A DNA stretch of 64,000 bases from Fistulifera solaris (Eukaryota), in assembly GCA_030295235.1 (NCBI GenBank), contig AP026136.1, positions 1,302,001 to 1,366,000 of the forward strand, given 5' to 3'. Made by a program: the position numbers and the translations under genes. The notes below the pieces were generated by a model. The model saw only the letters and a list, made by a program, of their open reading frames with translations, was not told the DNA's origin and ran no database searches. Below are positions 1-64,000 of the stretch, in pieces. Position 1 is the stretch's first letter. The number at the start of each line of letters is the position of its first letter.

Positions 1-1649
1 AGACTGAAAAGCAAAGCACGAACGCGTCAAACAAATATCGTCGTCTCACTCTCACCCATCATCATCGTCGTCGAGGCACAAAAAGTGCCCCCAATGAACT
101 TGACCTCCATTCTTTTCCCCTTGTTCAACTTGAATTTCAAAATTTAAAAGCGTCGGTAGACTATTAATGTCTTTTATCATATTCCGTAGGAGTAAACATT
201 TGCTTCTATGTCGCTTCAATCTCTTTAGTTTGCATCGCATCGTCCACGACATCAACAACTCAACACTCAACTCTCAACCCCGACGCGCCGACACAGACAC
301 AGATACGCATACAGGCTACACATTGAAGGCTCCCGATCGAAATAACAAAACTGAAAAACAATACATCCGTTTCATCCTTCATCATCGTCAAGGCACACAA
401 AGTTGCCTCCGGTTGACTTGACTCCTTTCTTTTCCCCCCTTTGTTCGATATTTGAATTTGAAACGCGGATGTTGCTTGTGAGATACGAGTAGGCGGGCTC
501 GCACCTATTGAAGAATATTCAGACGCGTATATCGCGACATTCATTCATTCGTGGGTCGTGGTCGTGGGATCCCAACACATGGGGAAAACCGTTGCTCAAG
601 ACAGAAATACTTAGATAGCTTTCCCTAAATGATTTTAAATTGAGTTTGTGAACACAAACAACATTTTGATTTTCGGTAGAAGCGCATCGCCAAACATCTT
701 TCTCTCTTTTTTCGCTGCGTTCTTCTTCTTCTCACATCTCCTCTCAAAGGCGACTGAGAGAGGTTTGATGTCCTCCCCGTATTCAGTTGTTGCCAAAGCT
801 GTGGCCTGCGATCATAGCTTGGGACCGTATGGTTGAATACTCAGTGGGAGCGCATGAAGGGTTGTGGTGCGTATGTCCCGAGGAAGGAGGAGTCGTCTCG
901 CAAAACGGCAACCTCGTGTCGTCTCTCGACGATTCGCTTGCCTGCTTGCGAGGGCTTCCTGCCTTACCGGAAAACACGCAGTTGGAGCATTGTGCTGGGA
1001 AAAGTTCTTCACCTGAGTTGTGGGATCCATGAGGCGTGCCGAAGAACTGTGTGCGCCAGTGATTGGTGAAGCAATGGTAACGGTTGAGCGGGGTTTGGGG
1101 TTCACCCGCTGAGCAGCTTATGAAAGCCACATTCGCCTTTCCGCTCCCAACCGGATACATGGGCGTTTGTGATCGCTTGTTGACATCTGCTTAACGTCTT
1201 CGGAGCTCTTGCGGTGCTTATGAGTTATCCTAGAAATAGGTTAGCGGTTACGGGCACTAGCAAGGGTCCCCCATATGTCTCAGCACAATGAAAAATGTAA
1301 ACCACGACCCCTTTCATGCTAACACTTGTTCACTTCAAAACAAAACCAAATAATTTTTAATTAATGTATAAATAATACAACGGATGGATGCGCGCAGTGG
1401 GTAATGGCGACGGGCGTCGGGAGAAGCTTCGCCGTCTGATACAGTCCAATTTCGATGCGCTCCAGCGGTTTCGTGGTCGTGCGACTGCTTGTTCACTCTA
1501 ACTTCTCTACCACTCGTTGCGTTCGCTTTGTGCTCTCTCTAGTATTCACTCCAATGTCTTCCAAAGTATTAGCTGCGTTCTTGCGAAAGCCCGAGCATCC
1601 ATCTGTTTGGCCCAGTGTAGCAATGGCACTAGGCAAACTCGGAATGCTG

Positions 1650-2700
1650 AATGCTTATATGCCAACAGCACCACGGTGCATAGATCAATCACCACTGGGA
1701 GGAGACCACTCGCGAGGCACGCACGTTGCGCCGCTATGTTGAAAACCGATGTTTTGTAGCATGATCGATATAGCATAATCAAATAACGGCCAAGTTTTCC
1801 AGCACGGCGAAATGCAAGTCATACCACGTATCGGTATTATTGGGATAAATGTAAAGAGTAGCTGTTGCACCATATACCAGCCCGGGGAGTCCGATTCTGG
1901 CAAGACATTTTCCAACATCCAGTAACATCCATGTACCAGAGATGATGCGCGTATCGTTCTAGGCCCGGTCTTGGTACTGACCACACCAGTGCGCAGCACA
2001 GCCGCACGGGTCGCATCGACACCAATAGGGTGCCCCCGGACTTCCAGAGCCCGGCGCAAAGTACAAATTCGCATTAGCATCGTGTTGACTGATCTCAAAC
2101 ATGCGCATGACCCAAATTTAAGATCGCTACGCGTAAATGATCCCACAAACGGCAAGATTGGATTCGCTGTTGTTTCGAAAGGTAAGCATGCAGATTCTGT
2201 TCCATAGTTGACAATTCGTTGTAGGTCAGACCGTTGGGTATTTGTACTTGCCCTGTAACAGCACATTCCCGATCGAGCTCCGCATATCCCCCATTCGAAG
2301 CATTGCTGTACCAATAGTTAGGCCAAAGAGCAGAACACGTTCCTCCTGCTCCGGTACTATATGTATTGAATTGTGTGGAACAGTTTTTCATGGTAGTGCC
2401 CTGCGGAGGACTTGTTTTGAAATCCACCACAGTAAGGGAAAGAATAGAGTACGTCATCAACTTTTGCTCAATTGCATCCCCATTGCTCTGTTGCAAGATT
2501 TCGATTCTGGTAGCAGGCCCAAACGTAGCGGAGTCGGAATCAAAGTGTGAATGTAGATGCGGCAAGTAGCGCCCTTGCAAAAGCGTTGTCAAACTGGTCG
2601 TGTAAACTTGCGGATTTTGATCCTATTGCTGCCACGACAAGTCCGACGGTACTATCACCGCTCTCAGATATCCAAACATTCCTTGTATTCGCCGACCTGA
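1650..2700 (-). pseudogene. Truncated, disrupted right-handed beta-helix (GH141-like) protein remnant
   Basis: Pieces in several frames give 'YWMLENVLPESDSPG-WY', 'LYIYPNNT' and 'IGFQHSGAT...EWSPPSGD*SMHRGAV'. These resemble the LENxxxELDxPGEWY and PSGGDWALHRGGA motifs of beta-helix proteins. There is an in-frame TGA at the expected Trp, several frameshifts, and no C-terminal half. Confidence 0.55.
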
Positions 2701-3081
2701 ATCATCCCTTCGTCCTAACTAGTAGTAGTAAATGGTGTCATCCAATGCCTGTAAACGTCTTGTCGAAAGAGAATGGTCGTCTGGTGCATTCGATCAATAA
2801 CACGAGCCGCTTACACGGCTTGCGCTAGTGTCGCATAGGACCGATAGAATGAGCCGTCTCAGCTAGCCGAGCTGTCGTTTTTTTTGTGATCGGATCGACA
2901 AAGATACTATTTTTCACCGAAACCTTTCTTGCTGTCGTTGCTGCGTTTCAAAGTGATGATTCGTCCCTGCGAACGCTGTCAGGACGAATAATTGTGTCTT
3001 CATTAAAACCACCGTGGATCCTTCACTGTACTGATAATCGGTTCATGTAAAAGAGTAATGCGCATAGGAAATTTCATTGCC

Positions 3082-3468
3082 AATCGCCTGCCTTTCCTGT
3101 TGAATATATAAGCATTTACTATCTAAAGTCGATTGTATGTGGTGATGGACATAAAGAGAAAGAAGGATCATCGCTTGCGAAGACGACGACAACAACAACA
3201 CAAAGAAGTCATTAACAATTAAATAATAACAACCAAACAAAAATAATACCGGAGTAATGAAATGCATGTTCTTGTCTTCGTGACTGAAAATGCAGTCGTG
3301 TCGAAAAACAGAAAACACTTTGAGCATACAGTAAATATATAGCTCCGGAGTAATGGACAAGAATCCGCAAGGACTTTCGACGTGAAGAATCGAGGCGTGC
3401 CTTGTCAATGATGCTGATGGTAATTGCATCGTTTTGAAGCAAGTGTTACTACTTACCAGTACCAAGCT
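3082..3468 (+). repeat. Diverged ~380-bp direct repeat, copy 1
   Basis: Aligns by eye with 6709-7065 (shared aatcgcctgcctt, aagtcgattgt, aaatgcagtcgtgt, aacactttgagcatacag, gacaagaatccgcaagg, atcgaggcgtgccttg, accaagct). Confidence 0.9.
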
Positions 3469-3771
3469 AGTAAAATGAACGTTGGATGAACCTGCAGTCT
3501 GGCTCAAGAAGATCATAATTCATGACTGAAATGCAGTCGTGGCGAAATAGCACCATAATAGCACATTGATTTTCGATCATTAGAAAAGGTTGGGGAAACA
3601 ACAATATACAAAGATGTTCGATTGCCAGGAAAGGTATTTCTTCATCCAAACTGGGCTTTAAATTGCCTTCTGGCTCTGACACCTTTTCTATTGCAGACAT
3701 TGGGGTAATTTGATGTTTGTGTTGCTCTACGAAAAAACAACCGATAGCAAACTTTTATGCATGATTCGTAT

Positions 3772-5408
3772 CTATTCGAACTCTTTTCCCGAGTCGTACA
3801 GAATTATGAATGAAATCGCCCCAAGAACGTAGATGAGTGCATTCAAACCAAAGACTAAACTCCAGTCTTGACCACTTGCATCGAGTATCCTTCCCGTCAA
3901 GTATGTGGCACCTGTTCCAATCAACACGGCTGGTAGGCTCGTAACACTGTACAAAAGACCTGCCCATTTGGGGCCGCTCTTTTTGTGATTGGCTGCATCA
4001 TAGCCAGCCGAGTTAAAACACAGAAACCCAATGTTGACGGCTACGTAGAGCTGGGCTGCCCAAGCTTGTTCGGGAATATGCCAAGCGAGCAAACCCAGCG
4101 ACAGAGCTGGGACAAGAAGACCGATTGATTAAAAAAAATTTCCGAATATTTGTTCGGGCTCTCTAGTCCTTGGAATCTACGATTCGTTGCCCAATTGGCA
4201 TCGGCCGAGGTCCCTGCGACTATACCTCCCACAACACCTGCTACACAGGGCAAGATCGACAGCCAAGCCGAGCCGCGCACACCAATTCCATATTGTTCCG
4301 AATAGAACATCAGTGTCCAAGCTGAAGCCATAAAATTGCCCCAATTCTTGGCCGAGTGGGCCAGAAATATCGCCCACGCCCCTTTCGATTGAATTATTTC
4401 TTTCCATGGAGCATCCTTGATACTGAGCTGGTTATCATTTGAATACAAGTCATTTCCTTCCTTTGACGTAGTTGGGCTATCTTTCGCGAGAAACAACCAA
4501 CGGAAGCAACAAAAGTAGACAACCGCTGCCATAAACATAAAACAGTTCTCTCCAGTCTCCAAAAAAGTCCGAAATGACGGGACTTAACAACAACAAAGCC
4601 ACAATCGTTCCCGACTGAAAGCCGCTGAAAAGAAAAGCTAGTGCTGTTGTGCAGAAAAGAAATGATATCTACATGTGCGTAAGAGCGCCGGGCTTTCGCA
4701 TCGCAGACTAGTCGTACCTCTACTCTTCTCATTCACCGGAGTCCATTCATTGAGCAATCGTGTCGATGTGGGCAACAGAATACTCTCTCCTGCTCCTACA
4801 AGAGTACGAGCGATCAAAAGAGGTCTGATGGAAGAAGCGGCCGAGACTATCGTCAGCGGCGTACCAATGGTCGCGAGACTCCAAAGCGCAATACCCGAAG
4901 CCATCCGGAGTCGCGGAGACCACTGCCCCGCCAAGAATCCAGCGGGTAATATAACGAGAGCGTAGCCAAAGCTCAACAACGATGAGATGGAACCTTTGGT
5001 TGTATCCGTGAATTGAAACTCTTCCGCCATGGGAATGATAGCTACGGACATGGCAATGCGATCAGTCGCCGATAAACACGCGGTAAGCCATAATAGTCCC
5101 AGCATAATGTACTTGAGTGACTAGGGTTCGTTGTTTGTTGTTTCGATAAGCGAATTGTCTGTCCTTTGTGTAAGGGCAGTGCGGGGTTCGTCGAGACTTG
5201 TCGATGATGATAATTCGAATCTTCTTTCTATAGCAAGACATTCATCTCAACGAGCAAATTTACGCGATCGAAGCAGTCTTAGTGAAGATGAAGCGTGCGG
5301 TGTTAACGATATCCTGGTGGAAGGACCGCAGGCAATGCTGAAAGTGCGTTGACGCAATTGTAGAATAATAATGGCGAATAGAGCAGAAGCAGTCCGCCGC
5401 CCATCATG
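3772..5408 (-). pseudogene. MFS anion:cation symporter (SLC17/PHT4-like) pseudogene
   Basis: 'TDRIAMSVAIIPMAEEFQF..KGSISS..GY', 'ARTLVGAGE', 'PWKEII.SKGAWAIFLAHSAKNWG' and 'GPKWAGLLYSVT' are PHT4-type motifs. The 5' part has in-frame TGA/TAG stops, and there are frameshifts near 4130-4200. Confidence 0.8.
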
Positions 5409-5589
5409 ATTATCGTTCCGTTCCTTGTCATACTTTGCCTCTTCAGGCGAATGAGAATTGTCTATGTAGTCAAGGAGGATTAATTTTCATATTGTTGCAG
5501 AGCATTAAAGACTGCGATGGGAGACCGCGAGAGGCAGATAAGCTGCGAGAAAGCAAAACGCAACATTACCAGTAATAACATGTAAGGAA

Positions 5590-6030
5590 ATAACACATCC
5601 CCATTTTTCTGGGGACGCATGAAAACACCACCTGCCCAGATTTTCTGGGCGAGTGGTTTTCACACACACCCAGATTTTCTGGCTGATTGGTTTCCGCCCA
5701 CCCGGATTTCCTGGGTAAGAATGAAAACATCACATGCCCAGATTTTCTGTGGGAGTTGTTTTCACACTCACCCAGATTTTCTGGGAATGCATTCCCAGAT
5801 TTTCTGTGGGAGTTGTTTTCACACTCACCCAGATTTTCTGGGAATGCATGAAAACACCACATGCCCAGATTTTCTGGGTGATTGGTTTTCACAATCACCC
5901 AGATTTTCTGGGCGAGTGGTTTCACACTCACCCGGATTTTCTGGGTAAGCATGAAAACACCACATCCCCAGATTTTCTGGGGATGTGAAAACACAACACT
6001 CCCAGATTATCTGTGTACAAGAAAACACCC
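5590..6030. repeat. Tandem satellite of ~30-40-bp units with core CCCAGATTTTCTGGG
   Basis: About 12 copies of the core, separated by alternating spacers (gaaaacaccacatg / ggttttcacactca). The overlapping repetitive ORFs are by-products of the repeat. Confidence 0.95.
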
Positions 6031-6282
6031 CATGCACAGATCATCATCTATCTTATTCGCCCTTCTTGTTTCTCGTCGTCATGCCGTTGTCGTTCACTTA
6101 TTGACGATGAACGATGAATGAACAGCTTCTTGACAAATATTGTCAAGTGTATTGTACCCTTGCTGAAAGCACTGACTCAAGTCAACGTTCTAGTGACCGA
6201 CACTCGCCGTCGCGAGTCGGTCGATCACAGTAATCGACGCTGAAAAGATTCACAAGCAAATATAGCGTTCACGAAAAAAAAG

Positions 6283-6700
6283 ATGAAAACAAAAAAAATA
6301 CATTATGCTCGCATCACAGGCTTCCTAGCTTCACTCGACCGCGTCGCCATCTCGGTAGCCTTTCTTCCCCTGTCATCCGAGTTTCCATATTCAAGTTCTA
6401 TGAAAGGGACATTAGCTTCCTTGTTCAGTGTCGGATACTGTCTACTCACTCTCCCACTTTGGGTCGAAAATGTATGACCCGAATGGGCTATGATGTCGGG
6501 TATTGCTGTCTGGAGTTTATCCACACTCGTCACGCCTAGTAGCCGGTATAACGCTATTGACACTCATGATAGCTAGAGCAATGGAGGGTGCTTGGGACAA
6601 GCATTGTGCTGCCTTCGACGCAACGATTTTGACTTTTTGGACTTTGCAAGAAGAAAAGAGTCGATTGGCGTTTGTGTTTAGTGGCTTTACTTGTGGGAAA
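6283..6700 (+). pseudogene. Second, more degraded N-terminal fragment of an SLC17/PHT4-like MFS transporter
   Basis: 'ASLDRVAISVAFLPLSSEFPYSSSMKGTLASLFSVGY', then 'MMSGIAVWSLSTLVTP' and 'IARAMEGA' in shifted frames. Homologous to the 4638-5105 ORF and truncated by repeat copy 2. Confidence 0.75.
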
Positions 6701-6708
6701 ATTATGGA

Positions 6709-7065
6709 AATCGCCTGCCTTTTCTGTTGTAGATACATAAGCATTGACTTTTTCAAGTCGATTGTTTATGATGATGGAGATAAAGAGAAAGAATCATTGC
6801 CTGCGGAGACAACAACAACAACACCAACAACACAAAAACATGAAAGTCAACTAAACAAAAATACTCCGTAACAAATAAATGCATGTTGTCGTATTCGTTA
6901 CGGAAATGCAGTCGTGTTGAAAACAGACAACACTTTGAGCATACAGAAAAATAAATATAGGTAATTGACAAGAATCCGCAAGGTGAATTATCGAGGCGTG
7001 CCTTGCTAATGATACTGATGGTACGGTAATTGCATCGTTTTCAATGAAATGTTTCTTACCAAGCT
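6709..7065 (+). repeat. Diverged ~360-bp direct repeat, copy 2
   Basis: Homologous to 3082-3468. Confidence 0.9.
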
Positions 7066-7292
7066 GAAGCGGCGTACTAAAAAAATTGACACAACTAAAA
7101 AAAGCAATCTAACTTCTGATGGGGGTAAGTTGTAGTTGTTGTGGAGTATTATAGCATTACCTTATAAAATTGTAAGCCTCTGAATAAAGTAGTTTGTTAC
7201 CTTGATCATTGATTCGAGTTGCGTGGGTGATGTGTGTCCGTTCATGAGAAAACGAAATGTGTGCCTTCTAGTTTAGTATATCGACAATATCT

Positions 7293-8859
7293 TTAGAGTT
7301 GCATGGGATCCAGTCTCGGTTCGGCCACAATGCCAATTCCCCGAGCCCCATTCTTGCATTTATGAAGCGCTTCCGGATCACAATTCAGGGCGAGCCACGG
7401 GTGGGTCAGAGCTTGATCGGCTGTGTAACGGTACTCGATATTGTAAGAAAGCAAAGTCGAAACAAACGCCATGGCTTCGTCAGACACGTCACGGAATAGT
7501 TCGTGGGGAAAGGTATATTCACCCTGAACAATGGACGCTTTGATGGCTTCGTCGTTCTTTCCGTAGAATGGAGGAGCGCCACTTAGCAACATATAGACAA
7601 TGACGCCCAAACTCCACAGATCACACGCTTCGGTATACGATTTCTTCAAGACTTCGGGTGCCACATAGTAGGAGGATCCTACCACTCGACTTAATCGTTG
7701 CCCAGCCGTGAAGTGCGTCGACAAACCGAAGTCGATCAGCTTGAGTGGACTCCACACGTCCTTTCCAGACTCTAGCACCCAATTCTCTAGTTTCAAGTCA
7801 CGATGACAAATATTCCGTGAATGGAGAAAGGCAACCGCAGATAGCATCTCACTAACGGTTTTGGCTGTAGCAAAAGAAGAAGATGTAAGTGAGCAAAGAT
7901 TCCAAGTTGGAAGCAAAGCCGACACGCGAATTCGTACCTGCATAGGACTCTGTAACACCGTGTTTGGGATGCGTTGTCAATAGATGGAACAAGTCACCTC
8001 CACGACCCAACTCCGTAATAATGAAAAGCTCATTGTCTACGCAAAACACGTCGTAAAGTCGAATCACATTGTCATGCCCACGAAGTTCTCTTAGAACATT
8101 GACTTCTTCTTGTAGCTTGGCAATGTATTTGGGATCATTCCGCAGCATGACACATTTGCAGGCGAATTTCTTTCGTTTGCCCGATCTTCCGGAGCTGTGC
8201 CCTTCTGGCTCTCCTCTCGAAGCAATACATACTTGCCCATACGAACCCTTCCCGATAACCAAATCGCGATGTAGTAAGTAAGCCGGTCGACGTGGCACTA
8301 CTTCTGAAGAGGGCTGTGGAGAATCCGCTGTTACTGCCGGAGGCGGCGACGAAGGCTGTATCGAGTCCGGAGGCGTAGATGATCCGAGCACCGGACCCTT
8401 GAAGGGCGACACACCGAACGGATCGGGGGCATGCATTGCTCCGTGTCTTCCGTATTCGGTGTGTTGCTGTTGCGGACGAGAACGACGATCTCGTGAAGAC
8501 CCTGATAGACGGCTTCGATTGTGATGATCATCCATAACAACCCCCCGCCCCATCGGATCGTAATGAGTTGGCGGCCCCGACTGCTGTGAATGGTACGGTG
8601 AAGTCTGCCCATACTTACTGGATCGTGGAGGTTGTCCGTCTACGTCCATAGGCATTGTAGAAGGTGGCGGAGCTCCGTACCCGCCGATAGGACTTTGTTG
8701 TGGTGGTGGCGACTGATGATGATAAACAGCGGAGGAGGCGCTAGGAGGCATTTCGTTGCGAGGAGGCTGCGGAAAATCGCTCGGATGCGACTGTTGGCCT
8801 GCGGAAGAAACAAAATTATTCGACGTCGATGCTTGCCCCCGTCTTAGCCACTTGCTCAT
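7293..8859 (-). CDS. CAMK/CDPK-related Ser/Thr protein kinase without EF-hands; Pro/Ser/Gln-rich N-terminus
   Basis: IGKGSYG, ACK, HRDLKLEN, DFG, VGSSYYVAPE and DLWSLGV motifs. A GT-AG intron at 7865-7937 joins the two ORFs in frame (ESYA/AKTVSEM). Confidence 0.92.
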
Positions 8860-10406
8860 GTCTGTTGAAGAGAAAGTGGTGTTGTTTCGCGAAGAAGGAG
8901 ACTTTCGCGAAGAAAATTATGTTCGCAAAGTCAAAAGAACTCGAGAACTACCGAAACAGAAGAAGAATCCGAGGAATCCAAAAATACCAATACAGTCAAC
9001 TGATACGAATCGGTCGTAATCGATCGCTTTTCTCCTTTTGGTTTAAAAATTAACGTCTGCTCCGATTCGTAGATCTCAGAGGTGCAGAAACGTGTCAATT
9101 TCTCTCACAAACGGAAGCCGACAAAAGTAATCCAGAAACGCCGAAAGCACGCGTAGCGCCTATGCAGCAATTTGTATTGTTGTTATTCAAGAAATAACTC
9201 TGCTTTTTCGTCATTCACTTGCTCGTAAAAGTCTATTGGTGTAAACAGACTTCGAACAATGATGGACGGATGCGAGGAAGGCCAAAGCTGTGTGTGCGGA
9301 GTGCGTGTAAAAAGGGTGAGTGTTTCTGTTGGGCGAATAATAACTGTTGTTGCCCCAACTTTACAACAAACTGTACAATTAGGAGACAAGATTGCGCAAC
9401 AGGATCGCGGGTATCGCTGATTCTCGGCATGTGCGAGCCATCACACTCGAGTATTTACGGGGAGGCGGACGATAAGAATCGATGAGCGAGCGCAAATGAC
9501 ATTATACTATCCCGATTGTAGTACAGTCGGCCGGATCGCTCGTGGGCGAAGGCATCTTTCCGTCTTACCGCGCAACGGTACTCACAAATAGAAAATCAAA
9601 ACCGGTTTGCAATGGAGTGGGAAAACGTGAATGAAATCGCCCCCAACAAGACTCGATTCTCAATCTTCGCCCACCGTGGACGACCGATGAACGGACGACA
9701 ACAGGAAACATGGAAGCACGCTATTGTCGTAATGAATGAAACACAAAACAAACGTAATCATTGAATATTTTTCTTTTAACGAGACGATTGACGCGTACCT
9801 CTTTGCTTACAAGAAAAATTCAAGAAAATTCTGTTGCTGTCGGTCCATGGTCGATGAACGCACAGCCTTGAACAAGAGCTTTGGAGATGTTTCGACCGAC
9901 GGTTAAATCGCCCTAAGTAATCATAACTTGTCTTGGTTTGATAGATGAAAATCAGTCCCTGTAAACTTGCTTTATGAATAAATATGACAATGGCGAGCAG
10001 ACTAGCCAGTTGGATCCTAAGTATGCATCCAATGACACTCTAACTGAAATTGACAACGTTAAATATTTATGTCCTCTACAGAGTCGTCGATAGAGTAATC
10101 CATGTCGATTGGCTGTGTTCGACTCCGACCACCAACGTGCCGACGTGGTTTGCAGCCTGCAAAATGGCAGACGTCACTTATACCCGTAACCCTATCGTGG
10201 AGTGATCAAAAACTATGGATTGCGTCTGCTAAAAAAAACAAGGGTAGGGTACACTTCCTTCGTATCATGTCTCGTTGCTACATGCAAGTCCTTTAAACTA
10301 TATATCAGTACAAAAGAGAAGTCAGTTAATTCATTGTAATTTCAAATTAAGCAGTGTTTCTCGAATCTGTAGATGGTAATGTTGGCGTGCTTTGCTCATT
10401 TAACAC

Positions 10407-12449
10407 TCATGCCGAATCCATTAGATAATGGAGCTGTTCCAAGAAACGCTGCACATCATCGGATCCAACTCGAATCACGTGACTGTCATGACCAAAGGAA
10501 AAGGTTCCTGTCATAGATTGTGCGGCAAGCGCGAAATGCTGTCCCCATCTATTTCGTACCCAATCACCAGCTTTTTCCGTGTACTCGTATCCTGCCACGG
10601 TGTAGAAATCATCGTCTTTCGCCAGCAATATCAAAGGACGACCGACCCACTTGCCGTTCACACGGTGCAGTTGGAAAAGATACTGGGCTAAACGCGTCAA
10701 GACCGCCGGTTTGGCCAAGACAGATTCATCACCGACGTAAGCGTACCGGAAGTGAGCTAAAGACGTGATCGCATTCCGTTCCATCAAGCTAGCCGCAGCA
10801 GCGAAAATTTTTTTCTGTAGTTTCATTGCTAAATGTAATCCATATCCTAATGGATTTCCTGTCAGGCTTCCTCCGTTCACTAGATTGTCTTCATTTTGCA
10901 GATCCATTACACGAGGAGGAGCATTGGATTGCAAGGCATCGAGTGCGCGATTAAACATGTCGTCCTTGTCACTGCCAAAATCGAGTAACGCAGCTGCCGC
11001 ATGAGCGGCATCGGCCGCCGAAAGCACCGACTGATACCCCGTGATACGAAGAAAGCTGGTGTATTCCAAGTTCTCCAATCCATATTCCTCGGCATACTCT
11101 TGAAGTTTGGACGCCAGCATGCGCCGCAAGGCGGGTTTCATAAAGGCGTACGGTTGCTGACATTCCGTCAAGGGGAACCCCATCTTGGCGAGTAACTCCT
11201 TGAGTTTGTTCATACCCGCTGGTCGATACAGTTGAAGTTGTGTACTGACCGTGTCGGAATACATCATCGCATCCAACAATGAAGAAAATCGCAACAAGAA
11301 GAACTTATAGTCGGGCTGAGAAAAGACGCGTCCCGTACCCCGTAACGATAGTTTCGTTCGTTCACCGGTTGCTCCGTTGGAAGAAAGTTGCTCGGCATAG
11401 ACGGTGTTGCGAGCTCGCAATGCGATATCATCACTGTCATCCGCATCTAGTTTTTGACACGCTTGCCGCAATTGCAAAGCCAAAGTCGAATATCCCGTCA
11501 AATCCAATCGTCCGTGCCAGTAAGCATCCGTGACTCCGACACAAGCCAACCAAAGCAGTGTCGTGTGGTCCCCGAACCGCAATTGTGTGGCCAACTGGTA
11601 CGCCACAAAGGCCGCCGGCGCCCCGTAATAACTTCCGGCGGAATAATATCGTTCGATGCGCTGTCGACGGTCCTGTTGCCACTGTCGCGGTGTCAAGAGT
11701 GCCGGTGTCGATTCGGCCGTCGGTACTGTCGTTGGTTCGGTTTCTTCCATTGCTTCCGTTGTGTCGCGTTCTTTTTCGTACGATTCTGTTTCGTCTTCCT
11801 CGTCTTCCCTGCGAGGCTTTTTCGCTCTACCCACCGACGAATCGTCATCGTGATCGTCGTCGTCACTGTCTTCTTGATTCTCTTCTTGTTGCTGTTGTAG
11901 CGGATCTCCCGCATTCTCATCATTTTCATCTTGATACTCAAACTCTCCTTCGTCACGATCGGACGATGCAACGGATGAATCTTCTTCTTCGTCGTCTTCT
12001 TCCGATGATTCATCATCGTCTTCCGACTCGGAAGATGATTCATTTCCACTGAGATTTTCTCCATCACTGGGTATTTCTGTTTCATCAATGTCCCAAAAGA
12101 CGACAATATCCCGATTCGCGTGAATATTGGCCAAATGAACGGGCCGTGCCGGATCCAGTACATAAATTTGTCGTCCTTGATACCATTTGGTTAAATTCTG
12201 CGGTGCACCCATATGCAACAACACCACACAAGTCGCTACCGCGGAAGCCTGTTTCAAATCTTCTTCCAAGTTAGTACAACATAGCAAATGATGCGCGATA
12301 TGATCGGCGCGCAACAAGAACGACAGAATGCGGGCCGCACACAAGGCATCGACCGTCGGACGACAAAGAATCCAAACGGAACCATCTTGTCCACAATCAC
12401 GCAAGATTTGTTGATAGCCGCGATGCCAGTATTCTATTTCTAATTTCAT
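10407..12449 (-). CDS. CDC45: DNA replication initiation factor CDC45
   Basis: 'VDALCAARIL', 'RPVHLANI', acidic insertion, 'LLWLACVGVTD', 'FFLLRFSSLLDAM', 'ELLAKMGFPL..CQQ' and 'SAAD'. The first ATG is at 12449. Confidence 0.93.
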   Translation of the reverse strand: MKLEIEYWHRGYQQILRDCGQDGSVWILCRPTVDALCAARILSFLLRADHIAHHLLCCTNLEEDLKQASAVATCVVLLHMGAPQNLTKWYQGRQIYVLDPARPVHLANIHANRDIVVFWDIDETEIPSDGENLSGNESSSESEDDDESSEEDDEEEDSSVASSDRDEGEFEYQDENDENAGDPLQQQQEENQEDSDDDDHDDDSSVGRAKKPRREDEEDETESYEKERDTTEAMEETEPTTVPTAESTPALLTPRQWQQDRRQRIERYYSAGSYYGAPAAFVAYQLATQLRFGDHTTLLWLACVGVTDAYWHGRLDLTGYSTLALQLRQACQKLDADDSDDIALRARNTVYAEQLSSNGATGERTKLSLRGTGRVFSQPDYKFFLLRFSSLLDAMMYSDTVSTQLQLYRPAGMNKLKELLAKMGFPLTECQQPYAFMKPALRRMLASKLQEYAEEYGLENLEYTSFLRITGYQSVLSAADAAHAAAALLDFGSDKDDMFNRALDALQSNAPPRVMDLQNEDNLVNGGSLTGNPLGYGLHLAMKLQKKIFAAAASLMERNAITSLAHFRYAYVGDESVLAKPAVLTRLAQYLFQLHRVNGKWVGRPLILLAKDDDFYTVAGYEYTEKAGDWVRNRWGQHFALAAQSMTGTFSFGHDSHVIRVGSDDVQRFLEQLHYLMDSA

Positions 12450-13065
12450 TCTTTCGTGATGAGATGACAATGCGATCGGCGTGTTTGCTTGCTTTTGCGC
12501 CGAAAGGACGAGAAATTAATAATACGGAGAAGAAAGAATGAGCGCGAAGATCGTCATTTTGAAAAAATAGCTCGTTGTGGCGCGCCGTCGGGGAAGCAAC
12601 CGGCAGTTACTACCAACACGTGATCCGTGTCTTTCCGCAACCGCTACAATTCATTCATTCTCTTGTCTGCATCGAAGTCGAAGTTCATAATAATATAGAC
12701 AATCCAGACGATGAACGATGATTCCTTGCGGAGATGAAGTATTTGGAAAGTACCAGGTAATCGGCTCCGTCAGTGTCGTACAAAAGCGTCGCTCGCAAGT
12801 ATTAGGCCTTGAAAGAATGTGTAAAAATCGACGTGTTATATAAAATCCGAATCGTTGAGCGGGTGCGAGGTATAATCGCCGGCGACTTACCCAGAATTTG
12901 AAGTTCCGTTTTTCGTTAGCAGGAGCGAGAGAATGCTGCACTTGATACTGGTACGACTAACCTGTAAATCGCGAGCACCAATAATAACATCAAAATACTA
13001 GACGACGGAGTAAATAGTTTCTGGTTCGTTTCTATTCCTTTCGTAGACTATGGCATATTACAATG

Positions 13066-14988
13066 TTACATTCCATTCACAATGGCATTTTGAATATCTT
13101 CAAACGTGACCATGACTTCCATAGGTGCCAAAACAGGCATACGCGTCGATCCGGGGCCACCACCATTGGGACTCATCAGTTTGAAAGGACTAAGACTACC
13201 CTTAGAAGCAGCATCGTCCCAAGTCACCCGTTTGCGCAATTCTGATTGAACACCCGTCAAGAGCAAATGCGCGATGCGTCCATTGCGTTCCGCCATCCAA
13301 TCCGGATCCAAATTCTTGCGCAATAATTCGGCTATAGCTTCGAAACGGACACCTTCTGCGGGGACCAAGCCCTTCTCTTGCAGCATGGCCAAGAACATAA
13401 AGGCAATGTCTTCCGCGGTGGGTTCGAAGAATTCAAGTCGCGTCAAGAAACGACCTTTGAAACCGATATCCGATACAAGGATACGTTGCAAGTCGACAGG
13501 AGCCCCGATCAAAATAACCACAGGGGCATTGTCTTGCGCCAGAGCCTTGGCCATTTCACGGAGTGCTGCGGCACCATGATCACGACCCCTCGGTCGTGCC
13601 GTTGATGGCAAAAGCGTGTAGGGTTCATTCCACACCAAGACACCGCCGGCCGCGCGCTCCAGCAAACGACGAACACAAAAGACGGTTTTGGCTTCACTAC
13701 GAGGATCCACGAGATCCGCACGACTGCATTCTACAACGTTACGTGTTTGCACGGCACCCATGTCGTACAAGAGAGAGGCGGCGAGTTTCGCGGCCGTGCT
13801 ACGACCAGTTCCTGGACTTCCCGTCAAACAGAAATGACGCGGGATGTGCCGCGGCTGCAACTCCAGAGTCCGACGGTACCCACGCATTTGGTTTTTGAAG
13901 GTTTCGAGTCCCACAATTTGTGCAAGAGCCTTTTCGAGAGGATCATCGGCAGGGCATAGCGCGTCTTGGACCATTTGTGCTTCAATTTCTTCTTCACTGA
14001 GAGTAGCTTGCGGTGCGCTTTCTTCTTGATGTGCCTTGCGGACTTGCTCCAGTAGTGTATCCAAGTCACGTACTTGCTGAGGATTGATACCGGCACTGTA
14101 CAAGGCATGCGGTTGTCGTTCGGCAATGTCCAAAAGTAATCCAAGCACAATATCCCTATCTTCATGCATACCGTCATGTTGTTCCATACTTCTTTGCAGT
14201 TCCTTCTCCAATCGTTCACACGCGGCTTGTGCACTCGCCAGAACTTCATCATCGGTTGGTGGAAGTTTCTGTCCTTGTAGCAAAGCAATCACATTAGGAC
14301 TAGCTCCATCGGCAATCGCGAGATCCAGCGGCGTGTTATTGTCATTGTTCTTTTGCAAAGCACCTTCCGGGTACGCGTTGTACAAGGCTTCGACGACCTC
14401 GAGTGGTGCATTGTAATGTGCCGCGTAATGCAAGGGCAAGTTCCCGTGATTGTTCTTTTGGCAGCTCCTTCTGGGTATACTTTCAACAACAATTTCTCTA
14501 CATCTAGCGGTCCTTTCTTCCATGCCGTAAAGTGCAATGCCAAGTTTCCATAGTTATTGGTCATACTGGCTGCTTCGGGATAAGCTTCTAGAAGTGCTTC
14601 CGTGACTTCCAGAGGAGCACGAAACGAAGCCGCCGAATGAAGAGGCAAGTTGCCGCGATCATTTTTGATTTGTGCTTCGTGTCTGTGAGAGTGAGAAAAA
14701 AAACAGGACATGTGTGAGATTCAAGTATGTTTTTCATGGAAACATTGCGGAAACAGGCTGATTCATCGTCGACGAATGCGAGCAAATGAATCGTAATCGA
14801 CAGCAATCTCTCGCTCAAATCTAGCGCAATCCTCCTTAGGGAAGGATGGCTACAGACACTAATATCCGCAAGGCAACGCACCTTGTAGCCGGATCTTTCG
14901 CTCTAGCAATCGCCGCTTTCCAACCTTTTGCTAGATCATGCAAATCAACATATTCACCGCCACTTCCTGCGACAGCTCGACTTGTCAT
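13066..14988 (-). CDS. Ankyrin-repeat + CbbX/SpoVK-type AAA+ protein with degenerate Walker A/B (paralog A)
   Basis: Exon 1 14988-14882 (MTSRAVAGSGGEYVDLHDLAKGWKAAIARAKDPAT), GT-AG intron 14881-14683, 4 ankyrin-like repeats with one apparent 1-nt deletion near 14460, coiled coil, then an AAA domain: IVGLETFK, GSPGTGRS, SRADLV, GGVLVWNEPY, IGFKGRF, ERNGR. Confidence 0.85.
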
Positions 14989-15635
14989 GTTGTTGTGCTG
15001 ATTTGTGTGTTGTTGCTATCCACGGAAAAAGATAAATCAGTTGTATGTATTGAATAGCACACAGGTCTTGCTTGCTACTGCTGCGTTGAGGTTCTAATAC
15101 AACAACAATAAAAAAGAAAAAAGACGCTTGCTGTACGGTCGCTGCTGTCTGTTGTTGTTATTATATTATTATTGCTGTTGTTGTTGTTGTTGTTAAGATG
15201 TTGATATAGACGCAAGAGACGCGCGACCGAGGAAGATTTCCCACCCTAATTTTTTCAGTCTCAACGGATCCTTTTTCTCGTCCATAGACCGTTGAGTACC
15301 GTTTCAGTCACATGATTAGAAATTTCGGCTACTACAAAAATGACAGTCGTGTAAACACAAAGAGAGGTTCAACGGGCGCGCTCTTTTCGGCGCGGTCCTC
15401 TGTTTTGCGGCACAGGCGGGTCGGCGGATTCGCAACAACAATAACAAAGAAGCAACACCAATAACAGCCTTTCTCTTGCTCTGCTGCTACTCGGAACGAT
15501 ACTATCCTTGTCGTTCGTGTTATCTAGAGAGGAAAGGGTGTATCTTATCTTCATACAAAGACAATCCCTTGTTGCGCGCTCCAGATCTAATTCCATCATA
15601 GATTCATTCATTCATTTGGAATACAAATTGAAAAA

Positions 15636-17462
15636 ATGTCAACGGATACAATAATGCACGATTTGTGTAAGGGCTTTGGTGCCTTATTGATGCGTAGTAA
15701 GGTAAGTTACAAGGAAAGGACTTCCTAACGCATGCATATTGCGTAAAGAAGAATTGGAAAGACGAAAATAATGTCGAGCTCTTCCCCCTGCATTCAAACT
15801 CACTCGTCACTCACACAATCACTCTTTCATTTTTTTTCGCAGGAACCTTCCTTCCCGGAAGAAGCTTCGCGTGTCAATGATCGCGGAAATTTGCCCTTGC
15901 ATGCGGCTTGTAGTTATCAAGCTTCGCCGGATATTCTGGAAGCTTTAATTCGAGCCTATCCGGCCGGATGCAGTCATCCGAACACTACGGGAAATTTACC
16001 CATTCATCAAGCATGCATGTGGCAAATCCCTTCCGAATCGTTAGAACTATTGTTGCACAAATATCCTGCCGGAGCCGCCGTACGCAATCAGTACGGAAGT
16101 CTTCCTCTCCATATGGCTGCTTCCAATCAAGCATCGCCCGAGAACATTCGTCTTCTCATTGATGCTTATCCCGATGCCTTGCATCTGCAGAATGATGACG
16201 GCATGACGCCCTTGGATTTGGCACTTGCGGATCAAGAGGCAGTAAGTGATGCGGTCATTGCACTCTTGGAAGGACGTCCGGCGCCTCCGGAACTCACAAG
16301 ACGTCAAAAAGCGGAAAAGTATCAAGAGCGGGCTGCCGCCATGGAACGTAAATTGGCTTCCTTGCAAAACACCGGATCGCGTCGTGACAATGATGTCAAG
16401 GTTGTACTGGCTGCCGTGCGACGCTTGGCAGATCGGATTCCGCATGCTCTCTATGTCGCCGGTGTCGATCCCAACCAATTGGAAGTTGCCCTTTCGGAAG
16501 CATCGCCACAGAGTGATCCGGACATCATTCTACTCGAAACCATCCGCAAACGTGGCAGTGGTGTTCGTGATCGCGTTGAAGATCTTTTGGGCACCATTGT
16601 CGGACTCGAGCACATTAAATCACAAGTCCGTGGTTTGCGTCGTTCCGCGGAATTGAGTGACTTGCGTACGTCTCTCATGCCTTCCAAGAATTTGGTGCAC
16701 CTGTTGCCACCCGCGTTAGCACAAGAGACAGCGCGACCGGCTGCTAGTGCAATGGTCTTTTGTGGGAATCCGGGTACTGGCAAAACAGCGGTTGCGCGCT
16801 TACTGGCCAAAGTATATCACGAGCTGGGTGTCTTGCGCAAACCCAAATTTCTAGAAGTGGAACGAATGGATTTAGTAGGAAAGGATGTCGAACAAACCAA
16901 GTTGAAGACAAAAGAAGTGCTAGAAGAAGCGGCCGGAGGTGTGCTTTTAATTGATGAAGCATACACGTTGGGGATGGCGAGTCGTCGGAACAAGGTGGAT
17001 GCGGGGGCATCGGCCATGGCAGAACTTGTGTACGCGATGCAAGACAATTCCAACAATCCCAGCTTCCCTCTAATAATACTGGCGGGTTTTACTTTGGAAA
17101 TGCAAGCCTTCTTGGCATTCCAACCTGAATTGCGTAAATGCTTTCCAGCCGTGTACGAATTCCCAGACTACTCATGCGCGGAGTTGGGACAGATCTTTGG
17201 TGATTTGGCTGCATCAAAAGGCTTTGATGTAGAAGAATCGTTGACATCGTCGTTCATTGCAGGCCTTTTGGAACGCGAAACGACTCCAGCATGGCGGTCC
17301 GAACGAAATGGCCGTGTTTGTGAAATGTTATTAACCGGTGTGCGTACGCAAGTCCGCAAACGTATGCGTATCGCACAAATGGAAGGAACGGATGACCAAT
17401 TTGATCCGCACTTGATTTTGAAAGAAGATGTGGAGAATGTGATGAAGAGTGATTTCAAGTAG
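15636..17462 (+). CDS. Ankyrin-repeat + CbbX/SpoVK-type AAA+ ATPase (paralog B)
   Basis: Exon 1 15636-15701 (MSTDTIMHDLCKGFGALLMRSK), intron 15702-15842 (gtaagt...tttcgcag), 4 ankyrin-like repeats, coiled coil, then an AAA domain: IVGLEHIK, GNPGTGKT, ERMDLVG, GGVLLIDEAY, PELRKCF..EFPDY, ERNGR. Confidence 0.9.
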
Positions 17463-17689
17463 TAGTGATTGAGTAAAAAAAACTTAACAACGATGATGTT
17501 TAATAACTGATAGCCGATAGCCGAAAGTGCAAGTCTCCGACAACACTATCAGCAACAATGCAAAGGAATAGCGCCTAAGACCCAAAGAACGAAATTCTCT
17601 TTGATTACCTTTTTAAAAAACGAGACCTGGTATGCTTTTCTCCGCCACTAGCGCATGAGCAACGTTCTGTGTACGTCAAAACGTCACTT

Positions 17690-17890
17690 ACCAAGAATTT
17701 CTGAGGATGTAAACTAATCACAATATGCGCAGATTTTCTGTGTACTTGAGAACACCACGTGACTCTTAAGTTTTTCTGTGCACGCGAAATCAAAACTTGA
17801 AAATACCTCTTGCCTAGATTTTGGGTGCACGAGAAAACCACACACACAGATTTTCGGACAACGTGGAAACTCCTCTGCACCAGATTTTAT
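17690..17890. repeat. Degenerate copy of the CCCAGATTTTCTGGG satellite
   Basis: aagaattttctgagg, gcagattttctgtg, ctagattttgggtg, gaaaaccacacacacagattttcgg, ccagatttt. Confidence 0.65.
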
Positions 17891-17976
17891 TTTCTTTTGT
17901 GCGCATCTTTTGCATTATTTCATATTATCGAGTGTGTTTATTATCTCAAAAGACGACGCCGTTTACAACATACAAC

Positions 17977-19415
17977 ATGACAGCGAACGACACTCCGCAG
18001 CAGGTGATGCAAGTAATTGCTGATTCTGACGTATGGAATCACCATCTCGCTCCCTTTTGACATTTCAAGATGTCGCTCGCTGCGAGCAAGTTTTTCGTTG
18101 CAATGATAAAGAGAAAACGTGGGAACTATTGTGTGTGCGCGACTTTTCATTAAATTCGAAAGAAGCACCAGATGATTCCTTTCAGACGATTCTTCGAGAC
18201 ATTGAGAAATGGAAAGAAATCTATCGACGCTGGCGGGCTTGGCATGTTCATACGCATCATGTAACGACAACACAACAAGGTTATGATGCGATACAATTGT
18301 ATCAAGACATACAATCTTTTTATATTAGGCAGCACCAACGTAACACACTACCAAAGTCTTATCAAGAGTCTCTGGCTCCTGCGTTAGACAAAAACACCCT
18401 GCTATCGTGGACGGAGCACGCTCTCGTGCCATCGGATCTCGTTGCTTGGTATGCCGTATGTGGAGGACAACATGTCCTTTCGAGGAACTACAGTGACGAG
18501 GACTTTTGGGCAGCATTTTTGGGATGTTACACATGCTACGATGCTTATTACGCTATGCGACTCGTTGATGCTAAAGTTATGGGACCCATGGGTGTGCGCA
18601 GCCAATCCAATTATCCCAACAATCATGTCTTGGTAGCTCTTTGCGTCGGAAATCCCAGGCTATGTTTGTCGGTGAGAAAGGATCCCGGGGACGATCCACA
18701 TGGTCGCCTAGTGCGATTGCATCCCTTTGGTCATAACGACAGGAACTCAATCGTTGTTGGAGATCAAGGTATTTTGCATTATTTTCAAGAATACGTGAAG
18801 CAACTGAGAACGGGAACGTTTCCGATTGCGTCCCTATCACCCGACACACGTCGCGTACCAGGTTTCGTGCTCTTTCCCGACGCTGGAGATGCCGTGTCCG
18901 TTTGTATCACTCACGGAATCGAAGTCCGTGCGAGCGCACGGTGGTTTCCTACATTTAGCAACAACAATATTCAGCCATGGCAAGAAGACGAGGAAGGCTT
19001 GAACTTTGGCTACAGTTTTCGTATACGAATGGTGGATTCCTCTGTCGGAAGCATATGCCAACTTGTATCGCGGCATTTCGAATTCGTCAATGGTCACGGT
19101 GTAGTTCGTCGCATTGATGGAGATGCAGTGGTGGGGAAACAACCTCTCTTCTTCTTTAACGAATCTCAGGGCATACAATCGTTTGGATATCATGATCTAG
19201 GGCCTGCCGGAGACGAAGAAACTTATTCGAATATGGCATTTACCTATCAGAGTCAAACGGGCCCCACAGCTGGTACGACACGTCAAGATACGCACGGAGC
19301 TTATATAAAAGGATTCTTTCGTTTTGTTCCAGGAAGCATCGAAGAACCCAAAGGCCCATTGTTTGACGTTCCTTTCAACCCTTTTCCTTTGACTGTTCCA
19401 TTTCCCTTTTACTGA
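17977..19415 (+). CDS. F-box / SMI1-KNR4-like / ApaG-domain protein (SKIP16/FBXO3-like)
   Basis: F-box-like start (ATG 17977, frameshift at a T-run near 18056), then 'LFPD..SVCITHGIEVRAS', 'YSFRIRM', 'CQLVSRHF', 'IDGDAVVGKQP', 'FTYQS' and 'GFFRFVPGS...FDVPF.PFPL'. Confidence 0.8.
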
Positions 19416-19556
19416 GCTTGACATGTAGATGTTATACCCACTCTTGCGTGTCTGGAGCGCCCAACGAACTTGGAGTGATGTTGTATCGAAGCGACAAGTC
19501 TTAGCATGCATGCAAGTAAATATCTATAATTATTTATGAATATTCATCTTAGACCT

Positions 19557-20882
19557 TCACTGTAGATCTTGAACAGCTAAGTGTCGCTCATGGTCATTAA
19601 GTTCATTCCACAGTTTCACAAGGGAATCAGCACCCCATACCACGGAATTCCACGCCATCTCAACCGTTTCTACTGGATGAGTGACCCGATCGAGTGTGAA
19701 ACCCCCAACGTTTTGTATGATTTTCCCGACTCCTCCATGACGCTCCAACTGTCTCGAAAGAAGTCGATGAGCTTGTCGACGAAGTATTTTATTGCTGATG
19801 TGTATCAGTCGAGTTGTGTGATACAATTGAGCTACACCGCGTTCCAGTCCTACCATGAGCGGAGCGTTCTCAAAATTGCTGTACATATGCTGAACGAAGC
19901 CGTCTGCCAGGATGATCGGACAGCCGATGAGAGCGGTCATAGCAGCCACGGGCCAAAGTGTCATACCCAATGCAACAGCCAAGAGAGGTCGATCTTTTGC
20001 AACATCTGTACCCCATTGTAACGTTGACGCAACGGCAGGGCCTAATGGAGGCCAGAGAACTTTCATACGATCCTTTCGTTTTTTTGTTTGTCTTTTTTGT
20101 TCCTTTCCATCGTGTGTTTTCTGATCATAGCTCGTGGATGATGGCGAATTGTCTGTTTGATCAAGGAATTCAATTGTTTGCGACCCCTCAATCGGTTGCC
20201 GCATCATGAGATCTGCAGGAGTGACTGTCGACACAAAGGATTGCAACGAAGCGATAAAGATCTGCGCAACTGTCAATGCCACATCCGCAAGCTCTTCAGC
20301 TTCATCTCTTTCGATCGCCCGCAACGTTCCCTCAACATCTTTGAGTAGTGACGCTGCGGCGTGTATTGCCTTGGTAATGTCGCTTTCTGTGACTTCGCTC
20401 ATCTTGTTCCATTGCAATGTCATTTCCGTGTCCATTTCACGACTATCTGCTCCTTCAACTTCTAATAGTAGGGAATGATGTTGTTGCATATCTTGTAAGC
20501 AAGCTTGTGCGAGTAATTTTCGTTCATCGTCCGTCTGATTGTTTAATTGAGTCGCAACGTGCCCGACGGCATCTGCTAAGCTCTCAGTCGTTCGCATAAT
20601 CGCTTCTCCCAACTTGCCGTTACTTTCAATCTCATTTAACGTACGATCCGCATGATTCAAGAAGTTGGCGGCTTCTTCGATGATTCTTTCCGCAACGTTT
20701 TCGCGTTCCTTTTCCATCTGAGCGGCTTGCTCCAAATCAGACCTCATGAGCGAACTTGTGTACAACCATCTATTCATTGCGTAATTATATTGCGAACGTT
20801 CGTCTTCCTGTTTCAAAGATGGTTGCTTGATTATATTTAATTCAATGCTCTTTATTGCATCATTATCATATATTATTTTCAA
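19557..20882 (-). CDS. Uncharacterised protein (coiled-coil N-half, hydrophobic segment)
   Basis: 441-codon ORF with protein-like composition. No family recognised; the start is uncertain. Confidence 0.7.
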   Translation of the reverse strand: MKIIYDNDAIKSIELNIIKQPSLKQEDERSQYNYAMNRWLYTSSLMRSDLEQAAQMEKERENVAERIIEEAANFLNHADRTLNEIESNGKLGEAIMRTTESLADAVGHVATQLNNQTDDERKLLAQACLQDMQQHHSLLLEVEGADSREMDTEMTLQWNKMSEVTESDITKAIHAAASLLKDVEGTLRAIERDEAEELADVALTVAQIFIASLQSFVSTVTPADLMMRQPIEGSQTIEFLDQTDNSPSSTSYDQKTHDGKEQKRQTKKRKDRMKVLWPPLGPAVASTLQWGTDVAKDRPLLAVALGMTLWPVAAMTALIGCPIILADGFVQHMYSNFENAPLMVGLERGVAQLYHTTRLIHISNKILRRQAHRLLSRQLERHGGVGKIIQNVGGFTLDRVTHPVETVEMAWNSVVWGADSLVKLWNELNDHERHLAVQDLQ

Positions 20883-21260
20883 TACAGTACGTTGTAGAGT
20901 TCGCTGCGAGAAGCGAGAAGTGGAGAACTGCGTACGATTTGGGATTTGCCGTCATCGTCGTGACTCACTCCGACAACTTCCTGCTTCTGCTTTACTGTAG
21001 TCCAAAGTGTAAGCCACCTTTGCGCAGGATTGTGCTCAGTCACGATCACTCCGGCACTTGAGTATTCAGTACTGGTACCGGTACCGGTTCTCCCGAACCA
21101 TCGACTGACTTGTTTTGGTTTTCTCGTTTCTCTTTTTCTTCGACCCAACAGCATCGTCATTATTTCGATCGATCGTATTGCCATTCGAATCCTTCTATAT
21201 GATCTCTTTTTCCTTTCACATACTCATAACACAAATACAAAGTGATTTCTTCCCCTACAA

Positions 21261-24200
21261 ATGTGCCCGAATCCTCCCGAGTCGTCGCTCGACGCAGTGC
21301 CTTCAAAAGATGAATGCGATGTTTCTGCTCCATCTATTTCCAACAAAAATGAAGAATGCGAAGCTGCTGCTCTGAATAACATATGTGACAAAGAAAAAAC
21401 CGGGCGGTCGCCTAATCCTCTGCAATCAGCTTCTTTTGGATCAAAATTATTCTTTTCCTGGCCTTATCCTCTATTGCAACTGGGAATGAAGCGTCCTCTG
21501 GAAGACGCCGATTTGAGTGATATTATGCGAGTCGATTCCAGCGCATACAATGGAGCCTACTTTCAGCGTATGTGGCAGCGCGAAAGAGAAACCAGCACTA
21601 CGAGCAGCAAGAAAGCGCGTCTGCATCACGCCTTCTTTTGGGATTTTCTACGGACTTTGTGGTATGTGCAGCCATTCATGGCTTTGGGTTGTGCAGCACG
21701 AGTCGTACAAGCGGTGGCGCTCGGATTCTTTATCGACTCGCTGGACAATAACAACAATCGCGACAACGACACTCAAGTCATCGGATACGCAGCGCTCATC
21801 TTGGCTTGCGGGTGTATCGTGTTAATGGAGCATCACCATGTTTTCTTCTGGAATTGGAGACGAGGCATGCAATATCGACTGTCAGCCGTTGCTGCTATTT
21901 ACGAGAAGAGTCTTCGACTACCTTCGCTTTCTTCTTCCGAAAGCAAAGTCTCCATATTAAACTTGGCTTCGAATGATGTCGACCGCTTCCTTCTAGCATC
22001 ACTTTTTGCCGGACACTTGTTTTGGGCGCCGTTGCAGTCCCTCGCTATTCTAGCAACGGGTGTGGCTTTGATGGGTGTCGCTTTTCTAGCGGGATTCGTT
22101 CTATTGCTGGTAGTGTTTGTTCCCTTGCAATTTTATTTGAGTCGACGATTCGCGTCGTTGCGGCAACACATAGCAGGTTTCACTGATCAGCGTGTTCATC
22201 AAGTCAAGAATGCACTAAAAGGGATCCGCGTCATTAAATGGCAAGCGATGGAGTATGTATGGCAAAAAGAATTCAAACTACGCGAGCGCAAGAAATGGAA
22301 AAGATTATTCACGCAAATCATCTCAAAGCGTGGAACGAAGCGCTGTTTTTTGTTACCAACATTGTCGTGGCCATGACTATCTTCTTTGTGCATGTCATAG
22401 TGTTGGGCAAAACGCTTGAACCTGGTCACGTCTTTACCGTTTATTCGTTGATGAATATTCTTCAGCTAGAAATGACCAAGCACGTCTCACTAGGCGTCAT
22501 GGGCGTGAGTGAACTGTCCGTGAGTCTGACGCGATTGCAAGCTTTTTTTGAATTGCCGGAGTGGTCTAGTAGTGCACAAGCTGTTTCAAATAGAGAGAAA
22601 GACGACGACAGTCAAGTTGGCAATGGAAACAGCGACAACAAAGTAAACAATACGACAAGTCAAACCAGCTTGGTCATGTCGTTGCGTAATGTTACGTGTC
22701 ATTGGAATCACAACTTCTCTATTGATCTCGCAGCGGGCGACCCCGTTGTTGCATTGCACAACATTACCTTGGATTTTTCGGCTGACTCGCTAACCGTCAT
22801 TTTAGGAGCGGTGGGCGCTGGCAAGAGTGCTTTGCTACAGTGTTTAATTCAGGAATTACCAGTTGCTAGTGGTTCTTTTCGACGGCAACAGAGACACGAC
22901 TTGACCATGGCGTACGCAGCGCAGGATCCGTGGATGATGGATGGAACGGTTCGGGACAATGTGTGTATGGGATTGCCGTACGATCAGGAATTTTATGAAG
23001 AAGTCATGACAGCTTGCGCATTGCAAGAAGACCTCCGACAATGGCCGAAGGGTGATTATACGTGGGTGGGCGATCGAGGTGTACAGTGTAGCGGGGGACA
23101 ACGTGCACGTATTTCGTTAGCTCGGGCACTCTATCGTCGAGCGCAGTTACTCATTTTGGACGATCCTTTGGCTGCCGTCGATGCTGCAACGGGGTTTCAT
23201 TTGTTTCAGAATGCGATCTTGAAAGTCGCTCGACAACATTCCGTGTGTGTTGTCTTGGCAACTCATCAACATCAGCATTTGATGACCACACCATCCTCAT
23301 CAAATTCGATGGATTATTGCCGCTGCGTGTGGATGCAGCAAGGAACAATTGAATGCATCGGCACATACGATGATTGTATCGCTAAAGCGTATGGAACTGA
23401 AATCGAAACAAAAGCTGTCATATTTGAAGCCAAACAGATCATTGAATTGAAAGTTGTTGATAATGACAATGATCTCTTGTCAAAAAAGTCTTGACGACGG
23501 TGACGAGGACGAAATAGCAGACCATCATTCCAGTGCAGAAGAGGATGATACAACGAAGGAGAGAGAAGGGGACGAGGATGATATGAAGGAAGCCAATGTT
23601 CAAGGTTTGGTTCGTCTAGATACCTACACTCGGTATATCAAAGCAATGGGAGGTTTGTGGGTTGGTGCCTTTCTCTTTATATTGTTTAGCATCACACAGG
23701 GCAGTGTATTGGTCACTGTTGCGACGTTCGGACGATGGGCAGAGAGCGATGATCAAGATTCGTGGGATATTGTAGGATTAGCGTTGGGTTTGACTGGAGC
23801 TGTGGTAGCATTGGGCATTTTCCGGGCTTTTTTGTCGCTCAGCTTGACAGTTAAAGCATCTCAACGCTTGCATGATCAGATGACCGAGTCTGTATTACGC
23901 GCCCAGATATCATTTTTGATACCAACCCACTCGGTCGAATTTTAAATCGCTTCAGCGCCGATGTTGGTTCGAACGATGACATGCTACCGCCTACTCTCTT
24001 CGACTTTAGTGTTGTTCTGTTCATTGTTCTTGGTGCTTTGGCCACCACTGTAACCACTCTACCCTTCACGCTTATTGCAATCCCACCGCTGTTGTGGTAT
24101 TTTTGGTGGGTCCGACGCATTTTCGTGACAAGCACCCGTGAGTTGAAACGTCTCGAAGGCTTGGCACGTTCCCCACTCTTTGCCATGCTAAATGAAAGTG

Positions 24201-25387
24201 CCAGTGGTATCGCCACATTACGTTCCAATCACGGTGCGGTGGAATTTTTTCGTCGCAAGTTTCAAGAGGCACACGATGGGCATACACGGGCGTTCTTCGC
24301 GTTCATTGCGGCTTCTCGGTGGCTTGGGTTTCGTATGGACGCGATCCTGTTTCTCTTTCTGTGCATAGTCACAATCTTGTCGGTTGTTTGTTTCCTGACT
24401 GGCTTTCTGTCGATTGACCCTTTAATCTTGGGATTGACCTTAAGTTTGCTGCTACAACTGGCTGGCTTGTTCCAATGGTGCATTCGACAAAGTGCGGAAG
24501 TAGAGAATCAGATGGTCAGCGTGGAGCGCGTTTTGGCTTTTGGGCAATTGCAATCTGAGGCACCGCTTGAGCAAGGAAAAGATGCTGAGCTTTTGCGCCA
24601 GGGGTGGCCTTCAGCGGGTTCTTTGGAATATAATAATGTGACGGTGCGCTACCGACCCAGTCTACCTCCAGCGTTGCAAGCTGTGTCTTTTAAGGTTCCA
24701 GCAGGTGCGAGAGTAGGAATTGTGGGGAGAACAGGAGCAGGAAAGAGTAGCTTAGTACAGTCTCTCTTTCGATTACTGGAAGCTGAAGATGGTCAAATTT
24801 TGATTGATGGCGTAGATATTCAGCCGCTGGGTTTGCACGCTTTGCGGAAACGCGTCTCGGTCATCCCTCAAGCCCCGACTTTGTTCAGCGGGTGCTCCGT
24901 GCGCGAGAATGTGGACACAGAAGGCACTTGTAGCGAGACAGAACTGATTCAAGTGATGGAGACTTGCCATTTATCGCACACGATTTCAAAATTGCCGAAT
25001 GGCCTAGACTCTTTGGTAGAAGAGAATGGTGCCAATTTTTCTGTTGGTCAGAGACAGTTGCTCTGCTTGGCTCGAGCTCTATTAAAACGCAATCCGATAT
25101 TAGTGCTCGACGAAGCAACCGCGTCGGTCGACCGAAAGACGGATCAGTACATACAGGAGGCTTTGAAAAAGTTGTACAAAGGGACGGTTTTGGCGGTTGC
25201 CCATCGTCTTGATACAGTGATTGAATGTGACTTGATTCTGGTGCTGGGTCAGGGGCGTGTACTCGAATTCGGAACCCCGGCAGAGTTGCTGGACAAGACC
25301 GATGGCGTGTTCACTCAAATGGTGCAAGACACAGGAGATCGGATGGCTCAAGAATTACGAGCGCGAGCATTACGTAGGCGGGGTTAA
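21261..25387 (+). CDS. ABCC/MRP-type ABC transporter (TMD-NBD-TMD-NBD)
   Basis: NBD1 has GAVGAGKS, SGGQRARISLARA and LDDPL; NBD2 has GRTGAGKS, FSVGQRQLLCLARA, LDEAT and AHRL. Split into 4 ORFs by single-base shifts at homopolymers near 22265, 23485 and 23915. Confidence 0.92.
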
Positions 25388-25844
25388 GAGGAAATAAAAG
25401 GAACACTAGACTGTTTTCATTTTGCTGTTTCTGTTTTCGACTGACGATCGTCAAACGCTGAGACGGACCCATTGAGTTTCGATAGCAGTAAAAATTAGAG
25501 CAATAATAAGGCTAAACGTGCTCTAAAGAAAGCCTGTCTCAATCGTTGCATTTAATGCTCGCCTGTTCTGTTAGCAAAAGCTTTCTGATGTCATTCTTGA
25601 TCTCTGTCGATCTTAAAGCAGAGGGGTCGCTTGCGATACGAGAAGATATGAATTGAGAATGTGCATCAACAATATCATCAGCGATTAGAACACATCGACG
25701 ACTTTACAAGTTCGGTAGAGGTTTTTAGAAATAGCTTTATGCCTTCCCCTCTACCTGGTAAGCAAAATGTTCCTTTCTAAAACTTTATGAAGACGTTTTT
25801 CATCCAAATTTAGTTCATCTAAAAAGTTTTTTTGATTTTTATTG

Positions 25845-26165
25845 CTCGCGAGCAATGGGCAGACGCCGGAAGGCGTCTTTCATACTCAATAAATTTCGTT
25901 CGTCGCATTCGCCATCGACAACAAACTAGCGTTTCAATCAAATTTTGCATGATTTCTGCTTTTATTTTTCAGTTAAAGACTCATAGAGTTTTGATACAAG
26001 GGCATTCATTTTTAGTTTTTTTGAAGTTGACAAAATCGAGCATTTGGGTGTGCACGGTATGAAACGTAAGCTCTTTCTTCTTCCCTTGGCTGCGAAGGTT
26101 GGCTCTCTCGAACTTTGGTTATTTTCAAGCATACTACCGGCGTCGAGGCCGATATGCATTCTGTC
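25845..26165 (+). repeat. Dispersed intergenic repeat or non-autonomous element relic (related to 41790-42610)
   Basis: gagcaatgggcagacgccg, ctcaataaatttc..tcgccatcgaca.caaactagcgttt and tcgaggcc.a.atgca are shared with the 41.8-42.6 kb region. Confidence 0.7.
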
Positions 26166-26284
26166 AAAATGATGACAAAAAAAGCTCAGTCTCTACCTAA
26201 CCCAGATGTCTTTAGACCCGATCAAAAATATCAAAAATATATGTGACGTAGACTATTCTATACAAAATTTATGTGCATCTAACT

Positions 26285-27903
26285 CTATACTGCCACGGGA
26301 ACGAACTTGACATTCTTGGTAGCGCAGACTGGGCATGTTTCTCCGAGTCCTTCAGCGACGCATGCCTCGCAAAATGCATAATGCATGCAGGGTGCCGCGA
26401 TGTGAGAGCGCGTACCAAGTCCACATACTACACAAGGCGGCAACGCACCGGATTTCGTGGAAGACATGGTAGACATGTCGTGCGCGATATCGTTGTGAGC
26501 AGCTTCTTTTGACTTCTTTTCAATGAGACCCGGTGGTCGCTGTTCGAGCGCTCTTTGCCGCGCCAGGTATTCTTGACGCTTCTTTTCGATCCGTTGGAAC
26601 TCTTCCAGTTCTTTTTGTTGCATTTTCTTTTGCATTGCACTATCCGATACTTCCTCTTGCAAAACTTTTTCCGCAGCGTCAGACTTGCTCTGCTTGAAAA
26701 TATCTAGGAACGAACCGCGATGCTTCGAGTTGGTTGCACTATCACTTGTTGTCTTTTGCTCAGCGGGAACAGCTTTTATCTGGGCCGCTTGAAACATTCG
26801 TGACGAAAATCCTGGTTTCGCCCCCGATTCCACCTGCCGCCTTTGATGACGATACCACTGTCGTTCTGCTTGCTCTTGCTTGATAACTAGAAGTTTATCC
26901 GTCGTCTTTTTGGTTCTCGAAAAGTTTTTCGTTCGTGTGCTTTCAACCCATCTTCCGTGAGACGCATGACACCCCGAACCGGTCCATTGACAAGTTCTGC
27001 ATCCTGAACACCCTTGGGTTGCAACGACTCGGACATTGTCGTAACCGTGTCATCTTCTTCAGCGCCCAGCAGCTTCAGTCCCACTAGCGGACTAAATTCG
27101 GATCCCTCACTGCAATAGGATGAATTATCTCGTGCTTTTGGACTCGTCACGTGTTCGGGTAATACAAATGGTGCTTTGGGCGATTTGACGTCGGCTCCGA
27201 AGCGTAATTTCGATGAATTACTCCCGCGCTTGTTGTTGTTTGAGTCTTCCGACGCCGTTCGTGGTCTCAGAATACTAGGAAGTGATTTAGAAGATGTCGT
27301 GAATGGCTTGACAGGTTCATTATGCGACGGGTCCGAAAATTGAGCCGAACGAGACATTGAAGAAGCTTTGGAAGGAACAGGTGAGTCTTTAATCGAAGCA
27401 TATACATCCCGAAGAGGTTGCTGGTTCTTTTTGGGTGAATCACAAACAGGTTCGAAGCGACTGTAAGACCGATTCTTGTGTTCGGTAGGCATATTAGTCT
27501 GTTCCACATTAATATTCGTTGAGTCGTCTGCGTCAGGAGAACGCAAAGGAATCACTCTGTTCCGTTTTTGAGAAGCAGAAGACGGAGAAGTCTTTTCGTT
27601 GGGACTATTACCGATTCCCAAGCGAACATTTTGTTTGTAAGTCCTTAATTGATCTTCGATATCTGTCACATCCAAAAGGTTGCGTCCGCTGGCTCTCGTG
27701 TTTGCCTCCGAATGTCCCGTACATGTCACTGCATCAGGACTCGTGAATACAGATCCTGCTCCGACGGTATCGTCATCAAGAAGTTCAAAAGGTCCCTTTC
27801 GAGTTGTCGTGTTATTGTGACGATTGTGTTTCTTCAAACCTTTCCCTTGTGAAGATTCTTTCGCTTTGCGTGATCTGCCGTTTTGAAACCACATGACGTT
27901 CAT
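26285..27903 (-). CDS. Low-complexity protein with C-terminal C3HC4 RING finger (putative E3 ligase)
   Basis: C-terminal CVVC..APCMHYAFCEAC..CPVC. Adding one A at the run near 26908 fuses ORFs 26887-27903 and 26285-26833 (PKKTTDKLLVIKQEQAERQWYRHQRRQVESG). Confidence 0.75.
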
Positions 27904-28873
27904 TTGTTAATACTAATTTGACGTTAATTACGACTTTTGCAAGGCATTCATGAGAAATGATGAAAGACGACGAAGAAGTAGGAGAAATAGAAATGATGGA
28001 GTTGCACATTCGACCGACGCGAAAAACAAAACGGTGGCCGAAAAACCATTCGGTGGTTTTCCACTCTCGAAAGGAGGGCAGATGGAGCATTTTGCGGACA
28101 AATTTGTGTCACACAAGCAGGCCAAGCACGCAGTCACAGCTGAACGACTCAATTACTACGAAAATGTCACAAATAGACGTTTTGTATTTAATACGTGTTG
28201 AGTCTTGTTTGTTAGGTAGAACGGGGTAAAAACTTGAATCACGATACTCTATCATATCATTGGTCGCCCGTCGCTTGCTACATAACAGCACGACTGACAT
28301 GACGTGACACAGAAAGTTCCTATGATACTCGGAGTATCATGTCGCTCCGGGTCCGTGTATCCCCCGTTCATTCCCTACTGGGCACTGGTACGGAGCGTAG
28401 CGTACACGTAGTACCGGCACTTGCACGGCATCGTTCATCCTTTCAATATTTTTTGAGTTCAATCGATGTTGTTTATCAACGGAGACACGGGAACGCACCT
28501 CTGCTTGGTACATTTCTCTACGGGGGCCTACGTGAGTGTACACTTTTTCCCGCACCTTGCTGGAAAGTTGTTTCAGACTTCACAGAAATTCTGTATACTT
28601 TCCCTAGTTCTGGAGACGGTGAATTTCATCAATCAGAAAATCTGATTATTCTCCAGAAACAAGAGAGTTCTTCAACATCAAAATTTTTGTTCCGTGTTCT
28701 GTTTGTTTGCAGATTGCACAGTTATCACCTCTCACGACGACGCGTAAAGGGAAGTGTGCAAGTGATGCTCTTTTGTTACAAGTCCTCATCATTCGAACAT
28801 AAAGTCTATCCGTTTCATTCACTGATATGTGAATTTCGTCTTTTGACTAGTAAAGAACGAACGAAATAGGGAA

Positions 28874-30305
28874 ATGGACGAAAAACTTTTGAGTCTCGAA
28901 GGAGACGAGTACTTTTACAGGAACAACAAGGCAATTTGCTTGCCCCGTCGCCTCTTTGACAGTACGAACGGATGTATCTTATCCGAATACACAAGAAAGA
29001 CCCGTTCGTGCGTATCGCAATAGAGGAGCAGCTTTCTTATTTCTGATGCACCTGGCGGTCGTTTTTTATTGCGCTTTACAAGGAGGATGGCCCGTCGCCG
29101 TCGAACGACGATTGTTGGGTCTTTTGTTCCTCACAGGATGCACGGCAGTCGCTCTTTCGACGATAGCGTGGTATGCTATGACGCAATATTCACAGCATTT
29201 TGTCGTCGTGGCGTTAAGTTCGACCTTTGCGGGGCATTTCTTTGCCGCTGGTGTCTTGCTTTATTTTCGTTGGTGGTCGGGAATGCTTCTTACTATCGCA
29301 TTTGCCGCGGTAACGTTGATTTATTTGCGAATGGTATGGGATCGGACGCATGTAGCAGCAGCACAGCTGCAAGTGGCGCTACAAGCAATTGAACGTAATA
29401 AAGCGGTGCTCTCCCTGGCCTATTTCATATTACTTGCACTGCAATTGTGGGTGTTAATATGGCTCATGGCTTGGCTAGGATTTTATAATCTAACTTATGG
29501 AGAGAACTGTTCGGGTTATAACGACAACGACAATCAAGGCTATCACTGCACAGTTCGATTGAGAGGACACGTTGGTGTTCTAATTTGGTTTTGGTTGTCT
29601 TTCTTCTGGACGACTCAAGTTCTCCGAAACGTGTTGCGTGTGACTGTAGCAGGTGTGGTGGGATCTTTTGTTTGTTGTCCCGAATATCCAGCAATAGGGG
29701 AAGCGTTCCGGCATGCAACGACATCTTCCTTTGGTTCGATATGCTTCGGAAGTCTTTTGACGGCATTACTTCAAGCTATGTATCAGATTTGCCGCATGCT
29801 TCAGAGGACATCCTCCTCCTCATCAGGAAACGTTTTCGTTTGCATCGTCGACTGTATTGTGGGGTTCTTAGAGCGACTTACGGTTTACTTCCACAAATGG
29901 AGTTACATCTACATTGGTCTTTATGGGGACGACTACTTGACCGCAGGACAAAATGTGCTGCAACTTTTTCGGGAACGTGGTTGGGATACGATCATTACCG
30001 ATCAACTCGTTGTACGAACGCTTCAGTTGTCTGCGACAATGGTAGGCGTTAGTACAGGTGCACTCGCACTGTTGATGGGGCCGTCTTTACATTGGTCAAA
30101 ACTTGTTACATTTGCGATACCGGCGCTACTGGGAGGAACTCTGTCTTCCATTTTATTTCTCAGTGTCGTCGGGGCGGCTGTAGATGCCATCATAGTTCTC
30201 TTTGCGGAAGCGCCACTCGAACTTGAGCGAAATCATCCCGGGCTTTATCGGCAGATGGTTACAGCTTGGTCCCAGCTGTATCCCGACGAATTCCGTGCCC
30301 CCTGA
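28874..30305 (+). CDS. Choline transporter-like (CTL/SLC44/PNS1 family) membrane protein
   Basis: 'SFFWTTQVLRNV..VTVAG', 'TSSFGSICFGSL', 'YFHKWSYIYIGLYG..YL.AG' and 'VDAIIVLFAEAP'; about 10 TM segments. The probable ATG at 28874 needs a frameshift before 28956. Confidence 0.88.
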
Positions 30306-30618
30306 ATGCATCAGGCGAGGATATGGATGATGTAAATTACTTAGTCTACAAATAATGTAAGCCACTAAAGACTTAAAATTCTCGCTGCGCAAACTTCTAG
30401 CTTTCTCGAACAATAGTTTAGCAATATGCTGTCTGAAGACAGCTGCCGTCAGGAATGAGTAGCGACTACGAAAGTCACATTGCTAAAGCGGTTCATCCAC
30501 GACACAGCTAGACACAAATTGTTGAGGTTTAGATTCGGCAAGAAAATCGCAGTTACACTTTATTTTGTTTCCAAGCTTGCATTGTATTAGCGACGAATCT
30601 CTGATCATATTGCAACCT

Positions 30619-33269
30619 TTATTGTCGTTTCTTCAGCTCGACATCAATATTGTGACGAATGAGACCCAAGTCGGCACTAACCATTGCCCACCACGCCGCT
30701 ATGGTGGTGCATAAGACTAAGATCGGTGGAAAACCGAACAAGTTTCTCTGACCGTCGATTTCTTCCACATGTAGCAAGTCTAATGTCTTGTTCAAGAAAG
30801 ATACGAGGAAAGCGGCACTCCCACCGCCCCATCGATTTGCTAGTGTGTCCACGATGGGCTTTGCCTCATACCGTGCTTCGTTCGAAAGCCCTCTCCATAA
30901 GGATTCACGAACAGGTTTTGCAACGGCCATGTTCATCACTTTACAGAACTCATCAACAATCAGGAAAATATATAGATTGGGCGGTTTTCCATTGTAAGCA
31001 TTGTGCCACCAAGCTAGGTAAAGCGCACCCGCAAAACGTGCTATGGGCATCAGCGACAATGTTCCCCTCGGTCCAAACGTGGCAGCAACAAAAGCGCCTG
31101 CACCAGTAGCTTGTAAAACAAAAATAGCCATGGAAGATGCCATGTTTATGTTTGCTAAGAACGCTGTGTCTGCTTGAACACTGCTTTCTTTTGTACGACC
31201 TGCAACAAGCTCTGCGCGCTGGAAACTGAGGAGCACGTTGGTGCTCGCATAAAGCGCATTGTAGGTGAAAATTGCCATCAATAGCCGCGATCGAAGAATC
31301 GTTTTAGCTCCTCGTAAAAGGCGTTGTGAGAACGTATTGTCCTCAAGGTCATTATAGTGTTTTTGTGAGTTATTTGATGAAAGGTCAGACGCAGACTTTA
31401 CCCGAGCAATTGAATTCCCGGACGCAACACGTTTCATGGTGCCCAGCGAAGACGATCTCTTCATACTGGAATCTAGGGATGTCAGGTCATTGTTTGATTG
31501 GAACAACTGTTGTTCTTCCCAGTGCTTCTGCATTACTCGACCTAATTCTATTGATAATTCAGCTGAAACTTCGAGCATGACTGCCGAAATTAGCAACAGA
31601 CCGGACAGTCTGAGAAGCTTGGCGAAAATAGACGTCACGAAGCTGCAAGAATTACCGGGATTGTAAGATTGAGCGGGCACTGATTACTCCACGACGCCAA
31701 CAAATTCTTTTGCTTACCTTCCGAGAATGCCACCCACCGTTCCACCGAAACTCACCAGCGCCATTCTTTGAAGCCGCGTTGTAGTCTGTTCCACCACAGT
31801 CTTCTTTTGTGCAACTTCCTCGTATTCCATGGCTTCTGTAGTAACGCCCCACATTAACGAAATAGAGTGCAGCTTCATCAAGTGCACAATAAGAAAGAAG
31901 GCTACATACATTGCAAGTGCCAGAGTCTGCAACACAGAAATCGGAAGAGAATTAAAAATAGGTCTCATCCATGCATTCATTTGACTGAGGTTCTCTCCGT
32001 TCGAACCTAGCAGATGCATTATGTCAAATATAAAGGCATATGAAACCAAAACGAAAGCAAAGCAACGATAAAATAGCGCGAGCGAGGTTCCTTGCGTTTC
32101 TCCTCGAGTCAGTCCCATTTTTTCCATAATCTTCGACGAGACGGATCTGGTGCTTCAAATAGCCATCCAATCGGCACGGAACTGCAAAATGCCATAAGCA
32201 TACTTAACAATGTCAGTTTCGGAACGTGGGCGACACCTATCTGCAGAGCAATAGCATCTCGCATTGGAGTCAGCACATGATTGGCGCAGGTGACATGTAA
32301 AAGAGCCCAAAAGCCTATCCAAGTGGCCGTTGTGAACGGTGTATAGTGTTGCCGTAACAGATATTTCGAGAGTGTTGCATAGAAAAATGTGGACTTGTAC
32401 TGCGGGATGAAAGCTTCAGGGTCATCCTCTTTCTTTTTCCGAAGAGGGCTATTCGGTTTGAGTTTCGTCGCTTCTTCTATCCTCTCTGCCTCTTGAAGGA
32501 GGGCCTGCATATTGTCCCAGCTCTTGATGGTTGGCGGTAGCGGTAGTTGCGTTTTCTCCGCTGCTCTTGCCAGGCGTTTATGATGATCGCTGTCTCCTTC
32601 TTCGATTAGATCTTTCTCTTCGGCAATGATGCTGGGTTGTCGGGCGTGTTGACGATGTAGCTGTAGTTGTTGCTTGAGCCAAGTATCTGTTTCGTTTTCG
32701 ACAGCAGAGGAAGAAAATAATTGTGGATGTAAGGGCGGCTTTGGAGTTGATGACGCAATCTGAGCTCGTAAAACAGATCGTTCCATCTCTATCGGAGAAG
32801 GGAGGAATGAGGATGAGGGAGATAACTCCATTGCTTCCATTTTGCATTGAAGCTCATCGTCCTTATTGTCGAATGACGACCTCTGATTCGATTCGAAAAG
32901 CGTCGTATGTTCTCCGGTCAGCTCTGACGAATCTCGGGTTACTTCATCGGAAAAGCATGTAATTGTTTTATCTACAGTAAGCGAGTTTAGAGTTTCATTC
33001 ATCAGCGAACTCTCTTGCGCGCGCTCATTAGACACAATGGCCTCAGGAGTATTCTTAATCTGGACGGTGTCGCTAATTAGTTCCAGAGCGACTAGTTCCT
33101 CATTCTTTGCGACTTTCGAACACATTTGCAGCTGCAGATTATCTTCTATGCGAGTCTCATCATTTGCAATTGTGCTCCGGTGAAACGCCGGATTTTCCGG
33201 AGAAATACTGTCCGATGTTGCGGTCGTCCATTCCTCTTCGTCGCTTGCTTTTTGCGTCGTGTCTACCAT
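30619..33269 (-). CDS. TLC/NTT-like (ATP:ADP antiporter family) MFS transporter with long acidic N-terminal extension
   Basis: 'LTPMRDAIAL', 'KPVRESLW' and 'RYEAKPIVDTLANRWG' match TLC-family motifs. Intron about 31644-31717; homopolymer frameshift near 32120. Confidence 0.75.
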
Positions 33270-34276
33270 AGTGCATAAAAACCAAAATGTAAGCGTGAAT
33301 CAAGGAGCTTGAAACGCCCATAAATCATAATGCATCAACAAAGACACTGAATAAGGTTTTCTCTCGAATCAGGAGTTACTCTTTTGCTTTCGGTGTGTCA
33401 ATCGTCGATCGATTATTGTTTCATTGCACCGCAGAGGAAATAAATAATGATGTAAAGGGCTTACCGGTACTGAAACGCACGTACATGCCTTCGTAGCACG
33501 GATGAAACAGTCGACAGGCAAGTGGACGCATGACTCTCATGACTCAAAACAAGCGATCCAGTCGGGAAATTGTTTTGGTGTGGTGGTGATCATCAATCTT
33601 GATGGGGCGGGGAGCCTGTAGGCGGGGTTTTGGTTGATAAAAATGCATCATGGGGAACGCTTAGGAAAAAGTATGAAAATTGATGCAGGAATGTAGCATT
33701 AGTTAGTTTTGCATTGATCTTGTCAAGCATTTATCAAGTGGTTTTGAGGTAGCAAAACGTACCGCTTTACACTTTATCGTCGCCCAATAAACGGTAAGTA
33801 ATTTGAAGCGAAACTAATGCTCTTATCGATGTTGTCGATGTGGATAAATTAGGGGCGAGAAAGAACTATGGTGTGAAGTTTAGGGTGGCTTTTTGTGAGT
33901 CAACAACATTTCAGTCCCGAAAAATGTCAATGACAAACTTCTCGAGCAACTCACACAGCTTTCAACCCTGATATAATCGTCTTTCGGGGAAGGTTTTGGT
34001 CTTTCGGTGTATTGAAAAAGACGCAGAAAGACACCGATCGTACGAAATGAAAACCAAGCTGGAAAAGAGACATGTCGAATGTTTGAGCACTTGCTGAATT
34101 CCCCAACGCTACTCGTCAGGCCAAGAAGAGAATACTTGTCGACTCAAAAGAATAGCAATGATACAGACGTTTCGAAAAATAATTTCGTAGCTAATAGTAA
34201 AATTATTGACCTAAATGTTGGCAGTAGATTGTACAGGAGGAAGACGAGCCGCACAAGGCGTCTTCTCGGTATATGT

Positions 34277-35182
34277 TCATTGCGTGGTAAAAGGAGAGCT
34301 CAGTTTGCCAAGTCCACTTTTCATTTTAGACAGTTGTCGTAAATGACGATATCTTGCTAAAGCGCTTCGCGCCTCATTAGGACTGTGTTGCACGAAGTTC
34401 ATCACGTGTTCATCGTGATGAATGGGGTTAAAGAGCAAATTTTGCATGTCGTTCTCGAGTTGTTCCGTAATGCGTTGAAGATCTTCGGATGAGAGGTTAC
34501 CGCGCGACTTAGGACTTTTGTTGATACACAAGTGATCGACCACAGGATTCGTAGCGCAAGCTCTTTCTAGAATCTTTTGACCTATTTTCGCAGCAATCAC
34601 GTCTTCTTCACAGTCTTGCGAAGCCTCTACATCTAATGCAGCAGCATACTTCTCCCAGACTTGCTCATAAGACATGCCTTGTGTTTGAAACTTGCCGTAC
34701 TTGCGATACTGACGAAAGCCATCGTACAACGAAGCTGCTAAGCGATACGGCCAGTAGCTGCGCTCACGAGCATATAGCTTCGCGGCCACCCGTGCTTGAT
34801 ACGCCAGAGGAGCGAGATCTGTCGCAGCAGAGCTCCCTTGCTGATGTGAATAATAGCGATGCAGTTCTAACAACGCCTTGGGTAACAGAGACTTGTAAAG
34901 AAGTCGCGCACTCGATGCATCCAAGTCTCCCCAAACACTGTTACGATTGCCTCCGAATGTTTCTCGTAAAGCATCGACACTTGCATATTTGCGAGCCCAT
35001 GCTTCAGCAGGTTGCCCGGGCACTAAAAACTTCCATTCCGTTTCCTGTTTTTGCCTTGTTTCTTTCTCAGTTTGCAGTTCTTTGTAGAGTTCCGGATAAT
35101 CGTGAAGAAAGGGACGAGAGACACTTAAACTCGGTATCATGAAAGCCTGACTCCATTTTAAAAAGCATAAGGTAAAAATCAT
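34277..35182 (-). CDS. Hypothetical protein with predicted signal peptide and 'SQAF' (possible plastid targeting)
   Basis: 302-codon ORF. The N-terminus MIFTLCFLKWSQAF-MIPSLS resembles the diatom ASAF bipartite motif, though the hydrophobic stretch is short. Confidence 0.65.
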   Translation of the reverse strand: MIFTLCFLKWSQAFMIPSLSVSRPFLHDYPELYKELQTEKETRQKQETEWKFLVPGQPAEAWARKYASVDALRETFGGNRNSVWGDLDASSARLLYKSLLPKALLELHRYYSHQQGSSAATDLAPLAYQARVAAKLYARERSYWPYRLAASLYDGFRQYRKYGKFQTQGMSYEQVWEKYAAALDVEASQDCEEDVIAAKIGQKILERACATNPVVDHLCINKSPKSRGNLSSEDLQRITEQLENDMQNLLFNPIHHDEHVMNFVQHSPNEARSALARYRHLRQLSKMKSGLGKLSSPFTTQ

Positions 35183-36365
35183 CAACAGAGAAGAAAATCT
35201 CCCGCGAAATTGTGTGCTGGCGGGAGACGAAGTTAACTCGAGGACGTTTGCTATTTGACATGTTGTTTGTTTCGTAATGCGCCTCTTTCTATGGTCGATG
35301 CGTCTGACACTAGCTCTGGCTTTTGCTATTCAAAAAGCAATCGATTCTCAAGATTATGAAAGGAAGAAGCGCAACGAAGAGCCTGATGAACGAAGTGATG
35401 TTTGTCCGATCCGATCAACTCTTTATTGTCAGAATTTGAGACTGAGTTTTTTACTCCGTATTAGAATTACTTGCGGAGCGAAAGCTAGAAAATCTACTTA
35501 ACATCCGTACAGCCTCCCCATCGACCAACCAATCAGCTAAGAATTTGATGCAGCTGTCCACCCGGTGGACAACTGACTGAATCTGGGTGTCAACAACACG
35601 TGGTCGACAAGTATCTTAGTGGTTAAGTTATTTAAGCTAAATGATGACGACCTCGTTTTTTATATAAAAAGAACGTTGAAGTAAAAAATGACTGCTGTCG
35701 AAGAACTGCTTCGTCATGCTTCTGCCGGGTTTCTCCGTGCAATTGCATGAATTTTGGAAGTCCCCACAAGATTCAACACTCAAGATACAAAGTTGCTCAA
35801 ATGCTACGCGCTACCGTACCGGTACCTGGTACCGTAATAACTGCACGAGAAAAAAAAGATTCAACGAAGGACCCGGAGACTGATGCAGTCACGCAACCTC
35901 ATCCGCACTCGGGACTGGGGTTGGCATGAAGGTTTGAGAATGTTCGATGAGCGCCGAACGTGAACAATGAGAGCAGTCGTCTGTATTAATCGACAATCGT
36001 TCGTAATTAATGTACTGCAGCAACACATTGGCACTCGGATTCTTCCAATGAAGAGCAGAGTGAGCCATCATGCCATCGATATTTTTTCTCAATACGACAA
36101 ATGAATACGGATTTTCGATTAAGTGTAATCCATTAAGCTTGTCTATCGCTCTATGCTAAATTGGTAGAGTAGATCAATATCTTTTCATATATTTCTTCAA
36201 GATGCTACTACAGAGCAGTGGATGCCGCCAAACAATCGAAAAATTATGTTACGTCACATTATTATGATTAGATTTAAGGTCTCATGCGTCTATAAGTGTT
36301 GGTATATTGGCTACTTACTTGACCGTATGGTTTTTGCAAACTAGATGGTTGTTATGGCTAGCCAC

Positions 36366-39300
36366 CTACCGTCGGCGCGATGTTTTAGATGGCTTGGAAG
36401 ATTTGCGTTGCGCACGGTCGGCCTGGCGTCTTTCACGAGCATTTTGTATCTCGGTATCAATCCAAGCTTCTTCCAAACAAAAGTCTTCGTCCAGTTCGGA
36501 GCGTTTAAGTCTGTGCACGCGAGGCGGCGGCATCTTGTAGTAATAGGTGGAACTCACTTCACTCGAAACCGTTTCGCCATCCTCGTGTCTCGACTGTTTG
36601 CTCTTTGTACCACGATGTTTAGTGAGCTGGCCCTGACGCATAAATGCGACCCCACGATATTCTTCCGGGACCGCAATCATGTGAGGGTCATTCGTTGCTT
36701 TTACAAAGTCATGAGGTGTGGATTGGCCAGGAGGGCGATTCTTATTTGACGGACTGGCCGCCACATTACTGAATACATTTTCAAGAAGCGCATCTTCTTC
36801 GTCGTCTCTCTTACATCTCTTCTGCCTCCTCTTGAGCTTTCGCTGAAGACGTTTCTTCTGGTGACGAATCTCGCGATCAACTTCGGCTTTCACCCACAAA
36901 AAGAATCTTTGTATTTTACGCGCAGCATTCTCTCGCTCCTGCTGACGCACTAGAACTTCAAAATCCGGGTTGTCGCCGGCAATTATACTTCGCGCCTGCT
37001 CTAGAATACGTTTGAGAACACGTCGATTTTCATATTCTTTCAAAGCCAAATACTTGCGAGCGACAGTTTGAACGACAATGACGGAGCCGATCACTTCCAG
37101 ATATTTCATCTCCGTAAAGAATCGTCTGGACTGTCTCTGGATTTTGATACAAGCAAGATTTCTACGCGCAGAGCCCACAATTTGGTCTCTATAGGTCGAG
37201 CGCACCGAATAGCCTCGCCAGGATCGTTGTATAGTACGAGCCGCTGCGTACTTGTGGAAAGGTTTGGTGCATAAATATGCCCGAGCGTAACGTTGAATGA
37301 TCCGTGCTGCAGCACGCTTCCAAAAGCAAAAGCGAATCAAATAGCCACGGACCACAGCTTGAATCTTGCTGGCTGCAAGGTATTCTTTGTACGCTATTCG
37401 AACAACGTATGCTCTCCATGAAGCTTGAATCAATCGGGCCGCTGTGAATTGACCATAGGCTTTTCGGACTAAGTATGCCCTCCAAGTCTTTTGTATAGCC
37501 GTACTATTTGCGACCTGACCCTCGCCGAGAGGAGAGACTGCCGTCAAAATATTGTCGCTGCTGTGACTTGCTCGCTCGCCATTACCACGAAGAACAGCTT
37601 GGATTTTGGACGCTGCCAAACTTTCGAGATCCAACCGTTGCTTGGCAAGATGTCTTCTCCAAAATGTCTGAATTTTTCGAGCTGCCAAGTAAGTCAGGAA
37701 TGCTTCCCTTCCTTTTTTATATGCAGTTCGAATCACATGGCCACGGAACTGGGCCTGAATTAAGCGACACGCCAGATAATCGACGCATAATCGGCGCACA
37801 GTGGCGCCTCTCCATCTCGTTTGAATCACACAAGCTGCCCTGTTCTCATCGACCCTAGGATATAAGATTTCTTTTGCGGATCGACTGACACGCTGAGCTT
37901 GTCTTAGTTGAAATGCTCTGACGGCATGTTGAATAGCAACCACTCCGGATAAAATTGACCCATAGCGTTGTTTTGCCTGATAGCCACGGAAGGTAGACTG
38001 AATCGTCATCGCACTGTCGAGAGAGATGATAAAATTGGAGAAATGCCAAAATCTCCTCCACTGTGCCTGAACTAGAGTCGCGGCTCGATGTTCGTATTTC
38101 ATGATCAGGTACTCCGTTTCCGCAACGAATCGGCGCCAGTACCGCTGGATTGTGACTCCTGCATCCTGGCGTTGCTGCTCTTGCATAACACGACGGCGCC
38201 TGATAGCCAACCATCTGCGTGCAACACTTTGAATAATCACAACATCAGCGATTGCAAACATGTAGTCTGCGTATGCAACAAACCCCCTCCAAACTTTTTG
38301 AATCATCACAGCTGACTGCAGACGCCGCAGCTTTGTCTTGCAAAACCACATCCTTACGCCTGCTTGTAGCGTAATAGCATGCCGGTGACGCAGCGTGTTG
38401 GCTACTCGTCGCGCTTTCCATCTACGAACAGCAGACTGAGCGATCAAGACATCAGCCAGGAAGTGCAAGTAATTCATTGTACAATCATAGGATCTCCACT
38501 GAGTTTGGATAGCGACGGCTGCTTTGTATTCACGCTCAGAGCGCTTAGCATTAGCCAGCTTCTGTGCTTTTCTTCTCCGCCAAACACTTTGGATTATTAT
38601 GATATCCAATAAATCAAGCTGGTAGTTAAATCTCCCGATGAAAGAGCGGTAAGACGTTTGAATTTTTGTGGCTGCAGCCCGTTTGCCCGCTAGCTCCTTA
38701 CGAACTAAAAACGTTCGTACCACCGATTGAATTTGAATAATGGAAACCATCCGATCCATAGCTTGGTTCATTGCTAAGAATTTCCGAACTGCAGTTTGAA
38801 TGAGAGTGATGTTGTAAATTTTCTCGTAGACATCGAGCGTCGCCAGCAGGCCTCGAACATGGCGTTGGATTTCGATCGCACAACACTGTTGCAACAGTAA
38901 ATGGTCTCGCTGAACACCGGCGCGATACAGCGCTTGGATCCTGCTCGCAGCGTCATGTTTTATTTTCATATTTGATTGAACAAACCAACGTCGTGCACAT
39001 GCTTGTATCATGACAATGGCCCACATCCGCGTCAGAGCTTCGCGGAGCGCCAAATGTTTGCGCACCATGCATTGAACAGGAATAACGGCCGCCGATAGCA
39101 AGCGCAGTCCCGCTCGTTGCATGGGGTCGTTTTCGTCGAATGAAATGGCTGTCGAATGTCCCCGTACAGCGCTTTCTAAGGAAGTCCTGCCATTTCTTCG
39201 TAAAGTGCTTCTCAATCTACGAATGTCCGAGCCCACTGACGATAGCCTTTCGGGCGCATACCGTTGTTTAGTGACCGAATCGCTTTCTAACAAGGACGCT

Positions 39301-40858
39301 GCCAGAATTCCGCTGGGTTCTGATCGATGATGAATCGATTTCTTGACTAGTGGAGGTTCCATGGCCTCAGACGTTCGAGAGGGCACATTCCTTTGGTTGA
39401 ACAAACCACGACGAGCGGCCATGATTTTTCCGTGATCCTGTCCACGGAAACGATCAAGTCTAGGCTCCGGTGGCTTGGGGACTATCGGAGAGGCGGGAGT
39501 TGCTCGTGATTTTATCAGGGGTGAAGTGGGCACAGGAGATGATCGCGGTGAAAAGCGGTGCGCATTACTATTCCTTGAAGTTCCTACCATAGTAAAGGAA
39601 CTATTTCTCAAAGGAGAATCACTCTTTCTACGTCTTGCTGGAGAAGTATCAGCCACTCTCTTCGAATGGAATGCGCTAGGTGACGGGGACCTTGTACGAT
39701 GACTTTCGGGTTTGGGTTCTGCTCGAGATTGACGTCTATGCCGAACCATTTCTTGCTTTACTACTTCCTGTCTTCTTACGCCGTCGTCGTCTTCATCAGA
39801 AGTAACATCGACACAATCGAGGGCGGGATCATCGGCTAAGTGTCCTTCGCTGACGATAATGTGGTTGTGAAAGTGTTCAGCGAAAGGGTCTGCAAATATT
39901 TCCATAGTCTCCGGATCAGATGATGTGTCGAATCGGTCAGCAGCAAATGGCGATATATTAAAAGGGTCAACCGTTCTAGGGGCGAGCGTTATTATCTTCT
40001 TGTTTTGAAAAAGGAAGGGTTTGTCAAACCGCTGACTTCTGTTTGAATCGCAGGAGAAGTGGGTCTCTTCAATAAGAAGCCGGACGCTTGCGGAAAAACA
40101 TCATATTCCTCTGATACGACCGTGTCTGAAGAATAAAGACGGTGCTGCGCTGAATGTGACATAGATATCGAGTGATGTGTGACCGCTGTCTATTAATTAC
40201 GGAAAGAATGGGTAAAAACACGCGTGAGAAGTGGATCACCAAGTCGAATCGTTTCTCTGTCGTAAAAAATACGTACCTCAAATGTGCTCCTGCTTGCTAC
40301 TTGTTGTTCAAAACCACTAGATCTCTGGCCATGTTGTCTTTGCTGCCTCGCTAGTATATCGCTCTCTCGCGTACGCAGAGGATCCTCTTCGACTGCAATA
40401 GGATGTTCACGTGAGCCGACTCCATCCCAGCTATCGGTAAAACGTCCCTGCCAGTGATCCGTCAGATCAGCTGGAACAACCCATTCCGTTGAGTTGATTG
40501 CTTGATTTCTCGGCTTAAAGAAGAAACCGTCATCTTCTTCTGGCCAGGTAGCTTGCGACCACGGATCCGAGGTTGTTGAGAGAGGAAACCTTTGATTACG
40601 AGACTGTGCTACAGCTGTTTCGTCGACTTCCTGGTTCACCCAACTTCCCGCGGATACACTGTTCGAAACTGATCTATTCTTGTTGACCGGACACCCGTTA
40701 TTATTATCTTTTCCGTGGCTTATTGCTCGTTCAGTACGCTTATTGCTGATAATATTTCGAATTTCGGGCTGCACGACACTACGTCCGTTGCTTTTGCTTC
40801 TTGCTGCTGAACGAGTGCTCCTGTCCTTTTTACCCCCGATAGCAGAAAAGAACTTCAT
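36366..40858 (-). CDS. Multi-IQ calmodulin-binding motif protein (ASPM-like)
   Basis: Over 25 IQxxxRGxxxR-like motifs in the 1179-aa ORF. The upstream ORF 40193-40858 has a GT donor near 40275 and is the likely exon 1; the exact junction is unresolved. Confidence 0.85.
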
Positions 40859-41829
40859 TGCTTAATTCCAGGATAATAGCAATGGTGCTTCAAGTCGTCT
40901 ATTCACTATCATTGACTTTCTTTCCTCTTGCTTCAATTGAGGACGAGAGATGCGCGGCTCCGTGAATGCAGATTTGTACCTGGTATTCCTTCCACACCAG
41001 CGAGAGCGATTCACGGCGAATTTCCGTTGATGAATACATACCCAGACAAGGTACTCATTTTCTTATTGTTCGGAGTCAGTCAGTCCATACTTAAAAGGTT
41101 CCCTTTCTAATTACTCTTAATTTTAGCGAACAAGATAGTGGCACCGGCGACCAACGAGTGTCTGTTGAAGCATCATTAGACACTACTTGTCCTAAATAAA
41201 AGCTTTATGAAATCATTCAAACTCAATACATTTGCACGTAATATATTTAGACACACATTGAATTTTTTCGAAATCAATATATTTACTGTAGCCTTGAATG
41301 CAGTATCGGGACTGAACTACACCGTAGTCCCGGAGTACTAGTAACCACATTATTTTACTCCGTTCCTAAATTGCCGGTACGATAATGGACCGATTTTCCG
41401 CTAATCATTCATGCAATATGTCTTTTATCGGTGGATGTACTACTATTGATATTTGTTCATGCATAAAGAACATCAGCGGCTCTTGTGCTCTCTAGGTGTT
41501 GGAGATCATTTAACTCCACCTCAGACCTCAACCTTTACCAAAAACCTGCAAAATTGTTGAAGAGAGGACTAAGCACTCTTTATTTAATAAATTACTCTAT
41601 GTTTTTATTTCGTCTATTTGTGATTCTTGAGCCTAAACAATAGCTGATTTACGACCAACGGGAAGCCGTGGAAAGTCGCAAGCCGCCCTCTTCGACCTCA
41701 TAAAGCCCCATTTCTGCACATGCTTCGGCCCATTGAGTCTTACCAGGTACTGGTACCGGTACCGGTACCACTTTACTGCACTCGAGCGAAGTGAGCGATG
41801 GGCAGACGCCGACGTTTCGTCGTTCGCAC

Positions 41830-41962
41830 AAACACCACACCCCCACATTTTCTGGGTACGTGAAAACACCACACTCCCATATTTTCTGGGTACGTGAAAA
41901 CACGACGCCCACATTTTCTGGGTACGTGAAAACACCCCAGGCCCATATTTTCTGGGTACGTC
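41830..41962. repeat. Four tandem ~33-bp units aaaacacc..cccayattttctgggtacgtg (same satellite family)
   Basis: Directly visible. The block is bracketed by a 20-bp direct repeat at 41813-41832 and 42013-42032. Confidence 0.9.
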
Positions 41963-42912
41963 AACATACTGGTACAGTACCTGGTACCGGTACCATTCTC
42001 AACAAATTTTCGCGTTTCGTCGTTCGCACAAAACGTTCGTTCCTCAATAAATTTCTTTCGTCGCCATCGACATCAAACTAGCGTTTTCAATCTAACGTCG
42101 CGTAACTTTTGCTGTTTATCAGCTCAATACTCTTTCTTATGAATATACGGTTTATAAATGAGCAGTTTCTTGGCGATCCTTGAGAGGTCTTGCCAACGAT
42201 CGAAAATTCACTGTCGACAGAGAAAACATTGCCGACAAAAGCTCTCCGAAAGCCGAGAAACATACTGACGCCATTCTGTGACAATATTCAGAAGCATCTT
42301 GCTTCGCTTCAGACGTTCTCACAAGAAAAGGATTCTTTATCGTCTCATTCTCGCTAATCGATTTTCGCTTAAAATTTTCTTTCTCCTTGCGTCGAATTAT
42401 CGAATCATCAACTTCGCACGAGCGACAGAACCGCTTAGATTCAAATAAACTTAAGTCAATAGTCACGATTGATGAATATTTATTTCCTATCACCAATAAA
42501 ACATCTATTTTTCCTCTGATATAGCATTGTCGGGACCTAACTGATTATTGACTTTGTACGCGAAACTCGCTTTATGGCTTGCGGGATCGAGGCCAAATGC
42601 ACGCTTCCCGACGGTCATTGTTGATTCACAGCTCTTCATTCAAAAAATTAGAGATATTGCGGATTTTTGAGGGCAAGTAACAAGCCGAGAAAAAGTAAGG
42701 GCAACCTGACCAAATCCGAAAAGATATCGCCACTGCCTTTCCACAAAGCTTTTCTTGAGCGCTGCGTACGAAGGTATCACATAAACTACTATTCATCCTC
42801 AATCCTCATTTCAATCCACAGGATGTAAAAATTGCTGGTTTATGCAACAATAGCTTGATCCAAAAATGACCATGGATCGCCATTTTTTACCCCGCCCGGA
42901 TCGAAAAACATG

Positions 42913-44740
42913 CTACAGCTCGTCTTGTCCCCTTCTTTGACGGAATCTCAAGTCCGTCTCCTGATATTGGCTTTTCAAAGTGTACAGTAACTGGTAGCCG
43001 CCAAGATCAGAGAGTAATTCGGATAGCTGGTCAAATCCTTCCGCATAAGGCTGAAAACTTCGCACGGCGGTTGCAGAATAAGGAATTTTCAAAGACACTC
43101 CGTTCGAGGATAGACCGATCCGCTCAAGTAGAATATCTGTCATACCGTTGGGATCTTGCATCCAATCTTCGTATCGAATGTGAATAATACGACCGGGAAG
43201 TACGTCGTCCCAGTGTCGCATCATTTGACGATAGGCGCGATAAAGTTCTACCAAGACATCCCAGTTGCATGTATAGTCATAAATTCCGAAATCCGAGGAC
43301 GTAGAGGAATCATGCATGAAAGCAGCCACGAGATTTTCCAAGGGATCCCTTACAACATGAACAATAAGTGCATCCGAATAGATTGTATGCAGCAAACCGA
43401 TGGAGTAATAGTTCATCCAAAAGAGTCAACCGCAAATCGCGCGGAATATCCGCCCAGCATTTGCTGCACGATGCTTTCTGCCAGGGAATGGATGACCGCA
43501 GGTAGATCAGCCTGAGAGACCGATGCTATTAGATTTCGAATTTCTGTCAGACGTTGATTCCATATCGAGTGGGATGTGCCGATTATATCTGAGTGAGATG
43601 CTACCAAGTGCCTTTCCACCAGCGTGGCTCCACTTTCAATAAACCCCATCACAAAGATTGGTGATTTCGTCGAACTTCCAATTTTCTGGGACCAAAAGCC
43701 TTTTTTAAAAATAGAACGCGTATTATGAACCTTTTGTAGTTCCGCTCCATTTTGCCAGGGCGGCAAAGCAGCCACTTTCGTACGACAACCAGTTTGGAGA
43801 TGCTCCCTTGCTCGGGGAATATTGCCGTGTACAAGATGATACCACATTAACGCGAGATTGAGACGGTGGATTGTGGTAGCATACTGGTATTTAGCTACAA
43901 GCGAATTTGCAGGAGAGGATTGTCTGGAAAGCGCAAAAGATCTTTCTCTGCTGCAGCGACAACAAATTTCCATTCTGGTGCATTTTTCGTCAATAATTGC
44001 ACGAGCTGAAGCAATATGGACGACGTTGTCAAAAACGATTTTTGCTGGTCATGCTGCAAGGCTTGCGTGTAATCGAAGACGGCGTTTTCGGTGTATTCAT
44101 CTCCCAGAGTCCGCCATGCATCCCCCCTTGCTCGCCAGGCTTGCACAGAAGTAGGGTCTATTTTTATGCATTCGTTCCATCGAGTCATGGCTTCATCGAC
44201 TCGATGTAAATTTTGAAATAACCATCTGGCTTGTTCTGTGTAGAACTGACAGAGCAGCTCTTTATGCATGATGGTAGCTGCATCAGTAGATATGGATTGC
44301 TTTATCTTTTGCTGAAGACTTTCGTAGAGATCCATCAACGGTTCTGTATAGGGCGACGAAGAGGCATGCTGCGTGTAAAGTTGCATTGCTTGCAGGTATT
44401 CTATGGCACTCGGTAGATTGTCGGGGTTCATTTCGTAGCTTTGCTTTAAGCGTTCAATTTGTTGAACAAGCTCGACTGAATTCTGTAACGAGAATGATTC
44501 CTGTTGTTGTTCCTCCAGAGGCCGAATGGAGGTCCGTTTCCATCCCTGAGGACGCTTTCTAGCGAAAACAGCAGGCCCTGGATACGTTGGAATAGGATCG
44601 ATTGAAAACGTAACAGTATAACGTGCGAAAATGGCGAAGGAAAAGACTGGAAGAACACAGAACAGCCAGAGCCAGAGAATTTCGTCCTTTTCCTTCTTAA
44701 GTCTGTTATCCTTCTCCTCCTTTATTGTCAATACTTTCAT
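42913..44740 (-). CDS. Membrane-anchored TPR + sulfotransferase-like protein with ER-retention-like QDEL end
   Basis: N-terminal TM, TPR-like helices, 'PIFVMGFIESGATLVER', 'IVHVVRDPLE', 'YRQMMRHWDDVLPGRIIHIRYED', ending QDEL. Frameshifts near 43905 and 43418. Confidence 0.75.
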
Positions 44741-45296
44741 GGTAATTGTGTTATCATATTTGTAAATAACAACTAGAAAAGGACAATCAGAGCGGCAAGA
44801 AATAATTAAAGCCATCGTCGCCTTCGAAAAGGAAGCCTACATATACACTCTATCATATAGTTCGGTAGGATGATGATTCTTGATTGAAACCATGTTGACG
44901 CACTTCTCTCTAGCAACATCATCAACACCAATGCCATCATCAATAATCTAATGATGCTGGACATGACTGGGTTCAATGCGGCTTCGAGAGTGGAAAAGTT
45001 TAGTTCATTGAAAAATGACATATTAGTTCGGTTGACTGTTTCCAAGATTGTGAAGTTTTGTCGCGAGTCAGTCGTCATGATATTGGTCTCTAGCCGTCGA
45101 TCCGAAGCTCTTTACAAGGTACAGTACCTGGTACTGTAAGTACGGTACGTCTCACCTCTCCATCTCCATAGCATCATTGCTGCGGACTCTTACTCAGTAT
45201 TTTTTTTATTTTGGCCGCTTTGCGATCATCACAAACGATTCATACCCCCTTACTTTATCATATTTTGTTGTATTTCTTATCTCCATTAAAACATCA

Positions 45297-48200
45297 ATGT
45301 CAGTGTTCCCGTCACAGACACTAGCAGTCTTTCACGACGATGAAGAATGGCTCTCGCGGTTAATCGCTGACACGCAAGCTCTTGAAGAATTTCCTTCATC
45401 TGCGTTTATCGACCGTTTCTTGAAGGATCGTTATTGTGACACACTTTCTTGCTGGACCGAATGGATTGCACAAGCGGAAGCATACGGATTCATTATACCC
45501 CGTGAGATCTCATTTATTCAATCATATGATGTTCCTTCGTCGGCATCGACAAAAACGCGGCTTCCTGCACGGTTGTCAGAGTCTTTCGTCCGAGCGATAA
45601 CGATCTTGCTGAATGTGTCTCGCTACACCGCGATAGAACTTACTACGACAGCTTTGGCGATGTCTTCCGTCGATATTACAACCGATGAATTTGAAGCCGG
45701 GCTAGATCTTATTTTAAAGGTGGTGGAGTGCTACCACCGTCAACGCATAGCTCGTTTGGGTTTGCTTACAGAATTGTTGCGAATCGAGCAAGCGGCAAGC
45801 TCAGAAGATGTTGAACACTCACAGGCTCATTCTACCCTGAGCCGCTCGAAAGCTAAAGGAATTGTTCAGCAGCTTGAGCCTTTCAACCTATTTGCGATTC
45901 TCCTCATGGCAGCATATTCACAGGAAGACCGTGAAGTGCCTTCGACTTCTCTCTCCCGACCTCAACGTGAAGCGCTACAAAGTTTGCCTAAAACAACCAC
46001 ATTTACTTCTTTTGTTACCAATCTGATGCAAGTTAAAAACATGTTTGCGAAACAACAGCAAATCAAGGCCATGGAAGCACTCGTCGCTCTGTGTTACGAG
46101 CGTGTCACCATACAACGCGCTCATTTGATCATCTTGTCGGTAGCGTATTCCAAAACAACCGACCATTTGGTAGGAATGTGGGGACTCGAAGGGCTGGCAC
46201 TCTGGAGAGATACACCGGATCATCCACTCTTGCAAGGCGCACAGGCGCACGACGAGGTCAGGGCACTCGCAAAACTGTGGCAGCGACAGTGTCTCGTGTC
46301 GAAACCATTCACGCTCATGGTGCTGGGACTCGGTCTACTCATGCAGGCTGCAAAATTGCCGGAAAGTTCAACGTTGTTGGAAACAGCAAATGAGCAAGAC
46401 GCTTTTGGTTACTTGTATGAAGTTTTGAGGCAACTTGTTCGGCCAGCTCGCTCGTCTCCCGGTGAAAACTCAGAATTGGATGCCTCGAGTCTCATGTTTG
46501 CTGGCATTGGGCGAGAAGCCGTCTCTGCGGCAATATCGGCATTTTCACAAAATTTGGAAAATGTCAACAATGTCGACATCTTGTGTTTGTTAGCGGCCAT
46601 TACTACTCAAAATAGTCCTATCATGACACAACAATTCTGGGTCGATTGGTCCGTCTACACAAAAATGTCCGAAGAAAGACCTCTTTGTGTGCTTATGGAT
46701 CGTGCACATCAACTTGCTCAACGAAATTGCCCTTTGCCCTTTTTAAGGATGGTGACTTCCATTGTTTCGACTTCAGAATCGGTCCGCGTCGTCTTGGAGG
46801 ACTTTGTTCCGCCAAATTTATTCTCTCAGGCTTTGCTAAGCAAAGAGAAGAACGAAGACCTTCTAGTAGTAGTTCTTGAGTGCGTCCGCGTATTGGCTCA
46901 TCATGCTTCTTCTGCCTCAGCGCGGCTGTTGTTGTGTCGTGGGATTGACCCAAAGCTGCTGTGCCAAGCTGTGCTGGAGTCTGCCAGCGAGAATGCCGGT
47001 GCAGCCGGAATGCAAGCGCTTTCAGTGCTGTTGCAGGACAACGCTGAATGGACCCGAGTTATTGCAGATTCTTTTCACTGGATCGTGGGCGAAAGTTGGA
47101 AACACTTGGTGTTCAGAGGGAATCTGACCGCTGGAGCAGCCGCTCAGTTTTTAAGTCGTCTCTTTCGGAATATGACAGCAGTGTTTTTGCTCCCGATACA
47201 AAAGAAACGTTTGTTTTTAGTTTTTTAAGTTGCTTCTACCAGGCACTCATGCCACTCGTATCCTTGCTGTCCTCGTCAGTTCCAATGCTTTCGAAGCCGG
47301 CCTTGGTCGGACAGAAACAGCTTGACGTACAAGAGCGCCATTTCTATCATGGAGTGCGTACACACCACCTTGCAGTATGCCGGGCCTATGGAAGCACTGC
47401 ACCCGTCTGTTGCCGTGGCACAAGCTGTTTCTGATTTTCGTTGGAACATCATTTCATCGATACCTGGGAAATCTATTATTTTTTACGCAACATTACCCGT
47501 CTCATTGAGCATTGCCCGCTTTTTTAGATGAAGAGATCCGTGATGCGCACCTTATTCGGTTAAAAAGAGATCCTAATTCGTTCCAGATTTGGATCGCCAC
47601 CGCAAGCATGAACCCTCTATCGAATGGCGAATTCCAGTCCTTAATAATGGAGTCGCTGGAGAATTCCGACTTATTGTCCTTTGACTTTTCGGATATGGCA
47701 TTTCAGGAGGGCGATACATTGAAAATGCCCATTCAAGCGGCTTCCACCGCCATCACTTTACTTAGTATGTGGTGTAGTGTGGTGGACTCAAGGCGTCAAC
47801 GTAATTCAGAGGCTGTAGACACGGAGTATCCTCATGTTCTCCTGTCGGAACGAGGTGATCTCCCTCACCTGAGCCCTACTACGTCTCGAGCAGTTACCAC
47901 GGTTTGGAATGCAGCGTCCATATCATATGCAGAATTATTTACTCGATATGTTCAGATCCAAGCCTTGTCGGACGATGATGCGTCTATTTCCGAAAAAGGA
48001 ATGAATCTTCTCGTTGTGTTGTCGGAGCGCGCAGCACTTTTAAAGGATGATTCATTCTTTCGCACCGTTTTAGACTCTAGATCTCTTTCTGCGAAGCTCG
48101 GAAAGCAGATTGAACTCTTGTCAAGGTTCGAGGGAGATTGCGATGACAAGATATTCACGTTTTCTTTCGCTATTTTGGCTCATTGTGCAAGATTCAATCT

Positions 48201-51200
48201 TGAGGGCGTTACTAAAGTTTTGCCCAGTAGCTCTATGAAGACTATGCAAAAGTTTATTCAAGATACCTGTTCGAATTTGTTGAAACTGAAACAGCAGGGG
48301 GCTGGTTCATCAGCAACACAGAATCAACTTGATATCGCTACAGGATGCCTACAACTGGTTCTGTCGTTGCGCCGAGCGGGGTCTTGCATTGGCATGAACA
48401 ATCCCCATGAATTCTATGCATGTGTCGTGCGCGATTTACTTGGTTTTCTGTCTGTCTGTGTTCCTTCAGAGGATGATTCTCCATGTGCTGGACTTCTAAC
48501 CAATTTTAGGCGACTCGCTTTGGATTTGATCGCTTTAGAGCTGTCGATTTTACCGGCTCATCATATGGGCGAGCAGCGAATAAAGCTGTTTTCTGAATTC
48601 AACGCAGTTTTCGGCCGTGATTTGTCAGGTCTTGTCACGTTATCGAGGTACTATCTCGAATTGCGTCATCTGGATCAGCTTTTTCAAGTATACAACTGTT
48701 ATTTCGGAGAATTCGACATTGTGCCAGGAAAGTCTGTTGAGCAAATAATGGGATATTTTGCCAATAAAACGGGCAAGCTGTGCCAAGAAAGTTTCGACAT
48801 TAGTTTTGCTTCGTCATGGCTGGCTGCGTTTCGATCAGAAAAGTCGATTACATTAAATGATCTCGCGCTGACTTACTCCCGGTTTCTTGGCGAAAACTAT
48901 TTGTTGGTTTCATGGAAGTCGCTTCTGACGTTCGTGGCTATCCAGGAAGATGTTATTGGACGAGGACCTCAGCAAAGTCATGTGCTTGGAGTACATATGA
49001 AACTGGAGACACTTACAACCATGTTGCGGAATCTAGAGGCAATGGAACGGATCCAGCCGGACTTGCTGCGGGATACAAAGCACAGGGTTGTTACAACCTG
49101 TCGTTCCTATCATTCCATTGCTCTCAAGGGGGGTGAGGATTGGGCCGATATTATCAGGCTAGTTACAAATTGCTGCCGAAAGATCGTTCAGGGCACAAGC
49201 TATGTCTCTGCCACAGTACGTGTCGGTGTTGATCAGCATGCTAATTATCTGCTTCCAAAGTTTGCGTTGCTAATACGGCCTCTCTTCTTTCCATACAGGA
49301 TGCATTTGCCGGGGTGGAGCAGTTGCTCGCGTATGCTGCCACGCTCCTTAACGAGGTTCACCCGGTATTCGCCAATAGCTCTGAAACCGATATTCTTATA
49401 TCGCTAGCTGATATTGCTTGTCAGATAGTCGAAATGATATCGCGCTACCACATGTCGTCGGGAGATCACGGTAGCCATCTCCACTGCTTAACAGTTTGTA
49501 TATCTGTGCTTGCCGCGTTGATAATCCAAGAAGAGCCACCCAATATGCTGTGGAGAGGGGGAATCCGAGTTTAGCGAACGCATCTTCCAGTTACTCAAGG
49601 AATATGATGTGATTCAAAATCTAGCCGCTCGAATCAGTTTTGCGGTGACAAATGACGGGAGTTCTACTGACCAGGATGTAACAAGCCCCTGTGATTCGAC
49701 TCATCTTGTCCTTGCACTCCTCAGCAAAATCGCCAGCATTGGTGATGCTGATATGTTATCGCTCCTCGTTGGGAGCGAGTTAGCGCGTCTTTACCCAAAC
49801 CTGTTCATTTTTCGATTCACTCGGTTGGTTGTTTTTCCATGCGAGGGTATATCGCTAAGGCTAAATCATCACAAAAAGGTTCACGTGACGAAACACAGTT
49901 GTCACGCAATCCAAGATCGCTTGAGCAGGGTAGAGACGATCCGCTACACAAGGTCTGGAGGGCTAGCATTACTTTCCTAGCTGCTGGTTTGCGTTCGGCG
50001 ACTGCGCAGGACTGCGATGAGGTTACGCGAGAAAGATACGTCATTTTGGCTCTCGACTTTCTTACTGCCAATGCAGAGACAATAAGGACATGTCTTAAGC
50101 AGTGTAGCTCTATCCTTTTCGATCAGGAATACCCAGTCCTCACGATGACCTTACTGGAAGAAGCCGGTCTCATTTTGTCGTTGGCGGGCGAGCTCTGCTC
50201 TAATGATACACTGAAGACGTTTCAAAGAAAATACAGAAGCCTTTACAACATGTTCTTGAACTTTTGTAAAACCCTTCTTGTCAGTTTGAGTTCCTTTATT
50301 TGTTCTAGTTCAACTTCAAGGGAACTTTTCCGCTGCATCGACGAAGTGGAAGACGCTGATACCATGGCTCTTGATTCCATTTCACATATATCGGACTTGG
50401 GTATTTTGTTTTTCACATTAGCTGGCGGCATTTCGAATGCTCGCCACGAAGCCATTAGGCATTCGCATTTTGCGTCGGTGAGTACGTAGGATTGCTGTTG
50501 CTTAGCCGCTGACGACCCTCTAACTTATCGTTCTGGATAGAGATGCTCAGCACCGGTCACGCCCGATGACGTTTCAAAGCAGGCTTCGTTTCCACCCGGA
50601 TTTGAATCAGACGCGCGTTTGCGAACGAACTCCGATCCAAACTCGTTGTATTCTTTAGAGCGTAATTGCAGAGAAGCGGTAAACAATACTTTCTCATTGC
50701 AGATGGAGCTCCAAGCCGCACGTGTTCTGTGCCATGTAGTTCATATCTTATTGCGAGCTCATCCAGCTGCTACTTCTTTAGTGATGCTGTTAGGTGATGC
50801 TCATCATGACGCGATGCAAATCATTCGAGAGGGATCTCACGTTGCGTTGCAGGTTGACCCTCGATCGCCCACTATCACACTTGCTGAAATTGTACGATGC
50901 GACACTGTGAACCGCCGATGGGAAGTTTGTTCATGGCAAAGGGTTCTTCGATTTACTCCGTGGTGTCTCGAAAACAAATTGTTGGTGTAGAGGACGTATC
51001 CCTAAGACAAGCAATACTTGATAGTGCCCCTGCCCCGCGATCTTCTGCGGAATTGGCGAAATCAGTAGGTGCGGCCTCTCTCGGACATTTGATCTTGGCT
51101 CTGCGCTGGTGTCGATATTCGGATATAGTAGAAGATGGCTACCCCGTAGCAAAAAGGCTTGCAGAGCTGTGTACATTTCTTTTAACAACCGAAATTTCGA

Positions 51201-51497
51201 TGCATCGTGAATCAGGAACATTTTTGTCTACCGAAACTCTTTGTTTGCAGCTCATGGATCTATATGGAGAGGAAGAGGAGTTCGCAACGTTGCTAAAAAG
51301 ATTTTTTGGGGCCTTTGTCTGAGGATCGCAGAGGTCAGCTCCAATCGATTCTAGATCGAGAGGTCTGGTCTATGGCACGCGAGCAGCTTTACGATGAAAT
51401 ACATGAGGCCACTCTGCGTATGCAACAGCATGTCCACGGACGCGGACATTCTTCGGTCGCCCCCATTTCTCCCAGAAAGTACGAGTTCCAGCAATAG
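45297..51497 (+). CDS. Large alpha-helical protein, possibly nucleoporin Nup188/Nup205-like
   Basis: About 2000 codons of collinear plus-strand ORFs, Leu-rich and helical, with 'YHRQRIARLGLLTELLR' near the N-terminus. Introns near 49216-49299 and 50478-50540, plus several homopolymer frameshifts. The family call is tentative. Confidence 0.5.
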
Positions 51498-51584
51498 TAG
51501 TACACTAGGCGTGAAATCTTTTGCACAAACATTGGTAGTGGTGTTAAAATTCATTAAGTATTGTCATCGAGTAACTCGGTTTCA

Positions 51585-54353
51585 TTATTCTTTTTCAAGC
51601 TGCTTGAATCGTGTCATCCACGCAGGAGCACCGTTGAGAGATGTATATGATGCATTGTTAAAATCGTCGCTTTCCTGTACAGACTCTTCTTTATGCACCA
51701 CGTCTGGCCGTTTTTTCAGCCACAAAGGGATTTCATCATCAGTCGCAGTGGATGATGTCTTTATCGCATTTGAAATTTCTTCTACAGAAGCATTTGTTTG
51801 TTCATCCCAACTGGCTGACGGCTCGCCAGAATACAGCTCGCTAAATATCCGATTGACGGGTTCGGTGACTTTTTCTATCAACGGTGATTGAAGTGAAGAA
51901 GGATTTGCCGTTGGGTGCTGCATTTCAAAGTTTAGAGCCTGATCGTCGCTCACCTGCTCATTTGGATGCAGTATTTCCTGCCGTTTACTCATCCACAGGG
52001 GCATGCGCGACACGTTCTTATCCTTCATTGCATTTTGATGTAAAGCAGCCTTGGTTTGTTTCTTCATAGTGGTTGGAAGCTCATCAAGCTGCGAGCACTT
52101 CTTATCAATAGAGGGGCCAGCTGGTTTGCACTCGCTCAAAAGCGTTGGAGCCGTACATGTCAGCGGCTCGGAACCTAACTCTCCGCCAAAATGACTACTT
52201 TGGTCAGTTGTTTCATTCATTAACGAAGTATTCAAAACCGACAATGGCGGTGAGGAAACCGGTGCCGGTTTATCAATTCTAATCGGGTTCTGGGAAATGT
52301 ACTGCTCTTTTGGCCCTGATTTTAGCACAACGGCTATCGACTCTTGAGAATGCAGAGCGCCACAGGCTTTACTGGTATCGTTAGCTGCTTTCTTCGATGC
52401 CGACAGAGGCCCATCTGCTTCGAATCCAGACCTTTCTAATGCATTAAGAAGGAGATGCTGTGGTTCACTTTGTTCCTCTCTTCGCCTCATAATTTCTTGT
52501 CGTTTTATCATCCACAGAGGTACAAATTTGCTGTCCGTAGTTGGATTGATTTTCATGAAATTTTTATTTTGATCGTTAGTTGTCATTTCGTCTCTAGCCG
52601 CCTGCTTTGTTGTAAACCTCTGGCGGCAAACAGTGTCTTCTTCTCTGTCCCGGTTTTGAGCTTGACAAAGAATTGTGGACGACCAGAGCGGCTCGATCAA
52701 TTCAGAAGCCTCTTGCGAACACTTTTCGATGCATGGGGAGGGAATGGATGACTTGCTGCTTTGATTAGGAGGCTGTTCGCGTTCGCGGCCACATGATGCA
52801 GCTTGACAGAATTCCCTTTCACTGGGAATCCATTTTCGTAGAGCCGAGATAGCAGAGTCTTGTGACTCTTCTGTAAAATCGCCATTGCTTCCATGACTGC
52901 TTGTAGAACTCTCATCGGTCCATTCACTCTCTTCTACAGATTCATAATCATCCGTCAATTTTACTTCAACCAGGTTGCTGGCTTCGACGCGCTCTAAGTC
53001 GGCTTCGTCAACAAAGTATCCTCTTTCTGAAACTAAATCATCAAAAGTCGCTTTCTTAAAGCTTTCAGCTCCTTCTGAGTTGCATGATGTGGCATATTCT
53101 GTTGCGGACTTATTTTTAGGTTTTAGAACACAGCGAAACCAAGCCACTGCGCAGACACACACCGAAAGACTGGCCATGAGAACAGCGCAAATGAGAATGA
53201 CGGGGGGTTTGTTGTCATCGACCCTACCCACTTGAAAGTTCATTAAATTGTCTAATTCGTCTGCATCAGTAACAACATGGCATGAAACTGTTGTCGAGAA
53301 AACATCAAAAGGCATTTGCTCAAGCGATGCCAAGTATTCGGCGTAGAAAGCTCCTTCATGTTTCATTCCCTCCAGTATAACACTTTTTACCTCAGCTATT
53401 GATGGCGCTGAAGCATCGTTTTTCGCTTGAAACAGGATTGTTATTTCGAATTGGATCATCCGAGAACTGATGAGTTTGTATCGCTGGACCTCTAAACCCT
53501 CAAATTGTATTGCCTCGACACCATCGAAAGTTCTTGCGTACATGTTATCCAAAAATTGTTCTGTCAAATGAACCAGGTACAAGGTTTCTACTTCGCTTGG
53601 CAGCTTGTTGGACCGCGTGCTGTACTCAAATACAAGAATTTCGATCGGTCGACCAACAACGTTTGTAATGCCGTCCTCTGCGGAGTCAAATCGGAAAGGG
53701 CTGAGTGAGGTCCAACAGAGAATACAGCGCATCGTGAACTACGATTACTTCGCCGTACATACCTTCGTCATTCGGTGACAAACCTTGCGTATCATACGCC
53801 CTAGATAACACGGACTGATTTTCAACTGCAGCAGTTTCATCGTTTTCGCTTCGTTTCTTAGAAGACTTGCGTCCATTGTTCGACCTTTTGGGCTCCTTGA
53901 CGTGGGATTCTTCTTGAAGGCCGGCGCCGTTCGGGTGATGACTCTGGACAACTTGTTTGGTAGTCTTTTTACTAGCTCTTTTCACATCGCTAGATTCTCT
54001 CTTCGAATGATGACTTTGGACTGTTTGCGCTGGTTTTGCAGCGGCTTGTTGCTCAAAGCCTTTGGATGATGACTGTGAACAATCTGTGTTTCTTTTGGCC
54101 CACTTTCTCCGACTGCAATAGATGCATCAGCGCGATCCACTCTACTATTCTCCTTGGACGACTTTTTGGACCCTTTGGCATGTGATCTATTGTTCTTTCT
54201 CCCTGCGTCATCTACGGTAGCCGATGATCCATGTTTGTTTTCCAGGATTCGAGGTGAACGAATCGCATAGTCACCGCGAAGAAGTGAGCTTGTTGCCGAG
54301 CCGAGAAGTGCAGCGAAAAGGATAGCAGTATAGTTGATAAGCTTCAATCTCAT
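51585..54353 (-). CDS. Type-I membrane protein: signal peptide, Lys/Ser-rich region, extracellular domain, TM, long tail with repeated PxWM motifs
   Basis: Signal MRLKLINYTAILFAALLGSATS-SLLRG; TM 'VILICAVLMASLSVCVCAVAWF'. ORFs 53982-54353, 53686-53985 and 51585-53732 are collinear; the joins (frameshift or intron) are inferred. Confidence 0.6.
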
Positions 54354-54828
54354 GGTGTGTATTGTAATTGATACGACTCTCGATTGTCGTTTTTCTGTGA
54401 AAGGGTGCGCTCACATTTTGAATTTGTCGCCCAAATTTTCGTGAAAAGAGGCGTTGGAGGTTGAATTCATAATTTTCAACTTATGAATGGATACCGTTCG
54501 GAACTGTGTCTTATAATGTATGATTGGTTTCCGTTCAATAGATCTGACTATGAGAAAGTTACCAAGTATTGTAGTTTAGTACTAAGTCGCATGTCGCATG
54601 TGGCATGCCTACTGGTACTGGATGATGAATTTTCTCCTCGTTCGTCGTTTGGCGCAATAACAACAGACTCCGAACGTCAAACGCAAAACAAGCACGCCGC
54701 ACACGGCTACGGAGAAATCCGACATTCACGACATTTAACTTAGCCTAACGACTATCTATGCTCATGCACTAAGAGATCAAGGGCCCTATCGATGAGCGAA
54801 AGGAGTTATGAGCTATTTTCGTTATGAA

Positions 54829-56046
54829 TTAGTTTACGTGCTGAGCAATGAAGACCGATCTTCGAGAAGAGATCGATCTTGTCAGTTTCGGTGAGCCTCC
54901 ATCACGACGTCCGGCCTCGACAGTAATGAAACGACCAGATTGCCTGTGTAAATTGTGAGCAAGACTATCAGGATACCTGCCTTCTACATGGGCCGAACAA
55001 GTCCTTCTCAGAGAACCGGGTTGTGATGCCGATTTGAAAAGACCACTTTGGTTGCGCAGAACAATTTCTTCCATACCCCGACTAGCACGGCATATAGTCT
55101 TTTGCGCGAAACCATCCTGGGCTGTGGGAGGGACCTACAAGAAATGTCATCTTGTTGATGCATTTGGAGGTCTCGACGAGTTTCATCGCTTCTTCTTTCA
55201 ATAGAGCTTTGGACGAGGTGTAAGACCGAGAACGCTGCGGAGGTAACACTTTTGGTACATCCTCTGTTTGAGCTAAATCCATTGAACGACGATAATCATC
55301 TGGATCTTGTCGGATGCGGCGTATCGATGTTCTTGGAGTCAAAGATCTCTGTCGAGGCAGAAATTTGGAGAGGTCTTCCTCGTCATGTAGATCGCTTTCA
55401 GAACCTAAAGAACTCAGCGAGACCAACTGGGAAAAGCTTTCAGAGAATCTCTATTAAATAGGCAGCAGCATCGTCTGCATCAGTTTGAGCAAGCTGACGG
55501 GCTTCCGAGACAGCACGCGCAGAAGCTAAAGCAAAAATTGTTTCGTCTCTGTGAATCAAGATCGATTGCTTCGCCAACTCTGATACGCCTTCGTTAGATA
55601 ACATGCGTTCTAAACCTCTGTAACTGAAATGGGACGTTTCATCCATTCCACCATCGAGTTTTGTCATCTTGGCCAAATCAAACATTTCGTTCTTCATCTC
55701 TTGGTACTCAGATTTTGAGAACCAAAGCGCACGTTCTCTGCGTTGCTCGAGGCTATCTTAGGTACGCTGTAGGTTCTATGTTTTTCTTCACTGAAGGACA
55801 CTTTACGGGGATTGCCAAGTCTATCAGTGGATCGAGAAAAAAACAGACCGAGAGGGCAGAGCAGGTCGTGAAGATAGGGAACGAGAAGGTAGCGATTTAG
55901 GGCATGATGAAAGGGAGCGACCAGCAGCCGTAGATTGACTGCACGTGCTTTGAGTTTCATTTTCTCTAAACTTTCGTTGTTGTTTTCTCATTGCGGCTAG
56001 GAGCTGCTCAAGTGGTAGCTTGCGGCGCGACTCCATTCTCTCTTTC
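54829..56046 (-). CDS. Diatom-type 'VxF...WY...RGLE' family protein (fragmented)
   Basis: RKVSF, then WYQE and YRGLE across adjacent frames; collinear ORFs broken by single-base shifts. Confidence 0.55.
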
Positions 56047-57584
56047 ATCTTGATTGGAAATCTAATGTACGGAAACACGATAAAAATGAAGCAAAAATTT
56101 GTTTGGTTTCGGCGTGTTGCAGTGGTTATGAACAATAGGACTAAGACAGTGAGTTGTGCTGCAAGAGAGACGAGAACCGAACGTTCTTGCGAGTTGCGAA
56201 GTGGCAACACTTTGAAGTTTGAAGTCTCGTTCAAATGTTCAATCATCGACCATCATTCATCATTCATCATTGGTCATCGATCATCGGTCATAAAAATGAG
56301 TTATTTATGGTAATTGTTGCATTCTTTTATCATTCTTCTTATAAAGCCGAAAACACCTAAACTCATTAGGTGTAATGTCTAATTCGCAATCCGCAAATCT
56401 TTGCTCTTCGCTCAAAGAATAACAATCGAATCTCTCTCTAGCTAGACTCTCACTAGAAAGTCAAAAAGCAAGATTTTAGGAAAAGTCATTGTTCATCGTC
56501 GTCTTCTGTTGACTTCGACCGCTCCCTCTAGAGAGATTGGTCCATTTGTATCCAAGACTGGATTGTAGTCACGAGTAATGGGAGAGGAAAATTGTTGATA
56601 GCAAGCGTTTGATGATTCTCGAACACGAGCTTATCAATCTGGTTCCAACAGACATTCCTTCTTGATGTTTTATGAGCTGTTTTTCGATTGCAACCATTAC
56701 TATTGACGTCGAAAACTCGTCCGGATTATTCCTTAACATATTACTATAGCTACAAAGTGTTGACCGTTTTCTCCAAGACTGGATTTCAGTCACGCGCTAA
56801 TATCGGCGCCACTGGCCGCTGCGTGACAAAAGTGACAATAATGCTATGAGAGAACATGATGAGTGACATTTGTATTCATCAGTTCCTGGCATCAGGCTTT
56901 TGTGCTTCTGATCAACAATGCAAGAAGGACTTTACTTGCTACAAGCTTCTTGAGTCTTCCCTTTCTTTCGTGCGTTCTGCGAGAACAGCCTACAATTATT
57001 TTTCAACATTTCAAGCCCCAGTAAGCGTTCGCGAAGTTCGGAAAGCGATATCAAATGCCTTCTTACAATATACATAGGCCCGTCCGGTCTCATGAGCCAA
57101 ACCTGAATCTTTTTGAAGGGCGAACGTCTAAATCGAAAACTCCGATAACAATCCGCTTTGAAATCCGGTCGACAGTGATAGTCCAGGATATCTACGACAT
57201 TGCCCCGTAAGCTGCGCCAACACGAGGCCTAAAAGATCGCAGAGCGACAACAAACCAATGCATTGTGCTCCGACCCGTCAATTCATCCGTTCAATCGGAA
57301 TAATCGGAAGATCTTGTCAAATGAAAATATTGGCAGCCACAGCAATCATCCCTGGTTATGGCTAGCTAATTTCCGTGGCGACGGAAACTTAAAATCGAAT
57401 TTTTAACACGTTCCGATGGACTACCGGTCTTGTCAAATTCTTCTGTCGACAACTCCGCTTCATTTTTCTGGATTGGTTGATGTCGGCTGTTGCCTCCGAC
57501 AAACTTGACTTGACAACAATTTTTAAGACTCATAAAGCAGACTCCAAACTCCAAACGCCAAACGAAACAATCGAATGCAAAACT

Positions 57585-58914
57585 ATGATTCGTTTTTCTC
57601 TACATTCCCTGACTTTCTACATGATGCTCATGCCCAACGTCGAGTCGCACGGCGTCTCATCTCACCTCGCAGTCGTAATGAGGTGGCTCGCGAGGAAGGT
57701 TCAAATGTTGCCAGTCCTGGGGTTCCTGTAAAAGAGTACTGCTGGCATTGCTTGAACCGCAACAATGGTATTTGCGGAAAGGTTGACGGAAACAATTACG
57801 ACGAATGGCTCGACTCGGCCGGAAACCCGATGCCTTGGAAACCGGAGGCGACTTACCAACGCGGCGACATGATTACTATCGAAACTGAAATCACGGCTCA
57901 CCACTGGGGACACATTGAACTCCGTGCCTGTCCCAATGGTCGTCAGTCGACGCAGAACTGTCTGGATTCGTATCCGTTGGAGTTTGTGCAGGACGTGGAT
58001 TATGCAATGCCTCAGGATCCGAACTTTCCAGATCGAGGATATCTTGCGGATCGATACCGTTCGTATACCATGAAGTTTCGTTTGCCCAGCAACTTGGTGG
58101 GGGATCAAGTCCTTCTTCAGGTACGTCGTCGTAGTTATTGCTCATGATACTAGTAGCCCTGAACTACCTCACGAGCGTCGTTTAACACGTCGACTGAACA
58201 GTGGCGCTACATCACGTCAAACTCGTAAGTATTTGTGTTAGTTGCATTCGCACCCATCTGTTCGTGTGTCCTGACTTTCAAATTCTTTCCCTTTGCTTCC
58301 GTTTACTTTTCAGTTGTCTTCCTCCAGGTTATGTCGACTACTATACAAATATTTCAAATGATGTCGGCCGCAGCAACCTACGTTTGAGAGAATGTTCGCT
58401 TCCTTATTCAAATGATGGACTTGGCTATCCTGAACAGTTCTGGAACTGTGCTGAAAGTAGGTAGACGTAAATCACTCAACCAGAGTAACGTCACACGAAA
58501 CTCTTCTAACAACTCTGTAATCTCTCCTTTTTTGCAGTTTCGGTGGTTGATAAATCCGGAGGCTCGCCTCTTCCTCGTACGCCAGTCAAAGCTCCTACGA
58601 AAGTCGCCACTCCGGTTCCAACGCAGTCACCGTCCGCCAGCCCAGAGAAAAGTGCCGTCGAGTTTCCTGACAGTGTGAGCGACAAAGGTTGCTGTTCGTT
58701 TGATTTTCAGAATTGTATCACGAACTCGTATTGGTGTGGAACGACGGAAGCAGATTGCCTTAGTTGTGAATCCAAAATGAACTGGCTTCCGAGCGGCGCC
58801 CTTGACGATCAGAGTTGCGCTGCCCGCTACCAGACTTGCACCGATCAAGCATGTTGCCCTGGATTGATTTGCGAGCAGAAAAACGCCTTCTACTCGCAGT
58901 GCAATGCTCCTTGA
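57585..58914 (+). CDS. Secreted lytic polysaccharide monooxygenase (AA15-like) with Pro/Thr linker and C-terminal Cys-rich carbohydrate-binding-like modules
   Basis: Signal MIRFSLHSLTFYMMLMPNVES then His1: HG(R)LISPRSRN after restoring one G near 57652. Also 'ITAHHWGHIELRAC', 'VLLQ/WRYITSN/SC' and 'PEQFWNCAE'. Introns at 58121-58201, 58225-58313 and 58461-58537. Ends CCPGLICEQKNAFYSQC. Confidence 0.85.
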
Positions 58915-59246
58915 GATTGTTTTTATTTCTTGTGATTGGTTTGGCACGAACCGCTCGCAAAGTAGATTTCTTGGTAGCCAAATAAGTGTCTTATAAAAGC
59001 AGTCACTTTAAGTGAACTCGTATTATGTATGTTCTTCGCCAAGTCAAAGTCATAAATAAAGCCCAACTATTATTGCAAGAGAACGTGTATTGAAAGTTGA
59101 CGATATATTATAAATAACTTACTATGAATAAGATCATCGTTGAAGGCGATACAAAGTTCATGCAATGCGAGCCGTTTACGAGAGTTGATAAAGTATGCTG
59201 TCTTCTATCGAGTTGCTGTAACCCAAATGGATACACATGATATGAA

Positions 59247-59633
59247 TTAAACTTTCTGAGGACGACGACGTCCGCGCGTTTTCGATTTTGGTGGAGCTCC
59301 AGACATGACCGCAATTTCTCTCGAGTCGGTAGTCATACAAGTGAGTTCATCCGGTTCGAAGCCGAATGAGACGGCGCTATCGTTCATAAACGAGTCATTC
59401 ATCTTTCCCAAAGCTGCTCCAAGCGACGGCTTTGTTGAGTGGCTGGTTGTTTTGCGGCCACCTCGTTTGCTGGAGGGCTTGACAGGATTGGAGACACCCT
59501 TGTCAAGTTGCGGCCCTAAAGAATCATTTGTTACTATCGACTCATCGCTTGCATGAATACGAGGGCCCTTTCTGTGGTTCTCTACAAAGTAATCAAGCGA
59601 CATGGAGGAGTTGTTGTTAACTGCAAAGTTCAT
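59247..59633 (-). CDS. Small hypothetical low-complexity protein
   Basis: 128-aa ATG ORF preceded by a CAA-rich leader; no family recognised. Confidence 0.5.
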   Translation of the reverse strand: MNFAVNNNSSMSLDYFVENHRKGPRIHASDESIVTNDSLGPQLDKGVSNPVKPSSKRGGRKTTSHSTKPSLGAALGKMNDSFMNDSAVSFGFEPDELTCMTTDSREIAVMSGAPPKSKTRGRRRPQKV

Positions 59634-60510
59634 TGTAATTGTAGTGACGACTGCGATGGATTAACAAGTCGTTTCTTGTTGCTTTTGGCTGTGGCTCTCG
59701 TTGCTGCTGTTTATACGTTTTTCATTGTTTCATTATTATTATTTGTTGGTTTTGCGTTGGGTTGGTTTCTCTTCCGTTCTCGACACTCAAAGTCTAAGGT
59801 ATCAGGTATCGTGAAGGGCGAAAAGAGCCAAGTAGCAAAATCAGTTGTAAAGTTGTAAAAGTCATTATAGCCTTTTCTGGCTTAAGCAGGTTAGATCACT
59901 GGTCATTTGATACGCTGAAAGTACACAAACAAAATAGGAGCCAAGACACAAACATTATTGTCTTTACCCCATTACGACCAGTCCTTCTGCAATTATCACT
60001 GAATGAACCATAGAAACTTACACATTTATTTCGTCCTAATAAAGCTACTTAAGCCCATGACCATGACCTACCTCCGACGACGACTGACGACTCCTCCTCC
60101 TCCTCGGAGAACCTTGAACCTTGAACCCTTAACCCGTATGTTCCTCACTGTTTTCATGGCGTGACGTCTCACGTCGTAGGCCCCAAAAGAGGCTTTTTCT
60201 GAATAGCCGAGAGCCGCGGCAACGAGGAGGTCGTCGTCAATCCGCAACGGCCGCGTCTTTTTTTCGATGGTGCGTCGCAGCTGAGTCGAGGACGATCGAC
60301 GATGATCCTTTGGTTCAATTATTATTTCGTTCCTTCTCAATCGAAAAGACAACTTATTAGCAAAGATGGAAGCAATATCTTTAACAGGTGCTACGATGGT
60401 CTCCAGCAGCTCTGCAGACCCTTTAGCTTCGCTCTCCGAAGGAACCGATGATTCGAACGGCGTCTCCGGAGCAATTTCTCCCCGACGCGTGGCTTCATCC
60501 TGCTGTGGAA

Positions 60511-62350
60511 ATGACAGCAACGGCTGTAGCAGGACATAGCAATCATAATCATCATGGAGAATGCTGTCAGAATAAGCCAGCGCCGATTGTCTGGCAGCCA
60601 GCGCTGCATCTGCAAATATCTCCACAGGAACTCGTTACATCGTCGTCGAGCGAAGACATTCTCAGAGTCGTCTGGCAGCTGATTCGTTTCGGGACCTTTG
60701 CGCAACTCAAACAAATCATCGATGCGTGGTATCAACAGAAAGAAAAACAAGGTGAAACAGCGCCACAGGAAAGCGTTCATGCAATTGTACGCGAATGTCG
60801 TGATCCGGCAGGGCACACCCTTTACATTGGGCTACAAAACGATTCGATGACATTCAGTTCGTTCGGTTTTTGGTTCAAACAGTCAAATGTGAAAACTTAC
60901 CTGCAACAGACAGCACGCACATGACTCCGCTTCACTGGGCTAGCACGCTTCCGTGTATGATCAAGTGGCGGAGATGCTCGATATTTTCCTGCAACATTTT
61001 CCGAAACAGATAGAAGCAAAAGACTCTACCGGTTGCACCCCATTGTTAATTGCAGCGCCTTACGGACAAGTTGAAATTGTGGCGTATTTATTCTATAAAG
61101 GTGCGAGTTTGCAGGCTACGGATCATCATGGGGACTCGGCGGTGCACTGGGCAGCTTACAAAGGCAGTGATACGGTTTTGGGATTATTGGCCTACTTTGA
61201 TCAAACGCGACATTGGTGGACGTCACCTGACAACTACGGTCAAATGCCGCTTCATTTGGCGGCATTGCGTGGTCATGTGCGAACTTGCCGCTTCATCCTG
61301 AAGCAAAGTCGCCGATCCGTTCTTGTGCTTACAACACAGAGACACCAATCAACGAACACCGCTAGAACTTGCTAGACACAAAGAACAGGCCGCAGTTGTT
61401 GTCTTTTTGCATCGTGCACAAGTGCCTCGACATGTGTGGTTGCAACAGAAATCCATGAATTGGTGGGCTTCAAAAGCAAAGCAATGGCTGCAAACCTTCT
61501 TCTCAAGGCACGAATGGCAAATTTGGCTGGGATTGGCGCGGAGGCGATCAAGATGAATCGCCTCTCTTTCCATACTATTATGTCATGACGCACTGTATCC
61601 TCAACGTTCTGTTCTATTTTTCAGTTTTCATGCCGCTTTTTCACACGGAACGCGGGATTCTGTGGGATAGGATGGGGCGGACACATTGTCAATGCGCTTC
61701 TGATGGCTTCCTGCATCTACTTCTATTTTCGAACCACCCATACCGACCCGGGCAAGTTGACCAAGAGACATTCTCAAGTTCAGTATTGGCGTGACTTGTA
61801 TGGGAAGACACTGGAGAGCTTCATACAGCGAAAGCCAAGCGGCCACAATTGTGTCATTCCTGCCACATTCGCGGCCACCCGATCGAAACACGATCGCTAC
61901 ACCAACATCATGTGTCGAGGTGTTTGATCACCATTGCCCCTTTGTCGGTGCTAGCGTGGGTCTTTACAACTATCGATTCTTCTTTCTGTTTTGCCTGACA
62001 ATGATGCTATACTTTGTGGGATTCTGGATCATGTTACTGACTTGGTGGTTCCGTGTTGACAATCCGGCTATTTCTACCTTACTTTTAGGTTTGTTCTTGG
62101 GTGTACACGGAGGCTTTCCTGCGGGCATGATTGTGTATCATGTCCAACTAATTGCAGCAAATCTAACAACCAACGAACACATCGGTACTACCAAGTCACG
62201 ATTACTTGTGGCAAGTCAAAGATGGGATGAGAAAGTACAGCAATCCATGGAATAAGGGGTTTTGGGAAAATGTCTTGGCGACAGATTTAGTCCGAGTGCT
62301 TCTTCTTATCATGTGGATGCAGATCCAGAGAGCGCCCAGTTGTTGATAGC
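60511..62350 (+). pseudogene. Ankyrin-repeat DHHC palmitoyltransferase (AKR1/ZDHHC17-like), heavily frameshifted
   Basis: Ankyrins (MTPLHWA, GCTPLLIAA, GDSAVHWAAYKG, GQMPLHLAALRGH), 'TDPG', 'CVEVFDHHCPFVG..VGLYNYRFF' and 'NLTTNEH'. About 7-8 frame breaks; either a pseudogene or assembly error. Confidence 0.75.
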
Positions 62351-63397
62351 GGAGCAGATTGTCTAAGGTAACAAGCATAGCTTCGACAAGAACAGCCACT
62401 GTGACGATTGTTTTCATAAGTTCAGAGATAACAACAAAGCCCGCCAAAATAAATGTGCACATTTGCGCAAGCCATCCTTCTTGCGTCAATTCGAGGATCC
62501 GCAATATCTTGCGGTATCCAGCCATCACTTCTATATTCAATAAGGCGGGCTCTATCCAAGCGGTGAAACAGGCTCTGGCTTAAAGGGCATATTGTGTCAA
62601 AAAATTGTTTGGACCAAACCTCTCATGGGACACAAGTAGCTTTTCCACCTTCACAGAAGCTATTCCACATGACGAAACAAGCAACAACCAAAACACGAGC
62701 TAGGAATGCATCAACCTGTTAGATCGATAGTTCAAAAAGTGGATGATAGACTAAATAATAAAAGTGCCACTCGATTGTTTGATTGAAAGCAACATCTATT
62801 TTACACCACCTCCGAAGCGTAGTTTGAAGTGCATTTGATCTGTGAATATACTTCTCATTTTTGAATGAATAAATAATGCAATACTCCGTGTCACACCACC
62901 TCCATAAGGACACGCATTTTCCAGGCTTGAACTGCCATCGATTGGCATTTGCATATAGGGTTAAAGTTAGTATTAGGGTTAGAAATTTGGAAATTGGGAT
63001 ATGGAACTTGGAACCGCGGAAAAAAGAACTAGAACTAGGTGAAGTGGAATAAGGTAATTAGGAAAAGGTAAATAAGGAAGAAAGAAAAGAGTAAATCACT
63101 GGGAAAAGAGAAAAAAGGTGGAAAAATAGGGAAATAGAAAGATATTGGACATTTAGCACCAGTAAGACACATTATTGATGCACGGTCTGTCCTTTACACT
63201 CACCAACAGTTCGAAAATTTCTGCAGTCTGTCCTTCATACCCATGGCAATGGAACCATTGTAATTTGTAATGCAAGTTGGCTTGAAAAAATGCAATTGTA
63301 TGTCGGGAAAAATTGCCGTTCTCAGTTGGAAAAGGTGCACATATGAAACATTATGGGCATGAAGGGTTAAGAAGACTTCCATTTCTTTCAAGACATC

Positions 63398-63480
63398 TGA
63401 CTATTGCACACTTCCGACTATTGCTGGACTTCCAACATTTGCAAGACTTCAGACTATTGCACACTTCCGACTATTGCAAG
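63398..63480. repeat. Short ~17-bp tandem repeat (gactattgcacacttcc)
   Basis: About 5 imperfect copies directly upstream of the 7-mer array. Confidence 0.8.
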
Positions 63481-63485
63481 AGGGT

Positions 63486-64000
63486 GTGAGAAGTGAGATG
63501 TGAGATGTGAGATATGAGAAGTGAGAAGTGAGATGTGAGAAGTGAGAAGTGAGATGTGAGAAGTGAGATGTGAGAAGTGAGATGTGAGAAGTGAGAAGTG
63601 AGAAGTGAGAAGTGAGATGTGAGAAGTGTTAAGTGAGAAGTGAGAAGTGAGAAGTGAGAAGTGAGATGTGAGAAGTGAGATGTGAGAAGTGAGATGTGAG
63701 AAGTGAGATGTGAGAAGTGAGATGTGAGATGTGAGAAGTGAGAAGTGAGATGTGAGAAGTGAGATGTGAGAAGTGAGAAGTGAGATGTGAGAAGTGAGAA
63801 GTGAGAAGTGAGATGTGAGATGTGAGATGTGAGAAGTGAAAAGTGAGATATGAGAAGTGAGAAGTGAGAAGTAAGATGTGAGATGTGAGAAGTGAGAAGT
63901 GAGAAGTGAGATGTGAGATGTGAGAAGTGAGAAGTGAGAAGTGAGATGTGAGAAGTGAGAAGTGAGAAGTGAGAAGTGAGAAGTGAGATGTGAGAAGTGA
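63486..64000. repeat. 7-bp tandem array GTGAGA(A/T) running off the window end
   Basis: About 73 units, with two interspersed variants GTGAGAA and GTGAGAT. Confidence 0.98.

Follow-up and report, generated by a model that had tools for sequence, protein, structure and literature searches.

The divergent gene pair analyzed here from the diatom Fistulifera solaris raises the question of whether two paralogous AAA+ proteins with opposite defects in their ATPase sites act as one enzyme. The window, i.e., the whole stretch of DNA analyzed, comprises 64,000 nucleotides of contig AP026136.1 (assembly GCA_030295235.1). Its first-pass annotation proposed that the two proteins, hereafter A and B, form an obligate heteromeric ring, and held such a system to be undescribed. 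All sequence features of A and B on which this proposal was built were found again where it had placed them (Table 1), and the N-terminal exons with LHDLAKGW and MHDLCKGF are real.

Gene A (minus strand) and gene B (plus strand) are arranged divergently, with start codons 647 bp apart, and the region in between is a candidate bidirectional promoter. In both proteins, an N-terminal helix and four ankyrin repeats are followed by a long helix and by an AAA+ domain belonging to the SpoVK/CbbX/EccA clade. Pfam assigns Ank repeats and PF00004 to each of them, a PHALY motif is common to both, and an identity of 32% over 462 aa (BLASTP, E 2e-61) marks them as clear paralogues. Gene B does not differ in a single residue from the annotated F. 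solaris protein P0249 (GAX19083.1, 561 aa). The exon junction of gene A reproduces ...DPATRHEAQ... of P0121/P0241, and its C-terminal 462 aa show no differences to P0241 (GAX19084.1, 574 aa; F. solaris). In the window, the coding length of gene A is 1721 nt instead of the 1722 nt expected: the A4 run at 14459-14456 disrupts the frame after ankyrin repeat 2 and before repeat 3. The sequence AAKKNNHGN is uninterrupted at this site in P0241 and five other cluster members (the homeologue and four further ones). Frame breaks in homopolymers are typical of read errors.

Table 1. Features of the gene A/gene B locus, with positions counted from the first nucleotide of the window
Feature	Position	Strand	Remark
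Gene A exon 2, including stop codon	13066..14682	-	Ankyrin repeats, long helix, degenerate AAA+ domain; from ORF and Pfam
A sensor-2, ERNGR	13276..13290	-	Motif present
A finger region, IGFKGRF	13447..13467	-	Arg (CGT, 13452-13450) at CbbX-194; Lys at 192
A Walker B, LVWNEPY	13618..13638	-	Asp to Asn
A Walker A, GSPGTGRS	13798..13821	-	Lys to Arg, Thr to Ser
A4 homopolymer	14456..14459	-	One A fewer than the annotated protein implies (A5); window reads GCTGCCAAAAGAAC
Gene A intron	14881-14683	-	GT..AG
Gene A exon 1, ATG at 14988-14986	14882..14988	-	N-terminal helix with LHDLAKGW; sequence read
Intergenic region	14989..15635	.	647 bp, flanked by both start codons; candidate bidirectional promoter
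Gene B exon 1	15636..15701	+	MSTDTIMHDLCKGFGALLMRSK; N-terminus agrees with P0249 (GAX19083.1, 561 aa)
Gene B intron	15702-15842	+	Splice model upheld by the annotated 561-aa protein
Gene B exon 2, including stop codon	15843..17462	+	Ankyrin repeats, long helix, PHALY, canonical AAA+ domain
B Walker A, GNPGTGKT	16764..16787	+	Canonical
B pore-loop-1 region, VGKDVEQT	16875..16898	+	Asp at CbbX Tyr114 position
B Walker B, LLIDEAY	16944..16964	+	Canonical
B finger region, PELRKCF	17124..17144	+	Arg (CGT, 17133-17135) at CbbX-192; Cys (TGC, 17139-17141) at 194
B EFPDY	17157-17171	+	Motif present
B sensor-2, ERNGR	17301..17315	+	Motif present

The defects themselves are present in the window as annotated: B combines canonical Walker A and B motifs with a Cys at the arginine-finger position, and A combines degenerate Walker A and B motifs (K>R, D>N) with an Arg at that position. 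For comparison, 121 orthologues of A, 121 orthologues of B, and an outgroup of 474 related AAA modules were evaluated. Alignment of PELRKCF of B to PGFRSRI of CbbX places the Cys at CbbX residue 194, and GFKGRF of A has Arg at 194 and Lys at 192. As the Cys of B falls where 446 of the 474 outgroup modules have Arg, the motif register read by the first-pass annotation is right.

Searches of the PDB with phmmer returned CbbX (5.9e-29) and EccA1 (2.7e-25) as top matches of B, and EccA1 (8.1e-19) and CbbX (1.4e-14) for A. Congruently, Foldseek ranked CbbX best for B (E 4.1e-15; next family 8.9e-08). The best three NCBIfam models were SpoVK, CbbX, and EccA, with every family cut-off missed; B and A reached 126.7 and 63.3 bits, respectively, against the 459.25 bits of the CbbX equivalog TIGR02880. 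By their closest relatives in sequence and fold, A and B are members of the higher-order SpoVK/CbbX/EccA clade as defined in the available text of PMC11513918. The sensor-1 GY of 421/474 outgroup modules is replaced by GF in all 121 B orthologues, occurs in 61/121 A orthologues, and reads GA in window A. The Asn upstream of the finger (430/474 outgroup modules) is represented by Gln (86) or Asn (31) in B and by Asp (77), Glu (37), or Asn (6) in A. Our column count places this Asn six residues before the conserved Arg, compared with four in the sentence available from PMC11513918. Sensor-2 retains its Arg in 117/121 orthologues of B and in 74/121 of A. Neither window protein has the pore-loop tyrosine known from CbbX (Tyr114), its place being taken by Asp in B and Arg in A, and B orthologues (n = 121) carry Asp (100), Thr (13), Glu (4), or Asn (4) and in no case an aromatic residue. 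Lacking a pore-loop aromatic, A and B are unlikely to thread a substrate in the manner of CbbX.

A and B represent two clean diatom-wide orthogroups, separated by one change of the A/B label on a tree of 242 tips, and the named matches include pennate as well as centric diatoms. The Walker Lys, Asp, and Glu of B are each found in 121/121 orthologues. Position 194 of B (n = 121) is occupied by Arg (91), Lys (16), Cys (7), Ser (3), Asn (2), Gln (1), or His (1). In A, the Walker A Lys is retained in 114/121 orthologues and the Walker B Asp in 80/121, with Asn in 29, and some Walker A/B defect is found in 44/121. Of the 121 A orthologues, only 10 possess the finger Arg, and 111 lack it. Most diatoms combine an A with intact Walker motifs and no finger with a B that has both, a polarity opposite to the one in Fistulifera. 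In both proteins, conservation is highest in the ankyrin repeats: in repeats 3-4, 81% (A) and 64% (B) of the columns are at least 95% conserved.

Gene order is little conserved among diatoms. The divergent linkage of A and B, which the first-pass annotation had suggested searching for, is conserved: of 61 metagenome loci, 17 extend 1.9 kb or more upstream of B and are informative, and each of these 17 has an A-type gene head-to-head with B on the opposite strand, with a B identity to the window of 52-68% across the head-to-head loci. The remaining 44 loci include at most 1.2 kb of upstream sequence and are uninformative. In addition, the locus tags of A and B are neighbors in Mayamaea and in each of the two F. 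solaris homeologues. Among approximately 21 distinct A/B pairs, three of which were assumed from equal length of the carrying sequences only and three from organism or sample name, B Cys occurs only where the Walker B Asp of A is lost (window, L021, and L028/29). The remaining 18 pairs have a B with Arg in 17 cases and Lys in one (Mayamaea), and four pairs retain the Arg of B next to a Walker-dead A. This link between B Cys and dead A is thin: it goes back to two independent events, and the independent-pairs test has no power (p = 1). Comparison of the Walker-dead A of L021 and L028 yielded a pN of 0.09, a pS of 0.65, and an omega of ~0.06; the comparators were 0.07 for a pair of intact A and 0.03 and 0.06 for B. 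Walker-dead A genes are under purifying selection (dN/dS ~0.06), and the neutral evolution of A named by the first-pass annotation as an argument against its model does not apply.

We see about an even chance that A and B constitute an ancient diatom module, acting together as a hetero-oligomer with B as the motor and A as a pseudo-ATPase partner. Both genes would be transcribed divergently from their short common intergenic region, B would use ATP within the A/B hetero-oligomer, and the ankyrin repeats of both proteins would presumably hold the client. Early in the history of the diatoms, A may have lost its trans-acting arginine finger and later, in the Fistulifera lineage, its own catalytic Walker residues as well, turning it into a pseudo-ATPase with a remaining role in binding or regulation. 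The change from Arg to Cys in B would represent relaxed constraint, since a B finger, if it points into the nucleotide site of A, would no longer be needed after the death of that site. The Arg of Fistulifera A may complete the B site or may be a neutral change from His. The prevailing combination in A of a nucleotide site (Lys in 114/121, Asp in 80/121) with no finger fits best beside a finger donor. Judged from the motifs, however, a strictly alternating ring would set the invariant Walker site of B against the finger-less side of A in most diatoms, which the hetero-oligomer reading leaves unexplained.

Direct contact was addressed by a two-chain complex prediction of A and B, which scored 0.37 compared with 0.00 for the best of three controls, with no interface being reported. 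The runs agreed in at least 61% of contacts at a partner pLDDT of at least 65. The mark applied to such predictions is reached by 51/78 solved complexes and 2/108 mismatches; at scores up to 0.60, it was reached by only 5 of the 78 solved complexes and by all four mismatches that passed, and 0.37 lies in a range that the tool itself calls wrong more often than right. Contacts between AAA+ neighbors resemble those in rings of known structure, and a B-B pair would probably obtain a similar score; the prediction therefore cannot tell a heteromer apart from a homomer, and it lends weak support to A-B contact.

The hetero-oligomer has to be weighed against two independent proteins, with B being a homo-oligomeric ATPase that uses its first Arg, A being an ATP-independent ankyrin adaptor or regulator outside the B ring, and the linkage reflecting common regulatory DNA. 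We regard this as rather unlikely. B possesses every cis motif and could, by its sequence, act alone through the first Arg of its finger region (CbbX-192 position), found in 121/121 B orthologues; the occurrence of this residue in only 87/474 outgroup modules suggests a family-specific role. On the tree, the second Arg of B changed at least nine times. The catalytic residues of A erode repeatedly (at least six changes in Walker B and at least ten in Walker A), and its AAA domain is less conserved than that of B (28% versus 43% of columns at least 95% conserved). Nevertheless, independence offers no explanation for the predominance of A orthologues with Walker A and B but no finger, nor for the occurrence of B Cys solely beside a dead A. 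The head-to-head arrangement in all 17 informative loci, at the B identities given above, is a strong linkage, and the weakly supported A-B contact argues in the same direction.

The model of the first-pass annotation, an obligate alternating A3B3 ring in Fistulifera in which B binds ATP, A provides the finger in trans, and homo-oligomers are inactive, appears improbable to us, even though several observations speak for it. The Cys of B replaces a residue that is Arg in nearly all outgroup modules (446/474), A has an Arg at exactly the matching position together with dead Walker motifs, and a single transition per codon separates both residues from the neighboring states, which are His for the Arg of A and Arg for the Cys of B. 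In the Fistulifera-like 90% cluster, IGFKGRF and ERNGR are found in 8/8 A members despite up to 43 residue differences, and Cys in 7/7 B members covering the site. Cys or Ser at the B finger position further extends over a clade of eight representatives; the Cys is thus neither an error nor a private mutation, a possibility raised by the first-pass annotation. Torsin-LAP1 offers an existing example of such a design in the available text of PMC4358337, and the weak complex prediction (0.37 versus 0.00) is consistent with it. The point at which the annotation itself had seen its model endangered, Arg at the finger position of B orthologues, holds for 91/121 of them, with Cys/Ser being kept in the clade of eight.

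Against the A3B3 ring, the Arg of A is limited to one lineage within the Cys/Ser clade: only two of the 44 Walker-defective A sequences have it (window A and its homeologue), and the nearest A relatives share the dead Walker motifs, have Tyr or His at the finger position, and have lost the sensor-2 Arg, too. Cys/Ser arose twice in B, and the second, separate Cys clade is partnered by an A with His. The other eight A sequences with a finger Arg have intact Walker motifs. In addition, the invariant Arg two residues upstream in B (121/121) may itself act as a finger. As species without the Arg of A keep the Walker motifs of B intact, with both genes under selection, the machine works without it. 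Reciprocal defects are consequently not a conserved design, and reciprocal complementation could at most be a peculiarity of Fistulifera.

Such a peculiarity could have a history of its own, which we consider quite improbable: with the active site split between subunits into a Walker half in cis and a finger half in trans, only the A-Walker/B-finger interface would ancestrally have been complete, the site would have died on both sides in one raphid-pennate clade, and A would have regained an Arg (His to Arg) in Fistulifera, flipping the polarity to a working B-Walker/A-finger interface. Finally, the reading of window gene A as a pseudogene, which would render the pairing meaningless, can practically be dismissed: the missing base in the A-run breaks the frame and neither the Lys of Walker A nor the Asp of Walker B has survived, but the annotated protein of the same locus is uninterrupted with the remaining 462 aa identical, the homeologue and four further cluster members are likewise uninterrupted at the A-run, Walker-dead A evolves at an omega of ~0.06, and the AF2 model of A shows an intact AAA+ fold (mean pLDDT 80.5).

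If A and B co-assemble, they would represent an AAA+ machine of diatoms in general that has so far not been described and that binds its client through an ankyrin arm. In the main texts of openly accessible journals, we found no paper on ankyrin, CbbX, and diatoms, nor on Fistulifera solaris, AAA, and ankyrin. The gene pair would then offer a natural series, leading from an intact A without finger to a Walker-dead A, the loss of the useless finger of its partner, and possibly a finger regained on the other side, and yielding concrete and cheap ATPase predictions for orthologue pairs of different diatoms. Such a series could show how hetero-oligomeric rings lock in, a ratchet-type question that also concerns red-algal CbbX (PMC5437159, as far as its text is available). 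A true polarity flip would be a natural experiment in which an active site moved between the interfaces of a hetero-ring.

Among known systems, Pex1/Pex6 forms a heterohexameric AAA+ ring of alternating paralogues with unequal ATPase sites (available text of PMC4490564); as a type II double-ring of another clade, it may be likened to A/B by analogy only. A land-plant cluster of Ank plus PF00004 proteins (Atlas; 433 aa, 61 members, Streptophyta) resembles the diatom proteins with a feature score of 0.97, kinship being judged by this Atlas look-alike score alone, and with structural TM values of 0.49/0.63 over the AAA part; however, its members are shorter. We take the corresponding gene to be AT3G24530, which the papers found mention in tables only, and to our knowledge these proteins have no paired paralogue. 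Within the SpoVK/CbbX/EccA clade, the "specialised chaperones" typically recruit through an N-terminal domain that varies among them, and an ankyrin fusion is not listed in the portion of PMC11513918 available. The sensor-2 Arg of the clade is present in window A and B, whereas B has GF for the sensor-1 GY, A is variable there, a pore-loop aromatic is missing, and the conserved Asn before the finger is Gln/Asn in B and Asp/Glu in A.

Red-algal CbbX, from the same AAA+ clade and the best sequence and fold match of the diatom proteins, is a 1:1 heterohexamer of the non-equivalent nuclear and plastid subunits CmN and CmP (PMC5437159, in the parts available). Knocking out Walker B is tolerated in CmP, which has been described as a mainly structural subunit (PMC5437159 Table 1; PMC5385338). 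By analogy, the paralogues A and B may likewise have unequal roles in one ring. In contrast to CbbX, for which the same Table 1 gives Tyr114 (pore loop 1) as required for activase function, the diatom proteins lack an equivalent of this residue, reach 63 and 127 bits against a cut-off of 459, carry ankyrin repeats and a long helix, and are encoded by adjacent nuclear genes with no Rubisco link seen. In the second precedent, Torsin, which has no finger of its own, is activated in an alternating ring by LAP1/LULL1, proteins of AAA+-like fold without nucleotide-binding motifs and with an Arg at the finger position (available text of PMC4358337). That Arg is strictly conserved in LAP1 according to the same text, whereas A has it in 10/121 orthologues; A and B are close paralogues of the same architecture from another AAA+ clade, and their N-termini, as far as sequence indicates, suggest no membrane or lumenal context. 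Similar to Torsin-LAP1, window B has Cys at the finger position, albeit with an Arg two residues upstream, and window A is without functional Walker motifs (K>R, D>N). In concept, the arrangement regarded by the first-pass annotation as without description therefore has precedents in Torsin-LAP1 and in the 1:1 heterohexamer of CbbX, as the available texts of PMC4358337 and PMC5437159 present them.

The best explanation for the ankyrin-AAA+ paralogues A (minus strand, degenerate Walker motifs) and B (plus strand, canonical Walker motifs) is a conserved module of two unequal subunits. Pfam detected ankyrin repeats and PF00004 in both proteins, which share 32% identity across 462 aa (E 2e-61). 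The closest solved sequences to A and B are CbbX and EccA1, and NCBIfam ranked the models SpoVK, CbbX, and EccA first, although well under threshold, with B at 156, 127, and 125 bits vs cut-offs of 423, 459, and 467, respectively. These nearest families together with the sub-cut-off scores place the pair within the SpoVK/CbbX/EccA higher-order AAA+ clade, as described in a part of PMC11513918, and outside its named families. A Foldseek search with the AAA part of B as modeled by AF2 (mean pLDDT 78.3, first 61 residues below 50) returned CbbX as best hit (E 4.1e-15), followed by Katanin, Rix7, and Cdc48 at ~1e-07. The full-length AF2 model of A (mean pLDDT 80.5) shows, after an N-terminal helix at residues 16-31, four ankyrin repeats (36-171, pLDDT >90) and a single helix of 46 residues (180-225); its AAA+ fold is complete, with five strands and a lid. 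A profile search of the PDB matched mainly designed ankyrin proteins, giving no alignment to classical AAA+ fingers. The ankyrin plus AAA composition was also found in two diatom clusters and one land-plant cluster (Atlas look-alike search). Besides the diatom pair, the nearest representatives (P0257-P0405) are mostly giant proteins (1000-4400 aa) in which 3-8 CbbX-like AAA modules stand in tandem, in some cases together with ankyrin repeats.

Gene models of the pair and neighboring features of the window
Feature	Position	Strand	Remarks
Divergent gene pair	13066-17462		start codons 647 bp apart
Gene B exon 1	15636-15701	+	splice confirmed by the P0249 N-terminus
Gene B intron (GT..AG)	15702-15842	+	
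Gene B exon 2	15843-17462	+	identical in every letter to P0249
Gene A exon 1	14988-14882	-	
Gene A intron (GT..AG)	14881-14683	-	
Gene A exon 2	14682-13066	-	C-terminal 462 residues = P0241
A4 run in gene A	14459-14456	-	1 base short; frame lost between ankyrin repeats 2 and 3
F-L-T-R of A	13438-13449	-	Arg 4 residues past position 194
687-aa ORF	10407-12470	-	Pfam CDC45 full-length match, E 4.2e-118; long acidic insert
460-aa ORF	18033-19415	+	weak ApaG/DUF525 match, E 6.6e-07, residues 318-374; remainder unassigned
Smaller tandem array	63399-63478		17-bp unit
Tandem array up to window end	63485-64000		period 14 (TGTGAGAAGTGAGA), ~37 copies, 90% matches

All motifs and codons that the first-pass annotation had read in A and B were recovered in place. 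The annotated proteins of Fistulifera solaris are P0249 for B (GAX19083.1, FisN_3Lh017, 561 aa) and P0241 for A (GAX19084.1, FisN_3Lh018, 574 aa), and the homeologues FisN_3Hh017/018 form a second pair, departing from these by 3 and 6 residues. Both introns occupy an equivalent site, immediately ahead of the first ankyrin repeat. Gene A has a coding length of 1721 nt in the window vs 1722 expected, as GAX19084.1 and relatives need AAAAA where the window DNA has AAAA. Within the 90% cluster of A, AAKKNNHGN runs uninterrupted in six of eight members (the annotated protein of the locus, its homeologue, and four more), the other two being one without a regex match and one fragment. Judged from these sequences, the missing A is probably an error in the homopolymer or a site corrected in the annotation. 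A scan of the 647-bp intergenic region with bacterial promoter and terminator models, which have no bearing on a eukaryote, performed no better than shuffles. At the window end, the period-14 array accounts for the GC-skew jump (0.31) in the final 2 kb.

Concerning the arginine finger, HMMER aligned PELRKCF of B with PGFRSRI of CbbX and GFKGRF of A with the same CbbX stretch, by which the Cys of B corresponds to CbbX residue 194 as counted from the alignment coordinates. By the same count, residue 114 is the pore-loop Tyr and residue 138 the Walker B Glu, in agreement with the numbers used in Table 1 of PMC5437159; thus, the CbbX numbering is sound. An outgroup, serving solely for column counts, was built from 474 AAA modules of 149 representatives of the whole-library search (top 150, mostly long tandem-AAA proteins), which were aligned to the profile. 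Arg occupies position 194 in 446 of these modules (94%); consequently, the motif register of the first-pass annotation was correct, and B in the window lacks the conserved finger of the clade. Position 192 is variable (K 100, R 87, A 64, E 60, and others; n=474), and the invariant first Arg of B was rejected as "the" finger, this position being Arg in only 87 modules vs 446 for the second. R194 of CbbX was reportedly named as arginine finger by Mueller-Cajar in 2011; no paper naming the CbbX finger residue was found among the open-access papers searched. A conserved Asn (430/474 outgroup modules) lies six residues ahead of the conserved Arg by column count, and a passage of PMC11513918, which had suggested the first Arg of B as the finger, places it four residues upstream of the finger; the register given here follows the column counts.

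Both A and B represent large diatom orthogroups (identities of 46-98% for A and 56-99% for B among the best 120 matches each), with the A/B label changing once on a 242-tip tree. Named matches of A/B include Mayamaea, Seminavis, Nitzschia, Pseudo-nitzschia, Cylindrotheca, Amphiprora, Epithemia, Phaeodactylum, Ditylum, Chaetoceros, Thalassiosira-type, Coscinodiscus-type, and Attheya. Catalytic columns were counted in 121 sequences per gene, i.e., the best 120 matches plus the window's own.

Residue states at catalytic columns in 121 sequences per gene (CbbX numbering)
Column	B	A
Walker A Lys	121/121	K 114, R 4, M 3
Walker B Asp	121/121	D 80, N 29, other 12
Walker B Glu	121/121	117/121
Position 192	R 121	K 116, R 5
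Position 194	R 91, K 16, C 7, S 3, N 2, Q 1, H 1	top eight: H 54, N 36, R 10, S 7, Y 5, F 3, K 3, Q 2
Sensor-2 Arg	117/121	74/121
Pore-loop Tyr position	D 100, T 13, E 4, N 4	K 103, R 18

By these residues, A usually has a nucleotide site without a finger, and B has both. Family-wide, the column counts thus reverse the earlier picture, in which B provided only the site and A only the finger: Arg194 is present in 10/121 A and 91/121 B sequences. Four residues past position 194, 109/121 A sequences carry the Arg of F-L-T-R, where B has Thr/Val; this residue may be a relocated trans-acting or a structural one. At the pore-loop position, the outgroup modules have Y in 292 (62%) and F in 42 of 474. 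The lack of pore-loop aromatics in A and B argues against CbbX-like threading, and an identity of A/B as CbbX/Rubisco activase was rejected on the column states and the sub-cut-off NCBIfam scores. The AAA domain is less conserved in A than in B, and ankyrin repeats 3-4 form the most conserved region of either protein; this very high ankyrin conservation points to a putative fixed client.

The divergent arrangement is itself conserved. A pattern scan of metagenome contigs yielded 61 loci with a B relative, and in 17/17 loci with at least 1.9 kb upstream an A-type gene precedes B on the opposite strand, their ORF ends being 0.14 to 1.8 kb apart; near-duplicate removal leaves about 13 informative loci, and the other 44/61, with at most 1.2 kb upstream of B, are uninformative on linkage. 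The same linkage is seen in Mayamaea (locus tags ...250400/...250500) and in both homeologues of F. solaris. In several metagenome loci the frame of A or B appears as two same-frame ORFs around a single stop codon (including L021 3058/3062, L028 1434/1438, L034 1087/1091, L054 4386/4390, and L032 6246/6250), which may be short in-frame introns or real stops.

Paired states were compared in a set of about 21 distinct A/B pairs, made up of the window, Mayamaea, 13 metagenome loci, three pairs joined by organism/sample name, and three joined by assumption, solely because their contigs are equally long. B carries Cys in three of them (window, L021, and L028/29), each with an A whose Walker B Asp is gone. 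Four pairs combine a defective A with a B still having Arg (L030, Cylindrotheca, Amphiprora, and one with GKR in Walker A of A). Where the Walker site of A is fully intact (14 pairs), B always has Arg, except in Mayamaea (Lys). These states, based on two independent events, fit an order in which the site of A dies first and the finger of B is lost afterwards, as would be expected of a ring where the B finger serves the nucleotide site of A. An independent-pairs test of A-Walker vs B-finger states had no power (two starred pairs, p = 1); its input scored L042 as H and L032 as T from poorly aligned upstream fragments, the paired comparison giving Arg for both.

The Cys of B had been considered a possible private mutation or error, and it is neither. 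Eight B sequences with Cys/Ser, including that of the window, are set apart from the others by a single branch (SH-aLRT 98; 45-row tree), showing the Cys to be old and fixed. A second Cys clade (P0043, P0048, L021, and L028) is separate, implying two changes to Cys/Ser. The nearest relatives of A have Walker motifs as dead as in the window (GRT or GRS, NE) and have also lost the sensor-2 Arg, but carry Tyr/His at 194. Among these near relatives, Arg194 is confined to the Fistulifera-like cluster (8/8 members, even where the sequence departs from that of the window at 12 or 43 residues); the remaining eight A sequences with Arg194 are distant and Walker-intact. Reciprocal complementation might hold in Fistulifera alone, and the family does not work by it, because sister lineages with both "defects" have an A without this Arg.

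Walker-dead A genes are under constraint comparable to intact ones, contrary to the neutral evolution considered earlier. Between L021 and L028 (339 codons), pS was 0.65 and pN 0.09, corresponding to an omega of ~0.06; the intact-A pair L041 and L042 gave 0.07, and B 0.03 and 0.06. With dS near saturation these omega values are rough, pN nonetheless being far below pS. On this omega, the read-through in cluster members, and the folded A model, the reading of gene A as a pseudogene is rejected. Complex prediction with the helix-plus-AAA parts (B 163-561 and A 172-574) scored A-B at 0.37 (runs 0.36, 0.37, and 0.37) vs 0.00 for the best of three controls, a verdict of weak support, with at least 61% contact agreement between runs and partner pLDDT of at least 65. 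Of the solved complexes 51/78 reached the mark, and of the mismatches 2/108; at scores up to 0.60 it was reached by just 5 of the 78, plus all four mismatches that passed. According to the tool itself, such a pass is wrong in more cases than it is right, except where the pairing was likely beforehand. AAA+ neighbors also look like solved rings, and a protein closely related to the real partner can likewise reach a pass; the prediction thus does not separate A-B from B-B.

In a module with unequal subunits, B would act as the motor subunit. A would have lost its finger early and, in the lineage of the window, catalysis altogether, with selection on A retained. In a strictly alternating ring, the invariant Walker site of B would face a finger-less A, which this reading leaves unexplained. 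No publications on the A/B proteins were found in the open-access library searched. The first-pass annotation knew of no description of such a system; the concept of reciprocal complementation nevertheless has precedents in Torsin-LAP1, as presented in part of PMC4358337, and in the CbbX N/P heterohexamer, as covered in parts of PMC5437159 and PMC5385338.
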